Source: Deltaproteobacteria bacterium (GTDB lineage Bacteria; Myxococcota_A; Polyangia; Polyangiales; Houyiibacteriaceae). From it: a stretch of DNA of 64,000 nucleotides. Below the pieces are notes generated by a model. The model was not told the DNA's origin and did no database searches. It saw only the letters and a list, made by a program, of their open reading frames with translations. Shown one piece after another: positions 1 to 64,000 of the stretch. The stretch is taken from NCBI GenBank assembly GCA_034670305.1, contig JAXMNT010000036.1, positions 1 through 64,000 of the forward strand. The letters run 5' to 3'. Within the stretch, counting starts at the first letter, position 1. The number at the start of each line of letters is the position of its first letter. The translations under genes and the position numbers were made by a program.

Positions 1-45
1 CGCGATGCTCGTCGCGCTGATCAAGCGATCTGACCGCTGATCCGC

Positions 46-82
46 GGGCAAGGGCAAAGGCAAGGGCAGGGGCAAGGGGCAG
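46..82. repeat. (GGGCAA/GGGCAG)n hexamer tract
   Basis: gggcaagggcaaaggcaagggcaggggcaaggggcag; reads (CCCTTG)n on the strand of dtd. Confidence 0.85.
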
Positions 83-120
83 GCTGCGAGAACGCCCTGC
101 GGGCGTTCTTCAGCAACCTG
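80..120 (-). terminator. Hairpin directly after the dtd stop codon (no U-tract)
   Basis: Minus strand caggttgc..agaacgccc-gca-gggcgttct..gcagcctg; 9-bp inner stem with C-GCA-G loop. Confidence 0.5.
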
Positions 121-570
121 CTAGAACGTCTTCTCGGTGTCGATCAGGATGGTGACAGGACCCCAGACCTCGGCGGAGACGATCATGGCGGCTCGAAACC
201 GCCCGGTCGCCACCTCGATTCCGGATGTCCGAACGCCCGCGACCACCGCCTCGTAGAGCCGCTCGGCCTGCTCGGGCGGGGCCGCACCCGCGAACGAGGG
301 ACGTCGGCCCTTGCGGACGTCGCCATAGAGGGTGAACTGCGGCACCACGAGCACCTCGCCCCCGATGTCCGCCACCGAACGGGACATCTTGCCCTCGTCG
401 TCCTCGAAGATGCGAAGCCCCACGAGCTTCTGCGCCATGACGGCCACGGTCGCCTCATCGTCTCGAGGACCGGCGCCCAGGTAGACGAGCAGGCCTTCGC
501 CGATCGCCCCGGCGACCTCCCCGGCAACCGTCACCGATGCGCTGCGGACGCGCTGAGCCACTGCACGCAT
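121..570 (-). CDS. dtd: D-aminoacyl-tRNA deacylase
   Basis: MRAVAQRV start, PQFTL (SQFTL-like) motif, KGRRPSF, GPVT near the C-terminus; ~149 aa. Confidence 0.95.
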   Translation of the reverse strand: MRAVAQRVRSASVTVAGEVAGAIGEGLLVYLGAGPRDDEATVAVMAQKLVGLRIFEDDEGKMSRSVADIGGEVLVVPQFTLYGDVRKGRRPSFAGAAPPEQAERLYEAVVAGVRTSGIEVATGRFRAAMIVSAEVWGPVTILIDTEKTF

Positions 571-630
571 CCCATGCCCTACCACGGCCGGTCCTTGCCA
601 GCAGCATCGATGCGGGGGTACAGCCAAGCG

Positions 631-1263
631 ATGGGGCGGAAAACCAAACCCACCTTCGGGCTGACCGGCGGCATCGCGAGCGGCAAGAGCACCGTGGGTC
701 GGCTGTTCGCGGAACTCGGAGTGCCGGTGGTGGACGCCGACCAGCTCGCCCGGGACGTGGTCGCACCGGGCTCGGAAGGACTCGCAGAGGTCGTCCGCGC
801 GTTCGGCCCGACCTACCTCGACGAGGATGGTGCGCTCGACCGCAAGAAGCTCGGCTCGCTCGTCTTCGCGGACCAAGCCGCGCGCCGCACCCTCGAAGGC
901 ATCACCCACCCCCGCATCGCGGTCGCCGGCAAGCAAGCCATCGCAGCGCACCAGGACACCGACGCCCCGTTTCTCCTCTACGAGGCGCCGCTGCTCGTGG
1001 AGATCGGGCTCCACAAGGCGTTCCCGGCGTTGATCGTCGTGTCGCTCGAACCCGCGCGCCAGCTCGAACGGCTCATGGCCCGCGAACAATGCTCCGAGTC
1101 CGACGCGCAGGCCCGCATCGACAGCCAGCTTCCCCTCGCGGAGAAGGTGAAGGTCGCGGATTTCGTCATCGACAACGGCGGCACGCTCGAAGAGACCGAA
1201 CGGCAGGTCCGGGCGATCTACGAGGAACTCAGCGGCCGAGCCGCGTTGGAGCCTTCCCCATGA
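631..1263 (+). CDS. coaE: Dephospho-CoA kinase
   Basis: GLTGGIASGKS P-loop, DAD, LDRKKLG, THP, PLL, ADFVIDN. Confidence 0.95.
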   Translation: MGRKTKPTFGLTGGIASGKSTVGRLFAELGVPVVDADQLARDVVAPGSEGLAEVVRAFGPTYLDEDGALDRKKLGSLVFADQAARRTLEGITHPRIAVAGKQAIAAHQDTDAPFLLYEAPLLVEIGLHKAFPALIVVSLEPARQLERLMAREQCSESDAQARIDSQLPLAEKVKVADFVIDNGGTLEETERQVRAIYEELSGRAALEPSP

Positions 1264-2366
1264 GCACCATCGTCACCGGCTTCCCGACCTCCTTCTTGGC
1301 CACGCGGGTCGTGCGCCATCTGCTGGAAACGAGCGACCAGGTCGTCTGGTGTGTGGTGCAGAAGAACCACCTCGATCGCGCGGCTGCGCTTCGGGATGGG
1401 TGGTTGCCCGAGAAACAGCGGCAACGGCTGCGGCTCGTGACCGGCGACACCGCTGCGCTCGACCTCGGGCTCAGTGGGAGCGAGTTCATGATGCTCGCTC
1501 GAGAAGCCCGCACCATTCATCACTGCGCCGCGGTGACCTACCTCGGGACGCGGCGCCCGGAGGCCGAGCGGTGCAACGTGCGGGGTGCTCGGGAAGTGCT
1601 CGAACTCGCCGAGGCCTCCCCGAACCTCGAACGTCTCGTGCATTGGTCTTCGGCGCTGGTCTCCGGTCGGCGCCGCGGGCGGGTGCTGGAAGACGAGCTC
1701 CAGGACGGCGGGTTTCGAAACGTGGTCGAGGAGACCCGGATGCGGGCCGAACGCATCATCCGCGAAGCCGCAAACCAAGTGCCGACGACGATCTTGCGAC
1801 CGTCGATCGTGGTGGGGGACTCCGAGAGTGGCGAAGTCGACCGGCTCGAAGGCCCCTACCTCCTGGTCCTGCTGATTCTTGGTTCGCCCACCGACCTCCG
1901 GATGCCGATGCCGGGCCGCGGCGACATCCCGCTCAACCTCGTGCCCATCGACTACGTCGTGAAGGCCGGCAGCGCGATCGTCGCGGCCCCCCACTCGGTC
2001 GGCCGCACCTACCACATCGTCGATCCCGACCCGCTCACCGCCCGGCGCGTGTACGAACTCATCGCCCAAGCCGCCGGCCGCCCCGTGCCGCGCGGCTTCG
2101 TTCCGACGACTTTCGCCACCACGCTGATGCGCACCCCCGGCCTCGAACGGTTCGCGAACATGCCGCGGAGTTTTCTGGAGCAGCTCGCGACCGAAGTCGT
2201 CTGGGACGACCGCCACGCCCGAGCCGTTCTCGACACCCACGGCCTCCGGTGCCCCCCGTTCGAATCGTACGTCGAACCCATGGTGCGCTTCACCGGCGAA
2301 CACCAAGCCCAGCGCTCCCTCGACTCGATCGACCTCGGCTTCCAAGAAGGCGACCTCCCCGCGTAG
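1260..2366 (+). CDS. Extended SDR / thioester-reductase-like (NAD_binding_4) protein with degenerate catalytic motifs
   Basis: IVTGFP, GDT...LGLS, IHHCAA, RPSIVVGDS, NLVPIDYV; ATGA overlap with coaE. Confidence 0.8.
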   Translation: MSTIVTGFPTSFLATRVVRHLLETSDQVVWCVVQKNHLDRAAALRDGWLPEKQRQRLRLVTGDTAALDLGLSGSEFMMLAREARTIHHCAAVTYLGTRRPEAERCNVRGAREVLELAEASPNLERLVHWSSALVSGRRRGRVLEDELQDGGFRNVVEETRMRAERIIREAANQVPTTILRPSIVVGDSESGEVDRLEGPYLLVLLILGSPTDLRMPMPGRGDIPLNLVPIDYVVKAGSAIVAAPHSVGRTYHIVDPDPLTARRVYELIAQAAGRPVPRGFVPTTFATTLMRTPGLERFANMPRSFLEQLATEVVWDDRHARAVLDTHGLRCPPFESYVEPMVRFTGEHQAQRSLDSIDLGFQEGDLPA

Positions 2367-2369
2367 CAG

Positions 2370-2668
<299 letters not shown>

Positions 2669-4159
2669 TCAGCCGTCCCAAGCCGGTGCGACCAGCCGTC
2701 GTCGTCCGTCTTCGCTTCGAAGGCCCTCGGGGTCGGGGCCCGGCATTCGGTCCCAGAGCTGGCACGTCACCGCGGCGTGTTTCTGGTCGAGCCCTTCGCA
2801 GTAGTTGGTGAAGAGGCAGCGCCGCACCTCGGCGCCTCGGCCGAGTTCGATCTTTCGGAACCAGTCGGGGTCCGCGAGGGACTGCCGTGCGGCCGCGACG
2901 ATGTCCGCATCGCCCGCTTCGAGGATCTCTTCCGCTTGCCACGGCGACGAGATGCCACCCGCGGTGACGACCGGCGTCTGCCAACCGTCCGCGCGCACGG
3001 CCGCGCGCACGGCGCGGGCGAGCGGCACATTCCGTGAGAAGGGACCGATGCGTTTCGGTTCGGGCTTCGCGTCGTCGATCTTCACCGTCGGCATACACTC
3101 GTGTCCGCTCGGTCCGGTGTAGGGGTAGACGGCCTGGCCCACCCGCGGCGCCTTCGCGTCCTCGAACTTGCCGCCCTTGCTGACGCTCAAGAAGTCGAAC
3201 CCGGCGCGCGCAAAACGCACCGCGTAGTCGACGCTGTCTCCCACGCGGCCGCCGCCCTCGATCACTTCGTCGCCGAGGAAACGCGCGCCAACGCAGTAGT
3301 CGGGTCCGACCGCGGCACGCACCCGCTCGTAGACCTCGAGCGGGAGCCGCACCCTGCCCTCCCGCGAGCCGCCGTAGCCATCGGTTCGATCGTTCCGCGC
3401 GGAGAGAAAACTCGCCATCGTGTAGGCATGCGCGTAGTGCAGTTCGACACCGTCGAACCCAGCTTCGCGCGCCCGAACGGCGGCGTCCGCAAAGAGCGGC
3501 GGCAGAGTCTTCGGCAGCTCACGAATGTGATCGAGGTGGGTGTCGGTGACGCGCTCGCGGTGGCCGTAGTGAAGCGACTCGAACTGCCGTGGGTCGAGCC
3601 ACTCGTGCAGGTCGTGCGCGCTGGCGGACTGGAGCGCGGTGCGCAGCGCGGGTTCGTCGAGTTGCCGCAACGCGCCCGGCAGCCGCGCCCGCAGCGAATC
3701 GTCCACGCGCAGGAACCTCTGGAAGAACTTCTCGGGCGGCGGTCGACGCTTCACCGCGAGGAAGTCGATCAGTTGAATGAACAGACGCGTCTCCCCGTCG
3801 GAGCCTTCGCGGACCGCGTGTGCGAGACGCCGAAGTCCGTCCACGAATCGATCGTGGCCGATGCGCAGCAGCGGTCCGCTCGGTACGTCGCGGATGCCGG
3901 TCGCTTCCACGACGATCGCGCCCGGCCGTCCTTGGGCGAAGCGGCGGTACCACGCGAGCACCGCAGGTGTGACTTCGCCGTCCGGCGTGGCACGCCACGG
4001 CACCATCGCAGGCACCCAGGTGCGCGTTCGCAGACGCAGGCCTTCGCCGGTCGGTCCGAGCTGGACCGGCGCGTACCATTTCATCGCCTCCGCTTCGGCG
4101 CGCGTCGGCCACCTCGGGATCGAAAGCAGACGCAGATGTCGCCGGTCGGGTTTGGCCAC
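2669..4159 (-). CDS. NADH:flavin oxidoreductase (Old Yellow Enzyme family)
   Basis: PAMV, IVVEAT, AGFDGVELHYAHAY, NDRTDGYGGS, ARQSLADP, C-terminal Cys cluster; start uncertain (GTG 4159 or ATG 4084). Confidence 0.88.
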   Translation of the reverse strand: MAKPDRRHLRLLSIPRWPTRAEAEAMKWYAPVQLGPTGEGLRLRTRTWVPAMVPWRATPDGEVTPAVLAWYRRFAQGRPGAIVVEATGIRDVPSGPLLRIGHDRFVDGLRRLAHAVREGSDGETRLFIQLIDFLAVKRRPPPEKFFQRFLRVDDSLRARLPGALRQLDEPALRTALQSASAHDLHEWLDPRQFESLHYGHRERVTDTHLDHIRELPKTLPPLFADAAVRAREAGFDGVELHYAHAYTMASFLSARNDRTDGYGGSREGRVRLPLEVYERVRAAVGPDYCVGARFLGDEVIEGGGRVGDSVDYAVRFARAGFDFLSVSKGGKFEDAKAPRVGQAVYPYTGPSGHECMPTVKIDDAKPEPKRIGPFSRNVPLARAVRAAVRADGWQTPVVTAGGISSPWQAEEILEAGDADIVAAARQSLADPDWFRKIELGRGAEVRRCLFTNYCEGLDQKHAAVTCQLWDRMPGPDPEGLRSEDGRRRLVAPAWDG

Positions 4160-4316
4160 GTTCGAACCGTGCCAACTCGCGCCGCAGGTTTCCAGCGTTT
4201 CCCCGAGCGCAGGTTCGGTTGGGCTCGGCACGCCCCTTGCGATGCACCCCTCCGCGTTCCGGCGAGGACAGTCGCCCGAACCACGATTGCTTGGCTTGGC
4301 TTACTTGGAGGTGGAG

Positions 4317-5861
4317 ATGTCTTTCAGATTTCGATTCTTGTGTGTGGGTGGGTTGCTTGCAGCGGCGGGGTTGGCCGCGCTCTTGCCGCCAGCGACCGCG
4401 CGGGCGGTGTGCCGGGTGGTGACGCCAGGACCGTCGTCGGGAGATGACGGAGTGAGCTTCGATCCCCTGACGACCGTGCTCGTCGTGCAGGTGCCGCGGC
4501 AGACCGTCGCGTACGGATGTCTGGAGCGCCCGGATGCCGACGCTCTGTACGAACTCACCGGCGCAGAGCCGGCCGAACACCACGGCGCGGAGGCACTGTG
4601 TCCGGATGGGTCGGCCGCGATTCCGCTGCAAGACACCATCACGCACGCGATCTTGCAGCCCTCGCTCTACGCCAACGGTGGATCGGCGGGTCTGGTGATG
4701 CCGTTGCCCCGCCGTGCCGACGTCAACATCGGACCGCAGGCGCTCATCGACCAGGCCCAGTCTCTCATCCGCGCGAACGTGCGAGAGACCGTGGAGTTCG
4801 TCGAAGACCCCTCGCTCGGGTACCAGTGCAGCGACCCGCACTACTCGGTCAACACGCACCCGACGAACGACGGGTTCAACCCGCTCGCCGCGCCGCTGAT
4901 GCTCTACGGCTGCAGCGATGGGAGCAGCGACTACTACCGGCCGGGCCTCGATGGGCGCGACACCTCGGTGGTGAGCTACGGCGAGACGGGGAGTGTCGAG
5001 TTCGAGTCGATTCCGATCAGTGAGGAGTACGAGGTCACCGTGCTCAGTGCGTCCACGCTCGAAGCCCTCGTGACCTGGCTCGACGAACGCGGGTTCGAAC
5101 ACGACGAGATCGACGACGCGGCGTTCTCTCGATACGTGGGCGAGGGCCGCTGGTTTGCGGCCGTGCAGGTCACGCCCGCACTCGATGGCGGCGTGAAACA
5201 AGCGCTCCCACCGCTCGTGGTGAGCTGGCGCGGTGCCGACTTCCCCATCACGAACGAGATCTCCTACGACCCGGACGGCGGCATCATCGAGACCGATCTC
5301 TTCGTCCTCGCGCCGCAGAAGATGGCCGTCCTGGGCGACTCGGTCGTGCGCTTCGCCGCGCCGTTCGAGCTCGGGTACGCCGACGACGCGATCGGGTCGT
5401 TCGGACTCGAGAGTGGCTGGCTCACCCGCATCAACCTCGAGCGCAACATGTCGGACGCGCTGCAGATGGACAGCGAACTCGTGCCCGCCGGCGACGCGGT
5501 CGAGGTCTACGTCGACTGGGTCGAGCGCAGCACCACCGTGCGCATCGCCCAGGCGTGTTGCTCGGGCAACGCGATCCCGAGGGGCGGCGCCCGCACCTTC
5601 ACCGAGGTGTGGGAGTACGGCCCCGGCGACCGGCCGAGCGACGACGACTACTTCTACCGGGCGCCGCCACCGGACGGCAGCGCCTGCACGTACAGCAGCT
5701 ACGGAGGCAGCTCGGGGGGCGGCGGCTCCGGATCGACCTCGAGTTCGGACGAGCCCTCGGGGAGCTACCTCTGCACCGTCACCGGGGCCGTGGGCAGCTG
5801 GTCGCCGCTGGTGGTGGCGCTCTTCTTCATCGCACGCCGCCGTCGCCGGCATCTGCGCTAG
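4317..5861 (+). CDS. DUF2330-like secreted protein with C-terminal MYXO-CTERM-like anchor
   Basis: Signal peptide ending in ARAVC, GLVMPLP, YEVTVLSA..LVTWLDERGF, WFAAVQV; C-terminal Cys, TM segment and RRRRR. Confidence 0.65.
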   Translation: MSFRFRFLCVGGLLAAAGLAALLPPATARAVCRVVTPGPSSGDDGVSFDPLTTVLVVQVPRQTVAYGCLERPDADALYELTGAEPAEHHGAEALCPDGSAAIPLQDTITHAILQPSLYANGGSAGLVMPLPRRADVNIGPQALIDQAQSLIRANVRETVEFVEDPSLGYQCSDPHYSVNTHPTNDGFNPLAAPLMLYGCSDGSSDYYRPGLDGRDTSVVSYGETGSVEFESIPISEEYEVTVLSASTLEALVTWLDERGFEHDEIDDAAFSRYVGEGRWFAAVQVTPALDGGVKQALPPLVVSWRGADFPITNEISYDPDGGIIETDLFVLAPQKMAVLGDSVVRFAAPFELGYADDAIGSFGLESGWLTRINLERNMSDALQMDSELVPAGDAVEVYVDWVERSTTVRIAQACCSGNAIPRGGARTFTEVWEYGPGDRPSDDDYFYRAPPPDGSACTYSSYGGSSGGGGSGSTSSSDEPSGSYLCTVTGAVGSWSPLVVALFFIARRRRRHLR

Positions 5862-5952
5862 ACGTTCGCCCAAGCTAGAAAACAACGATGGCCGGTCGCG
5901 TGAAAAGCGGCCGGCCATCTTCATTGTGCGGCGTACGCCGCGCCGCACTGGA

Positions 5953-7317
5953 TCAGCGTCCGGCGATGGTCATCGACGACACGCGGAACGTGGGACTCGC
6001 GGTCGAGGTGCGCAGGTCCAAGTCGTTGGCGACCGCGTCGATGCGCTGAAACAGCTGGTCCACGTTCAGCGAGATGGTCACTTCGCTGACCGCGGCGCCG
6101 AGCTCGCCGTTTTCGATCACGAATCCGGCCGCGCCACGGCTGAAGTCGCCGGTGACCCCGTTGAATCCGAAGCCCATCATCTCGGTGACGTAGAGGCCGC
6201 GCGGGGTGTCTGCGAGCAGCGCTTCGGGCGACATCGTACCCGGCTGCAGAACGAAGTTGGTCGTGCTCGGTCCGACGCCGCCGCTCGAACCGCGTGAGGC
6301 GCTGGCGGTGGACTCCATCTCGAGCTTTCGCGCGGAGTAGCTGTCGAGCAGGTAGGTCTGCAGGATGCCGTCCTTCACGACGACGTTCTTCCGGCTGAGC
6401 AACCCTTCGCCGTCGAACGCACGCGAACCGGGCGCGCGCGGAATCAGCGGGTCGTCCACGATGGTCACGAGATCGCTCGCGACACGGGTCTGCAGCCGAT
6501 CGATCAAGTAGCTGCTGCCCCGCCAGATCGAGCCGCCGTTGATGCAGCCCGAAAGCAGGCCGAGGATGGAACGCGCGGCGTCGGGATCGAACACGACGGG
6601 CATCTCCGCCGACGCGATCTTGGTCGCGCCGAGTTTGCGGAGGGTGCGCCGGGTGGCTTCCTTGCCGACGGCAGTTGCCGATTCGAGCTCCGCCAGGTGC
6701 CGGGTCGCGGCCCAGTGGTAGCCGCTTCGTTTCTTGCCGTCCGCGTCGTCGGCCACGGGGTTGACCACGAGCGACGCGTAGGTGCCGCGGGTCGCGCCGC
6801 GAAAACCGCCACTCGTCACGAGCACGCTGCCACCGCTCGCGCGGGTGAAGGTGGCCCCTTCGCTGTTGGTGACGCGCGCGTCGGCATCGAGCGCGGCGCC
6901 TTCGCCTTCGAGCGCGCGGGCCAGGGCTTCGTCGGCCATCAGCGCGTCCATCGTGGGGTCGAAGGTGTCGAGGTCCACATGGTCTTCGACCTTCGAGAGC
7001 AACGCCGGGTCGGGTGCGCCCGCGAACGGGTCCGGCTGGGACAACGTCGCGAGTTCGATCGCGTCCTCGACGAGGCGCGCGCGCCCCGAGGCGCTCAGGT
7101 CGCTCGAGTAGGTGACCGCGACCTGCTGGCCGAGCATCACCCGGAGGCCGAGCGAGCGGGAACCGGCCTCTTCGACGAGCTCCGGTTTGCGCAGCCGAAC
7201 CTTGGTCGACAGGTGCGAGCCGCCGCGGACCACGGCCTCGGCGATGTCGGCGCCGGCCTTCCGGGCGGCTTCGACGGTCTCTTCGGCGATGGCGAGAATC
7301 TCTTGTTCGTTGGTCAT
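5953..7317 (-). CDS. pmbA: PmbA/TldE family protease subunit
   Basis: FDGEG, YLLDSYSARKL, GDFSRGAAG, VSEVTI; no HExxxH motif; directly downstream of tldD. Confidence 0.9.
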   Translation of the reverse strand: MTNEQEILAIAEETVEAARKAGADIAEAVVRGGSHLSTKVRLRKPELVEEAGSRSLGLRVMLGQQVAVTYSSDLSASGRARLVEDAIELATLSQPDPFAGAPDPALLSKVEDHVDLDTFDPTMDALMADEALARALEGEGAALDADARVTNSEGATFTRASGGSVLVTSGGFRGATRGTYASLVVNPVADDADGKKRSGYHWAATRHLAELESATAVGKEATRRTLRKLGATKIASAEMPVVFDPDAARSILGLLSGCINGGSIWRGSSYLIDRLQTRVASDLVTIVDDPLIPRAPGSRAFDGEGLLSRKNVVVKDGILQTYLLDSYSARKLEMESTASASRGSSGGVGPSTTNFVLQPGTMSPEALLADTPRGLYVTEMMGFGFNGVTGDFSRGAAGFVIENGELGAAVSEVTISLNVDQLFQRIDAVANDLDLRTSTASPTFRVSSMTIAGR

Positions 7318-8771
7318 CAGAGCTGGGTCCCGCCGACGGTCATGCCGCTGATCTTGATGGTGGGGCAACCGACGCCGACGGGCACCGACTGTCCTTCTTT
7401 GCCGCAGGTCCAGATGCCGTCCGACACCTCGAGATCGTGGCCGAGCATGACGACTTTCCGCATCACGTCTGGGCCGTTGCCGATGAGGTTCACGCCCTTG
7501 AGGGGCGCGGTGAGTTTGCCGTCTTCGATGAGGTAGCCCTCGGTGAGCGAGAACACGAAGTCGCCGTTGCTGATGTCGACTTGTCCGCCGCCGAACTTGG
7601 CTGCGTACACACCCTTCTTCACGCTCTTGACGATGTCCTCGGGCGCGTCCTGTCCGGCGAGCAGCAAGGTGTTGGTCATGCGCGGCATCGGGTGGCTTCG
7701 AAAGCTCTCCCGGCGGCCGTTGCCGGTCGGGCCGACGTCGAAGTGTCCGGAGCTGTGACGGTCCTGCATGTACCCACGCAGCACGCCCTTCTCGATGAGC
7801 GTCGCACTCGTCGGCACGAGGCCTTCGTCGTCGACGTTGATCGAGCCGCGCGAGTGTTCGAGCGTCGCGTCGTCGATGACGGTGCAGAGTTCGCTGGCCA
7901 CCACTTCGCCGACCTGGTCGGTGTAGTTGCTGGTGCCCTTGCGGTTGAAGTCGGCTTCGAGTCCATGGCCAACCGCTTCGTGGAGCAGGATCCCGCTGTC
8001 GCCCGGCCCGAGCACGACCTCGAGCTCGCCGGCGGGGGCTTCGCGCGCGTCCAGCATGCGCAGCGCCTGACGAACGGCTTCCTCGGCGTGGGATTCGGGC
8101 GAGTGCGCGTCGAAGTACTCGAGCCCGCACCGGCCACCGCCGCCGCTGGATCCCGACTGGCGCTTCTTGTCGGTGCCGTCGCCGTCTTCGGCGATCACGC
8201 GGACGCCGAACCGCACGAGCGGCTGGCGGTCGGTCACGAAACGGCCCGTGGAGGTGGCGATCAAGATCTCGCGGATCTCCTCGTTGAGCGACGCGGTCAC
8301 CTTGGTGATGCGGGGATCGATCTTGCGCGCGGCCGCATCGGCCCGTTCGAGCAGTGCCCGTTTGGTCGGACCGTCGACGTCGAAGGAGAGTGTGCCGACC
8401 GGGTAACGGCTGGCGGTGTCGACCGCCTGAAGGCCCTGGGGCGGCGCGCCGCCACCCTTGGCGATCTGCGCGGCCGTGCGGGCGGCGCGTTCCATCGCTT
8501 CGGGGGTGAGTTCTTCCACGTAGGCGTAGCCAGTGGCGTCGCCATTCATGACCCGCACGCCGAGGCCCATCGCCACGAAGCGGCCGGCCGACTTCAAGAT
8601 CCCGTCGTCGAAAGCGTAGCTGCCGTTGACGGCGTACTCGAAGAAGAGGTCGGCGTAGTCGCCCCCCTTCCCGAGTGCGACGGAGAGGAGGCGCGCGGCG
8701 ATCGCCCGGTCGATGGGCGAAGGCCCATCTTCGGCGAACGGCGCGCGGTAGCGCGTGGCCTGAGTCGACAT
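7317..8771 (-). CDS. tldD: TldD metalloprotease
   Basis: YADLFFE, LLHEAVGHGLEADFNRKG, DDEG, GNGRRES, PRMTNT, CGKEGQSVPV. Confidence 0.95.
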   Translation of the reverse strand: MSTQATRYRAPFAEDGPSPIDRAIAARLLSVALGKGGDYADLFFEYAVNGSYAFDDGILKSAGRFVAMGLGVRVMNGDATGYAYVEELTPEAMERAARTAAQIAKGGGAPPQGLQAVDTASRYPVGTLSFDVDGPTKRALLERADAAARKIDPRITKVTASLNEEIREILIATSTGRFVTDRQPLVRFGVRVIAEDGDGTDKKRQSGSSGGGGRCGLEYFDAHSPESHAEEAVRQALRMLDAREAPAGELEVVLGPGDSGILLHEAVGHGLEADFNRKGTSNYTDQVGEVVASELCTVIDDATLEHSRGSINVDDEGLVPTSATLIEKGVLRGYMQDRHSSGHFDVGPTGNGRRESFRSHPMPRMTNTLLLAGQDAPEDIVKSVKKGVYAAKFGGGQVDISNGDFVFSLTEGYLIEDGKLTAPLKGVNLIGNGPDVMRKVVMLGHDLEVSDGIWTCGKEGQSVPVGVGCPTIKISGMTVGGTQL

Positions 8772-8852
8772 GCGGGGGACTGTACGGCCGCGCCGCGCGC
8801 CTGCAAAGGTGGAGGTCTCACACGGCGGCGCTGGGCCAGAGTGGCCGGCCGA

Positions 8853-9518
8853 TCAGACCCGTCCGGCCGCGATCGCTTGCACAAGCGCCACGATGGACCG
8901 GCGGCGGTCGGGCTGCTCCGGGTAGAAGTCGAGTTCATCCACGAGGATCGCGCGCAGCCCAGCGGCGCGGGCGCCATCGATGTCGACCGACGGGATGTCG
9001 CCCACGTACGTGGCCTCCGACGGGTGGGAGACCTGCATTGCCTCGAGCGCGACCGCGAAGATGCGTGGATCCGGTTTGGAGATCCCGACGATGGCCGAGT
9101 CGATCACCACTTCGAACCGCCCCGCGAGACCGACGCGGGCAAAGAGCCGCTTGAGCTGTCCTTCGGAGTTGGAGACGACGCCCATGCGCACGCCGGCTTC
9201 GGCCGCACGATCGAGCGCGTCGAGCAGTCCTTCGGGGACGCGGCGCCAGAGGTTGAAGCGGGCGTGTTCGGCCTTCAGCGCGTGCAGCGCGGAGGGCGGG
9301 TCGGCGGCACCGGCTTCTTCGAGGAGGGTGGTCATGAAAACATCCCAGCCACTCGCGTGTCCGGACCCCTCGCGCAGTTTCGTTTCGTAGCGGCGCTTGG
9401 CCACGCCCTCCGCGCGCCGCACCGCGGACGACGGGACCGAGGCGAGGTCTGCGACGACGTCGTGGTCCAGGAACACGAGCGTATTGCCCGCGTCGAAGAG
9501 CCAGATCCTCGAGTTCAT
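8853..9518 (-). CDS. HAD-superfamily hydrolase
   Basis: FDAGNTL, VVSN, KPDPRIF, YVGD...DIDGARAAG. Confidence 0.88.
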   Translation of the reverse strand: MNSRIWLFDAGNTLVFLDHDVVADLASVPSSAVRRAEGVAKRRYETKLREGSGHASGWDVFMTTLLEEAGAADPPSALHALKAEHARFNLWRRVPEGLLDALDRAAEAGVRMGVVSNSEGQLKRLFARVGLAGRFEVVIDSAIVGISKPDPRIFAVALEAMQVSHPSEATYVGDIPSVDIDGARAAGLRAILVDELDFYPEQPDRRRSIVALVQAIAAGRV

Positions 9519-9537
9519 CGCGTGCGTCCGCGGGGGC

Positions 9538-10545
9538 TCAGCGGCCGAGGTCGAAGGTCATGACGATCGGGGCGTGATCGCTCGCCGCTTCGATCTCGGC
9601 GCCGTGAAGAATGCGCGCTTCGAGCAGCTCGGCTTCGACGTTGGCGGTGCCCAGCATGTAGTCGATCTGTTGCTCGCGTCGGTCGAAGACGAAGGTGTAT
9701 CGGTCCGCGCTCGGCACGAAGCGGGTCAGATCGGTGAAAGCCGACGCGTCCCCCAGCAACGCATCGAGTGGATCGGAGTCCGGCAGATCGTTGAAGTCGC
9801 CCACGATCAGCATGCGGTCGACGCCGCTCTCGAGGCGGCGTTCCGCGATGCGCCGGCACTGCATCGCTTCGGCGAGACGCCGGTCGTCTCCGTTGCCTGG
9901 GGCGGACATGGAGAGGAAGTGCACGATCATCACCGTGATCGGAATGCCGCCCGGCTCAGCGAAGACCTCGAGGGCGTCTCGCGCGAAGAAGTACTCCTCG
10001 CTCCCGTCCGGCGAAGGAAACTGTTCGCCCAGGTGACTGGCGACGTTGGTGATCGGCACCCGCGCGAGGAAGCCGACGTCGATGCCCCGTCCGTCGAAAC
10101 TGTCCATGAGGGCCATCTCGGTGTAGCCGAGTGAGTTCGCGGGGCCGGTTGCGAGGTCCTCAAGGATTCCGAGGTTCTCGACCTCTTGCAGCGCGACCAG
10201 ATCCGCGTCGAGCGCCAGCAGCACATTCGAGACGTCTTCGATCTTCTGGCCGTACTGCCCGCTGGAGAGCACGTCGTCGGCGCGGTCCGGGTCGTTGCGG
10301 GTGTCGAAGAAGTTCTCGACGTTCCAGGTCGCGACCGTGAAACGGACCGGACCGACGACCGGCGCGTCTCGGCCGGCGTCGACGGTGGGGTCGGCGTCGA
10401 GCGGCACGTCGTCGTCGGACGGACACCCCGTGAGGCACAGCGCAGCGACCACCAGGGCCACCAAAGGCGCGCGGCGTGGTGCACGGACCGTCGCGACGGC
10501 CTCGCCGACCGGAGTCGCGCGGGCTGGAAGAAAGAGAAGGGACAC
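9538..10545 (-). CDS. Endonuclease/exonuclease/phosphatase family lipoprotein
   Basis: Lipobox LTGC; ATWNVENFFD, LQEVEN, GDFND, IDY, ASDHAP; start approximate. Confidence 0.85.
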   Translation of the reverse strand: MSLLFLPARATPVGEAVATVRAPRRAPLVALVVAALCLTGCPSDDDVPLDADPTVDAGRDAPVVGPVRFTVATWNVENFFDTRNDPDRADDVLSSGQYGQKIEDVSNVLLALDADLVALQEVENLGILEDLATGPANSLGYTEMALMDSFDGRGIDVGFLARVPITNVASHLGEQFPSPDGSEEYFFARDALEVFAEPGGIPITVMIVHFLSMSAPGNGDDRRLAEAMQCRRIAERRLESGVDRMLIVGDFNDLPDSDPLDALLGDASAFTDLTRFVPSADRYTFVFDRREQQIDYMLGTANVEAELLEARILHGAEIEAASDHAPIVMTFDLGR

Positions 10546-10598
10546 AGAAGTGATGAACAGAGCCTAGCGATGCGCCGACGAAGGCGCACGAAGACGGC

Positions 10599-10982
10599 TC
10601 AGGTCAACTCCAGGAGTCGTTTGGCGCGCTGCTCGGCGTACTTGAGCAGCTCGGTCGCTTCGTCCTCCGGGATGCGGAGCTTCTCGACCAGCGACTTGAG
10701 CAGCCCGACCTCTTCGGTGCTCTGCTCCCCGTCGATGTACGTGAGGATGACCGCGTGCTGGAGCAGCTGACGGCGGTCGGTGGCGGACAGGTCGGTGATC
10801 GGAATGTCGTCGATGCTGCGCGAGGTCTTCGCGTACTCACGAATGGCGTCAGCGTCGTCGCCGCCGATCTCGAACGCTGCGAGCAGCGCCTCGATCACTT
10901 CACTTTCTTCTTCCTCGACCCGGCCATCGGCCCAGGCGACGGCCACGAGGGATTTCAGCATCGCTTCTTGGTGTTCTTGCAT
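10599..10982 (-). CDS. TerB-like (tellurite resistance family) protein
   Basis: AVAWADGRVEEEE and second repeat YIDGEQSTEE, typical of the TerB fold. Confidence 0.8.
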   Translation of the reverse strand: MQEHQEAMLKSLVAVAWADGRVEEEESEVIEALLAAFEIGGDDADAIREYAKTSRSIDDIPITDLSATDRRQLLQHAVILTYIDGEQSTEEVGLLKSLVEKLRIPEDEATELLKYAEQRAKRLLELT

Positions 10983-11048
10983 TCCGCCTCCGGGCCGCGA
11001 GCCTATCAGACCCCTGAGGCCGGGCGCGACCGTTTGTTGTGGGTCCCG

Positions 11049-12155
11049 TCAGCTCAAGAAATCCACGACGGCGGCGGCGATGTGGTCGACGCGGTCTTGA
11101 CCGAGTTCCGGGAACACCGGCAGGGCGAGGACCTCGGCGCACGCCTGCTCGGCGACCGGCAGGCTTCCAGGCTGGTACCCGAGATCGGAGAAACACGCCT
11201 GGAGGTGAAGCGGGACCGGGTAGTAGATCGTGCTCGCGATGCCGATCGACTTCAGGTGGGCTTGGAGCGCGTCGCGCTGCGTGGTGCGAATCACGTACTG
11301 GTTGAACACGTGGCGTTCCACGACGCGCGGGGGCGTGGTGAGGAGCGCCGCTGGGAGGCCTGCCGCGGCGAACCGTTCGTCGTACCGCGCGGCGTTCTCG
11401 TGCCGGCCCGCGTGCCATGCTTCGAGGGCTGGGAACTTGGCCCGCAGGATGGCGGCTTGGAGCGCGTCGAGGCGAAAGTTGCCGCCGATGTGGGCGTGGA
11501 AGTACTTCGGTTTGGCGCCGTGGCCGCGGAGCATGCGCGCCCGTTCGGCCAGCGCTTCGTCTTGGGTGGTCACGAGGCCGCCGTCGCCGAAGCCGCCAAG
11601 GTTCTTGGACGGGAAGAACGAGAAACACCCGAACGTGCCCACGCTTCCAGCGCGCGCGCCTTCGGGTCCGGCCCCGAGGGCCTGCGCCGCGTCTTCGATG
11701 ATCGGGATCTCGCCCGCTACGTCTTGCAGCGCCACCATGTCGACCATCTGTCCGTACAGATGCACCGGCATGATCGCTTTGGTGCGCGGGGTGATCGCGG
11801 CTGCGACCAGCGCCGGGCCCAAGTTGAAAGAGTCCGGTTCGATGTCCACGAAGACCGGCGTGGCGCCGACTCGAGAGATGCAGCCGCCGGTCGCAAAGAA
11901 CGTGAACGGCGTGGTGATCACTTCGTCGCCCGGGCCGATGCCGAGCCCCATCAACGCCAGCAGCAACGCGTCGGTGCCGCTCGAGACGCCGATCGCGTAC
12001 TTCGCCCCGACGTAGTCGGCGAGCTCCACCTCGAGCGCTTCCACTTCCGGCCCGTTGATGAAATGGCCGGATGTGAACACCCGATCAAACGCGGCACGAA
12101 TGCCTGCTTCGAGCGGCGCATTCTGCGCCGTCACGTCCAACATCGGAATCTTCAT
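11049..12155 (-). CDS. DegT/DnrJ/EryC1/StrS aminotransferase (WbpE-like)
   Basis: [37 protein letters not shown]. Confidence 0.92.
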
Positions 12156-12733
12156 TCGACCCTCCGGCACCCATCGGCCGCGATCGCGTAACGGTCGCCG
12201 CAACGCACACACTCGGCCTCGCCCTGCGTGTTGCCGAGCTTCTCACCGCACCGGCACATCCAGCCGCGGTGACGCGCGGGCGTGCCGACGACGAGTGCGT
12301 GCGCGACCACATCGCGCGTCACGACGGCGCCGGCTCCGACAAACGCGTAGGAGCCGATCTCGTGGCCGCACACGATGGTCGCGTTGGCGCCGATCGACGC
12401 GCCGCGGCGCAGTCGGGTGACGCGGAACTCGTCCTTGCGTTCCACGAACGCGCGCGGGTTGTCGACGTTCGTCAGCACGCAACTCGGCCCAAGGAAGACG
12501 TCGTCTTCGACTTCGACCGCGTCGTAGATCGAGACGTTGTTCTGCACTTTCACTCCGTCGCCGAGCACCACCTTGGACCCGACGTAGACGTTTTGTCCCA
12601 GCACGCAGCGGGCGCCGATGCACGCGCCGGCACACACGTGACTGAAGTGCCAGACCTTGGTGCCGGCCCCAATGTGTGCGCCGTCGTCGACGATGGCGCT
12701 CGGGTGCACGAACACGCTCTCGTGCACGCTCAC
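12152..12733 (-). CDS. Hexapeptide-repeat N-acetyltransferase (WbpD-like)
   Basis: [39 protein letters not shown]-terminal CRC..CVRC zinc-knuckle. Confidence 0.9.
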
Positions 12734-13767
12734 GAGGCGCCCTCGGAGGTTGCGCATTCGATCTCGCGGCCACCCTCCCGCAACGAGCGGGCGCCGGCTT
12801 CGAGCGCGCGCACCACGCCGAGGCCCGAGACTCCGTCGGCGAGCGGGGCCACCCGGGAGCGACACGCGTCGAGGAACGCTTCGCACTCACGCCGCAACGG
12901 CTCGGCCATGCGCACCGCCGGCACCACGATGTCTCCGGTGCGGACGCGGACGCCCTCTTCGTACCGAAGCGACGCCGGCGGGGGCTCGACGCCCTTGTCG
13001 TAGATCGTGAGCTTCTGATCCGGCGACGTGTCGTCGAACACCGCCATCTTCTTGCTGCCCACCACGGTCAACATCCGCGTCTTGTGCGGGTCGAGCCAGC
13101 TCACGTGCACGTGCGCCACCCGTCCGGAGGGATACCGGAGCGTGCCGAAGACGACGTCTTCGATGCCCTCCTGGAGGAACACGCCGCCGTGCGCCGCGAC
13201 CGCCACCGGCTCGGCGTCGAGCAGGAAGTTGGCGACCGAGATGTCGTGGGGCGCGAGCGACCACCAAGCGTTCTCGTCGCGTCGCACGACACCAAGGTTC
13301 AGCCGCCGGCACACGACGTAGAGGACTTCGCCGAGTTCGCCCGAGTCGATGAGGCCCTTCAGACGGATGACCGCCGGGTGGTAGAGCAGCAGGTGCCCGA
13401 CCATGAGCATGCGGCCCTTCGCGCGCGCCATCTGCACGAGCGCGGAGGCGTCCTCGCTGCCGAGCGAGAGGGGCTTCTCGACGAGCACGTCTTTGCCCGC
13501 CCGCAGGAGTTCGAGCGCGACGGATGCATGGGACGGGGCATCGGTCGCAACCACCGCCGCACCGATGTCGTCGTCGTCCAGGAACGTGCGTAGGTCGCTG
13601 GAGGCCTTCACCCCGGGATACGTCTCGGCGTGCGACGCGAGCAACGCCTCATCCCGATCGCAGATGCCTTTCAGCGCGCCGAGACCGTGGAAGTTGCGGA
13701 CGTGGTTCTTGCCCCAGCCACCCGCCCCGACCACCACCACACCGGGGGTGCCGGGGCGCGGCGTCAT
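12730..13767 (-). CDS. Gfo/Idh/MocA oxidoreductase (WbpB-like position)
   Basis: [38 protein letters not shown]. Confidence 0.88.
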
Positions 13768-13775
13768 CGTGCCGC

Positions 13776-14990
13776 TCACGCGACGCGCTCGAACACGACG
13801 CCGAGCCCTTGGCCGACACCGATGCAGAGCGACGCCAAGCCGTAGCGGGACTGGCGCTGTTGCATGACGTTCATCAGCGTCGTGACGATGCGGGCACCGC
13901 TGCATCCGATGGGATGCCCGAGTGCGATGGCGCCACCGTTGACGTTCACCTTCTCCGCGTCGAGCCCGAGCTCGCGAATGCAGGCGAGGCTCTGCGACGC
14001 GAACGCTTCGTTGAGCTCCACGACGTCGAGGTCCTTCGCTTCCAGCCCAGCGCGACCGAGCGCTTTGCGGGACGCGGGGATCGGACCGATGCCCATGTAG
14101 CTCGGGTCCACGCCGGCGCTTCCGCTCGAGACGACGCGCGCGATGGGTGTGACCCCGTGTTTGTCCGCCCACTCGAGCGAGGCGAGAAGCACCATCGCCG
14201 CGCCGTCGTTGAGCGGCGATGAGTTGCCGGCGGTCACGCTGCCGCCTTCGCGGAACACCGGACGCAGTCCGCCGAGGGATTCGATGCTGCTTTCGGCCCG
14301 GATGCTCTCGTCGCGCTCCACGGTCCGCTCGACGTCCCGTTTGTGGGCCGGCGGCACGACGACCGCGGCGGTCTCGTGGCGGAAGCGGCCGGCCTCCCAG
14401 GCGGCGGCGGCTTTGATGTGCGAGGTGTACGCGAACATGTCCTGGTCTTCGCGACTGACCCCGTACTTCTCGGCAACGTTCTCCGCGGTCATGCCCATGC
14501 CGAGGAGTGGGAACCGCTGTTCCATCTTCGGGTTGGGAAACCGCCAGCCGAGGCTCGTGTCGTAGATCTTCGGTGGCTTGCGGGGGAAGGCCTCCTCCGG
14601 TTTGCTCATCGCGTAAGGCGCTCGGCTCATGGACTCGACGCCACCCGCCACCATCACGTCGTGGTCGCCGAGCGCGATCGCGCGGGCGCACTGGATGACG
14701 GCTTCGAGCCCGGACCCGCAGAGCCGGTTGACTGTCACGCCGCTTACCTCGAACGGAAGCCCCGCGAGCAGCGACGCCATGCGCGCGATGTTGCGGTTGT
14801 CTTCGCCGGCCTGGTTCGTCGCGCCGAGAATGACTTCTTCGACGTCCTTCTTGGCCTCGCCCTGCCGGTCGAGAAGCGCGCTCAACACCCCGGCGGCGAG
14901 GTCGTCGGGCCGCACCCGGGCGAGCCCTCCCCGGTACTTGCCGATCGGGGTTCGCAGTGCATCGATGACGACGACGTCGCGGGTCTCCAT
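13776..14990 (-). CDS. Thiolase (acetyl-CoA C-acyltransferase, PcaF/PaaJ-like)
   Basis: [33 protein letters not shown]. Confidence 0.92.
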
Positions 14991-15141
14991 GTTCATCCTG
15001 TCCGGTGCGGCGTTCCGCGGTTTCGGCGAGTCCGCGCGGACCGCACCTGCGGCCCGGACGACTCCCAATGCTTGGCCAGTGCTGCGGGAACAGCGCGGTC
15101 GAACGCCGTTCTACCGCCACCGTCGTCTCACCGCCAACGCA

Positions 15142-15672
15142 AAGGGCCCACACCAACGGTGCGGGCCCTTGTAGGCGCGCGAAGCGCCCAATCCCGCGAA
15201 GCGCCAACGAGTCAGGCGGCTCCCCCCGTGCACCTGCGCAGGCCGAGCAACTGGTGCACTCCCCAAGTGCGTCATGGGGCGGCGGGAGTGCATCGACCGC
15301 GCGCAGCCGCCAGTCCCGCGAAGCGGGCCAGGCCCCGAACAGCGCCAGCGAGTCAGGCGGCTCCCCCCGTGCACCTGCGCAGGCCGTAGGCCGAGCAACT
15401 GGTGCACTCCCCAAGTGCGTCATGGAGGCGGCGGGAGTGCATCGACCGCGCGCAGCCGCCAAGTGCTCCAAGTGCTCTTTCAGTGGACCCAGTGATCAGG
15501 CGGCGAGCACGTCGATGTGCCCAGGTGGGGAGGAGGCCGCAGGCCGGAGGGGGAACCCTTCCCCCTCAGGAACAATGGACGCCGAATTAGGGCCCCAGGT
15601 GGGGAGGCCGCAGGCCGGAGGGGGAACCCTTCCCCCTCAGAGAGCACGGGTCCCGCGAAGCGGGCCAGGCCC
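15142..15672. repeat. Mosaic intergenic repeat (REP/BIME-like): three duplicated modules with internal palindromes
   Basis: Module A 15200-15312 / 15341-15461; module B 15520-15569 / 15594-15640; module C 15313-15335 / 15650-15672; hairpin 15142-15170. Confidence 0.85.
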
Positions 15673-15683
15673 GTAGCAAGAAG

Positions 15684-18629
<2,946 letters not shown>

Positions 18630-18947
18630 GTGCTTGTTACAGACCGAGCGTGCGAGGTTCGCCTTGGGTACATCCCAACGCCGATGTCCCCGATGGGCGC
18701 AGTCTCCTAAGCCCCCTCCACCACGTCAAGCTTGGTCCAAGATTGGTAGGATCCCTGCGGCATGGATCAGTTCGTTTCGGCTGGGGCCGTTTCGATCTCT
18801 TCCGGCGCGAACGCGGGAGGGGGTGGGGTCTGCGCCACGGGCGGAGGCGTGGAAGCGCATGCAGCGACGCCCCACAACGCGAGGAGCGGTGCGAGGCGTT
18901 GGGGGGACCGACCGTGGAAGGTCATCTCGGCCGTGCTCTTGGAGGAC

Positions 18948-19370
18948 TCAGTAGGCCAGGTTGCCGCGTTTGGTCATCGAGGTCTCGCCGAACTGGTTGA
19001 CCATGCCTTCGCCGCTGTCCTGGAACTCGAAGACGCTCGCGATGCGGAAGGCGTCGCCGTTGTCGGCGCGGATCGTGATGTCCACGGTCTCGGCGTCCTC
19101 GACCTGCGGGGTCGTGACGAGGAGCGTCTCCGGGTCGATGATGGTCACCGAGGGCGCGCGCCGGGTCCCGAAGAACACGGTGTAGCCGATGTCGGTGCGG
19201 AAGTTCTGGCCGCCGATCTTCACCGGCTGCTCCCCGCCAAGACCCGCGTTTCGCGGCTCGACGGTGAGAATGGCCATTTCGCCACCTTCGCTCTCGCACC
19301 CGGCGAGGACGCCGACGGAGACAAAAGCGATGAGGAGGGAGCTGCTGAGCATCGTGGAGAGGAGGCGCAT
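18948..19370 (-). CDS. IPT/TIG domain lipoprotein
   Basis: Lipobox LAGC; VEPRNA...GGEQPVKIGGQNF...VFFG...TLLVTTP. Confidence 0.75.
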   Translation of the reverse strand: MRLLSTMLSSSLLIAFVSVGVLAGCESEGGEMAILTVEPRNAGLGGEQPVKIGGQNFRTDIGYTVFFGTRRAPSVTIIDPETLLVTTPQVEDAETVDITIRADNGDAFRIASVFEFQDSGEGMVNQFGETSMTKRGNLAY

Positions 19371-19502
19371 GAGGCCCGCACGATATTCCCCGTTGGGCCG
19401 GCCCGTCAATCGCGCTCTTCACCGCGGCCATTGGGTGCGAACTGGCTTGTTTGCCCGAGCTGGATGGTTAACTCGGCCCCCCGCGGCTGGATCGAGGAGC
19501 AC

Positions 19503-20849
19503 ATGACCGTCCTGGCAATGAGTGTGGAACGAGTGGAAGACCATCCCGACGCGGATTCGCTGCGGGTGCACCAGCTGCGCGCCGGGGAGCGCACGGCGCA
19601 GGTCGTAGCGAACCTCGAGACCGTCTACGCGGTGGGCGACGTCGTGGCGGTGGCGCTCGTCGGAAGCACGCTGCAGGGCAACCTCTCGATCCGGCGGGTC
19701 CGGCTTCGGGGCGTCGACTCGTTCGGGATGATGCTCGGACGGGTGGAAGAGGCGGTTGGCACGGACCTGTCCCACCTTCACGAAGACCCGGCGGCGGAAG
19801 CGTCGAGCGGGGCCGAACGACACGCCTTCGTCGCGTGGCCGAGCATCGAACAACTGCACCACCTCCGCGCGCACTTCGCCGCTCAGGCGGAGACGCCGCC
19901 GCAGGTCGCGTACCGGGCCAAGGTCAAACTCGACGGCACCAACGCGGGTGTCCAGATCCTCCGCATGCAAGGCGCCGAGGACGAGGTGTCGGTCGTGGCG
20001 CAGAGCCGCACCCGGCTGCTCTCTGTCGAGCAGGACAACTACGGGTTCGCCCGATGGGTGGACGCCCGCCGCGATGGGTTCGCGGCGCTCGCGCAAGACG
20101 TCGCGACCGGGGAGGACCGGTCGCTCGTCACGGTGTTCGGCGAATGGGTCGGGCCCGGCGTGCAGCGGGGGGTGGCGGTCTCCAAGATCCCGGAGAAATG
20201 TTTCGTCGTCTTCGCGATTCAGTTTGGCGATCCGATGCGCGACGCGGCCACGCTCGAGGTCGAGCCGGCTGCGATCGAAGCGCGCGTCGGCGCGATCGAT
20301 GGCGTGCATGTGCTGCCGTGGGTGGACCTGTCCGTCTCGCTCGACTTCGCCGATCCGGTCGCGCTCGCCGCCGGGGCCGAACGCATCAACGCGCTCGTCT
20401 CCGACGTCGAGCAGTGCGACCCGTGGGTGAAGGGCGTCTTCGGGATCGAAGGCGTCGGCGAAGGGGTGGTGCTCTACCCCGATCCGAAGGGCGCGCCGCT
20501 CGACCGCGACCTGTGCTCGGAACGCATGTTCAAAGCGAAGGGCGAAAAGCACCGCGTGGTGCGGACCAAAGCGCCGGCTCAGATCGATCCGGAACAGGCC
20601 AAGAGCGTGGCGGAGTTCGTCGAGCTGGTGGTCACGGACGCGCGCCTCGAACAAGGGGTGCGCGAGGCATGCGACGGCGTGTTCGAGATGAAACGCATCG
20701 GCCATTTCTTGAAGTGGATCGCCGGCGATGTGCGGAAGGAAACGAGCGTGGAGCTCGAAGCGGCAGGGCTCACCTGGAAACAGGTCGGCAAAGCCGTGTC
20801 GGCCAAGGCGAAGTCCTTCTACATCAACGGGGTCCGGCGCATCGACTGA
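19503..20849 (+). CDS. ATP-dependent RNA ligase (Rnl2-like) with N-terminal tRNA-binding-type OB domain
   Basis: HPDADSL...RLRGVDSFGM (OB); motif I KLDGTN, Ia QSR, III FGEW, IIIa FVVFAI, IV EGVV, V FKAK; helical C-terminal domain. Confidence 0.85.
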   Translation: MTVLAMSVERVEDHPDADSLRVHQLRAGERTAQVVANLETVYAVGDVVAVALVGSTLQGNLSIRRVRLRGVDSFGMMLGRVEEAVGTDLSHLHEDPAAEASSGAERHAFVAWPSIEQLHHLRAHFAAQAETPPQVAYRAKVKLDGTNAGVQILRMQGAEDEVSVVAQSRTRLLSVEQDNYGFARWVDARRDGFAALAQDVATGEDRSLVTVFGEWVGPGVQRGVAVSKIPEKCFVVFAIQFGDPMRDAATLEVEPAAIEARVGAIDGVHVLPWVDLSVSLDFADPVALAAGAERINALVSDVEQCDPWVKGVFGIEGVGEGVVLYPDPKGAPLDRDLCSERMFKAKGEKHRVVRTKAPAQIDPEQAKSVAEFVELVVTDARLEQGVREACDGVFEMKRIGHFLKWIAGDVRKETSVELEAAGLTWKQVGKAVSAKAKSFYINGVRRID

Positions 20850-20903
20850 CCGGTGCCCATTCGCGGCAGTGATAAGGATCGACGCGGCTGCTAGCCTCAC
20901 GGC

Positions 20904-21539
20904 ATGCGCAGCGGATGGGTCTTGGTGGTGGGGTGTCTGGTGGCGTGTGGCGAGAGCACCGCGCCACCGGACGGCTCCATCGATTCGGGTGCGGTTGACG
21001 CGCCCGCGGTCGACGCGCCCGGGGTCGACGCGCCCCCGGTGGACGCGCCTGGGGTCGACACCGGACCGCGACCGGATGCCGGACGCCGCTCTTGCGGCGG
21101 GTTCGTGGGCGCGACCTGCGAAGACGACGAGTTCTGCGACTACTCGTTCGACGATGCCTGCGGCGCCGACGACGGTGGCGGGTTCTGCGAACCGCGGCCG
21201 ATGGATTGCCCGGACATCGCGGACCCCACCTGCGCATGCGATGGGATGGTCTACGGCAACGCCTGCGAGGCCAACGCGGCGGGCTTCGATGTGAACGCGC
21301 TGCGCGGCGGCTGCACCCCGCCCGAGGGCACGTTCGGGTGCGGAGCGAGGTTCTGCGACATGAGCTCGTACTGCTTGGTCATCGTGGACGACACCGGCCT
21401 GCCGCCGACCTACGAATGTCGCCCGCTCCCGGGTGCCTGCGGGGCCGAGCCCACCTGCGCGTGCGTGGCGGAAGAGCCGTGCGGCGACATCTGCGAGGAG
21501 CGGTCCGACCACCTCGAGGTGGTCTGCCCAGGCGGCTAG
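20904..21539 (+). CDS. Cys-rich lipoprotein with a Kazal-like module
   Basis: Lipobox LVAC; VDAP repeats; CPDIADPTCACDGMVYGNACEA. Confidence 0.75.
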   Translation: MRSGWVLVVGCLVACGESTAPPDGSIDSGAVDAPAVDAPGVDAPPVDAPGVDTGPRPDAGRRSCGGFVGATCEDDEFCDYSFDDACGADDGGGFCEPRPMDCPDIADPTCACDGMVYGNACEANAAGFDVNALRGGCTPPEGTFGCGARFCDMSSYCLVIVDDTGLPPTYECRPLPGACGAEPTCACVAEEPCGDICEERSDHLEVVCPGG

Positions 21540-21582
21540 CAGCAAAGACCGCGGACAGCGACAGAGAGAGCAGCAGACTCGA

Positions 21583-21787
21583 CGTCGGCTTCGGCGTCGG
21601 CTCGGCGTCGGCTTCGGCTTCGGCGTCGGCGTCGGCGTCGGCGTCGGCTTCGGCTTCGGATTCGGATTCGGCTTCCGCTTCCGCTTCCGCTTCCGCTTCC
21701 GCTTCCGCTTCCGCTTCCGCTTCCGCTTCCGCTTCCGCTTCCGCTTCCGCTTCCGCTTCCGCATCCGCTTCCGCTTCCGCTTCCGCT
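21583..21787. repeat. (GGCTTC/GGCGTC)n then (CGCTTC)n tract between convergent genes
   Basis: Directly visible; second half is a near-perfect ccgctt run. Confidence 0.95.
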
Positions 21788-21794
21788 TAACTGT

Positions 21795-23462
21795 TCAGCG
21801 GGCCCAGCCGAGGAGGATGACGACGCCGATGCTGTTGGGGGGCGCGTCGGGGCGGTCGCCCTGCGCGACGCCGATGCCGATGTAGCGCACCTCGGGATCG
21901 AACGTGGGCTCGAGGCGGCTCGCTTCGCTCACGTCGCCGACGACGGCCATCAATCCGCCGATGCGGCTGAACATCATCGAGAACCGCCGGAGCGATCCGC
22001 TCGCGTCGTCCACCGTGTCCTGCTGGCTCTGGTTCGGGTTCGCGAAGTACTCGGTCGCGGCGTTGCCGGCCGCGGTCTCGAGGTTCTCATCCACTTCGAG
22101 CGCAGACGCCCCTCGCGCCCGGCGACCCGCGTTGATCGCTTCCAGCAGCTCGGCACGTGCATCCGCGGCGTCGATCTCGGCGTTCATGCGGATGAAGACT
22201 TCGGTTGCGACGAACGCGGTCCGCGAGCCCTCGGTCTCCGACACGACGCCGACGCCGACGTGGGTCACCGACCGGTTGAGGATGTTCGCGCGGTGGCCCG
22301 GGCTGGCGAGCAGCCCCTGGTGGATCTCGGTCGGCGAGTACCCTCGGCCGATGTTCTCCAGGATGAGCCCGGAGCGGTAGCCGGCGCGCTCGACGCGGGC
22401 CGGCGCGTCGCCCGTGGTCGGGCTCCGGTGTCCGACGAATCCATTCGCCACCATGTCTTCGCTGTGGGCCCGGGCGACGTCGTCGAGCCCGTCGTGGGCG
22501 CTGAGCGGCCGCAAGCCGGCGCCTTCCCGCGACTCGTTGATGCGGGCGAGTAGCGCGCGCGCCACCGCTGCGGCGTCGCTCATCTCCGAGGCGTCGTCGC
22601 GCACCCGAATCGCCACTTCGCGGGGAGGCTCCACCCCGACGTACACCGGGAAGTTCGCGACCACCGAGTCGCCGCGGGATCCGCGCGCGAGCACCTCGAC
22701 CTGATACGCGCCGGGCGCAGCGAGTGGGACCTCGACCGTGAAGTCGGGCCCTGGGCCGGCGGGCAGCCGTTCCACGTCGGCACCGGGCGGCGCCACCGCC
22801 ACCGTCGGGGTCGAGTAGCCGTCGGAGAGCCGGCCGCGCAGGGTGATCGTGCGGGTCCCCGCGGCGAGCGCGCGCGGCACCGAGTCCAACGTGAGCACTC
22901 GGGTGCTCAGCGTGACGACGACCACGCGAAGGTCCCCCTGGAGCACCACCGCAGCGCCGAAGTGCGTGTAGCGCTGGCGGGCCAAGAACCGGCGCACCCC
23001 ATCGGCGACCGCGACGTCGAGACCGCTGTCGCTGGACTGTCCGAGCACCAACAGATGCGGCACGGGCTCCACGAGGCCGAGGTGGCGCGTGAAGAGTTCG
23101 ATCACCTCGTGGGGAGGCGCTGCGCCGCCCTGGCCGAGGTGCGGCACGATCCACTCGGCCAGCAAGGCCAAACGTTCGTCGCCCTGCAGCAGCACACCCG
23201 CGTCCTGACCCGCATCGCGCACGCCCGAGGCCACCTCATCGGCCGCGGACTCGGCCCGCACACCGCCTGGTTCCGCGGTGGTCTCGTAGCTGTCTCGGCC
23301 GGGGCCCGGCACCGAGATGGTCTCGACGGAGGCGTGTTGCACGTCGCCGTTCTGAGTTCCGCCACCACATGCGACGGCGGCCAGTGACCACACGAACCAC
23401 CAACGTCGTGCGCCGAGGCGCTCCGAACCAGGGAGCGAAGAGAGAGCACCGGAATGCGACAA
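21795..23462 (-). CDS. CAP (SCP-like) domain lipoprotein
   Basis: INESR..AGL, ARAHSEDM..GFVGH, ENI, SPGHRANIL, VGVG; lipobox-like AVAC; start approximate. Confidence 0.82.
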   Translation of the reverse strand: MSHSGALSSLPGSERLGARRWWFVWSLAAVACGGGTQNGDVQHASVETISVPGPGRDSYETTAEPGGVRAESAADEVASGVRDAGQDAGVLLQGDERLALLAEWIVPHLGQGGAAPPHEVIELFTRHLGLVEPVPHLLVLGQSSDSGLDVAVADGVRRFLARQRYTHFGAAVVLQGDLRVVVVTLSTRVLTLDSVPRALAAGTRTITLRGRLSDGYSTPTVAVAPPGADVERLPAGPGPDFTVEVPLAAPGAYQVEVLARGSRGDSVVANFPVYVGVEPPREVAIRVRDDASEMSDAAAVARALLARINESREGAGLRPLSAHDGLDDVARAHSEDMVANGFVGHRSPTTGDAPARVERAGYRSGLILENIGRGYSPTEIHQGLLASPGHRANILNRSVTHVGVGVVSETEGSRTAFVATEVFIRMNAEIDAADARAELLEAINAGRRARGASALEVDENLETAAGNAATEYFANPNQSQQDTVDDASGSLRRFSMMFSRIGGLMAVVGDVSEASRLEPTFDPEVRYIGIGVAQGDRPDAPPNSIGVVILLGWAR

Positions 23463-23465
23463 CGT

Positions 23466-25040
23466 TTACTCCTGGGCCCACGGATCGACCACTTCGACGT
23501 GGCGTGGTTGCACGCGCATCGGAGTGACCTCCGCGGTCTGAGACGGTTCGGTCATGGTGTGCCGACGGGGGCGGGTCATGCCGCTTCGCGGCGCGGGGGA
23601 CTCGATGGGCTCGAGCGCGACCCGCACATCCACGCTCGTCGACGCGAGCCGCACCTGCCGCGGTTCGTGATCCCGCACGCGGAGTTCGAGCATCAGGGCC
23701 TCGCCCTCGGCCGGTCGGTCGAACGACATGGGGGTGTTCCCGACCACCGCGCCGTCGACGACGATCGCAGCCCCGATCGGATCGCTCGTCACCTCGATGC
23801 GAACCATCTCTTCGGCCGGCGCGGGCGGCTCGAGTTCGGCGGCTGGAGCCACCTCGCGTGGCGCGGCGATGCCAGCCGCCGGCGCGTGGCTCGAGTTCTG
23901 AGCCACCTCGGTGTGTCCAGACAAAGCGAACCACGCCCCAGCGCCGGCCCCTCCGACGAGGAGAACGAGCAGCGCACCCACCAACAGCCACGGTGCGGAC
24001 GAACTCTGGCTCGGCGGCGCGGCCATCATCCCTGTCATCCCTGCCGCGACCGCTGGGGAGGGCACCCGCTCGAACGCGACCGCACCGCCAGCGCGGATGG
24101 TGTGGAGATCGGCGACGAGCGCTTCCATCGAGCCGTAGCGATCTTCGGGACGCTTCGCGAGCGCCCGCATCACGACCCCTTCGAGGGGCCCGGCCGCCGC
24201 TTCGATCTCACTGGGACGGGGCGGCTCTTCGAACATGTGTGCGGAGAGGATGCCCATGAACGTGTCGCCGTCGAACGGCACGACGCCGGTACACATCTCG
24301 AAGAGGATCACGCCGAGCGCGTAGATGTCCGCGCGTGCGTCCACGCTCTGTCCGGCCGCCTGCTCAGGCGCCATGTAGTGCGGGGTTCCGAAGACGGTGC
24401 CGGTGCGGGTCAGCTTCGAGTTGGCGCCACCGACCTTGGCGATGCCGAAGTCCAGCACCTTCACGAAGTGGTCGGTCTCGTTTCGATGAATGAGGAACAC
24501 GTTGTCCGGCTTCAGATCGCGGTGGACGATGCCGCGGCTGTGGGCCGCCCCGAGCGCGGACGCCATCTGAAGGCCGATCTCGATCACCATGTCGATCGCC
24601 ATCGGCCCGCGCCGGATGCGTTTCGTCAGTGGCTCGCCCTCGAGGTGTTCCATCACGAAGTAGGCGGAGCCATCGGGCAACCGGCCGAAGTCTGAGATGT
24701 CGACGATGTTCGGATGCCCGATCGCGGTCGACGACGTGGCTTCCTGCTGGAACCGTTGGACGGTGACCTCGTCCCGCGACGCATCGCTGCGCAGCACCTT
24801 GAGCGCCATGCGCTTGTTCAATGCGACGTGGGTGATCAGGTAGACCACGCCCATGCCGCCCGCACCGAGCGTGGAGTCGATCCGGTAGCGTCCGTCGATC
24901 GTCTTGCCGATCAGCGGATCGAGGGGCTGGCTCGTCTCGGGGACGGGCTGCAACTCCGAGCCATCCTGCGGGCAGAACCGAACTTCGGAGGTGAAGCGGG
25001 AGCCACACGACGCGCAGTGGTAGGTCTGAACGGTCATCAA
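23466..25040 (-). CDS. Ser/Thr protein kinase: N-terminal zinc ribbon, TM segment, PEGA domain
   Basis: CASC..CPQD, GAGGMG, ALK, HRDLKPDN, DFG, GTPHYMAPE; TM; SDPIGA PEGA. Confidence 0.92.
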   Translation of the reverse strand: MMTVQTYHCASCGSRFTSEVRFCPQDGSELQPVPETSQPLDPLIGKTIDGRYRIDSTLGAGGMGVVYLITHVALNKRMALKVLRSDASRDEVTVQRFQQEATSSTAIGHPNIVDISDFGRLPDGSAYFVMEHLEGEPLTKRIRRGPMAIDMVIEIGLQMASALGAAHSRGIVHRDLKPDNVFLIHRNETDHFVKVLDFGIAKVGGANSKLTRTGTVFGTPHYMAPEQAAGQSVDARADIYALGVILFEMCTGVVPFDGDTFMGILSAHMFEEPPRPSEIEAAAGPLEGVVMRALAKRPEDRYGSMEALVADLHTIRAGGAVAFERVPSPAVAAGMTGMMAAPPSQSSSAPWLLVGALLVLLVGGAGAGAWFALSGHTEVAQNSSHAPAAGIAAPREVAPAAELEPPAPAEEMVRIEVTSDPIGAAIVVDGAVVGNTPMSFDRPAEGEALMLELRVRDHEPRQVRLASTSVDVRVALEPIESPAPRSGMTRPRRHTMTEPSQTAEVTPMRVQPRHVEVVDPWAQE

Positions 25041-25125
25041 ACGTGGGAAATGGGGTCAACCGGCGTCGGCTGGCCTCGCCCTGGCAGGGTACTCCAAGAC
25101 GGAGCGGACTGTCTCCTGCGGAAGG

Positions 25126-25344
25126 CTATTCGCCGGCATCCCCAGCGCTGGCATCCCCAGCGTCGACCTCGCCGCCGTCGCCGGCGTCGCGTGCTTCACC
25201 GCACACGCCGCCCGCGCACACGAGTTCGCCCTCGCACTGCGTGTCGCGGGTGCAGGGGTCGCCCGGTCCGGTGGAGTCCTCGAACCCGCACTGCGGAGTG
25301 GCGACAAGCGCCAGCCCGAGCGCGGTTGCGAGGACCCAGGCCAT
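25126..25344 (-). CDS. Small secreted Cys-rich protein
   Basis: Hydrophobic leader, GDPCTRDTQCEGELVCAGGVC, DAG tail; abuts the stop of the upstream gene. Confidence 0.65.
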   Translation of the reverse strand: MAWVLATALGLALVATPQCGFEDSTGPGDPCTRDTQCEGELVCAGGVCGEARDAGDGGEVDAGDASAGDAGE

Positions 25345-26589
25345 TCAGTCTCCGAGGCTGGTGCCGCAGCCGGAGCAGAACCGACCGCCTGGGGCGTTCT
25401 GAGATCCGCAGGACGGACAGAACTTCGGAGCCGGTGAGAGTCCGGTACCGCATTCGGCGCAGAACTTCCCGGCCGGCACACTCGCGCTGCATCCCGGACA
25501 CGACACCTTGCCGTCCGCGCCCGCTTGAAGGGGCGGGGGTGGTGCCGCGGGTGCGGCCGCGGGCGCACCGGGGGTCATCGCGCCAGCGAATGCTTGGGCC
25601 ATACCGAACCCCGCGCCGAGTCCTGCGCCGGCCATCATGCCGCCGCCGCCGCCGCCCTCGCCGGGACCCTGCGCCATGCCGGCGCCGGCACCGATCATCG
25701 CCTTGCCAGCCGCCATCTTGCCGAAGTCGCCGCCGGCCAACCCGGTGTAGCGCGCGTCCTGCTGGAACTCTTGGTCGAGTTCGAACTGCTTCTGCTGTGC
25801 TTCGGCCTGGGCCTTCGCGATCGCGATCTGCGCGATGCGGGCTTCGCGCTTCGCCTGGCCGATCTCGCCCTGCGCCGCCTTGAGCGTCTCTTTGTCCTCA
25901 GGGCTGAGGTTGATGTCGAAGTCGCTGACCTGGAGGATCTTGACGCCGATGTTCTCGAGCTCGGGCGCGTGCTGCTCGAACATGCGCGCCAGCTGACTCT
26001 GCAGCGCCATGAGCTGGAGGAGACTCTTGCCTTCGGTCTGACAGACGTGGCCGACCACCGTCTTCACCGAGTTCTTGAAGCAGTCCTTGATCCAGGTGAG
26101 CACCTGCTCGTTGGATGTCAGCCCGCGCATGCCGACGTAGTTCACGATGAACCGTGCGGGATCCACGATCTGAATCGCGAACTTGCCGAAGATGCGGGGC
26201 GTGACGAGCTCGCCGAGCATCGGGTCTTCCATCATGCCGAGCTCGCCCCCGAAGGGCAGGTCGTAGACCGGCTTCATCGTGACGAAATAGAGGTCGGTGA
26301 TGAAGATGTTCCCGCCGGTCACCTTGTCGATGAGCTGGCCGAGGAACGGGATGTTCTGGGAGGAGAGCTGATGTCGCTGTCCGGCACCCGCGGTCCGCAT
26401 CACGCCAACGACGGACCCGTCGCGGAAGAACACCGCAGCTTCGTCGGCATCGACGGTCAGCTGCGCATAGTTGGGGATCGTCTGCTCGGGGTGTTTAAAG
26501 ATGATGAGATCTTTTTTGTCGTCAGGACGATGGATGAGCATCTCCTGCACACCGTCTTTGACGAACCCGAACACTCTTCCGAGCACCAT
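25345..26589 (-). CDS. SPFH (YdjI-like) domain protein with double zinc ribbon
   Basis: AQLTVDADEAAVFFRDG, LSSQNIPFL, YFV; GxGxG-rich segment; four CxxC motifs at the C-terminus. Confidence 0.85.
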   Translation of the reverse strand: MVLGRVFGFVKDGVQEMLIHRPDDKKDLIIFKHPEQTIPNYAQLTVDADEAAVFFRDGSVVGVMRTAGAGQRHQLSSQNIPFLGQLIDKVTGGNIFITDLYFVTMKPVYDLPFGGELGMMEDPMLGELVTPRIFGKFAIQIVDPARFIVNYVGMRGLTSNEQVLTWIKDCFKNSVKTVVGHVCQTEGKSLLQLMALQSQLARMFEQHAPELENIGVKILQVSDFDINLSPEDKETLKAAQGEIGQAKREARIAQIAIAKAQAEAQQKQFELDQEFQQDARYTGLAGGDFGKMAAGKAMIGAGAGMAQGPGEGGGGGGMMAGAGLGAGFGMAQAFAGAMTPGAPAAAPAAPPPPLQAGADGKVSCPGCSASVPAGKFCAECGTGLSPAPKFCPSCGSQNAPGGRFCSGCGTSLGD

Positions 26590-26844
26590 GCCGTTCTCCC
26601 GTTCAGCGCCGACGCTCGTCGGCGGGCTGTAGCTTCCGCGGTTTGGACCCCTCTGTCTTCCCCGGACGTGAAGCGGGACCATCCTAACCATGCGGGGCCC
26701 CGATCGGAAGGGATGAGTGATCCTTCCGCGAAACGGCGGGGCGGAGACACGGGAACGCAAGCGATCCAAGGGCGCGGGCGAGGTGAGGGCAGCGCGGAAG
26801 AATGAATGCGGAACCCTCGGCAAAAGTCGGTGTCGGATGTCAGG

Positions 26845-29175
26845 ATGAACCGAATGCCCCGCCTCTTCGCCGCCCTCGTGTGCCTGCTCGCCGCACCCGC
26901 GGCTGGGCAGACGGCGGCGCAACCCGAAGCCGGTGCAGGGCTCGACCGGCCGGCCAGCGACGCAGACGCGGTGCAGCAACTTCTGCCGGAGGGCGACTCC
27001 GAGTTCGACCCGATCGGGACCGGAGACACCGCGAGCCTTCGGCACGTGCGTCCGCCGGAGCGGCCCACCGTGGACGAATCCCACCTCGGACCGGCGCCCC
27101 CGTTGGCGGAGATTCAGTCGGGCGAGATCGTGCGGGCGATCGCAGGGGTGCGGATTCGAGAACACCGCATCCATGTGCATCTCGTGGACGGGCTGGCGGT
27201 CGTGGACGAGCGGCTGCACTTCCATTCCCGCGCCCGCCATCCAGCCGAGGTCCGAGTGCATCTCGCGGTGCCGGAGGGCACGTCGGTGGCCCATCTGCAG
27301 GTCTGTCGAGATGCGGCGGCGGGTGAGCGGCGCACCGAGTCCACGGAACAACGGTGCCGCACCGCGCTGCCGGGAAGCGCCGATGCGTACGACGAAGTGG
27401 TCCGGGCGCGCTCACCCGGCACGCGCCCTCCCCCGGTCGCACGCGCCCGCCCGGTCTCGGGCGCGCTCCAACTCGATGTGGCGCCGGTCGAGCGGGGCGT
27501 ACCGATGTTCGTTCACCTGCGCTGGGTGGCGCCCCTCGCGATCCGCGGCGGGGTGGCGCGCCTCGACATCCCCCGACGCGGCAACGACCTGCGCGCGGTC
27601 GAGATGCAGGTGACGTTGTCCACCGAGGGACTGCTCGTGCCCACCCTTCAGGACGCTCCTGCGGGCGCGGGGACCGTCGTGAACATTCGACCTTGGGACG
27701 AGTTGCAGGCGTCGGCCCAGGTGCCCGCAGGCGGTGCGCCCCAGATCGTTGCGCATCGGTTCGCGTGTGCCCCCACCGATGGGTCCCCGCAGTGCGCACG
27801 GGTCTTCGCGACCGCCGGCCCGAGGCCCGCTGAACGCCAGGACGTCGTGCTTCTTCTCGATGTCTCCCCGTCGACCTTCGGCCCAGCGCGCGGACGCACG
27901 CCCGCTGCGATCGCCGCGCTGCTTCGCACCCTTCCCCCCGAGAGCCGCGTGCGCGCGGTGGCGTTTGCTGGCCGGGCGCAGGCGTTGATCGAAGAGCCCA
28001 CCGCACCGGCCGACGTCCCGATGATGGCGATGGGTTCGCTCGGCGGCGCGGTGGTGGCCAACGGCGGCACGACCTCGCTCGGAGCAGCGACGCGGTTCGA
28101 CGCGGCGTGGGCCGTCGTGCGCCCGTGGCTGGCCTCTGCACGCCGTGGACACCCGCTGCACCTCGTCGTGGTGGGCGACGGCGGCCTCACCCGCGGACCC
28201 GATGCCGACCGCGCCCTGAGAGCCGCGCGTCAGGCTGGGGTCCGGATGAGCGTGCTCAACCTCGGCGACCGTCCAGCGACGGGGCAACTGGTGGAGGCGG
28301 CGCGATCGTTTGGCGGCATCGTCGCCAACGTCGGTCCCGAAGCCGACCTCGCCGCCCGCGGCCGAGACACGCGGCGCCTCGAAGAAGCACTCGCCTCCCT
28401 CTTCGCGCCCCAGGTGGGCGGTGACGTGACCGTTCGGGTCGGGCGGGACTCGATCGTGCTGCCGGCCATGCGCGCCGGAGAGTCACGTGTGTGGCAGGGG
28501 CCGGCAACCGGGTTGCTCACCGCCCAGCACGGGCGGCAGCGGATCCGATTGCGCCGCCCCGCCACCGAGACGCCGAGCTGGGCCGCCGCCATCGGAAGCG
28601 CAGTCACCGGCCAGGACACCTGGACCGCCATCGCCCGCGAGGACCGCGCCACCGTCACCGCCGAGTCCGCGGCACAGTGCGATCCGCGCGGTCCGGCGAT
28701 GCGTGCCGGCGGCATCTCGAGCGACGAACATCCGGTGGCACCGGCCGGTCCCCGAGCCTGTGTGCCGCCCCCGCCCGCACCGGTTCAGCGCAGCCTCGGC
28801 CGCGGCGTGCCGGCCGAGACCGTGCTCTCGATGTTGCGACAGCGCATGGTGCCAGCGAGCCGCGCGTGTTTCCGGCGAGACCGCGCCGGTCGACGCGACT
28901 ACGCGGTCCGCGTGGTATTCCACTTCGAACTCGCCGATGGCGAGGTCGTGCTCGCGGACGTCTCGGGAGAGATCCAGCCAGCGCTGCGCAGCTGCCTACT
29001 CGACACCTTGGACCGGCTCGAGGTCCCGCGGTTCGAAGGCACGATCATCGTGCGCTGGCCAGTGCACACCGAACGGGATGTGCCCACCGTGACGTGGGAA
29101 CTTCGCGGCGACGTCGCCGACGCAGTCGACCAAGCGTTGGGCGACGACCGAAACACCGGCACGCCGGAGATCTGA
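26845..29175 (+). CDS. Secreted VIT-like + VWA protein with C-terminal AgmX/PglI (TonB-C-like) domain
   Basis: Signal peptide; LLDVSPS MIDAS-like motif, VGDG; C-terminal SRACF...SCLLDTL..LEVPRF. Confidence 0.65.
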
Positions 29176-29179
29176 CCTC

Positions 29180-29461
29180 CCGGCGGCGGCGTCGGCTTCG
29201 GCGTCGGCATCGGCTTCGGCTTCGGCGTCGGCTTCGGCGTCGGCTTCGGCTTCGGCGTCGGCTTCGGCTTCAGCTTCGGCGTCGGCTTCGGCTTCGGCTT
29301 CGGCTTCGGCTTCGGCTTCGGCGTCGGCTTCGGCTTCGGCTTCGGCGTCGGCTTCGGCTTCGGCTTCGGCTTCGGGATCGGCTTCGGCGTCGGCTTCGGC
29401 TTCGGCTTCGGCGTCGGCGTCGGCCTCACAAGGGCAAGGGCAAGGGCAGGGGCAGGGGCAG
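29180..29461. repeat. Bipartite tract: (GGCTTC)n followed by (GGGCAA/GGGCAG)n, between convergent genes
   Basis: Directly visible at about 29180-29425 and 29431-29461. Confidence 0.95.
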
Positions 29462-29484
29462 CCTGCTTTGCCCGCCCCTGCGCT

Positions 29485-30021
29485 CTAGCGCGCGGCGTGG
29501 CGGACCCGAGGGTCCGGGTGGTCGGCGAACTGCGCGGCGCGGGCGGAGAGGGTCTCTGAGGACGAGGCCCGGCCGGCGACCACGGCAGCACTCAAGAGGA
29601 TCGGATGCGACGCCTCGTCGTCCAGCACGTCCGTGATCAACGCACGCGTCTCTTCCGAGTCGTCGCGCAACATCGAGAGCGCGCGGGCACGAATGACGAG
29701 CCAACGATCGTGCGTTGCCACCCAGCGCGCCGCCGCCGGATCGACTTCCGTCGGCAGGTCCGCGGTGTGCCTCGCGCGCAGGCGTTGAGCGAGCGTGCGC
29801 GCGCTCCACGGTGCGTTGGTCCAGTCCGCGTCGCGGGTCGGCGAGGTCGCACGCGCGACAGAAGGCGCGGATGCCGGGGCCGGCGACTCGGTCGTCGGCG
29901 CCTCGGTCGGGGCCTCGGTCGCGGTCGGAAGCAGCGCTTGCTCCACCGGTGCCGCCCCTTCCCCACACGCGAACATCAAGCAGGCCGCCGAGACCCATCG
30001 CATCTGCAATCGCCAGTTCAT
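29485..30021 (-). CDS. Hypothetical lipoprotein with helical (HEAT-like) C-terminus
   Basis: Lipobox MFAC; 4-nt overlap with the upstream protease gene. Confidence 0.55.
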
Positions 30022-31157
30022 CGGGTCACCGGGCTGAGCTGGATCAACCGCCGCTGAGCGGTCGACAGGGTGCGCTGCGAGAACTCGAGCGCCGACAACC
30101 AGAACATCAGGTTCTGCCCGTCGGCGAACTCACACTCTTCCGCGGTGAGCTCTCCGTCCTCGTCGAGATCGAAGCTCACGTCGCATTCCGGCGTGTCCCC
30201 GATCTCGTCGAAGATGTCGCCGGTGTCCTCGGTGGTGTGAAAGAGCCCGATCTGGTGACCGACCTCGTGCGAGGCGGTCTCGGCGAGGAGTACCGGGTCG
30301 AGAAACCCTTCGTCGTCGATGTGCGCATCGACCGCCACGATCACCCCGCTCGACACCGTGCCGACCACGCCGTTCGGACCTGGGATGCCAGCCGCGAACC
30401 CGAGCGTGAACGGCTCGTCGGCGAAGCCCTGGATCAGATAGACCAGGATCTGGAGTTCGTCCGCCGGGACGTAGGACGCGCGCACCGCGGCTGCACCGGC
30501 GCCCTCCGCGTTGACGAACGCGGGACCCGGGACCGCAGCGATCTCGATCCGAGAGTCGATGCCCGCGTCGCTGAAGACGAGCGCCATCTCGTCGCGGAGT
30601 TCTTCCACGGTGACCTCGCCGAGATCGGTGTCGCCGACCACCACCACCGTCACATGCAACGAACCACCGGCCGGGCGGCGCCGCGAGACGATGTGAAGGA
30701 TGCCTCGTCGCGCGGAGAGGTCTTCGTCGGACACGCCCTGAATCGTGGTGCAGCCAGGTGCGATCGAAGAGTCTTCGTTCGCGGGCAAAGCCACCGCACC
30801 GGCCGGGTTGAGTGTGTGGAAGTAAGGCGCGGTCTCGCCGAAGGGGTCCGCTTCGTTGTCCAGGTAGACGACGTCTCCTTGGCGCAGCGTGCCGATGGCG
30901 GTGAAGCTCTCGCCCGCTTCGACGACGAGCAAGAGCGACTCGAGATCCCGGGGGACCCCGAACTCGAGCAGGTCGCTCGCCGAGCCGCCGCCGCGAACGG
31001 CCTCCCAGTCGATGGCCACCTGTTCGTGGGTGACCTCGCCGGCGAAGCCGATGTCTTCGAGTTCTTCACACCCGCCGGTCGGCGGATCGGGGTCGTCTTT
31101 GCAGCCAACGAGGGCGCAGCACGCCAACGCGATCGCTGCTGCACGGAGAGAGGTCAT
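30018..31157 (-). CDS. Metzincin zinc metalloprotease lipoprotein (M43-like)
   Basis: Lipobox LVGC; HEVGHQIGLFH, DTPEC, NLM Met-turn. Confidence 0.8.
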   Translation of the reverse strand: MTSLRAAAIALACCALVGCKDDPDPPTGGCEELEDIGFAGEVTHEQVAIDWEAVRGGGSASDLLEFGVPRDLESLLLVVEAGESFTAIGTLRQGDVVYLDNEADPFGETAPYFHTLNPAGAVALPANEDSSIAPGCTTIQGVSDEDLSARRGILHIVSRRRPAGGSLHVTVVVVGDTDLGEVTVEELRDEMALVFSDAGIDSRIEIAAVPGPAFVNAEGAGAAAVRASYVPADELQILVYLIQGFADEPFTLGFAAGIPGPNGVVGTVSSGVIVAVDAHIDDEGFLDPVLLAETASHEVGHQIGLFHTTEDTGDIFDEIGDTPECDVSFDLDEDGELTAEECEFADGQNLMFWLSALEFSQRTLSTAQRRLIQLSPVTR

Positions 31158-32758
31158 TCTTCCTCCGGACGACCGCTCGCAGGACCGGGTCCGCTCGGTG
31201 TCGCCGCCGCGCGCGCAAGCACGCTGTGTTTGCGGCCGTAGCCGAAGTAGATCGCGAATCCGATCGCGAGCCAGATGAGAAGGCGCAGCCATGTGTCGAG
31301 GGGAAGCCCAATCATCACCCAAAGACAGGCCAGCGCGCCAGCCCCCCCGATCAGCCACGGCGCCGGCACCTTGAACGCACGTTGTACGTCCGGTTCGGTG
31401 TGGCGAAGAATGGGTACACCCAGGCACACGAGCACGAACGCGAGCAGGGTGCCGATGCTGACGAGCTCCCCCACGAGGTGGATCGGGATGAACCCGCCGC
31501 AGATCGCGACGAACACCCCGGTCACGACGGTCGCGACGTGGGGCGTGTGGTGTTTCTCATGGGTCCGATGGAACCAAGGCAAGAGGCCATCGCGACTGAT
31601 GGCGTAAAAGATCCGGGTCTGCCCGAGCATCATCACGAGGATGACGCTCGTCAGGCCGGCGAGCGCGCCGATCTTCACCATCGCGGTGAAACCCTTCTGT
31701 GCGGACGGCGACCAACCGCGGAGCTCCACGATGCGATCGATGCCGACCGCGATCGGATCCGCGACGTCCAGGCCCTCGTAGTGCACGACGCCCGTGAGCA
31801 CGATCGCGACGCCGACGTACAGCAGCGTGCAGATCACGAGAGAGCTGAGGATGCCGATGGGCAAGTCGCGCTTCGGGTTGCGGGTCTCCTGCGCCGTGGT
31901 GGAGACCGCGTCGAAGCCGATGTACGCGAAGAACACCACCCCCGCACCGGTGAGCACACCACCCATGCCCCAGCCGTATCGGGCTCCCTCGGCCGTCTGC
32001 TGCACGGCGGGCACGAGCGCGCCGAGGCCGGTCGCCGCGTCGTTCACGAACAAGTTCTCTCCACTGACGACCCCGATGCCGAGCAGCACGAAGACGATCA
32101 CGATGGTGACCTTCACGATGACGATCAGGTTGTTCACCCACGCAGCTTCTTTGATGCCTCGGTAGATCACGGCCGCGGCGAAGAGGGCGATGAAAGTCGC
32201 GGGCATGTTCCAGTACCCAGCGGCTTCGACGCCGCTGGCGAGTTCGACGGTTTCGAACGGGCCCTTCGTGAATCGTAAGAACGTGTCGCTGAACTCGATG
32301 CCGAAGTTCTTGTGCAACAGCGAGTAGAGGTAGCCGCCCCACGCCTCGGACACCGTGACCGCGCCGAACGCGTACTCGAGCACGAGATCCCAACCGACGA
32401 TCCACGCGATGAGTTCACCCATGGTGGTGTAGGTGTAGGCGTACGCCGATCCCGCGACTGGGATCATGGAGGCGAGCTCCGCGTAGCAGAGGCCGGCGAG
32501 CGCGCAGAGAATGCCGCCGACCACGAAGCTGAACACGATGCCGGGACCGGCGTATTGCGCCGCCGCGGTGCCGGTCAGCGAGAAGATGCCCGCGCCGATG
32601 ATGGCGCCCACACCGAGCATCGCCAGGTTGAACGCGCCGAGGCTGCGCTTGAGTCCGCCGGACACCGCGACGTCGTCTTCGTGGCCGTGTTCCGCGCGGT
32701 TCGGATCACCGGCTTCCGCGATGACTTCGGCCAAGTTCTTTTTCCGCAGCAGCGACAT
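31154..32758 (-). CDS. APC-family amino acid permease
   Basis: GAIIGAGIF, GSAYAY, FFAYIGFD, many TM helices. Confidence 0.93.
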   Translation of the reverse strand: MSLLRKKNLAEVIAEAGDPNRAEHGHEDDVAVSGGLKRSLGAFNLAMLGVGAIIGAGIFSLTGTAAAQYAGPGIVFSFVVGGILCALAGLCYAELASMIPVAGSAYAYTYTTMGELIAWIVGWDLVLEYAFGAVTVSEAWGGYLYSLLHKNFGIEFSDTFLRFTKGPFETVELASGVEAAGYWNMPATFIALFAAAVIYRGIKEAAWVNNLIVIVKVTIVIVFVLLGIGVVSGENLFVNDAATGLGALVPAVQQTAEGARYGWGMGGVLTGAGVVFFAYIGFDAVSTTAQETRNPKRDLPIGILSSLVICTLLYVGVAIVLTGVVHYEGLDVADPIAVGIDRIVELRGWSPSAQKGFTAMVKIGALAGLTSVILVMMLGQTRIFYAISRDGLLPWFHRTHEKHHTPHVATVVTGVFVAICGGFIPIHLVGELVSIGTLLAFVLVCLGVPILRHTEPDVQRAFKVPAPWLIGGAGALACLWVMIGLPLDTWLRLLIWLAIGFAIYFGYGRKHSVLARAAATPSGPGPASGRPEEE

Positions 32759-32810
32759 GGCGCGAGAGGGTCGCCGGAGATCGCCGATTGCTCAAGTGTC
32801 TCTGCGGCCA

Positions 32811-32926
32811 AGAGGCCAGACCCAGAAGCCAGGACTCAGAGGCCAGGACTCAGAAGCCAGGACTCAGAGGGCAGACTCAGAGGCCAGGACTCAGAGGGCA
32901 GACTCAGAGGCCAGGACTCAGAGGGC
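32811..32926. repeat. 13-14 bp tandem repeat (AGAGGCCAGGACTC and variants), about 8 copies
   Basis: Directly visible; the last unit contains the TGA stop of the upstream minus-strand gene. Confidence 0.9.
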
Positions 32927-34501
32927 GTCGGTCAGGGCGGTGCCCACCGCGGCCCAGCCCGCGCCGGAGCGGCGGATGAGTTGGCTCGCCGGCTGGCGCA
33001 GGTCCGAGAGCATGCGTCGGTGTTGGCTCTCGGCGTCGGCACCGGCGGTGGTCTTGACGACCGCGAAGAATGTGACGCCGTCGCGGTTCAGGTTCGTGAG
33101 GACGTCGGGCCACTCGGCGGGTGGCGGCGAGACCGTGGTGTACGGCACGTACAGCCCCAGGCCGATCGGCTGCGGTCCGTTGTGGTTCGGCGCATCGGTG
33201 AACGCGACCACGATGCGCTGCGCGCTCGGTCGCCAGCATCCGCCCGCGACCCGATCCGCGGCGCAGCGAAGCGGCTCCGTCTGAGGATGCGGTGCGCCAC
33301 CGGTCAACACGTCCAGGGCTTCGATGCCGCTCTCGGGAAGGTCGCCGCCGCCGTAGCGCGGCGCCCCCGCCAGCTCGGCCCGAAGCGCAGCCTCGTCGTC
33401 GGTCGGTGCGATGCCGCCCGTGAACGGGACGTCCGTTCCGCCGAAGTCGGCGTAGTAGCTGATGCCCACCTGGACGCCCTCGATCGCCAGCAGCTCCGCC
33501 ACGATGTCATCTGCGATGGCGGTCGCGCCGCTCTCCACGTCGCCGGCGTGCGAGCCGGTCATGTCGAAGAGCAGTGTCACGTCGACCGGGATCACCGCTG
33601 CGCAGGCGACCTCCGTCTCGTACCCGCAGGTCTCGCTGCACCGCTGGACCTGCGACTCGCCCTCGGGGCAGCCTTCGGTGGTGCGGCGCGTGGTGCCGGC
33701 CGCGCACTCGCCTTCGCCCATGCAGATCGCGACAGGCGCCCACTCGCACGCGACGTTGCAGCGCGCGCGCTGGGTGCCGCACATGCCGCAGGGTGCGTCC
33801 CCGAGCGTGCCCGGCTCGCACATGCCTTCGTCTTCGCACACGCCGTACGCCCAGGTCCCGTCGTCGCCGCAGACCCGGTCTTGCTCGCCACACGATCCAC
33901 ATTCGACCCGTTCCATGGCGCCCGGTGTGCTGCATGGGTCGAACGAGCAGGCGCCCGCGTCCTCGAACGCACACATGTCGTCGCACAGCACCTCACGGGT
34001 CTCCATCGCTGCGCACCCGTCGTTGGTGCGGGTGCGGGTGCCGGGCGCGCATTCGCCTTCCCCCGAACACGCACCGAACGGCTCGAGCGTGCACATGGTG
34101 GTGCACCGCGCCTGCTGCATGCCGCACGCACCACACGCCACCATCGAAGTCGTGCCGGGCACGCAGCCCATCGGCCGCTCGCCCGCGCAGGGTCCGTAGC
34201 TCCAGATCATCTCCGCGGTGCAGAAGCGGTCCCGCGATCCGCAGAGGCCGCACGACACGGTCTCGAGCGCACCGGGTGCGTCGCAGGGTTCGTCCATCGG
34301 GCCGCTGTCGACGCCCGCGTCCTCTTCAGTGAACGCGTCCTCGTCCGTGGACGCATCTTCGCCAACGAACGCGTCCACGCCCGCGTCGTCCCCCACGAAC
34401 GCATCTTCGCTCGCGCCATCCAGCGCTCCGTCGAGTGGCGCGGTCGATTCGCCGCATCCGAACATGGAGATCACCAGCGTACCCAAGACCAAGCGCGTCA
34501 T
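32918..34501 (-). CDS. Cys-rich repeat lipoprotein with C-terminal VWA domain
   Basis: Lipobox MFGC; repeated C.PG....CG.CG...R.C...C.W; FDMTGS MIDAS, FTDAP. Confidence 0.8.
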   Translation of the reverse strand: MTRLVLGTLVISMFGCGESTAPLDGALDGASEDAFVGDDAGVDAFVGEDASTDEDAFTEEDAGVDSGPMDEPCDAPGALETVSCGLCGSRDRFCTAEMIWSYGPCAGERPMGCVPGTTSMVACGACGMQQARCTTMCTLEPFGACSGEGECAPGTRTRTNDGCAAMETREVLCDDMCAFEDAGACSFDPCSTPGAMERVECGSCGEQDRVCGDDGTWAYGVCEDEGMCEPGTLGDAPCGMCGTQRARCNVACEWAPVAICMGEGECAAGTTRRTTEGCPEGESQVQRCSETCGYETEVACAAVIPVDVTLLFDMTGSHAGDVESGATAIADDIVAELLAIEGVQVGISYYADFGGTDVPFTGGIAPTDDEAALRAELAGAPRYGGGDLPESGIEALDVLTGGAPHPQTEPLRCAADRVAGGCWRPSAQRIVVAFTDAPNHNGPQPIGLGLYVPYTTVSPPPAEWPDVLTNLNRDGVTFFAVVKTTAGADAESQHRRMLSDLRQPASQLIRRSGAGWAAVGTALTDAL

Positions 34502-34617
34502 TTTCAAAGCTCCCTGACCGCAGTGTAGGAGAACCCAGCCCAGCTGTCTGGTCCGCGCAGAAGAACGGTCCGTTCGGCGCGCCCTGGCGGATCGACAGTC
34601 GACAGGACGGAGACGGG

Positions 34618-35229
34618 TCAGGCCGTGGGGGCGGGGAGGATGCCCTCGGCGACCAGCGCGTCTCTCAAGCCGTTGGCGTCTTGGAAGAGGTGGGTGCGCA
34701 TGCCGAGCGCGGCTGCCGGGTCGAGGTTCTTCTGGCGGTCGTCGACGAAGAGGCAGTCTTCGGGCGCTGCGTCCAGGGTGCGCAGCACGTGTTCGTACAG
34801 CTTCGGGTCGGGTTTGCGCAGGCCGACCAGGCACGAGACAAACGACCACTCGAGGAATCGGCTCAGGCGCAGCTTGTCTTCGATCCAGACGTACCACTCC
34901 GGGTAGTTGGAGAGCGCGTGGACCGAGAGGGCACCGGTCCGCTGCGTCGCCGCCAACTCTGCAAGGAGGCGCTCGATGCCGGGCAAGAATGCGTACCCGT
35001 CCCGGATCATCGATTCGAACGCCGCGTGGTCGAAGCTCCGGCCGTCCGCGAAGAACTCGTCGAGGAAACCGTCCCGCGAACGCTCCCCGTGCTCGAAACG
35101 GATCCATGCGTCCGGATGCTTCAACTGCCAGAGCGTGTCGCTCTCCATGCCGAAGAACGCGGGGATGTCGCGAAACGGATCCCGGACGAGGGTGTCCATC
35201 ACGTCCAAGAGCACGATGGTTCGTCTCAT
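34618..35229 (-). CDS. HAD-superfamily phosphatase
   Basis: LDVMDTL, LSN, RKPDP, FVDDR. Confidence 0.85.
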   Translation of the reverse strand: MRRTIVLLDVMDTLVRDPFRDIPAFFGMESDTLWQLKHPDAWIRFEHGERSRDGFLDEFFADGRSFDHAAFESMIRDGYAFLPGIERLLAELAATQRTGALSVHALSNYPEWYVWIEDKLRLSRFLEWSFVSCLVGLRKPDPKLYEHVLRTLDAAPEDCLFVDDRQKNLDPAAALGMRTHLFQDANGLRDALVAEGILPAPTA

Positions 35230-35287
35230 GAACACGCCGCCCGTGGAGCAGGCGGCGTGGTTCGAGCAGCCGTTCGCAAAGCGGCGG

Positions 35288-37840
35288 TCACCGCATCATG
35301 AAGATCGGCTGCGACACGGCGAACGGCGAGCGGCCCGGATGGACCGGCTCGAGCGTGTCTCCGCCCTTCGCGTGGAACACGACCCACGCCCCGCCTTCGA
35401 CTTCGACGTCGGTCTCCAGGCGAATCACGTCGGTCGAGTCCGGGATCGGCAACGTCTCCGCCAGCTCTCCATCCACCCAGACCTCGAGTTCGTCCGCGTC
35501 GACCCAGGGCGCCGCCTGCACGACCACGTGGAAACTCTCGCGCGCCATCGCCGAGGCGATCTCGCCGCCGGGACGCACCCCATCGCGCCCCTCCACCGTC
35601 AGGTAGAGGCCGCCGCTCACGGTGAATGCACCCGCCCGGGTCACATCGCGCACGAGCGCCGCGCCGCCACCGGCCCGAAGCGAAGCCGCATCGTCGACGC
35701 CGACATCCAGACACGTCCGCGGGTACCCGATGGGGGATCCGCGCATCACCCCGTGGGTGTCGGAGGAACCGACCGCCCAGACGCGCCGTCCTTGGTTCAA
35801 GAACGAGAACCAGTCGTTCACGATCTCCATCGACTCTTCGAACGAGTCGTCGTTGAACACCTCGACGGCTTGAAAGTCCTCGTCCCACAGCTCCGGGTTG
35901 CCCACTTCGCCGGTGACCGGATCGTAGTTCGCCGCGCTGAAGTACCCGCCGATCGCGGCGCCGCGCGGATGGTTGATGATCAAGACCGGATCTTCGGGCA
36001 GCGCGCGCACGTCGTTGAAGACGTCGGCGGGCATGCGGTCGATCCAAGGAATCGACCCTCGGTTCTGCATCTCCGGCCGCGGCTCCACCGGCACGACGCC
36101 GAAGTGGCCCCACGCAAACGTGGTCAGCTCCATGGACGTGACGCCGAACACGTAGTCGCCGAGGCCGTTCTCCTGACCCAGCACATCCCACTCGTAGACC
36201 CACTCGTGGTCGGAACGGCACGGGATCTCGAGGCCATCCGCCGCCGCCGTGCCGAGCTTCCACAGACCAGGGTCTTCCGAGTCCGGCGAGCGGTCGGTGT
36301 GGATGTGGTAGTCGGCGCACATCACCCCGGTCGTGTCGACGACCCGGTCGAGGACCACGGTCGTCGGCGTGGCCGGAGGCGGTCCCGCGACCACGGTGAT
36401 GTCGGAGTCGAAGATGTCGTACTCGTACCCGCGCGACACCACGACCTGATGCATGCCGGGCAAGAGCGGCAGGGTGACTTCGCCGTCGAGCGGGAACACC
36501 ACGTGGGTGCGCCGGCCGGGGCGGTCCGGTTCGCCGTACTTCGCTTCGATGCTCGGCTCCGCCCGGCCCACCGGGGCGGTCTGCACGCGGACTGGAAGCG
36601 GCTGGTCGTCCGAGTCGATCGCCCGAATGCTCACGAACCCGACGGCCGGCATGGTGATGTCGCCCGAGGCCACCGGGTCGGAGAATCCTTCGCCTGGGCG
36701 GAAGGCACGCAGCTGCGGCGTGACGTCGGCGGGCACGCTCAGTTGGTAGTTGCCGGATTCGTCTGTGAGGGTCCGCGTGATGTACGCATCGTCGGTCTCT
36801 GCGTGAACCCGGACGCCGGCCATAGGCGCTCCGTCGGCGCTCAGAACCCGCCCGGTCATGCTCGTCGTGGCGACGCCTTCGCTGCGCCAGATGGCTTCGC
36901 GCACACCGTTCATGCCGCGCCCGGCGCCGACGTGAAGCCGGTAGTACGGAAGCGCCGTCTCGCCACATGCGCCGATGGACGCGCGTTCGCCCTGCAGCAC
37001 GATCGCGCCGCTGATCTCGAGGATCAGCCCCACCTCTTCGGTGGGTTCGATCGCGTAGCTGGTCGCATCGTCGTCCGCGAAGCCCATCCACGGGTACGAC
37101 TCGGACGAATCGACCTGGAAACCGCGGACCGGTCCGAACGCTGGCATCCGCTTGGTCTGGAAGATGAGAAAGAGGTTCGGCGCACTCGTACCGCGCGCGC
37201 GCGGGTTGGAGAGCGTGTAGGTGACGTCGACGACTTCGGCGTCGGGCGCCAGGCGGTAGTCGACCGCAATCGTCAGGTCGCCGTACTCGAGGGGCGCGAA
37301 CACCCGCGCGAGGTCGTCCACGAAGGGGATGGGATGCAGCGCACCGACTGCCCGGACGACCGCGTCGTCGGTGCCATCGTCGAACACCCCAACACTCGTC
37401 GGCTCGAACGTGAACCGTCCCACGCCGATCAGCAGCTCGTTGAACGCGGCCGGTTCGACCATCGCGCCGCCTTCGATGCGGGCGAGCCCGTTCGGTTTGC
37501 CGCCCCAGGGATCGTAGCCGTCCGAGACCCGCATGGACTCGATCACGACCGCGACTCGGTCGTTCGCGACGACGAAGTCTCCGGGCGCCCAGGTCGCGAG
37601 ACCGCTCGGATCGTCCGGCAACATCTCCGCGGTCAGCGCGCCCGCGCGCGCTTCGCCGGCGGCACTCCCGAGCGGGTCCGCGTGGCCCGCCGCGTCGCCG
37701 ACCTGGAATGGGCCGGGCAAGGGGTCACACACCTCGGGTTCGGGTGCGTCGACCGCGGCGTCGTCTGCGCCGGCGTCGATGGTCATGTCGTCGTCGCTGG
37801 GACAGCCCGCGATCACGAGAAGAAGAAGAAGCCACCTCAT
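35288..37840 (-). CDS. CehA/McbA-like PHP-fold metallohydrolase lipoprotein
   Basis: Lipobox IAGC; DYHIHT, SDH, GHF, NHP, SSDTH; carboxypeptidase-regulatory-like beta domains. Confidence 0.8.
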   Translation of the reverse strand: MRWLLLLLVIAGCPSDDDMTIDAGADDAAVDAPEPEVCDPLPGPFQVGDAAGHADPLGSAAGEARAGALTAEMLPDDPSGLATWAPGDFVVANDRVAVVIESMRVSDGYDPWGGKPNGLARIEGGAMVEPAAFNELLIGVGRFTFEPTSVGVFDDGTDDAVVRAVGALHPIPFVDDLARVFAPLEYGDLTIAVDYRLAPDAEVVDVTYTLSNPRARGTSAPNLFLIFQTKRMPAFGPVRGFQVDSSESYPWMGFADDDATSYAIEPTEEVGLILEISGAIVLQGERASIGACGETALPYYRLHVGAGRGMNGVREAIWRSEGVATTSMTGRVLSADGAPMAGVRVHAETDDAYITRTLTDESGNYQLSVPADVTPQLRAFRPGEGFSDPVASGDITMPAVGFVSIRAIDSDDQPLPVRVQTAPVGRAEPSIEAKYGEPDRPGRRTHVVFPLDGEVTLPLLPGMHQVVVSRGYEYDIFDSDITVVAGPPPATPTTVVLDRVVDTTGVMCADYHIHTDRSPDSEDPGLWKLGTAAADGLEIPCRSDHEWVYEWDVLGQENGLGDYVFGVTSMELTTFAWGHFGVVPVEPRPEMQNRGSIPWIDRMPADVFNDVRALPEDPVLIINHPRGAAIGGYFSAANYDPVTGEVGNPELWDEDFQAVEVFNDDSFEESMEIVNDWFSFLNQGRRVWAVGSSDTHGVMRGSPIGYPRTCLDVGVDDAASLRAGGGAALVRDVTRAGAFTVSGGLYLTVEGRDGVRPGGEIASAMARESFHVVVQAAPWVDADELEVWVDGELAETLPIPDSTDVIRLETDVEVEGGAWVVFHAKGGDTLEPVHPGRSPFAVSQPIFMMR

Positions 37841-38002
37841 GGCTACGTTCTATCAGTGGGTCACAAGGCTGTCACCGAGGAGCGGAGAACAACGTGGCGG
37901 AACCCGACGTGCCGAAGCCGCGGCCAGCGATTGGAAGCGCGCCGGACGGCGTGCCCAACCCCACGAGACCCGCGTCGTTGTGCGTTCGTTGGGGTGCGCT
38001 GA

Positions 38003-38027
38003 GGTTCCGAGGCGATCCCTCGGAACC
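38003..38027. terminator. 10-bp hairpin downstream of the EGF-repeat gene
   Basis: ggttccgagg-cgatc-cctcggaacc. Confidence 0.45.
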
Positions 38028-38028
38028 C

Positions 38029-38090
38029 ATCTCAGCGCCGCATGTTCTCAGCGCCGCATGATCTCAGCGCCGTATGATCTCAGCGCCGCC
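38029..38090. repeat. 16-bp tandem repeat (ATCTCAGCGCCGCATG), about 4 copies, overlapping a stop codon
   Basis: Units start at 38029, 38045, 38061 and 38077. Confidence 0.9.
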
Positions 38091-40344
38091 GGCGGCGCAG
38101 GGCCCACGCGAGGCCCAGCACCCAGAGCACGCCGGAGCCGGTGTTCCCACCCGCCGCCGCGCAGCCCCCGCCCTCGTCGGGTGCGGTGCCGGCGTCGACG
38201 CCCGCGTCCACGGAAGCGCAGGAGCAGTCGCCCGTCCCGTCGTCGCAGGCTTCGCCCTCGTCGACGACGCCGTCGCCGCAGAAGGCCGGCATGCAGTTGG
38301 ACCGGCACGCATTCGCCGCCTCGTCGGAGTTGGTCTCCCCGTCGTCGCAGGTCTCGCCATCGTCGAGCACTCCGTCGCCGCAGTGCGCTTCGAGGCAGTT
38401 GGTCCGGCAGGCGTTCGGCTCGGTGTCCGACCGGTCTGGCACGTCGCACTCTTCGTTCGACTGGACCAGGCCATCGCCGCAAGTGTTCTCACACGTGCTC
38501 AGCCCCGCGTCGTCTTCCCAGCACGACCAAGGCACCTCGACCTCGCACGCCGCGCTGCACCCATCTCCGTCGTCCATGTTTCCGTCGTCGCACGCTTCGC
38601 CGGCGGTGCGGTGTCCGTCGCCGCACGCCCGGATGCAGTTGCCCTCGCCGTCGTCCACGAAGCCCGGGCTGCACGCGCAGCTGGCGCCGCCCGGTTCGTT
38701 CACGCAGGTCTGGCCGGGATCACAGCGGACGGCACCGGTCGCGCATTCGTCGACGTCGGAACAGCTGACTCCGGAGCCTTCGTAGCCCTCTGTGCACGCG
38801 CAGGTGTACGCACCGTCGGTGTTCGTACAGCGGCCGGCCGGTGCGGGCGCGCAGTCGTCGATGCCCTCGGCGCACTCGTCGATCTCCGAGCACGTGCGGC
38901 CATCGCCGGCGTACCCGGTGCTGCAGATGCACTCGAAGCTGCCTTCGCTGTTGATGCACTCGCCCTCGGGTTCGACCGCGCAGCGCGCGATCTCGGGCGT
39001 GTCGCACTCGTTGATGTCGACGCAGGTCGAGCCATCGCTCACCCAGCCACTCGGACACACGCAGCGGTACCCAGGCGGCGCCGTCTCTTCGCAGGTGCCG
39101 ACGCCGCAGGGACGCCCGGAACACTCGTCGATGTCTCGGCAGGTTCCGCCCGTGAAGGTGTAGCCCGCATCGCAGTCGCAGTTGTAGCTGCCCGGCAGGT
39201 TGTCGCAGGTGCCGCCGTCGCCACACGGGCGCGAGGTGCACTCGTTGTCGTCCAGGCAGGTGGTGCCGTTGGAGGTGTAGCCGCTCGGACAGGAACAGGT
39301 GTAACCACCCGCGTTGTTGCGGCAGCTTCCGACGCCGCAGACGCCGACCATGGTCGCGCACTCGTTGATGTCGACACAGCGGTCGCCGGTTCCGCGCGAC
39401 GGCGAGCCGACGCCGCTCCAACCGGTCCGGCAGGTGCAGTTCCAGTCGCTTGCGCCAACGGCCGCACAGTCCGCGTTGGAGTCGCAGTCGTGGGTCCCTG
39501 CCAAACAAGCGTTCTCGGTCACACAGGTCGTGCCATCGAACCCGAAGCCGGGCGGACACGCGCAGGTGTACCGGGTGGGCGGCGAGAAGTTGGTGCAGTT
39601 GCCGACCCCGCAGATGCCGGGCATCGAAGTGCACTCGTTGAGGTCCACGCAGGTGGTGCCATTGAACGTCCAGCCGGTGAAGCAGCTGCAGGTGTAACCC
39701 GGGGGCGCCGTCTCGGAGCAGTTGCCCCGGCCCGAGGTGCAGGGGTTGCCCGAACATTCATTGATGTCGGTGCAGCCCGCGACCGTGCTGGTGATCTCGA
39801 ACCGTTTGGTGCCCGCGCCGCCGGTCCAGACATGGCTGGAAGACCGCCGGTGACCGCTGCCGGAGTAGCCCGCGTTGCAGGAGCATTCCCAGCGGCCGTT
39901 GCCGTTGTAGACGTCGCTGCACGAGCCACCGGTCGTAGCGCAGTCCCGGTAGTTGGCGTTGCTGCAGAGGTTGAAGTTGGAGGGTTCGCTGCTCGAGTTG
40001 CCGGGCTCGCCGCGGTAGGGGTTCGCGTACGACTCGCCCTGGCTCCAGTCGAAGAAGGGATCGCCGAGCTCTTGGCCGTTGGTCCATCCGTCGCCGTCGC
40101 TGTCGAGCTCCGCCAGGTTCTCCGTCCAGACGAAGCCGGCGTTCTGGAACGCGTTGCCGAACGCGTTGCGCGCGTCGCCGCCCGCTGCGCTCATGTGGCA
40201 GATGATGCAGCGGCCCGTGGTGCCGCTGATGTACCCGTTCGGCACCCGCTCGGGATAGAACGCGGACGCATCGGTCTCGAGTCCCGGCACGACACCGACC
40301 CCCGCGACCACAACCAACAGACCCAACGCTCGCAACCGTCCCAA
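38080..40344 (-). CDS. Cell-surface protein: temptin-like/CxxCH N-domain, Ca-binding EGF repeats, myxobacterial Cys-rich repeats, MYXO-CTERM-like anchor
   Basis: CIICH..RNAFG..DSDGDGWTNGQELGDP; many D(I/V)(N/D)EC EGF_CA motifs; CGDG...EACDDGN; GGGC, TM segment, RRRRR. Confidence 0.85.
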   Translation of the reverse strand: MGRLRALGLLVVVAGVGVVPGLETDASAFYPERVPNGYISGTTGRCIICHMSAAGGDARNAFGNAFQNAGFVWTENLAELDSDGDGWTNGQELGDPFFDWSQGESYANPYRGEPGNSSSEPSNFNLCSNANYRDCATTGGSCSDVYNGNGRWECSCNAGYSGSGHRRSSSHVWTGGAGTKRFEITSTVAGCTDINECSGNPCTSGRGNCSETAPPGYTCSCFTGWTFNGTTCVDLNECTSMPGICGVGNCTNFSPPTRYTCACPPGFGFDGTTCVTENACLAGTHDCDSNADCAAVGASDWNCTCRTGWSGVGSPSRGTGDRCVDINECATMVGVCGVGSCRNNAGGYTCSCPSGYTSNGTTCLDDNECTSRPCGDGGTCDNLPGSYNCDCDAGYTFTGGTCRDIDECSGRPCGVGTCEETAPPGYRCVCPSGWVSDGSTCVDINECDTPEIARCAVEPEGECINSEGSFECICSTGYAGDGRTCSEIDECAEGIDDCAPAPAGRCTNTDGAYTCACTEGYEGSGVSCSDVDECATGAVRCDPGQTCVNEPGGASCACSPGFVDDGEGNCIRACGDGHRTAGEACDDGNMDDGDGCSAACEVEVPWSCWEDDAGLSTCENTCGDGLVQSNEECDVPDRSDTEPNACRTNCLEAHCGDGVLDDGETCDDGETNSDEAANACRSNCMPAFCGDGVVDEGEACDDGTGDCSCASVDAGVDAGTAPDEGGGCAAAGGNTGSGVLWVLGLAWALRRRRR

Positions 40345-40438
40345 GATCCACGCTCCTCACAAGAAAGCCCACCCGCTCTCAATCCGCGCAGCGTAGCCCG
40401 GAACGAGAACGACCGCAGCCTTTGGCGATGGGTGGCGC

Positions 40439-41623
40439 TCAGGGGGTTTCGGCGTCGAGCTCGGCGTCCAGCGCCAGCAAATCGTCCTGGCCAGCCCGGA
40501 CGAGCCACTCGATGAGGGACTGGGCCACGAGGGCCCGCCACACCAGCGTCAACGCGAGCGCGAGCATGAGCAGCGTCAGTGGGGTGGTGGGCGCGATGCC
40601 GCTGGCCAGAAGAAACAGCAGCCCAAGGCTCGCTTGGCGGCGCAGCGGCGACTTCGCGGCCAAGCCCGACAGTCCCACCCCGAGGACCAGCGCGTGCAGG
40701 GTCAGGTAGAGCGCGGGCGCGACCTTCAAGAGCAACTGTCCATGCAAGAGCCCATACGCGAGGCTCGAGAACGCTTCGTTCTCCATCGCGTGGTCGAGCC
40801 AGCTGCCGCCGACCGCCGCGAAGACCATCAACGCAACGACCCCCGCCCCCAGCGAGAGCTGCTGCCACAGGGCGCGTTCGCGTGGCCAACCGACGACCCC
40901 GAGGCTCACGAGCGCCACCCCCCACAGGAGTTCGCCGCCGTGGTGGAGCGCCGTGCCGAGTGGGTGCGCGTGTTGCCAAAGCGTCAGCGCGCCGATCAAC
41001 AGGAAGATCGTGGCGGCGAACGCGAGGAACGAACCGAGCGCGGCCCCGACCATCGCGGACCGCATCTCGAATGTTGCGCCTTTGCGGCCGGCCGAGGTGG
41101 ACAGGAGGATCGCGAGCAGGTTCACCGCCCCGAGGGCGAACAAGACGACGAGCGGGGTCGTGCGCTCGGCGGGCAACACCGCGGCGAGCAGCACCGTCGG
41201 CAAGAAGATGCCGGCGAAACCGGCCAGCCCGAGGCGCTGGTGCAGGGGCGCCTCGTGGCGGGGTTGGATCATCTCCGTGATCGCGAGCCCCAACGTCAAC
41301 ACGCCGAGCAAGGCACAGGTGTTGCGGAGCAGGTCGCCGGCTTGCCCGGCGGTCGCGATCGCGTCGTGGCTCAGACCGCTGAGTTCTCGGTCCGCGACCA
41401 CGCGCACCAGCAGCCGGTTCCAGAGTTGGTCGGCGATGGCGAGCAGGGCCACCACGACCGCTCCGAAAGGCGCCAGCCGGGTCGGCACCGAGGCCTCTGC
41501 CGCCGCCGAACCATCGTCCGCCTTCGACCCAGCGACCGCACGCTCTGCAGGTGGCGGATCGTCGGGCGCGTCGACATCGCTTGTCACAGACTCCGACACA
41601 GAGTGGACGACGCTAGCAGCCAA
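40439..41623 (-). CDS. Hypothetical multi-pass membrane protein
   Basis: Long ORF with many hydrophobic helices; start uncertain. Confidence 0.7.
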   Translation of the reverse strand: MAASVVHSVSESVTSDVDAPDDPPPAERAVAGSKADDGSAAAEASVPTRLAPFGAVVVALLAIADQLWNRLLVRVVADRELSGLSHDAIATAGQAGDLLRNTCALLGVLTLGLAITEMIQPRHEAPLHQRLGLAGFAGIFLPTVLLAAVLPAERTTPLVVLFALGAVNLLAILLSTSAGRKGATFEMRSAMVGAALGSFLAFAATIFLLIGALTLWQHAHPLGTALHHGGELLWGVALVSLGVVGWPRERALWQQLSLGAGVVALMVFAAVGGSWLDHAMENEAFSSLAYGLLHGQLLLKVAPALYLTLHALVLGVGLSGLAAKSPLRRQASLGLLFLLASGIAPTTPLTLLMLALALTLVWRALVAQSLIEWLVRAGQDDLLALDAELDAETP

Positions 41624-41675
41624 GCCCCCGCAACGGGGAGCACAATCGGGCTTGGCTCGCTTCGCGCAGCGGCCG

Positions 41676-42308
41676 TCAGTGCCAGGCGGTGAGCTGCGCT
41701 TCGACTGCGTCGAGGCGGGCGGTGGGCTCCGCGGCTGGCTCGGTGCCTTCGGCGCGGGGATGGCAGAAGTAGCAGCTGAACCCCTCGCCGGTCTCGGCGT
41801 CGTATTCTTCGGCGCCGATCATCTGACGCATGGCCGGGACCACGTGGTTGAACATGAACCGCACCATCCGCGGATGGGCCTGCACCATCGCCCGCTGCTC
41901 GTCTGAGCCGCTGGGGTGGAGCGCCAGGATGTCCGGGTTCGGCATCTCGAAGTTCCGCTCGGTCATCGTGGCGCCGTGGCAGTCCTGACAGCGGAAGCTC
42001 GCGTAGCGCTCCCCGTCGTACTCCTGAAAGAGCGTGCGCATGTACGGCAGGACTTCCGCGCCCATGTACTGGCCCTTCTGTTGGGCGGTCATGGTCTCCC
42101 AGGCCGCGGGCGGGTTGGGGATCTCCTCGGCGGTGCGCGGACGCATGCCGATCCCGTCGAGTTCGACCTCGGGTTCGACCGCCACGGTCTCGACTTCGTC
42201 GCCGGTGCCCGTCGTCTCGACCGGCTCGGTGGTCGTGGACTCGGAGCCTCCACAGGCCAAGAGTCCAGAGACCGCCAGAATCGCTGTCCGTCGCATCGTC
42301 GTTCGCAT
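41676..42308 (-). CDS. Putative diheme c-type cytochrome lipoprotein
   Basis: Lipobox LLAC; CQDCH and CYFCH motifs. Confidence 0.75.
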   Translation of the reverse strand: MRTTMRRTAILAVSGLLACGGSESTTTEPVETTGTGDEVETVAVEPEVELDGIGMRPRTAEEIPNPPAAWETMTAQQKGQYMGAEVLPYMRTLFQEYDGERYASFRCQDCHGATMTERNFEMPNPDILALHPSGSDEQRAMVQAHPRMVRFMFNHVVPAMRQMIGAEEYDAETGEGFSCYFCHPRAEGTEPAAEPTARLDAVEAQLTAWH

Positions 42309-42360
42309 CGTCTTCTCCTGTTCTCGCCGGCTGCTACGCGCGCACCCGGCCCCCGTTACG

Positions 42361-43407
42361 TTACTCGGCCGGTGCCGCCATCGACGGCAGGGGCTCGCTG
42401 ACTGCCTGGTCGCGGCCGGCCTCGGCGTCCGCAGGAACCAATGCTTGCAGACCGGCGGCCCGCAGGAGCGCAAGGTCCGCTTCCACGTCGGGGTTGCCGG
42501 TCGTCAGCAGTTTGTCGCCGTAGAACACGCTGTTCGCGCCGCCCATGAAGCAGAGCAGTTGCGCCTCGTCGCTCAGCCGAGAACGACCCGCGCTCAGACG
42601 GACCATCGCCTTGGGCATCATGATCCGCGCGGTCGCGCACATGCGCACCAGCTCCATCGGATCGACCGGAGGCCGGTCCTCGAGGGGGGTGCCCTGCACC
42701 GCGACGAGCGCATTGATCGGCACGCTCTCGGGCTGCGGCGTCAGGTTGGCGAGCGTCACGAGCATCGCCATGCGGTCGCCTTCCGATTCGCCCATGCCGA
42801 TGATGCCGCCCGCGCAGACGTGGATCCCCGCCCCCGCCACGCGCTTGATCGTGTCCAAGCGCTCTTCGTAGGTGCGGGTCGAGATGATCTCGCCGTAGAA
42901 CTCTTTGCTCGTGTCGAGGTTGTGGTTGTAGGCGGTCAGTCCGGCCGCTTGAAGCTGCGCGGCCTGGTCGTCGGTCAACATGCCGAGCGTCACGCAGGCT
43001 TCCATGCCGAGCCCGCGCACGCCGCGCACCATCTCGAGCACCTGTTCGAACGGCGCGCCTTCGCGTGCGTCGCGCCATGCCGCGCCCATGCAGAAACGGC
43101 TCGCCCCCGCCGCCCGGGCCGCCCGCGCTTTCGAGAGCACTTCGGACACTGGCAAGAGCCGCTCCGGCTCGACGCTGGTCGAGTGTCGGCCGCTCTGCGG
43201 GCAGTACGCGCAATCTTCGGGGCACGCGCCCGTCTTCACGGACAGCAGGGTGCAGAGCTGGATCGCCCCTTCCGGGTGGTGGGTGCGGTGCACGGTCTGC
43301 GCCCGGAACAGCAACTCCAGGAGCGGCAGCTCGTGAAGCGCACGGGCTTCGCGAACGGTCCAGTCGTGGCGGACCGATCCGAGATCCGAGGCGGAGGGCG
43401 TCGTCAT
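42361..43407 (-). CDS. bioB: Biotin synthase
   Basis: [15 protein letters not shown] radical SAM motif, [28 protein letters not shown]. Confidence 0.97.
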
Positions 43408-43478
43408 GGGGTGGCTCTACGCAGAATCGCGATCCAGCGCAAGGGTCGGCCGTGTCCGGTCGCGCCCTGGCGCGGTGG

Positions 43479-44225
43479 TCACCCCGTGGCGCGGGTGCGT
43501 GCGAGCTCGAGGAGCGGCGTGGGCGCGGTGGCTTCGGTCGGTGCGAGCGAAACGCCTGCGCTCACGCTGGGCTGCGCGAGATCGCCCAGGACCCGGTCGA
43601 GTGCCGTCTGGGCACCGACGGCCTCCGTGTCCGGCAGGATGGCGACCACCTCGTCCTCCGTGGAGACGAAGACCGTGTCCATCACCCGGAGCAGGCCTCG
43701 CAACTGCGGCCCCAGTACGGCCGATGGCCCGCCGCGCAGGACCACCACCGCAAGCGATTGGCCAAACCGGCAGGCTCGGGTCACTTCGTACTCGAGACTC
43801 AGGAGCATCTGCGCCCGGTCGCCGAGCCCACCCGGCGCGACCGACTCGCGCGCCCGCCGACGGGCGTCGCGTGCGGACGAAAGCGTCTCGCGGATGCGGG
43901 TGTGGATCTCCGCGACCCGATACGGCTTGCAGACCATCCCATCTGCCGGCGAAACCGTTTCGCCGGTGTCCCCCACCGCAAGCAACACGGGGATGACCTT
44001 CAACTCCGCGTCGTTCTTCAAAACCTCCGCCACCTCTTGGCCGCTCATCTCGGGCAGCCCGGCATCGAGCAGGACCAACATGGTGGGGTGGCGGGCCAGC
44101 AGTTCGAGCGCCTGGCGCCCATCCAGCGCGGTCAGCACCTCGTACCCAGCCGTCGTGCAGGCTTCCTCGAGGAGGTTCAACGAAAACGGATCGGCGTCCG
44201 CGACGAGCACGTACGGACCCGACAT
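43479..44225 (-). CDS. Response regulator with degenerate GGDEF-like output domain
   Basis: REC (VLVADAD, LLD, KP); LEYEVTRACRFGQSLAVV; STEDE in place of GGDEF. Confidence 0.7.
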   Translation of the reverse strand: MSGPYVLVADADPFSLNLLEEACTTAGYEVLTALDGRQALELLARHPTMLVLLDAGLPEMSGQEVAEVLKNDAELKVIPVLLAVGDTGETVSPADGMVCKPYRVAEIHTRIRETLSSARDARRRARESVAPGGLGDRAQMLLSLEYEVTRACRFGQSLAVVVLRGGPSAVLGPQLRGLLRVMDTVFVSTEDEVVAILPDTEAVGAQTALDRVLGDLAQPSVSAGVSLAPTEATAPTPLLELARTRATG

Positions 44226-45370
44226 TACTTTCGCCCGGCGTCCTCGAGTCCGTAGGACTGAACTTTGCGGATCAGGTTCCGACGGCTGATGCCGAGCTTC
44301 TCGGCGGCGCGCGTCTTGTTGCCCTTCGCCGCTTTCAGTCCGTCGGCGATCATCTTGCGCTCCAGAGCTTCCACCGCTTCGGGCAGGGTCTGACCGTCCG
44401 TGACGACGAGCTCCGCAGGGGTCTGAGCCACCGTCCGCGAACCACCGCGGGCGATCGCCGGCGTGAGGTGTTCGTCGCCGATGAGCTGTTCGTCGCCTGA
44501 GAGCACCCAGAGCCGTTCGATCTCGTTTTCGAGCTCGCGGACGTTGCCGGGCCAGTGGTGTTCGAGCAGACGGTCGAGCGCGGCCCGGGACAGGGCCTTG
44601 CTCCGGCCATCTCGTTTGGCCAGCCGCCCGAGGAAGTACTCGGCGAGCAGCGGAATGTCGTCGCGGCGTTCGCGCAGAGGCGGCACGCGGATCTGCACGA
44701 CGTGAAGCCGGTAGTAGAGGTCCTCGCGGAACGAACCAGCCCGGACCATGTCCTGCAGCTCGCGGTTGGTCGCCGCGATGATGCGCACATCGACCTTCTT
44801 CGGTTCGGTGGCGCCCACGGGCATGAACACGCCCTCCTGCAGGACCCGCAGGAGCTTCACCTGGAGCGCCGGGGACATGTCGCCGACCTCATCGAGGAAG
44901 AAGGTGCCGTTGTCCGCGACCGAGAACAGGCCCGGCTTGTCGTTCACCGCGCCGGTGAAAGAGCCACGCCGGTGACCGAAGAGTTCGCTCTCCAGCAGGT
45001 TGTCGTTGAACGCGCTGCAGTTGGTCGCCACGAACCGCTGCGACGAGCGACGCGACATCTCGTGAATGCCCTTCGCAACGAGTTCCTTGCCGGTCCCGTT
45101 CTCCCCGAGCACCAGCACGGTCGCGTTCGACCCGCGGATGCGGTCGAGCGTCTTGAACATCTCGCGCATCGGCGCGCTGCCACCGACGATGCCGGTCTCC
45201 CGAGCGATGGCTTCGGGGGCCTTCGGCTCGATGGGTTTGGACGCAACTGCACCAGCGGCGGCACCGAGCGCAAGGTCTGCGAGTTTCTCAGCGCCGGTTC
45301 GGCCGCTGATCTCCACCTTGAGCCAGGTTCCATCGCTGAGGGTCGTCTCGGCGTGACCGGAATCCGTCAT
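44225..45370 (-). CDS. Sigma-54-dependent transcriptional activator (AAA+ and Fis HTH)
   Basis: GENGTGKE, ESELFGH, GSFTGA, FLDEVG, FREDLYYRL, WPGNVRELEN, HTH. Confidence 0.95.
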   Translation of the reverse strand: MTDSGHAETTLSDGTWLKVEISGRTGAEKLADLALGAAAGAVASKPIEPKAPEAIARETGIVGGSAPMREMFKTLDRIRGSNATVLVLGENGTGKELVAKGIHEMSRRSSQRFVATNCSAFNDNLLESELFGHRRGSFTGAVNDKPGLFSVADNGTFFLDEVGDMSPALQVKLLRVLQEGVFMPVGATEPKKVDVRIIAATNRELQDMVRAGSFREDLYYRLHVVQIRVPPLRERRDDIPLLAEYFLGRLAKRDGRSKALSRAALDRLLEHHWPGNVRELENEIERLWVLSGDEQLIGDEHLTPAIARGGSRTVAQTPAELVVTDGQTLPEAVEALERKMIADGLKAAKGNKTRAAEKLGISRRNLIRKVQSYGLEDAGRK

Positions 45371-45463
45371 CGACGGGGCGCACGCTAGCAGTCGGACGGG
45401 GGCGCTACAATCAACATGTTCGGCTGTGGCAGCGTGGACCACGACCCAATGCTACAGCCGAGC

Positions 45464-46759
45464 GTGGAACGAAGCACGAGTGCTCGATGGGTCGCGACCG
45501 AGACCCTGCACCGGGTCGCAGTGGGTGGCGCGTGGGCGGCACCGACCCTGGACGCGGCGCTCCAAACCGCGGGGCTGAGTGACCGCGACGCTCGGCTGGC
45601 TGTGGCGATCGTGTACGGCGCGCTCCGGGTGCTGCCCACCCTCGACGCGGCGCTCGATGCGCACCTGCGCACGCCCGACAACATCGACGCCTTCACCCGG
45701 GCCGCCCTGCGGGTGGGGTGTTTCCAGCTGCTCTACCTGCCGCGCGTCCCCGTCAGTGCCGCGGTCAACGAGAGTGTGGCGATCGTGAAGCGCAAACGGG
45801 GCAAGCTGGCCGGGCTGACCAACGCGGTGCTCCGCAAGATCCGCCGGTCCGAAGAGGCCGCACCCCCCACCACCCTCGACGTGCCGAGCTGGGTCCGCGA
45901 ACGGCTCGAAGCGTCGCTCGACGCGGGGCGGGTGCAGGAGTTCCTTGGCGAACGACCGCTGCCACCGCCCCTGCACGTGCAGGTGCACGGCGACCTGCAG
46001 GCGTGGTTGGAGACCGCCATCGAGGCGATGCCGCGGGCCGAGTTCGCGGCCCTCCCCCTCCCCGGGGCGGTGGCGATCACCCGCGCGGGCGACCCGCGGC
46101 AGTTGCCTGGCTACGGAGACGGCGCGTTCTCGGTGCAGGACCTCGGTTCGCAGATCATCGGCGCGGCGGTGGGTGCAGAGGAAGGGGAACGGATCCTCGA
46201 TGCATGCGCGGGCCGGGGCGGAAAGACGACCACGCTGCGCCGGGCGGTCGGGGCCGCGGGCCAGATCGTCGCGGCGGACCTCCACGAGCCGCGTCTGGAC
46301 CAGATCGCGACCGAGCTCACCCGGCTGAAACTGCCCCCCGTCGAGACCGCCGCGATCGACTGGTCGGTCGGCGATGGCGGGCTCGAAGGCGACTTCGATC
46401 GCGCCCTCATCGACGCCCCGTGCACCGGGCTCGGCACCATCCACCGCCGCCCGGAAATCTTGCTCCGATTGGCGCCCGAGGCGGCAGCCACGCTCGCGGC
46501 ACTCCAGCAGAAGATCGTCTCCCGCGTCGCCGGCCTCGTGCGTCCGGGCGGCACCCTCGTGTACGCGGTGTGCAGCCCCGACCGAGCGGAAGGCGAAGTG
46601 GCCCTCGGCGCCGAGTGGTCCGAAGATCCTCTGCCCGGATCCGACGCCGACGGCGTGCGGCGCATCGGACCGTGGTCGGGCGGCGCGGACTACGAAGGGA
46701 ACGACGCACCGAGCGAGAGCGACGCGTACCAAGTGCGCCGGTGGCGCCGCGCGGTCTGA
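45464..46759 (+). CDS. rsmB: RsmB/Sun rRNA m5C methyltransferase
   Basis: NusB-like N-terminus, VQDLGS, LDACAGRGGKT, DAPCTGLG, RRPE, YAVCS. Confidence 0.85.
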   Translation: MERSTSARWVATETLHRVAVGGAWAAPTLDAALQTAGLSDRDARLAVAIVYGALRVLPTLDAALDAHLRTPDNIDAFTRAALRVGCFQLLYLPRVPVSAAVNESVAIVKRKRGKLAGLTNAVLRKIRRSEEAAPPTTLDVPSWVRERLEASLDAGRVQEFLGERPLPPPLHVQVHGDLQAWLETAIEAMPRAEFAALPLPGAVAITRAGDPRQLPGYGDGAFSVQDLGSQIIGAAVGAEEGERILDACAGRGGKTTTLRRAVGAAGQIVAADLHEPRLDQIATELTRLKLPPVETAAIDWSVGDGGLEGDFDRALIDAPCTGLGTIHRRPEILLRLAPEAAATLAALQQKIVSRVAGLVRPGGTLVYAVCSPDRAEGEVALGAEWSEDPLPGSDADGVRRIGPWSGGADYEGNDAPSESDAYQVRRWRRAV

Positions 46760-46766
46760 CCGTCCC

Positions 46767-47375
46767 TCAGAAGCCGATCACGCCCTCGCACGATCGACGC
46801 AACCGCTCGTCCATCGCGCGCATGTAGTAGGCCGCCGCAAACGCCGAGAGCATGGAGACGCCCGTCGCGAGCATCCAGCCGCTTCGAAACATCTCAGCGG
46901 ACATCATGTCGGCCGGGAGCCGCCCGACCACACCGCCGGTGAACCGGCCGACCACCCACAAGACCCACCACACGACGATGGGCCAGCTCGTCGAACCACC
47001 CCCGGTCCAGCGCCACATCGCGGAAGCCCGCTGGTACGGCAACCAGTAGTTCCCAATCGGCACGAACCAGCACCACACCGCGCTGGCACTCGACATCGTC
47101 AACCCCGACTGGGGAGCCATCTCCATCGCCGTTTTGAACGCCCGATGAAACCAGACGATGAACACGATGCCGGTGATCAACATCAAGAGCATCTCCACGC
47201 CGGTCGCGAGCGCGTCCGCCTCCAATCCGTAGGACAAGAGCATCGTCTGGTCCGGCAGGAGCGCGGCGGCGAAGAGCACCGCGTGGAACACGCCGTTGAG
47301 CGCGAGCAGCCCGATGCCCCACATCGCGAGGCCCCCGCCCGGGTAGGCAGGACGGTCCGAGACCGTGGGATCCAC
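46767..47375 (-). CDS. DUF4328-like membrane protein
   Basis: FIVWFHRA, WCWFVPIGNYWLPY, WWVLW. Confidence 0.7.
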   Translation of the reverse strand: MDPTVSDRPAYPGGGLAMWGIGLLALNGVFHAVLFAAALLPDQTMLLSYGLEADALATGVEMLLMLITGIVFIVWFHRAFKTAMEMAPQSGLTMSSASAVWCWFVPIGNYWLPYQRASAMWRWTGGGSTSWPIVVWWVLWVVGRFTGGVVGRLPADMMSAEMFRSGWMLATGVSMLSAFAAAYYMRAMDERLRRSCEGVIGF

Positions 47376-47377
47376 CG

Positions 47378-47986
47378 CTAGTAGTCGCCGAAGAGTTCGC
47401 GGATGGGCACGTCGAGTGCGACCGCGATCTTGTAGAGAGAGCTGATGGACGCGCTGCTCTCGGCGCGCTCGATCTGTGACAGAAGCGAGACGCTGAGGCC
47501 GGTGCGGCGCGCCATCTGTTTCAGCGTCAGGCCACGATCTTTGCGGAGGCCTCGAATCGTCTCTCCGATAACGCGGTGCAGGCTCTCTTCCGGTGTCCGG
47601 AGCAGGCCCTTCTTGCGCATCACCCGGTCGATGACCGCGCGAAACTCGTCCGGGTTGAACGGTTTGCGCAGGTAGTCGACCGCATCGAGTTTCATCGAGC
47701 GCACCGCGGTGTCGAGGCTCGGGTATCCAGTAAAGATCACGACCGCCACGTCGCTGTCGACCTTGCGGATCTTCTCGAGGACTTCCACCCCGCCCATCTC
47801 GGGCATCATCAGATCGAGCACGACCATGTGGAAGCCCCCGACCTTGACGGCCTCGGGTGCTTCCACGGGGTCGGAGAGCGTCTCTACCTGGAAACCATCC
47901 TTCGCCAGGAAGGTCTCCATGAACTCGCAAATGGCCTGATCGTCGTCAACGACGAGCACCTTCAAGGGAGTGGGTGCTTTGGCCAT
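47378..47986 (-). CDS. Response regulator with XRE-family HTH output domain
   Basis: VLVVDDD, LDLMMP, YLRKPF; IRGLRKDRGLTLKQMA..LSQIER. Confidence 0.9.
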   Translation of the reverse strand: MAKAPTPLKVLVVDDDQAICEFMETFLAKDGFQVETLSDPVEAPEAVKVGGFHMVVLDLMMPEMGGVEVLEKIRKVDSDVAVVIFTGYPSLDTAVRSMKLDAVDYLRKPFNPDEFRAVIDRVMRKKGLLRTPEESLHRVIGETIRGLRKDRGLTLKQMARRTGLSVSLLSQIERAESSASISSLYKIAVALDVPIRELFGDY

Positions 47987-48012
47987 AGGGAGCGCTCCTT
48001 GCTCTTTCGTAC

Positions 48013-48090
<78 letters not shown>

Positions 48091-48115
48091 ATGTTCTGTC
48101 CCCGAAGGGAGGCGG

Positions 48116-48144
48116 AAGCTAGCCCTGGTGTGCGGCATGGTCAA
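48116..48144 (-). promoter_or_regulatory. Sigma70-like promoter for tRNA-Pro
   Basis: TTGACC-N17-TAGCTT, about 25 nt upstream of the tRNA. Confidence 0.6.
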
Positions 48145-48164
48145 GCGCGGAAGCGCCCCACAGA

Positions 48165-48341
48165 GGTCGGCATCGGCGGGATCGGCATCGGCATCGGCCC
48201 GAGGGTCGGGTTCGGGTTCGGCTTCGGCATCGGCATCGGCTTCGGCTTCGGCTTCGGCATCGGCTTCGGCATCGGCATCACCAAGGGCAAGGGCAGGGGC
48301 AAGGGCAAGGGCAAGGGCACGGGCACGGGCACGGGCACGGG
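48165..48341. repeat. Bipartite tract (GGCATC/GGCTTC)n then (GGGCAA/GGGCAC)n, between divergent genes
   Basis: Directly visible. Confidence 0.9.
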
Positions 48342-48378
48342 GAGACTCGCGATGGGGCCCCTGCTATGGTCCGGCCCC

Positions 48379-49362
48379 ATGCGGTACGTACAACGGATGC
48401 CCCCCCACCGATGGGTCGGCATGGCCCTCTTGGGCATGCTTCTGACCCCACTCGGTTCCACCGCCACGGCACAGACCCCGCCCCCGGTGGTGGTCATTCC
48501 GATCCCGGGCGAAGGACTGACCGCCGAGATCGCCGAGACCTCCGTGGCCGCCCTGACCCGCGCGCTCACGCCGCTCGTCTCCGGTCGCACCGTCCAACCG
48601 GCGCTCGGCGCCGTGCAAGCGGTGCTCGCGTGCACTGTGCCCGAGCCCACCCCCGAGAACCCCGCGCCGACCATCGATCCATGCCTCGGTGCGCAGATCG
48701 CAGCCGCCGGGGGCGCCGCGGGTGTGTTCGTTCGGGTGTCGGTGCAGAGTGGGGTGCTGCATCTGGACATCGCCGTCCGCGAACCGATGTCCGGCGTGCT
48801 CCGCGTGGAGCCGCTCAACGTGCAGGTCCCGGTCGCCGAAGCCGCCACCGCCGATGCACTCACCGCCGTGTTGAGCGCCCGCCTCGGACCGCTCGCGGCC
48901 GGCATGCCCGAGCCGCCGACGCGCACGACGTTGCTTCTCGCTGTGAACCAGGACGGCGCCACCGTCTCGATCGACGGCGCGCCCGTCGGTCAGACGCCGC
49001 TCGCCCCGCTCGAGGTCGCGCCCGGCAACCACACGATCAGCGTGACCGCCCGCGGCGCGCAGCCGTTCAACCGGTCGATGGACGTGTCGCTCGATGGCGC
49101 CCGGGTGAACATCGATCTGGAACCGCTCCCGGAACAAGCCGCGCAGCTCGCGGCCCAGGACGCGCAGGAAGCGGACTCCTTCGTCACCGCGGAGGCGTCG
49201 ACATCCGGGGAACCGCTCTACAAGAAGTGGTGGCTCTGGGCCGCGGTCGGCGGCGCCGTCGTGGTCATCGCCGCGATCATCATCGGAGTCGCCGTCGCTG
49301 GTGGCAGCGACACGCCCAGCGGTTTCGAAGTCCCACCGATTCCCGGCCGAGGTACGCCATGA
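48379..49362 (+). CDS. PEGA domain protein with C-terminal TM segment
   Basis: Signal peptide; GATVSIDGAPVGQTP..VAPGNHTI; PLYKKWWLWAAVGG. Confidence 0.8.
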   Translation: MRYVQRMPPHRWVGMALLGMLLTPLGSTATAQTPPPVVVIPIPGEGLTAEIAETSVAALTRALTPLVSGRTVQPALGAVQAVLACTVPEPTPENPAPTIDPCLGAQIAAAGGAAGVFVRVSVQSGVLHLDIAVREPMSGVLRVEPLNVQVPVAEAATADALTAVLSARLGPLAAGMPEPPTRTTLLLAVNQDGATVSIDGAPVGQTPLAPLEVAPGNHTISVTARGAQPFNRSMDVSLDGARVNIDLEPLPEQAAQLAAQDAQEADSFVTAEASTSGEPLYKKWWLWAAVGGAVVVIAAIIIGVAVAGGSDTPSGFEVPPIPGRGTP

Positions 49363-49892
49363 AGCACCCGCAGATGTGTCTCGCCTTCGCCCTGTGCGTC
49401 GGCCTCTGCGCCACAGCATGTGGCGACGGCGGACCCGAACCCCACATCGTCTCCATCGTTGCCGACGACGGCTCGGTGGGCGGCGTGACGATCGCGCAGG
49501 CCGCGGTCGACGAGATCGAGATCATCATCGTGCCCGATCCGAGCGACGGAGCGTTCGAACCGCTCGCGCCGACCGAGATGATGGGCGGCGACGTCGAAGT
49601 GCGCGTGTCCGCGGTCGGCGAGTTCGTGCTCAAACTGCGACGCGGCTACATCGACCGAAACGCCATCCCGACGAGCACGACCTTCCGAGTCGACGTGCCG
49701 CTCGTCGCGGCGGAGATGATGGACGGCCACACCTTCGACCCGACCCTGCGGGTGACCTTCATCCGTGCGGGCGAGCGCATCGCCGAGAGCAACCCGCGCT
49801 TTCTCTCATGGCCGATCCCGGTCGGCGAAGATCCGACGAGTGTGCTCGTGCGATGCAAAGCGGGCTTCACCAGCCAATGCGAAAACATGTGA
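49359..49892 (+). CDS. Hypothetical lipoprotein
   Basis: ATGA overlap with the upstream gene; lipobox ATAC. Confidence 0.65.
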   Translation: MKHPQMCLAFALCVGLCATACGDGGPEPHIVSIVADDGSVGGVTIAQAAVDEIEIIIVPDPSDGAFEPLAPTEMMGGDVEVRVSAVGEFVLKLRRGYIDRNAIPTSTTFRVDVPLVAAEMMDGHTFDPTLRVTFIRAGERIAESNPRFLSWPIPVGEDPTSVLVRCKAGFTSQCENM

Positions 49893-49986
49893 GCGCCGCT
49901 CCGCGCCCGACCGCCTCGGGTCGAGCGCGCTGTGAGCGTGGAGTGCGCCGTGCGCGTCCCATTCCTGTCGGACAACCAACGTCCGC

Positions 49987-51093
49987 GTGTTCCGCACACT
50001 CGAAGGTGATGGGTTGAAGCGGCCGACCTGGCTCGTCGTGGGTCTGCTGCTCGTCGGGGTCGGGTGCCGGCCCCGCGTGCCTCCGGAAGTCGTGCGCACC
50101 CTGGCCGACGTCCGGCAGGTCGGGGTGTTCGTCTCGCCGCACAGCTACGAACACTTCGTGCGGGGGGAACTCGCCGCGGCCTCCGGCGACGACGAGACGG
50201 CGGTGGGCCACTACCGGCAAGCGCGCGCGGGCGCCCACGACGACGCGCTCATCGCCGCGCGCATGGCCGAGGCGCTCGATCGACTCGGACGCACCGAAGC
50301 CGCCGACCGAGCATTGAGCGAAGCCGCCGCACTCGAACAAGCCGCCGAAGCGGTGCACCTCGCGCGCGCCCACATCGAAGCCCGACGCGGCGACGACCAA
50401 GCCGCCCTGGCCGCGGCCATCGCTGCGGTCGAATCCGCACCCGGTTCGGAGACGGCGGTGCTCGAACTCTCGGTCCGGCTCCAGCGGACCGGCGCCGAAC
50501 CACGGGCCCTCGAAGTGCTGCGCTGCACCCACGGTCGCGCTGCGCTGCGCGCCCGGCTGGCGTTGGCGGTCGCGGCGCAGGACCCCGGCGCGGCCGCAGA
50601 GGCGGTGGAAGCGATCCAGCGGCATGTCCCCGTGCTCGAACAAGAAGCCTGGAGCGCAGCCGAAGTCGCGATGACCCACAGCCAGCCCGGGTTGGCGGCG
50701 CGTTTGATGGAGCGGCTGCCCCCCGCCGCCGCCCCGCTCGAACGGCTGCGGATCCGCGCGTGGATCGCCTCGGGTCGCACCGACGAAGCGCAGGCCGTGC
50801 TGCAGACGAGCGACCCGACGCGCTTCGGCGACGCCACCGAAGCCAGCCGGCTCTTGCGGGATGCCGGCGACCCAGCCGGGGCCGAAGACATCGCCCGCGA
50901 AGCCACCGCGTCGAACCCGAGCGCGTGGGTCTCGGTCGGCGACGCGGCGCTGGCGGACGGCCGGCCGGTCGACGCCGTCCGCGCTTACGGCCACGTGCCG
51001 CGCGGTGCCAGTGGCGCCGCCGAAGCCCGGGCCGGCATGGTGCGCGCGCTGGGCTGGCTCGGACTGCCAGCCCTGGCGGCCGAGCTGCGGTGA
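49987..51093 (+). CDS. TPR-like lipoprotein
   Basis: Lipobox GVGC; SYEHFVRGELA; Ala-rich helical repeats; start uncertain. Confidence 0.65.
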   Translation: MFRTLEGDGLKRPTWLVVGLLLVGVGCRPRVPPEVVRTLADVRQVGVFVSPHSYEHFVRGELAAASGDDETAVGHYRQARAGAHDDALIAARMAEALDRLGRTEAADRALSEAAALEQAAEAVHLARAHIEARRGDDQAALAAAIAAVESAPGSETAVLELSVRLQRTGAEPRALEVLRCTHGRAALRARLALAVAAQDPGAAAEAVEAIQRHVPVLEQEAWSAAEVAMTHSQPGLAARLMERLPPAAAPLERLRIRAWIASGRTDEAQAVLQTSDPTRFGDATEASRLLRDAGDPAGAEDIAREATASNPSAWVSVGDAALADGRPVDAVRAYGHVPRGASGAAEARAGMVRALGWLGLPALAAELR

Positions 51094-51221
51094 GCCGGGG
51101 GCAACGGCAAGGCAAGGGGCTGCGGGGCTGCGGGGTGGTGCCAAGAAGAACGGGCCGTGCTAGGTCTCGCGGGTTCTCTGCTCGGGCAGACACGTTTCCC
51201 TTCTTCCCTCAGGTCCTCTCC

Positions 51222-51512
51222 ATGCGAATCGTCTTGTTGCTCGCCGCCCTCAGTACCCTCATCGCCTGCAGCGACGGCGTCACCCGCTGGGACGGCCCCG
51301 GCTGCCAGCCCGCCTGCCAGGCGCCGCACGCCGAAGGGGTCCTGGAAGAGTTGGCCGTCTGCCTCGACGAGGACCACCAGCCCGAGTCCTGCAACGAAGC
51401 GGGCGCGAACACCGTCACCTGCCCCGGCAACGCCGCGAGCGTGACCTGCGATTCCGAAACGGGTCTCCCGACCTGCGACGGCGTCGTCGCCCGCCCCTAC
51501 TGCGCCAACTAG
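51222..51512 (+). CDS. Small Cys-rich lipoprotein
   Basis: Lipobox LIAC; 8 further Cys in about 80 aa. Confidence 0.7.
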   Translation: MRIVLLLAALSTLIACSDGVTRWDGPGCQPACQAPHAEGVLEELAVCLDEDHQPESCNEAGANTVTCPGNAASVTCDSETGLPTCDGVVARPYCAN

Positions 51513-51562
51513 CCCAAGAGGGCTAGTTCCCCTGCCCCTGCCCGTGCCCTTGCCCGTGCCCT
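51507..51562 (+). terminator. Stop-codon hairpin plus (CCCTG/CCCGTG/CCCTTG)n tract
   Basis: aactagccc-aaga-gggctagtt followed by C-rich hexamers. Confidence 0.5.
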
Positions 51563-51862
51563 GTGTGTGCCGACGTGCCCGACCCGTCAGATCGCCATCA
51601 GGTTCGGCACGCCCCAAACCAACCAAGCGGAAGGTACGGTGCGAAACCGACGCTCGCTCCAACACGGACTGAGAAGAAGCGCCTGCGGGTCATCGGTCTC
51701 CTCCCATCGCTCGGCAGCTGACCCACACGATCGAAACGCTCATGAAGATGGAACGACGACACTCGCGTTCCGATTCCGCTACGAAGCACCAGCCTGCCAG
51801 ACGAACAACGCTTGCGGTTCGCGACGCCGAACCCAACTTGCGGCGTGCCCGAGTCCAATCCA

Positions 51863-52186
51863 ATGCACGAAGCGCTCGCGCTTGCGCTCGGAATCCTGCT
51901 CGTTCGCGTACCAGAAACGGTCGAGCTGTACGCGTTCGATGGAACCTACTTGGGTGACGACGCTTTCGAAGAGCTCCGGCGGGAGCAAGCGCGAATCCTT
52001 GCTTGGCGAGACAAAGCGGCTCGCAAGCTCGGTATCGATCCCCCGACCACCAAAGCAGGAACGAGTGCTGCCCACTTGATTGGGTATGAGCTTCAGGAGG
52101 ACATGGCGGAGTGGGCGATGAAGCTCCTCAGCGAACACGGCGTGCGACTCTGCGCGACCTTTCCTCAGTGCGATGCTTGGCTGTGA
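51863..52186 (+). CDS. Hypothetical protein in an A/T-richer segment
   Basis: Protein-like composition with atypical codon usage; start uncertain, may be a fragment. Confidence 0.4.
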   Translation: MHEALALALGILLVRVPETVELYAFDGTYLGDDAFEELRREQARILAWRDKAARKLGIDPPTTKAGTSAAHLIGYELQEDMAEWAMKLLSEHGVRLCATFPQCDAWL

Positions 52187-52211
52187 TGACGGAAATCGTC
52201 CCGCTCCCCAG

Positions 52212-52550
52212 CTACCACTCACGCGGCGCGGTCAGCTCTTCAGCGTCCAGCGCCCAGCCGTATGCCCGAGCGATGGCCTCCACGTCGTCGATGATCGTTT
52301 CACGAAACACGCTCTCGATGACGCTCCCCCGCTCCGCCATCTCTTCGTCCAGGTCGTTGAAGGCTTCGGTCGCTGCGTGAGTCAACCGAAAGACGTGCGC
52401 CTCGTCTTTGGGCTGCTCCGCTTCGAAGCGTTCCGCGAGCCGTCGCAAGATGCCCTGCCCCTTCGCAATCAAGTCGGCCGGGAAACCCGTGTCGCCAACG
52501 ATCGCTCGAAGGAAGATGTGGTCTGCGAGCTTCGGATTGGTGATCGGCAC
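52212..52550 (-). CDS. DUF5713-like protein
   Basis: MPITN..FL, FP..L..KG..IL, THAATEAFN.L, RE, EEL.APREW pattern. Confidence 0.7.
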   Translation of the reverse strand: MPITNPKLADHIFLRAIVGDTGFPADLIAKGQGILRRLAERFEAEQPKDEAHVFRLTHAATEAFNDLDEEMAERGSVIESVFRETIIDDVEAIARAYGWALDAEELTAPREW

Positions 52551-52591
52551 GGTGTCGATTGTCCCCCACGCGATTGCGCAACATCACCTGC

Positions 52592-52643
52592 GGGCAAGGG
52601 CAAGGGCAAGGGCAAGGGCAAGGGGGACTGACTTCGTCAGTCC
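52592..52643 (-). terminator. Stop-codon hairpin (C-GAA-G loop) plus (CCCTTG)n tract
   Basis: Minus strand ggactgac-gaa-gtcagtcc, then ccc(ttgccc)n. Confidence 0.55.
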
Positions 52644-53047
52644 GCGAGGATCGGGCAGGTCCAGGTCTCTCCCAGGCCATTCGCACGGCCGGCGGAGTCG
52701 AAGATCTCCTGGCGCCTGGACGGATCCGACGTCGCGATGCGGGCCATGAGGCCGCCGAACTCCGAGTTCTGGATTTCTTCGCGGGCCCGGTTGGCGGTGG
52801 TCATCGCGCGTTGCTGAGGATCCGACTCGGTCTCGGAGACTTCGGTCGCGATCTCGCAGAACGTGCGGATCGCAAAGCCGAGCTCCGAGGGCACTTCAGG
52901 CGGCGGAGGTTCCTCGGTGCAGCCGACCAGAAGTGCCAGGCCAGACAGCGCAGCCAAGAGCCGTCGTCCCCACCTCTGTCCAGTGCACCTCTGTCCTGTG
53001 GAAGCGTGCGGTGTTTGGGAAACGCAGCTCTGTCCCTCATGGTTCAT
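52637..53047 (-). CDS. Small hypothetical lipoprotein
   Basis: Lipobox LVGC; FC...WTCP; overlaps the stop of the DsbA-like gene; start uncertain. Confidence 0.6.
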   Translation of the reverse strand: MNHEGQSCVSQTPHASTGQRCTGQRWGRRLLAALSGLALLVGCTEEPPPPEVPSELGFAIRTFCEIATEVSETESDPQQRAMTTANRAREEIQNSEFGGLMARIATSDPSRRQEIFDSAGRANGLGETWTCPILAD

Positions 53048-54324
53048 GCTTCGACTCCCAGACGTTCTTGCAGTGCCCACAACCGGTCCTGGCCCCACGC
53101 CACGAACGCGCCCTGCCGGAAACTCGGCACGCCCCAGAGTCCGGCTTCGCTGAGCGCCTCGCGGTTCTGCTCGGCGTCGGTGCGCCACTCGGTGCAGGTC
53201 AGCGAGGCGTCGACCAGATCGGCGACCTGGGCGCGTTCGGCGACTTCGCGCAGCTCGGGGATACGGGTCAGATCCACGGCCCGCGACCAGATCGCGGCGC
53301 CAGCCTCCACCACCCACCGAAGCGCGGCGCGGTCGCCGCGTTCGGTGCGCGCCACGTAGGCGAGCGCGAGACAACGTTCGACGCCTTCACCGAGCGGGTC
53401 GCACAACCGGCCGAACGGGACCCCGAGACGTTCCGCTTCCCGCTTGGCGTCGCGCACGATGTACATGCGTTTGTCCCGCGGCACGGGCAGGCCGCGGGTG
53501 ACCATCGGGAGCACCGGCCGGAGGGAGAACGGAACCTCGGGCCGCGCGGCGACGAGTTTCTCCACTTCGGCCGCGCCAAGGTACGAGTAGGGGCTTCGGA
53601 ACGAGACGAACGCTTCCAAGGGAGCGGGCGCTGGCTCCGGTGTGAAGACGGGGACCGCGGGCAGGAGCGCCGCCGGATCCGCGTCGCGTCCGAACATCGC
53701 GCGGCACAGGTGCGGCAACCGGTCGAGGCCCCAGAACCATTCGCCCTGGTAGCGGATCATGGCGCCTTGGTAGTGCCCCGCGCGCCGCAGGTCCCGGTAG
53801 TTGCGCTCCAGGGTGGGCATCACCTGTTGGCCAGGCACGGTGCCGTGTTCGCGGACCAAAGATGCGAGGGCGTCGGAGTCGTCGAGCCACAGCGCGCGAC
53901 CGATCGCGGCAGCGACCGACAGACGTTCTTCGATGGGTCGATCGACGAGCAACACCGCGTTGGCGCGCCGGACTCGATCGGCGGCCGGCTGCACCGGGTG
54001 GTCAGGAAACTCGAACCCGTGACGCCGGGCCAAGAGCGCTGCATCCCGCCGCGCGTGTTCGACGCGTTTGATCGGTTCGGGATCCGCGTCGGCAGCGGGC
54101 GGCGGGACGAGCACCATCGAGAGCTCGACGTTGGGACCCATCAGCCGCGGGAGTGCGAGGGCGAGCAGGTGCGACCACGGGTCGTCGACCTGGTGGTAGA
54201 ACACGAGCTTGTGGCGGCCGCCACGCAGGCGCCGTTTGAGGCCCTGCCAGCCACGCGACGTGTCGCGCAGGCTGCCGAGGTACGCACCGATCGCCGCCCC
54301 CTTGAACTTCGCCCCGAGCCCCAT
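53044..54324 (-). CDS. Tandem DsbA/HCCA-isomerase (GST-kappa-like) domain protein
   Basis: FYHQVDDPWSHL..WFWGLDRL and FVSFRSPYSYL..GVPSF..WGQDRL. Confidence 0.85.
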   Translation of the reverse strand: MGLGAKFKGAAIGAYLGSLRDTSRGWQGLKRRLRGGRHKLVFYHQVDDPWSHLLALALPRLMGPNVELSMVLVPPPAADADPEPIKRVEHARRDAALLARRHGFEFPDHPVQPAADRVRRANAVLLVDRPIEERLSVAAAIGRALWLDDSDALASLVREHGTVPGQQVMPTLERNYRDLRRAGHYQGAMIRYQGEWFWGLDRLPHLCRAMFGRDADPAALLPAVPVFTPEPAPAPLEAFVSFRSPYSYLGAAEVEKLVAARPEVPFSLRPVLPMVTRGLPVPRDKRMYIVRDAKREAERLGVPFGRLCDPLGEGVERCLALAYVARTERGDRAALRWVVEAGAAIWSRAVDLTRIPELREVAERAQVADLVDASLTCTEWRTDAEQNREALSEAGLWGVPSFRQGAFVAWGQDRLWALQERLGVEA

Positions 54325-54330
54325 CGAACG

Positions 54331-57045
54331 TCAGAGACTCGGTGCGGGGGCGTGGGCCGCCGCAGCGCCGGTGGCTTCGTAGACGTCCGCGACCGCGTCC
54401 GCGAGCTTGCTCGGATCCGAACCACCCGCCTGCGCGAAGTCCGGCCGGCCGCCGCCACCGCCGCCCACGATCTTGGCGGCGCGTTTGACGAGATCGCCGG
54501 CGCGGAACTTGGAGGTCACTTCTTTCGAGACCGAACAGGCGAGGAGCGCCTTCTTGCCGTCGCCGCTCTCGGTGCCGAGCATCACGACGGCGGGCGCGAG
54601 CTGGTCGCGCAGCTTGTCCGCCATCTCGCGCAGCACGTTGCCGTCCACGCTCGGCACCATCGCGCCGAGCACCCGGACGCCGTCGACTTCTTTGGCCTCG
54701 CTCGTCAGATCGCGGCCGCCGCCGCCGCTGACCAGCTCGCGCTGAAGTCGCTCGACCTCGCGCTCGAGGTCTCGGCGGTGCGCGTCGAACTTCTGCAGGC
54801 GCGCGGGGAGCGCATCGACGGTGGTCTTGAACATGTCGCTCAAGTCCTGAAGCGCGCCGGTCTGCTGGCGCAGGAACGCGAGCGCGTTGAGCCCGGTCGA
54901 CGCTTCGATGCGCCGCACGCCCGCGGCAACGCCGTTGTCGCTCAGGATGGTGAAGAGGCCGATGTCCCCGGTGCGGAACGCATGGGTGCCGCCGCAGAGT
55001 TCCAGGCTTGGCCCGATGCGCAGCACGCGCACGACGTCGCCGTACTTCTCTTCGAAGATGCCGATGGCGCCGCGCTCTTTGGCTTCGTCCATCGGGAGCA
55101 CATCGGTGGTGATGGCGGTGTTCTCGAGCACCGCGCCGTTGACGAGGTCTTCGATGCGGCGGATCTGCGAAGCGGCGAGCGGCTTCGTCGACGAGTAGTC
55201 GAACCGCAAGCGGTCCGCGGAGACGAGCGAGCCCTTCTGGGTCGCGGTCTCGCCGAGCACCTTGCGAAGCGCCCAGTGCAAGAGATGCGTGGCGCTGTGG
55301 TTGCGGCGGGTCGCGGTGCGCGAGGCGTCGTCCACAACGAGCTTCAGCGCGTCGCCGACCGCGAGGCGTCCTTCGGTCAACGTCGCGACGTGCACCGTCA
55401 GGTCCGGTACCGGAATGAGCGCGTCGCCGATGTTCCCGCTGAACGCTTCGCCGGAGAAGGCGCCTCGGTCACCCGCCTGGCCGCCCTTCTCGCCGTAGAA
55501 CGGCGTGCGGTCGGTGACCAAGACGAACTCGGTGCCGGCTTCGACGGAGTCCACCCTCTCACCCTCGACGAGGAGCGCGGCGACCTTGGCGTCGCACTCG
55601 TCGCGGTCGTAGCCGAGGAACTTCACCGCGCCGCCGAGGGTCTCGCGGATGTCGTAGTAGACCTTCTCGGTCGCGACCGAGTCGTTGAGCTTCGAACCTT
55701 CTCGGCTCCGGGCCCGCGCTTCTTCGAGCGCTTCTTGAAAGCCCTCTTCGTCCACCACGAAGCCGGACTCTTCGCCGATGACTTCTTGCAGGTCGAACGG
55801 GAAGCCGAACGTGTCGTAGAGCTTGAACGCAACCCGGCCGGGGAGCGTCTTGGTCCCGCCGCCCGCTTCCGTGTCGCTCATCGTCCACTCGTCGTTCTCT
55901 TCGAGCAGCTTCAGTCCATCGGCGAGCGTGCGGCGGAACCCGATCTCTTCGGCGCGGGCCACGTCTTCGATGAGCGCGGCGCGTTCGACGAGCTGCGGGT
56001 AGTCTTCGCCCATCAGCTCGAACACCTTGCCGGCGCAGCGGTAGAGGAACGGCTCTTCGATCCCGAGCCGGTACCCATGACGGATGGCGCGGCGCATCAC
56101 GCGGCGCAGCACGTAGGGCGCGCCGCCCTTGTCGGGGGAGACACCTTCGCTGAGCAGGAACGCAGTGAGCCGAGCGTGGTCGGCGATGACCCGCATCGAG
56201 GTGTCGTCGGGCGCCTGGGTCTGCCCGTACTTCTTGCCGGCGATCTCTCCGGCGAGCTCCACGATCGGCCGGAGCAAATCCGTGTCGTAGTTGCTGAGCA
56301 CCTCTTGTTTGACGACCGCGAGCCGCTCGAGTCCGGCGCCGGTGTCGACGCTCGGCGCCGGCAGGTTCTTGAGCGTGCCGTCCTCTTGCCGGTCGAACTG
56401 CATGAAGACGAGGTTCCACAGCTCGAACCAGCCGCGGCCTTCGGGCGTCGGCTCTTCACCGAAGGTGGACGGGTCGACCGGGTCGACGCCGAGGCAGTAG
56501 TGGATCTCGGTGCAGGGTCCGCACGGGCCGGTGTTGCCCATGGACCAGAAGTTGTCTTTGGCGTCGCACCGTTTGATCCGGTCGTCCCCGCAGCCGGTGA
56601 CGTCCTTCCAGAGCCGCACACTCTCTTCGTCGGCCGGGCCGTAGCCTTCTTCGCCGCCGAAGACCGTGAACACGAGGCGGTTCGGATCGAGCCCGAGCGT
56701 CTTCGTGATGAACTCCCACGCGTACTCGATCGCCTGGCGCTTGAAGTAGTCGCCGAACGAGAAGTTGCCGAGCATCTCGAAGAAGGTGTGGTGCCGCGCG
56801 GTGACGCCCACGTTCTCGAGGTCGTTGTGTTTGCCGCTGATGCGGATGCACTTCTGGGAAGACGTCGCCCGGCTGTACGCGCGGGTCTCCTTGCCCGTGA
56901 ACACGTCCTTGAACGGCACCATGCCCGCGTTGACGAACATCAACGTCGGATCGTGGTCGAGCACGAGGCCCGCGCTGGCTTCGAGCGCATGTCCGCGCTG
57001 CTCGAAGAAGCCAGTAAACGCTCGGCGAATCTCCCGGGAATCCAT
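54331..57045 (-). CDS. alaS: Alanine--tRNA ligase
   Basis: NAGMVPFK, HHTFFEMLGNFSFGDYFK, DTGAGLER, HSATHLLH, ELCGGTH, GGGGRPDFAQAGG. Confidence 0.98.
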   Translation of the reverse strand: MDSREIRRAFTGFFEQRGHALEASAGLVLDHDPTLMFVNAGMVPFKDVFTGKETRAYSRATSSQKCIRISGKHNDLENVGVTARHHTFFEMLGNFSFGDYFKRQAIEYAWEFITKTLGLDPNRLVFTVFGGEEGYGPADEESVRLWKDVTGCGDDRIKRCDAKDNFWSMGNTGPCGPCTEIHYCLGVDPVDPSTFGEEPTPEGRGWFELWNLVFMQFDRQEDGTLKNLPAPSVDTGAGLERLAVVKQEVLSNYDTDLLRPIVELAGEIAGKKYGQTQAPDDTSMRVIADHARLTAFLLSEGVSPDKGGAPYVLRRVMRRAIRHGYRLGIEEPFLYRCAGKVFELMGEDYPQLVERAALIEDVARAEEIGFRRTLADGLKLLEENDEWTMSDTEAGGGTKTLPGRVAFKLYDTFGFPFDLQEVIGEESGFVVDEEGFQEALEEARARSREGSKLNDSVATEKVYYDIRETLGGAVKFLGYDRDECDAKVAALLVEGERVDSVEAGTEFVLVTDRTPFYGEKGGQAGDRGAFSGEAFSGNIGDALIPVPDLTVHVATLTEGRLAVGDALKLVVDDASRTATRRNHSATHLLHWALRKVLGETATQKGSLVSADRLRFDYSSTKPLAASQIRRIEDLVNGAVLENTAITTDVLPMDEAKERGAIGIFEEKYGDVVRVLRIGPSLELCGGTHAFRTGDIGLFTILSDNGVAAGVRRIEASTGLNALAFLRQQTGALQDLSDMFKTTVDALPARLQKFDAHRRDLEREVERLQRELVSGGGGRDLTSEAKEVDGVRVLGAMVPSVDGNVLREMADKLRDQLAPAVVMLGTESGDGKKALLACSVSKEVTSKFRAGDLVKRAAKIVGGGGGGRPDFAQAGGSDPSKLADAVADVYEATGAAAAHAPAPSL

Positions 57046-57120
57046 GTTTCCCCAGGTAGCGCCGACTCCGCCCCTTGGCTACCCGCCCCCGCGGCAAAAC
57101 GCACCCAGGTCCCGGGACGG

Positions 57121-57225
57121 GGCCGAAGCGGTGGCCGAAGCGGAAGCGGAAGCGCTTCCGCGTCCTCTACCGAATCCGCTTCTGCTACGGAACCCGCCAC
57201 CGCTACCGCCGCGACCGCTTCCCGC
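57121..57225. repeat. Degenerate (GAAGCG)n facing (CTTCCG)-like tract
   Basis: gccgaagcggaagcggaagcgcttccgcg... Confidence 0.6.
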
Positions 57226-57239
57226 TCACCCAGTCGGGC

Positions 57240-58448
57240 TCAGCTGAAGACGTAGACGAACTGTAGGACGCCGGCGACGAGGCCGAGGACGGCGCCGGCG
57301 AGGATGAGCTTCCACTCGTCCTGCTGGAAGGCGGGGCGGAGCACGCCTTCGAACTCTTCGGGCGAGAGCTGCTCCATGCGCTCGTTGATCTCGTCCTTGA
57401 TGTTCACGGCTTTGCCGGCGAACGTGTGGAGCAAGCCGCCCTCTTTGGGGAGCTCGTCCTTGATGCGCTGGGTCATCTCGAGGCGCAGGGGCTCGCGCTC
57501 CGCTTCGGGGATCATCATCGCGGCCATCGGGTGCGCGAGGTACTTCTCGATGAGCGCGGTGACGTGCACGTCCACGATGCCGAAGATCTTCTCGGCGGTC
57601 GGTCCGGTCGTCACGGTCTTCGTGATGTTGTCGGCGTTGAGGACCTTGCCGGCGGTGAGCTTGCTGAACTCGCGCGACACTTCTTTCTGTCGCTTGTGGA
57701 AGACGCCCTGGATGACGAAGGGTCCGACCTTCTTCGGCTGCTGCGGCTTGAAGATGAGCTTGAGCGCGACCCAGTTCGTGGCGTAGCCGACGAAGAACCC
57801 GGCGAGCGGGAGAACCCAGTCGAGCGGCAAGTAGACCCACACGCACATCTGGATGAGCCCGAAGAGGAACCCGAACCAGATGCCGGAGCGCTCGATGAAC
57901 TTGAACTCCTCCGAGCCGACCTGGAGGAACATCATGCTCATGAGTTCCTTGTCTTCTTCGACCGCTTCGACGACGACCCGCTCCAGGTCGAGGATGTCGG
58001 TGATGTTCGCCGAGAAGTCGTCGACGATCGCGATCGCGACGGCGCGCACCTCTTCCGAGATCTTGTCGCGCACGGTCTGCTGCATGACCTCGCCGGCGTT
58101 CTCCCACATCTGGGGGGCGCGCTTGGTCGCGACCTCGTCGATGACCTGCTCGGTGATCTCGGCGACCACCCCGTCGAGCTCGTCGGCGAAGTCGTCGCCC
58201 TTGAACTTCGAGAACAGCTCCTCGAGGCTCAACAGCCGCGTCAGGATGAGCTGCGTCGACATCTTCGCGAGCCGGCGCGCGTTGGCCGGCACGATGCCCT
58301 GCCATCCGATCGGCTTCACCCCCACGAACTCTGCGGGGTAGAACATCATCTTGATCGCGACGACGTTCGTGAACCAGCCCACGAAGGCGCTGAAGAACGG
58401 AATGAGCAGGACCAACCAGTCCGCTGCGAGTCGCTCGATAAAGCCCAC
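57240..58448 (-). CDS. DUF445 family membrane protein
   Basis: GWFTNVVAIKMMFYP..WQGIVP repeated as GYATNWVALKLIF..QG; DEWKLILAGAVLG. Confidence 0.88.
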   Translation of the reverse strand: MGFIERLAADWLVLLIPFFSAFVGWFTNVVAIKMMFYPAEFVGVKPIGWQGIVPANARRLAKMSTQLILTRLLSLEELFSKFKGDDFADELDGVVAEITEQVIDEVATKRAPQMWENAGEVMQQTVRDKISEEVRAVAIAIVDDFSANITDILDLERVVVEAVEEDKELMSMMFLQVGSEEFKFIERSGIWFGFLFGLIQMCVWVYLPLDWVLPLAGFFVGYATNWVALKLIFKPQQPKKVGPFVIQGVFHKRQKEVSREFSKLTAGKVLNADNITKTVTTGPTAEKIFGIVDVHVTALIEKYLAHPMAAMMIPEAEREPLRLEMTQRIKDELPKEGGLLHTFAGKAVNIKDEINERMEQLSPEEFEGVLRPAFQQDEWKLILAGAVLGLVAGVLQFVYVFS

Positions 58449-58634
58449 GGTCGAACGATGAATGGACGCTCAGCGGTTCGGAGTCAAGCATCGAACGCCC
58501 TGGGCCCGCGGTTTCACGGTCGCTCTGCCCCGACGTGAGCCGCGTTTCCCGAACCCTGCTGTCTGTGGGAACCGCAGCCCTGTGTTTGTCACCCCAGCGT
58601 GCTACCTCGGGGTCTCGGCGTTTCGGAGTACCTC

Positions 58635-60326
58635 ATGCTGACCTGCCTTCGCGTACACAACCTGGCCATCATCGACGAACTCGAAGTCGAGTTCGGTCCC
58701 GGCCTCAACGTGCTCACCGGGGAAACCGGGGCGGGCAAATCCATCCTCGTGACCGCCCTGCGGCTCGTGCTCGGCGGCAAGGGCCGCGCGGACATGGTGC
58801 GGACCGGCGCGACGAAAGCCGAGGTCGAAGCGCTCTTCGAGCTCGGCGACGATCCGGACCTGCGGGCCCGGCTGGAAGAGGCGGGCCTCGACGGCGGCGA
58901 AGAGCTGGTCGTGCGGCGGGTGATCCAGGCCAACGGCCGGACCCGCGCGTACATCAACGGCACGCTCGCGACCGCGACCCAGCTCAGCACCCTCGCGGCC
59001 GGGCTGGCGGACATCTCGTCCCAGCACCAGCACCACACGCTCGCCAACCCGCACTCGCACCTCAACTTCCTGGATGCCTTCGGCCGGCTGCTCGACGACC
59101 GGGCCGAGGTCAAAGCCGCCCACACGCTGCTCGTGGAAGCGGCTGCGGCGCTCGAGGAGTTGAAGCAGCGGTTCCGAGAACGCGCCGACCGCGAAGACCT
59201 GCTGCGCTACCAAGTCGGGGAGATCGACGAGGTCGCGCCGGTCGTGGACGAACGCGAAGCGCTCGAACAGGAGCGAGGCCGGCTGCGGCACGGAGAGCGG
59301 CTCGCGACCGCGGCGGCCAACGCCGAAGACGTGCTGTACGCCCGCGACCGTTCCGTCTCCGAGCAGATCGCCAAGGTGCTCACCAACGTGCGGGACGCCG
59401 CCACACTCGATGCCTCGCTCCTGCCCCACGTCGAGTCGCTCGCGGGTGCGCTCTCACTGATCGAAGACGTGGCCGCGGACCTCGGCAGTTACGCGCGCGA
59501 CGTCACCGTGAGCCCCCAGCGCCTCGCCGAAGTCGAGGAGCGGCTTCACCGGCTCCAGCACCTCGAGCGCAAGTACGGCGGCAGCCCCGAAGCGGTCCTC
59601 GAGCACCGAGCCCGGGCCGCCGAAGAACTCGAACAGCTGCAGCGCCACGAGGAGTTCTTGCTGGCCGCCGAGGAGACCCACCAAGCGGCCCTCGAACGCG
59701 CGACGAAACTCGCGCGGCAGCTCCGAAAGAAACGCACCAGCGCCGCGACCAAACTCGGCAAGGCGATCAGCGAAGAGCTGCACACGCTCGGCATGGGCGG
59801 CGCGCGGGTGGAGGTGGACCTCGCCCCGCTCGACGGGCGTGGCCCCGAAGTCGACGGCGCCCGGCTGTCTCCGACCGGCATCGACCGAGCCGAGTTTCTC
59901 ATCGCGCCGAACGAGGGCGAAAAGGCGCAGCCCTTGGCCCGAATCGCTTCGGGCGGAGAGCTCTCGCGCGCGATGCTCGCGATCAAACGGGTGCTCGCGG
60001 GCCTTGGACCGGCGGGCACCTACGTGTTCGACGAAGTCGACAGCGGCGTCGGCGGCGCGGTGGCGGAGGTCATCGGCCGCAAGCTCAAGGACGTCGCCGC
60101 GCACCACCAGGTCATCTGCATCACCCACCTGGCGCAGATCGCGGTCTTCGGCGCCGTGCACTTCCAAGTGCGCAAGCAGGTCGACGACGGCCGAACCCGC
60201 AGCGAGATCGAACGTCTGACCACGCCACAGCGGCTCGAGGAGGTGGCGCGTATGGTCGGTGGCGTGAAGATCACCAAACGCACCCGCGCCGCCGCCGCCG
60301 AAATGCTCGAACAAGCCCGCGCCTGA
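58635..60326 (+). CDS. recN: DNA repair protein RecN
   Basis: NLAII, LTGETGAGKS, ASGGELSR, FDEVDSGVGG, QVICITHLAQ. Confidence 0.97.
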   Translation: MLTCLRVHNLAIIDELEVEFGPGLNVLTGETGAGKSILVTALRLVLGGKGRADMVRTGATKAEVEALFELGDDPDLRARLEEAGLDGGEELVVRRVIQANGRTRAYINGTLATATQLSTLAAGLADISSQHQHHTLANPHSHLNFLDAFGRLLDDRAEVKAAHTLLVEAAAALEELKQRFRERADREDLLRYQVGEIDEVAPVVDEREALEQERGRLRHGERLATAAANAEDVLYARDRSVSEQIAKVLTNVRDAATLDASLLPHVESLAGALSLIEDVAADLGSYARDVTVSPQRLAEVEERLHRLQHLERKYGGSPEAVLEHRARAAEELEQLQRHEEFLLAAEETHQAALERATKLARQLRKKRTSAATKLGKAISEELHTLGMGGARVEVDLAPLDGRGPEVDGARLSPTGIDRAEFLIAPNEGEKAQPLARIASGGELSRAMLAIKRVLAGLGPAGTYVFDEVDSGVGGAVAEVIGRKLKDVAAHHQVICITHLAQIAVFGAVHFQVRKQVDDGRTRSEIERLTTPQRLEEVARMVGGVKITKRTRAAAAEMLEQARA

Positions 60327-60338
60327 AGGCCGCCGGGG

Positions 60339-60436
60339 ATTCGGATTCGGCGTCGGAGTCGGCTTCGGCTTCGGCTTCGGCTTCGGCTTCGGCTTCGGCT
60401 TCGGTTTCGGATTCGGCTTCCGCTTCGGCTTCGGCC
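60339..60436. repeat. (GGCTTC)n tract after recN
   Basis: Directly visible. Confidence 0.9.
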
Positions 60437-60472
60437 GAAGCCACCCCGGTCGCTTCTGGTAGAGTCGCGGCG

Positions 60473-62089
60473 ATGCGATCTCTAGCTCGCTCGCGTGGCT
60501 TCTGGCTCTCTCTCTTCTTGTGTGGTTTCGCGACCAACGTGCATGCCCAGCAACGGGTCGCGGTGGAACGGTTCAGCGGTCCCCAGGCCGGGCAGATCCG
60601 CAACCTCCTGGTCCAGGATCTCGAGGCGAACGGGTTCGAGGTCGTGGGTGCATCGGAGGTCCGCGACGCGTCTCGGGAGACCGTGGGCCACACCCGGCTG
60701 CGCGACGACGACTACCCGCAGGTGGCCGCCGCACTCCGCGTGGTCGCCTTCATCGATGGTTCGGTGAGGCGTGCCCGGCGCCGATGGACGCTGCGGGTCA
60801 TCGTGCGCAACGCCGCCGATGGCATGCGCATCGGCACCGAGTCGTGGGGCGGACGCACCATCGCCTCGCTGCGGGCGGTCCGGCGCAACGGCTTCACGAA
60901 ACTCGAGCCCCACCTGCAGATCGCCCGGGCACCCGCCGGTACGGCGGAGCCAGAGACAGCCCACACCGAAGCGGTGGTGGTCGATCCCAACGCCACCCCT
61001 TGGTACGCAGGCGACGGTGACGGCGAGGGCGCGGGGGAAGAAGAGGACGGGGACGAGGAGGAGGACGACGAACCCACCGACCCCACCGAGGCGGGACGGC
61101 TCGGCTACTTCAAGCTCCGGTTCGACGTGCTGCTCGGCGTCGTCAACCGATCGCTTCACACGAGCGCCCTCGTCGACCCTCGGTTTCGACGCGGCTCGGC
61201 CGGGTTCCCGACGAGCGCGGACGTGGATGGTGACGGGGACCTCGATCTCATCGAAGAGTCGCGCGAATACGACAGCCGCGGGCTCGGGCACGGCGAGCTC
61301 GGGTTCTCGCTCCAGCTGCACCCGGGCATGTTCTCCGACACGCCGGTCGTGCCCTGGCTCGGGCTCGTGCTCTCCTACCGGCACTCGGTGCTCCTCAAGT
61401 CCGAGGGCTTCTCTTGTTTGCAGGAGCTCGAGCCGCCGGCCGACAACTTCGTGACCGAACCGGGAGACCCGCCCGTTCGAAGCTGTCCGGCGACCGACAC
61501 CGTGCCGGTGGCGACGTCGCAGGACGAACTCTTCGCGGGGCTGCGCGCCGACTTCAACGCCGGCGACGATCCCGCGGGGCCGTGGATCCGCGTCGATCTC
61601 GGCTACGGCATGTTCCGGTTCAGGCTGGACCCAGACGATCTCTCCTTGCTCGACCGCACCTTGATCGTGCCGCCGATCTCCTACTCGTACATCAACGCCG
61701 GGTTCGGCGCGAAGTACGGCTTGCACGATCTCGTGTGGGCGGCCGCGCGCTTCAACTACCGGTTCGGCATCGGCGTCGGTGACGACGCACGGCGCATCTG
61801 GGGAAGCCAGACCGGCGGCGCACGCGGGTTCTTGCTCGGCGTCGACCTCGATCACCACATGAAGTACCTGAGCGAAGGCGTGCACGTGACCCTCTCGTTC
61901 GACTACTTCCGGTTCACGACCGCGTTCCGCGGCCAGGTCGCATGCGACGGGGGCAATGGCAATTGCCCCGACTACAGCCTGTGGGAACCCTGGGCGACCT
62001 TCGAGAACCAGCTCGCCGGCGGCCTGCACGACGACGTGAAGGACACTTACTTCCGCATCGGTTTGGCGATCGGTTACGAGTACAACTGA
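60473..62089 (+). CDS. Putative outer-membrane beta-barrel protein with N-terminal periplasmic alpha/beta domain
   Basis: Signal peptide VHA-Q; acidic linker; amphipathic beta-strands; ends YFRIGLAIGYEYN. Confidence 0.6.
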   Translation: MRSLARSRGFWLSLFLCGFATNVHAQQRVAVERFSGPQAGQIRNLLVQDLEANGFEVVGASEVRDASRETVGHTRLRDDDYPQVAAALRVVAFIDGSVRRARRRWTLRVIVRNAADGMRIGTESWGGRTIASLRAVRRNGFTKLEPHLQIARAPAGTAEPETAHTEAVVVDPNATPWYAGDGDGEGAGEEEDGDEEEDDEPTDPTEAGRLGYFKLRFDVLLGVVNRSLHTSALVDPRFRRGSAGFPTSADVDGDGDLDLIEESREYDSRGLGHGELGFSLQLHPGMFSDTPVVPWLGLVLSYRHSVLLKSEGFSCLQELEPPADNFVTEPGDPPVRSCPATDTVPVATSQDELFAGLRADFNAGDDPAGPWIRVDLGYGMFRFRLDPDDLSLLDRTLIVPPISYSYINAGFGAKYGLHDLVWAAARFNYRFGIGVGDDARRIWGSQTGGARGFLLGVDLDHHMKYLSEGVHVTLSFDYFRFTTAFRGQVACDGGNGNCPDYSLWEPWATFENQLAGGLHDDVKDTYFRIGLAIGYEYN

Positions 62090-62155
62090 GATCTCCGAAG
62101 GAGATCTCAGTTGTACTCGCCCTTGCCCGTGCCCTTGCCCCTGCCCTTGCCCTTG
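62077..62155 (+). terminator. Perfect 20-bp inverted repeat (C-GAA-G loop) covering the gene end, plus (CCCTTG)n tract
   Basis: cgagtacaactgagatctcc-gaa-ggagatctcagttgtactcg, then cccttgcccgtgcccttg... Confidence 0.65.
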
Positions 62156-62240
62156 GGTTGTTGGGGGTTGGAGTTGGTCGGATCGGATCGGATCGGATCC
62201 AATCCGAATCAGCGCTGCCTCACTCGCCTCAGGAACACGC

Positions 62241-62273
62241 GGGCAAGGGCACGGGCACGGGCACGGGCACGGG
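62241..62273. repeat. (GGGCAC)n tract, reading (CCCGTG)n on the kinase strand
   Basis: gggcaagggcacgggcacgggcacgggcacggg. Confidence 0.85.
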
Positions 62274-62293
62274 TAGCCTCCGCTTCGCTTCGG

Positions 62294-64000
<1,707 letters not shown>

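Follow-up and report, generated by a model that had tools for sequence, protein, structure and literature searches.

A tRNA_bind-type OB fold fused to an Rnl2-type RNA ligase in a deltaproteobacterial genome

One question raised by this locus is what an RNA ligase with an Rnl2-type body does with a tRNA-binding-type domain at its N-terminus. What nick-sealing RNA ligases act on physiologically is an acknowledged gap, and the functions of Rnl5 have been termed “uncharted” (PMC5397189). In the published taxonomy, Rnl1-4 and Rnl6 are characterized as possessing a nucleotidyltransferase and a distinct C-domain, and Rnl5 as possessing an OB domain and a nucleotidyltransferase (PMC7261155). The protein described here consists of three domains: a tRNA_bind OB fold, a nucleotidyltransferase, and an all-helical Rnl2 C-domain. 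Contrary to mutual exclusivity, the modules which define Rnl2 and Rnl5 can therefore coexist in one protein. A literature search found no paper on a tRNA_bind-Rnl2 fusion and no biochemical study of the family. The fusion of an Rnl2 body with a tRNA-binding-type domain leads to a concrete and testable hypothesis, namely that the substrate is tRNA.

The gene and its three domains

The gene for this OB-Rnl2 RNA ligase is located at 19503..20849 (+ strand, stop codon included) of the window, by which we mean the whole 64-kb stretch of DNA (64,000 nucleotides) that was analyzed. Translation reveals an intact single open reading frame of 448 amino acid residues ending in TGA, and all motif strings quoted in the original prediction are present in it at indexed positions, an agreement which far exceeds chance. 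The start at 19503 agrees with the homologues, which are 425-471 residues in length with a query coverage of 97-100%; the same frame is open upstream as far as 18762, and no homologue extends into this upstream portion. A Shine-Dalgarno-like box (GAGGAG; 19493..19498, +), read from the intergenic sequence, lies 4 nt 5′ of the ATG and presumably functions as such. A scan for promoters and terminators yielded nothing useful for the ligase gene, and Rfam gave no match between 17000 and 23000 at E≤0.1. The AlphaFold2 model of the 448-residue protein has a pLDDT of 94.2 and a pTM of 0.90. The GC content of the gene (67.8%; GC3 0.86) is close to that of the host genome (68.1%), and this host-like composition ruled out a recent horizontal transfer into the window genome.

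The neighboring genes specify lipoproteins, a response regulator, a CAP-domain protein, and a kinase. None of these flanking genes is involved in RNA repair, just as the original prediction had stated. The upstream TIG-domain ORF is divergently oriented and the downstream ORF (20904-21539; 211 residues) encodes a Cys-rich lipoprotein-like sequence; both were rejected as functional partners, and neither is recurrent beside homologues. The sole tRNA gene of the window lies 27 kb from the ligase gene. In this genome the ligase gene stands as a monocistronic unit, an accessory gene of long residence which is nonetheless rare in its phylum.

The first 100 residues (aa 1-100; 19503..19802, +) form a tRNA_bind-type OB fold, as had been anticipated from the strings HPDADSL (aa 14-20) and RLRGVDSFGM (aa 67-76). 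Pfam tRNA_bind (PF01588) matches aa 8-95 with 40.3 bits against a cut-off of 27 (E 3.4e-10); the sequence match to PheT (4p71) has an E-value of 3.7e-10, and identity to PheT is 36% over 93 aligned residues. VIA-align places this domain on the YtpR-like protein 3bu2 (Z 14.1, rmsd 1.5 Å, 90 residues) and on PheT 4p71 (Z 13.2), and hhalign gives 98.8% against PheT-B2 segments and 97.5% against the N-domains of 14 myxobacterial Rnl5 proteins. The closest relatives of the OB fold are YtpR and PheT-B2.

The nucleotidyltransferase (adenylyltransferase) domain follows at aa 105-352 (19815..20558, +). Pfam RNA_ligase (PF09414) covers aa 139-327 (40.8 bits, cut-off 27), and the top rows of the VIA-align comparison include T4 Rnl2 (2hvr_B; Z 17.1, rmsd 3.1 Å, 203 residues), which stands first, and TbREL1 (1xdn; Z 16.9). 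The hhalign match to phage Rnl2 (100%, E 1e-52) is far stronger than that of the catalytic domain to Rnl5 (E 1.8e-12), and the family profile matches 2hvq at E 2.4e-13. PHROG 548 (“RNA ligase”) aligns with aa 109-438 of the protein over profile positions 3-329 of 341 (E 1.3e-46).

The full set of nucleotidyltransferase motifs is found as predicted, six out of six and in order, all on the + strand, and their conservation was assessed in 63 family members. Motif I (KLDGTN, aa 142-147; 19926..19943) contains the invariant residues K142 and G145; K142, the predicted AMP-accepting lysine, has as its counterpart in the profile alignment the lysine of T4 Rnl2 motif I. In motif Ia (QSR, aa 167-169; 20001..20009) Q167 and R169 are conserved in at least 90% of members. 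Motif III (FGEW, aa 212-215; 20136..20147), which aligns with FGEF of T4 Rnl2, has an invariant E214 flanked by G213 and W215 (at least 90%), while F234 and F237 of motif IIIa (FVVF, aa 234-237; 20202..20213) likewise reach at least 90%. E320, G321, and V323 of motif IV (EGVV, aa 320-323; 20460..20471) are invariant, as is K344 of motif V (FKAK, aa 343-346; 20529..20540), the remaining residues of which (F343, A345, and K346) show conservation of 90% or more.

The protein terminates in an all-helical Rnl2-type C-domain of 96 residues (aa 353-448; 20559..20846, +), which includes the strings VTDARLEQG (aa 377-385), FLKWIAGDVRKE (aa 402-413), and WKQVGKAV (aa 425-432). Folded alone it forms four helices (pLDDT 84.5), for which residues 245-328 of T4 Rnl2 rank first among 48,161 chains (Z 7.5, rmsd 2.9 Å, 78 residues). 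The hhalign match to the C-domain of phage “RNA ligase 2” is 99.9% (E 2e-31), the profile alignment to T4 Rnl2 reaches chain residue 301, and together with the fold rank these results bear out the Rnl2-like helical C-domain of the original prediction. R381, D409, and E413 are invariant across the 63 members and align with chain residues R267, D293, and E297 of 2hvq; in T4 Rnl2 we take R266, D292, and E296 to be essential residues. Pfam T4_Rnl2_C (PF18043) matches 9 of the 63 members and gives no match to the window protein itself. The C-domain profile alone produced only a chance match among PDB sequences (E 0.65), and Foldseek returned nothing at E≤0.001 for the C-domain model, T4 Rnl2 having the top TM-score (0.54; E 1.6-2.3).

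Distribution and genomic neighborhoods

Of 8000 proteins scored, 1111 fall within the family at E≤1e-3; this large family is chiefly cyanobacterial and myxobacterial. The OB form is present in 61 of 80 genome loci, and the other 19 encode an OB-less body with no OB domain within ~6 kb. These OB-less sister ligases, which are RlaP-associated and bacterial Rnl2-like, share 45-52% identity with the window protein over aa ~105-445 and fall among the OB forms in the tree. The tree, whose basal branches are poorly resolved, calls for 7-8 changes and so gives no support to the OB fusion having arisen just once. RlaP, a nucleotidyltransferase which adds nucleotides to damaged RNA 3′ ends in vitro (PMC12776372), is encoded directly downstream in 9 of the 19 OB-less loci, whereas it is found there in none of the 61 OB-form loci. 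This association of the OB domain with RlaP, like that with ADP-ribose genes, is a matter of raw counts only (median p 0.5 and 1, respectively, with four independent pairs on supported branches).

Within the Myxococcota the core is rare, being found in 7 of 400 other genomes at E≤1e-30, and just two other OB forms occur among those seven, both of them disrupted: one (in G012) is broken across two frames, the other (in G228) by an in-frame TAG. Such rarity and disruption would suit a decaying or non-catalytic remnant of mobile tRNA-array cargo which has no present ligase function in its host. For the window copy we regard this as very improbable, since its frame is intact with every catalytic residue present, the model is confident (see above), and its codon composition matches that of the host.

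Many of the relatives reside among tRNA genes. At least three tRNA genes (3-41) were found within ~6 kb of the ligase in 31 of the 80 loci, and at least ten in 23; in 30 of the 31 array loci all of the tRNAs are on the ligase strand, and in 22 they flank the ligase on both sides. Sorted by phylum label, the cyanobacterial OB-form loci number 45, and 25 of these are situated in tRNA arrays; an array of Acaryochloris marina (locus L005) is one that carries the ligase gene. Tallied in the same manner, 1 of 10 Myxococcota-labelled OB-form loci has tRNAs nearby, and these are on the opposite strand; this count, together with the lack of tRNA context at the window gene, goes against a tRNA-directed reading. 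An OB-less copy in a genome of the window genome's own family (G014) is flanked by seven same-strand tRNAs. Translational stress is reported to induce long tRNA arrays as well as tRNA-cleaving toxins (PMC8421152), and the fusion recurs within such tRNA operons, which are turned on by attacks on translation. Because the cyanobacterial relatives sit in large tRNA gene arrays, the ligase probably reseals broken tRNAs. The original prediction, that the protein may target broken tRNAs, has gained indirect support from the homologues inside tRNA arrays; for the window copy, which is stand-alone, we infer a tRNA substrate. Embedding in an array may also mean co-transfer on a mobile island with no shared pathway.

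As a myxobacterial example, the window copy stands alone and is adapted to its host, and a 21-tRNA array is found elsewhere in the same genome. This genome also encodes RtcB and RlaP away from the ligase, and, again elsewhere, KptA, NADAR, and five Macro matches.

NADAR (10), Macro (10), or PARG (6) genes are found near the ligase in 18 of the 80 loci, 16 of which are array loci, and locus L001 presents an array in which PARG, NADAR, ligase, Macro, and Tpt1/KptA are all on one strand. A link between KptA-2H-Macro(-NADAR) and RNA repair has been proposed (PMC9503650). These neighborhoods, along with the KptA, NADAR, and Macro matches of the window genome, could be read as a eukaryote-like, NAD+/ADP-ribose-linked heal-and-seal system, in which the ligase would seal tRNA breaks bearing, or just freed of, a 2′-phosphate or ADP-ribose cap, and Tpt1/KptA, Macro, NADAR, and PARG would clear those groups or by-products, acting in trans in the window genome. 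We consider this improbable. Tpt1/KptA (RNA 2′-phosphotransferase) is near the ligase in only 1 of the 80 loci; no ADP-ribose genes were found near the Myxococcota-labelled copies or the window gene; the association rests on too few independent contrasts; and genes sharing an array that spreads horizontally may simply be hitch-hiking. Furthermore, Rnl2-type enzymes have no known requirement for a 2′-phosphate.

Proposed function

On balance, we favor the interpretation that the protein belongs to the Rnl2 lineage as an ATP-dependent 3′-OH/5′-PO4 RNA ligase, that its N-terminal OB domain recruits tRNA, and that it would seal nicks in tRNA. Judging from the conserved motifs, K142 would attack ATP to give ligase-AMP; the AMP would then be transferred to the 5′-phosphate of the break, with the Rnl2-type C-domain aiding break recognition, and attack of the 3′-OH on the adenylylated end would complete the seal. 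In T4 Rnl2, removal of the C-domain costs the enzyme the second of these steps. The OB domain may dock tRNA, or RNA of a similar fold, and in doing so would present nicks in tRNA stems or loops to the clamp made up of the nucleotidyltransferase and C-domains. In the window genome the end-healing and ancillary enzymes RtcB, Tpt1/KptA, RlaP, Macro, and NADAR, and the 21-tRNA array, could act in trans. Because the OB-less relatives and phage Rnl2 keep the catalytic body, the OB domain was most likely added as a module for recruiting substrate and is no catalytic necessity. The domains, the conserved motifs, the spread of the family, and the genomic neighborhoods are observations; ligase activity and the role assigned to the OB domain are, like the tRNA substrate, what we infer from them.

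The resemblance to Rnl5 suggests another role for the OB domain. The OB domain and nucleotidyltransferase are colinear with those of the 14 myxobacterial Rnl5 proteins (hhalign 99.1%, 284 columns), in which the HPNAD and RLRGV.SQG motifs are kept; the top Foldseek match of the window protein is the Naegleria Rnl5, NgrRnl (E 1.7e-13), which superimposes on aa 1-351 with a Z-score of 14.5 (VIA-align). In Rnl5 the OB domain is reported to promote chiefly self-adenylylation by contacting the ATP γ-phosphate: residues of the NgrRnl OB domain make this contact, and deletion of the domain leaves 4% activity (PMC7261155). The window protein might by analogy be a generic nick-sealing ligase with no tRNA specificity, the OB domain serving as adenylylation helper and third clamp element, and its substrate would be any nicked duplex with an RNA 3′-OH strand, including RNA:DNA hybrids arising from DNA repair. 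In keeping with this, Deinococcus becomes radiation-sensitive upon loss of DraRnl (PMC5397189), and tRNA context is absent at the window copy and at most myxobacterial copies. Against it, the OB-less relatives and phage Rnl2 share a core which presumably self-adenylylates without an OB domain, the superposition on NgrRnl has an overall rmsd of ~12 Å, indicating that the predicted domain arrangement differs, and tRNA operons house over half of the copies in cyanobacteria. We therefore view a generic ligase as a possible, though doubtful, explanation. A tRNA_bind-type OB fold is in itself no proof of tRNA specificity, since that of Rnl5 is homologous and yet a generic nicked duplex is sealed (PMC7261155).

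The tRNA-sealing interpretation can be extended to a joint proposal, which we judge unlikely as a whole: a seventh class of ATP-dependent RNA ligase, with a tRNA-docking OB domain, operating in a cyanobacterial “tRNA rescue island.” The domain order of such a class would be Rnl5-type OB, Rnl2 nucleotidyltransferase, and Rnl2 C-domain. In cyanobacteria the ligase would share transcripts with stress-induced tRNA arrays and with Tpt1/KptA, Macro, NADAR, and PARG; the island, spreading horizontally, would supply spare tRNAs while cleaved tRNAs are resealed through eukaryote-like, NAD+-linked heal-and-seal. If this were true, the seventh-class family would offer the first clue as to what nick-sealing ligases act on in nature.

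Comparison with known ligases and OB proteins

T4 Rnl2 (PDB 2HVQ, 2HVR, and 1S68) and phage RNA ligase 2/RnlB have the nucleotidyltransferase fold, motifs, and helical C-domain in common with the window protein. Over aa ~101-447, phage Rnl2 proteins are 23-41% identical to the window protein, the complete annotated phage CDSs examined being 326-347 residues in length. None of the 206 phage records covers the OB domain; Rnl2 proteins are without an N-terminal OB, whereas the window protein has 100 residues of OB fold ahead of the nucleotidyltransferase. The NCBIfam Rnl2 equivalog model (TIGR02307) gives the window protein 21.3 bits, far under its cut-off of 197.15, and the protein is therefore a distant Rnl2 branch and no equivalog of T4 Rnl2. 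This shortfall also counts against the explanation favored here. The suggestion that the ligase core may be virus-related is in agreement with the identity to phage Rnl2; however, the window protein belongs to a bacterial clade which in the tree is separate from five of six sampled phage sequences.

Rnl5, as represented by Deinococcus DraRnl (DRB0094) and Naegleria NgrRnl (PDB 5COT), possesses a PheRS-B2-like OB domain directly before the nucleotidyltransferase, as does the window protein. By definition Rnl5 ends shortly past motif V and has nothing appended at its C-terminus (PMC4408790), and its description as a PheRS-B2-like N-module with no C-domain recurs elsewhere (PMC1807946 and PMC7261155); the window protein, in contrast, adds the 96-residue Rnl2 C-domain, to which hhalign found no counterpart in Rnl5 (0.2%). 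The NCBIfam Rnl5 model (TIGR02306) gives 16.2 bits against a cut-off of 151.15, such that the protein is no full-length canonical Rnl5. From the colinear Rnl5 alignment and a C-domain which has no Rnl5 counterpart it follows that the hybrid of the original prediction, an Rnl5 front on an Rnl2 body, is correct, as are its two premises, that Rnl5 has the OB but not the C-domain and that T4 Rnl2-type ligases have the C-domain but no N-terminal OB. The OB domain of the window protein scores nearer to PheT-B2 and to the Rnl5 N-domain than those two do to each other, and this hints that Rnl5 could descend from a three-domain ligase via loss of the C-domain.

T4 RNA ligase 1 (Rnl1), which functions in phage repair of the tRNA anticodon loop, likewise combines a ligase core with an appended tRNA-specificity domain, a logic which we propose for the window protein. 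Reference 27 of PMC4408790 states in its title that the C-domain of Rnl1 confers tRNA specificity. The two belong to different families, the match of T4 Rnl1 (2c5u) to the window protein (Z 12.1, VIA-align) being a superfamily-level fold match only, and the specificity module of T4 Rnl1 is a C-terminal helical domain whereas that of the window protein would be the N-terminal OB fold. In sequence and fold the N-domain is like the PheT B2 domain, YtpR, Trbp111, the C-terminal domain of MetRS, and EMAP II (rmsd 1.5-2.2 Å). These tRNA_bind OB proteins are either stand-alone or parts of aminoacyl-tRNA synthetases, and none is fused to a ligase, whereas the OB fold of the window protein is.

Reading frame and domain structure of the ligase

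Translation of 19503-20849 (+) reveals one unbroken 448-aa frame containing all of the peptides quoted in the original prediction. Although this frame stays open upstream as far as 18762, we take the start at 19503 to be correct, because a GAGGAG box lies 4 nt 5′ of the ATG and, among the matches listed, homologues of 425-471 aa span 97-100% of the protein. The opposite strand is also open in register, which is common at 68% GC, and that frame gave no family match.

Two Pfam domains score over the gathering cut-off: tRNA_bind (PF01588; aa 8-95) and RNA_ligase (PF09414; aa 139-327). The AlphaFold2 model, built on an alignment of 63 family members, is confident along its whole length (pLDDT 94.2, pTM 0.90). 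Its N-domain (aa 1-91) superimposes on the YtpR-like tRNA-binding protein 3bu2 (Z 14.1, rmsd 1.5 Å, 90 residues, 30% identity) and on the B2 domain of PheRS beta (4p71; Z 13.2, 36% identity), and matches PheT at E 3.7e-10 using phmmer. The best fold match of the catalytic domain (aa ~107-352) is T4 Rnl2 (2hvr_B; Z 17.1, rmsd 3.1 Å, 203 residues), followed by trypanosome REL1 (Z 16.9). In both fold and catalytic residues the protein corresponds to an Rnl2-type ligase, and it has a genuine tRNA_bind OB fold as well. It would be expected to follow the classic three-step ligation pathway via K142-AMP, with the C-domain presumably recognising the break, as in T4 Rnl2.

Modelled alone from a 32-sequence alignment, the C-domain (aa 353-448) forms a four-helix unit (pLDDT 84.5). 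A Foldseek-independent search of 48,161 representative chains ranked T4 Rnl2 residues 245-328, the whole of its C-domain, first (Z 7.5, rmsd 2.9 Å, 78 residues). Such a Z-score is unremarkable for a helical domain, and the Foldseek E-value is non-significant, so the decisive evidence comes from sequence comparison. In hhalign, the C-domain aligns with six phage "RNA ligase 2" proteins at 99.9% (E 2e-31, 91 columns); the family profile matches full-length T4 Rnl2 at E 2.4e-13, with the alignment running up to chain residue 301, and the construct lacking the C-domain more weakly (E 1e-8). Pfam T4_Rnl2_C is matched by 9 of the 63 family members. R381, D409 and E413 are invariant in the family and align with R267, D293 and E297 of the 2hvq chain, which we take to be native R266, D292 and E296, essential C-domain residues of T4 Rnl2.

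Relationship to the Rnl2 and Rnl5 families

For comparison, 14 TIGR02306 (Rnl5) genes were drawn from 301 Myxococcota genomes; their N-domains keep HPNAD.LE and RLRGV.SQG. The OB domain of the window family aligns with this Rnl5 N-domain at 97.5% (E 5.5e-12) and with PheT-B2 at 98.8% (E 1.1e-16), the last two matching each other at 92.8% (E 4e-7; all hhalign). OB domain and nucleotidyltransferase together are colinear with full-length Rnl5 over 284 columns (99.1%, E 5.5e-19). The catalytic domain alone matches phage Rnl2 at 100% (E 1e-52) and Rnl5 at 97.7% (E 1.8e-12), and the C-domain against Rnl5 gives 0.2% with no E-value. Rnl5 is defined, in the passages concerned, by the N-module and the lack of a C-terminal appendage (PMC4408790, PMC1807946). 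The hybrid originally proposed is borne out by these alignments and definitions, as Rnl5's defining module is joined to a full Rnl2 body. Strictly, the protein would be a member of neither family, because it scores far below both NCBIfam cut-offs and departs from each family in one defining feature of architecture.

The Rnl1-Rnl6 classification, in its 2020 form (PMC7261155), has no place for the OB-Rnl2 architecture. A full-text literature search that did not extend to Burroughs & Aravind 2016, the survey of greatest relevance, found no description of this architecture; its two Pfam domains are already annotated in databases. For RNA-repair specialists the family is of real interest, as the question of its substrate becomes testable.

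Distribution of the family and its genomic company

The family is large. Of 8000 proteins scored in a word-index search, 1111 reached E<=1e-3; the 120 listed are all 425-471 aa, most with both Pfam domains. An exhaustive search of 50%-identity representatives returned 3598 at the same threshold, many of them 310-370 aa and matching aa ~109-445 alone. Automatic names include "RNA ligase family protein" and "tRNA-binding EMAP/Myf-like protein". Two metagenomic homologues, P0133 (794 aa) and P0146 (1152 aa), are OB-ligases split by inteins with LAGLIDADG endonucleases; that of P0133 interrupts motif I, between KLDG and SNAG, and in P0146 two LAGLIDADG stretches were matched.

Among 80 loci sampled from species-representative genomes, 61 carry the OB form (by label, 45 Cyanobacteriota, 10 Myxococcota, two Pseudomonadota MAGs and four unlabelled) and 19 the OB-less form, their loci being devoid of any OB domain. 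Phages have the OB-less form only: the 206 matching records span aa ~101-447 or less, and none reaches 80% of the window protein. A quick maximum-likelihood tree was made for the core from 87 rows, with L054 and L067 left out as truncated. It unites the sequences from cyanobacteria in a single supported clade (SH-aLRT 98). The OB forms of myxobacteria, the window protein among them, are basal without resolution, with an OB-less clade nested among them, and five of six phage sequences fall outside, grouped with two OB-less myxobacterial sequences. OB presence or absence costs 7-8 changes on this tree, which therefore establishes neither a single fusion nor a direction.

ARAGORN detected at least three tRNA genes in 31 of the 80 loci and at least ten in 23, the largest array comprising 41 tRNAs in 13 kb (L001, Lusitaniella coriacea). 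Of the 31 array loci, 30 have all their tRNAs on the ligase strand, and 22 have tRNAs on both sides of the ligase. The strand exception, a myxobacterial MAG (L018), has six tandem tRNA-Ser genes (4534-5182, −) on the strand opposite the ligase and ~1 kb upstream; no other Myxococcota-labelled OB-form locus has a tRNA cluster nearby. By label, arrays occur in 25/45 cyanobacterial OB-form loci and 3/5 cyanobacterial OB-less loci, several negatives being contigs 2-5 kb in length. G014, a genome from the family to which the window organism belongs, has an OB-less copy flanked by seven same-strand tRNAs. Some array tRNAs were called with four-base anticodons (ctct, tgta) and one with an amber-reading CTA anticodon (L025:3458-3536, L040:4080-4158, L005:11390-11463, L010:701-774); these could be frameshift- or stop-suppressor-like.

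Long tRNA arrays (L-arrays) are described, in the text concerned, as horizontally disseminated, silent and induced upon translational stress, with embedded protein genes including an HNH endonuclease, enrichment of RNA-processing genes nearby and tRNA-cleaving toxins induced in the same response; rtcB is named as a ligase in that text, which does not mention an OB-Rnl2 ligase (PMC8421152). The array loci here also contain PIN toxins, a SLATT-like effector, a YafQ toxin, an AAA_15/AAA_21 ATPase, an antitoxin component and IS605 OrfB/TnpB (L042:10047-11030 and 12499-12876; L044:9155-12341; L033:5956-6300; L043:4260-5519), which fits arrays being mobile islands.

Neighbouring genes in the 80 loci were clustered by blastp and assigned using Pfam, then local HMMs. 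NADAR occurs in ten loci (in eight on the ligase strand within ~1 kb of the ligase), Macro, of two types, in ten and microbial PARG in six; 18 loci have at least one of the three, and 16 of these are array loci. Tpt1/KptA is found only in L001, adjoining Macro. There, on a single strand (3698-10947), lie microbial PARG, NADAR, the OB-ligase, an HNH gene, Macro and Tpt1/KptA, which looks like a complete NAD+-linked RNA-repair toolkit within a tRNA operon. KptA-2H-Macro(-NADAR) has been proposed, in the section concerned, as an NAD+-linked branch of RNA repair (PMC9503650). That the ligase serves an NAD+/ADP-ribose-coupled variant of tRNA repair seems unlikely to us.

RlaP (PF10127) directly follows the ligase in 9/19 OB-less loci (L065, L068-L072, L074, L077, L080) versus 0/61 OB-form loci. 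On these raw counts, with only four independent contrasts, the OB domain and an RlaP partner appear to be alternatives. RlaP has been shown to extend damaged RNA 3′ ends by one or two nucleotides in vitro, and a part in tRNA repair was proposed for it by the authors of that work (PMC12776372).

The window copy and its probable substrate

None of the adjacent genes checked around the window ligase is a tRNA array, an ADP-ribose gene or RlaP, and the sole tRNA of the 64-kb window lies 27 kb away. Neighbours include a response regulator with DUF4388 and TPR (15684-18629, −), a CAP-domain protein, a Ser/Thr kinase and two lipobox-bearing products unrelated to RNA repair: a TIG-domain lipoprotein (18948-19409, −) and a Cys-rich lipoprotein-like 211-aa protein with no Pfam match (20904-21539, +). 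The window ligase is a context-free copy of its family. The core occurs in 3/40 close relatives, where the remaining matches are PheT, and at E<=1e-30 in 7/400 other Myxococcota genomes. Two of these seven are OB forms, both apparently disrupted: G012:C1:2673094-2674369 (L086) is in two frames (aa 1-327 and 339-445) and G228:C277:30653-31975 (L127) has an in-frame TAG. Despite its rarity in the phylum, the window gene has the composition of its host (GC3 0.86 and GC2 0.43 on the coding strand, typical for genes of its genome), and we regard it as highly improbable that this gene is a decaying remnant.

At other sites, the 7.9-Mb genome has genes for RtcB, Tpt1/KptA, two RlaP matches, five Macro matches and NADAR. 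Two further PF09414 matches are a 236-aa minimal RNA ligase adjoining an AbiEii-type nucleotidyltransferase gene (G000:C72:30570-31058, −; L081) and a WGR-domain ATP-dependent DNA ligase (G000:C93, L083:989-2128, −). Its 89 tRNA genes include a 3.6-kb, same-strand array of 21 on contig C89 (L126:10166-13728, +), directly followed by an HNH endonuclease gene (13768-14457, +; HNH_5, E 1.6e-17), an arrangement resembling the HNH-linked long tRNA arrays of cyanobacteria.

Catalysis is unlikely to depend on the OB domain, since phage enzymes and close relatives lacking it work or at least persist, and substrate recruitment is its most economical role. On the family's genomic company, namely tRNA operons, Tpt1 and, in the sister group, RlaP, we lean towards tRNA as the substrate. 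The main rival, an Rnl5-like helper or clamp acting on generic nicked duplexes, we hold to be possible and clearly less probable; it would draw on the colinearity with Rnl5, and the company just named speaks for tRNA. The Rnl5 OB domain, in the text describing it, contacts the ATP γ-phosphate (PMC7261155), in contrast to the dispensability for catalysis suggested here. Like Rnl5, the window enzyme places an OB module before the nucleotidyltransferase and, unlike Rnl5, it possesses a C-domain; it shares with Rnl2 the body of nucleotidyltransferase and C-domain, but differs in having an OB domain in front.
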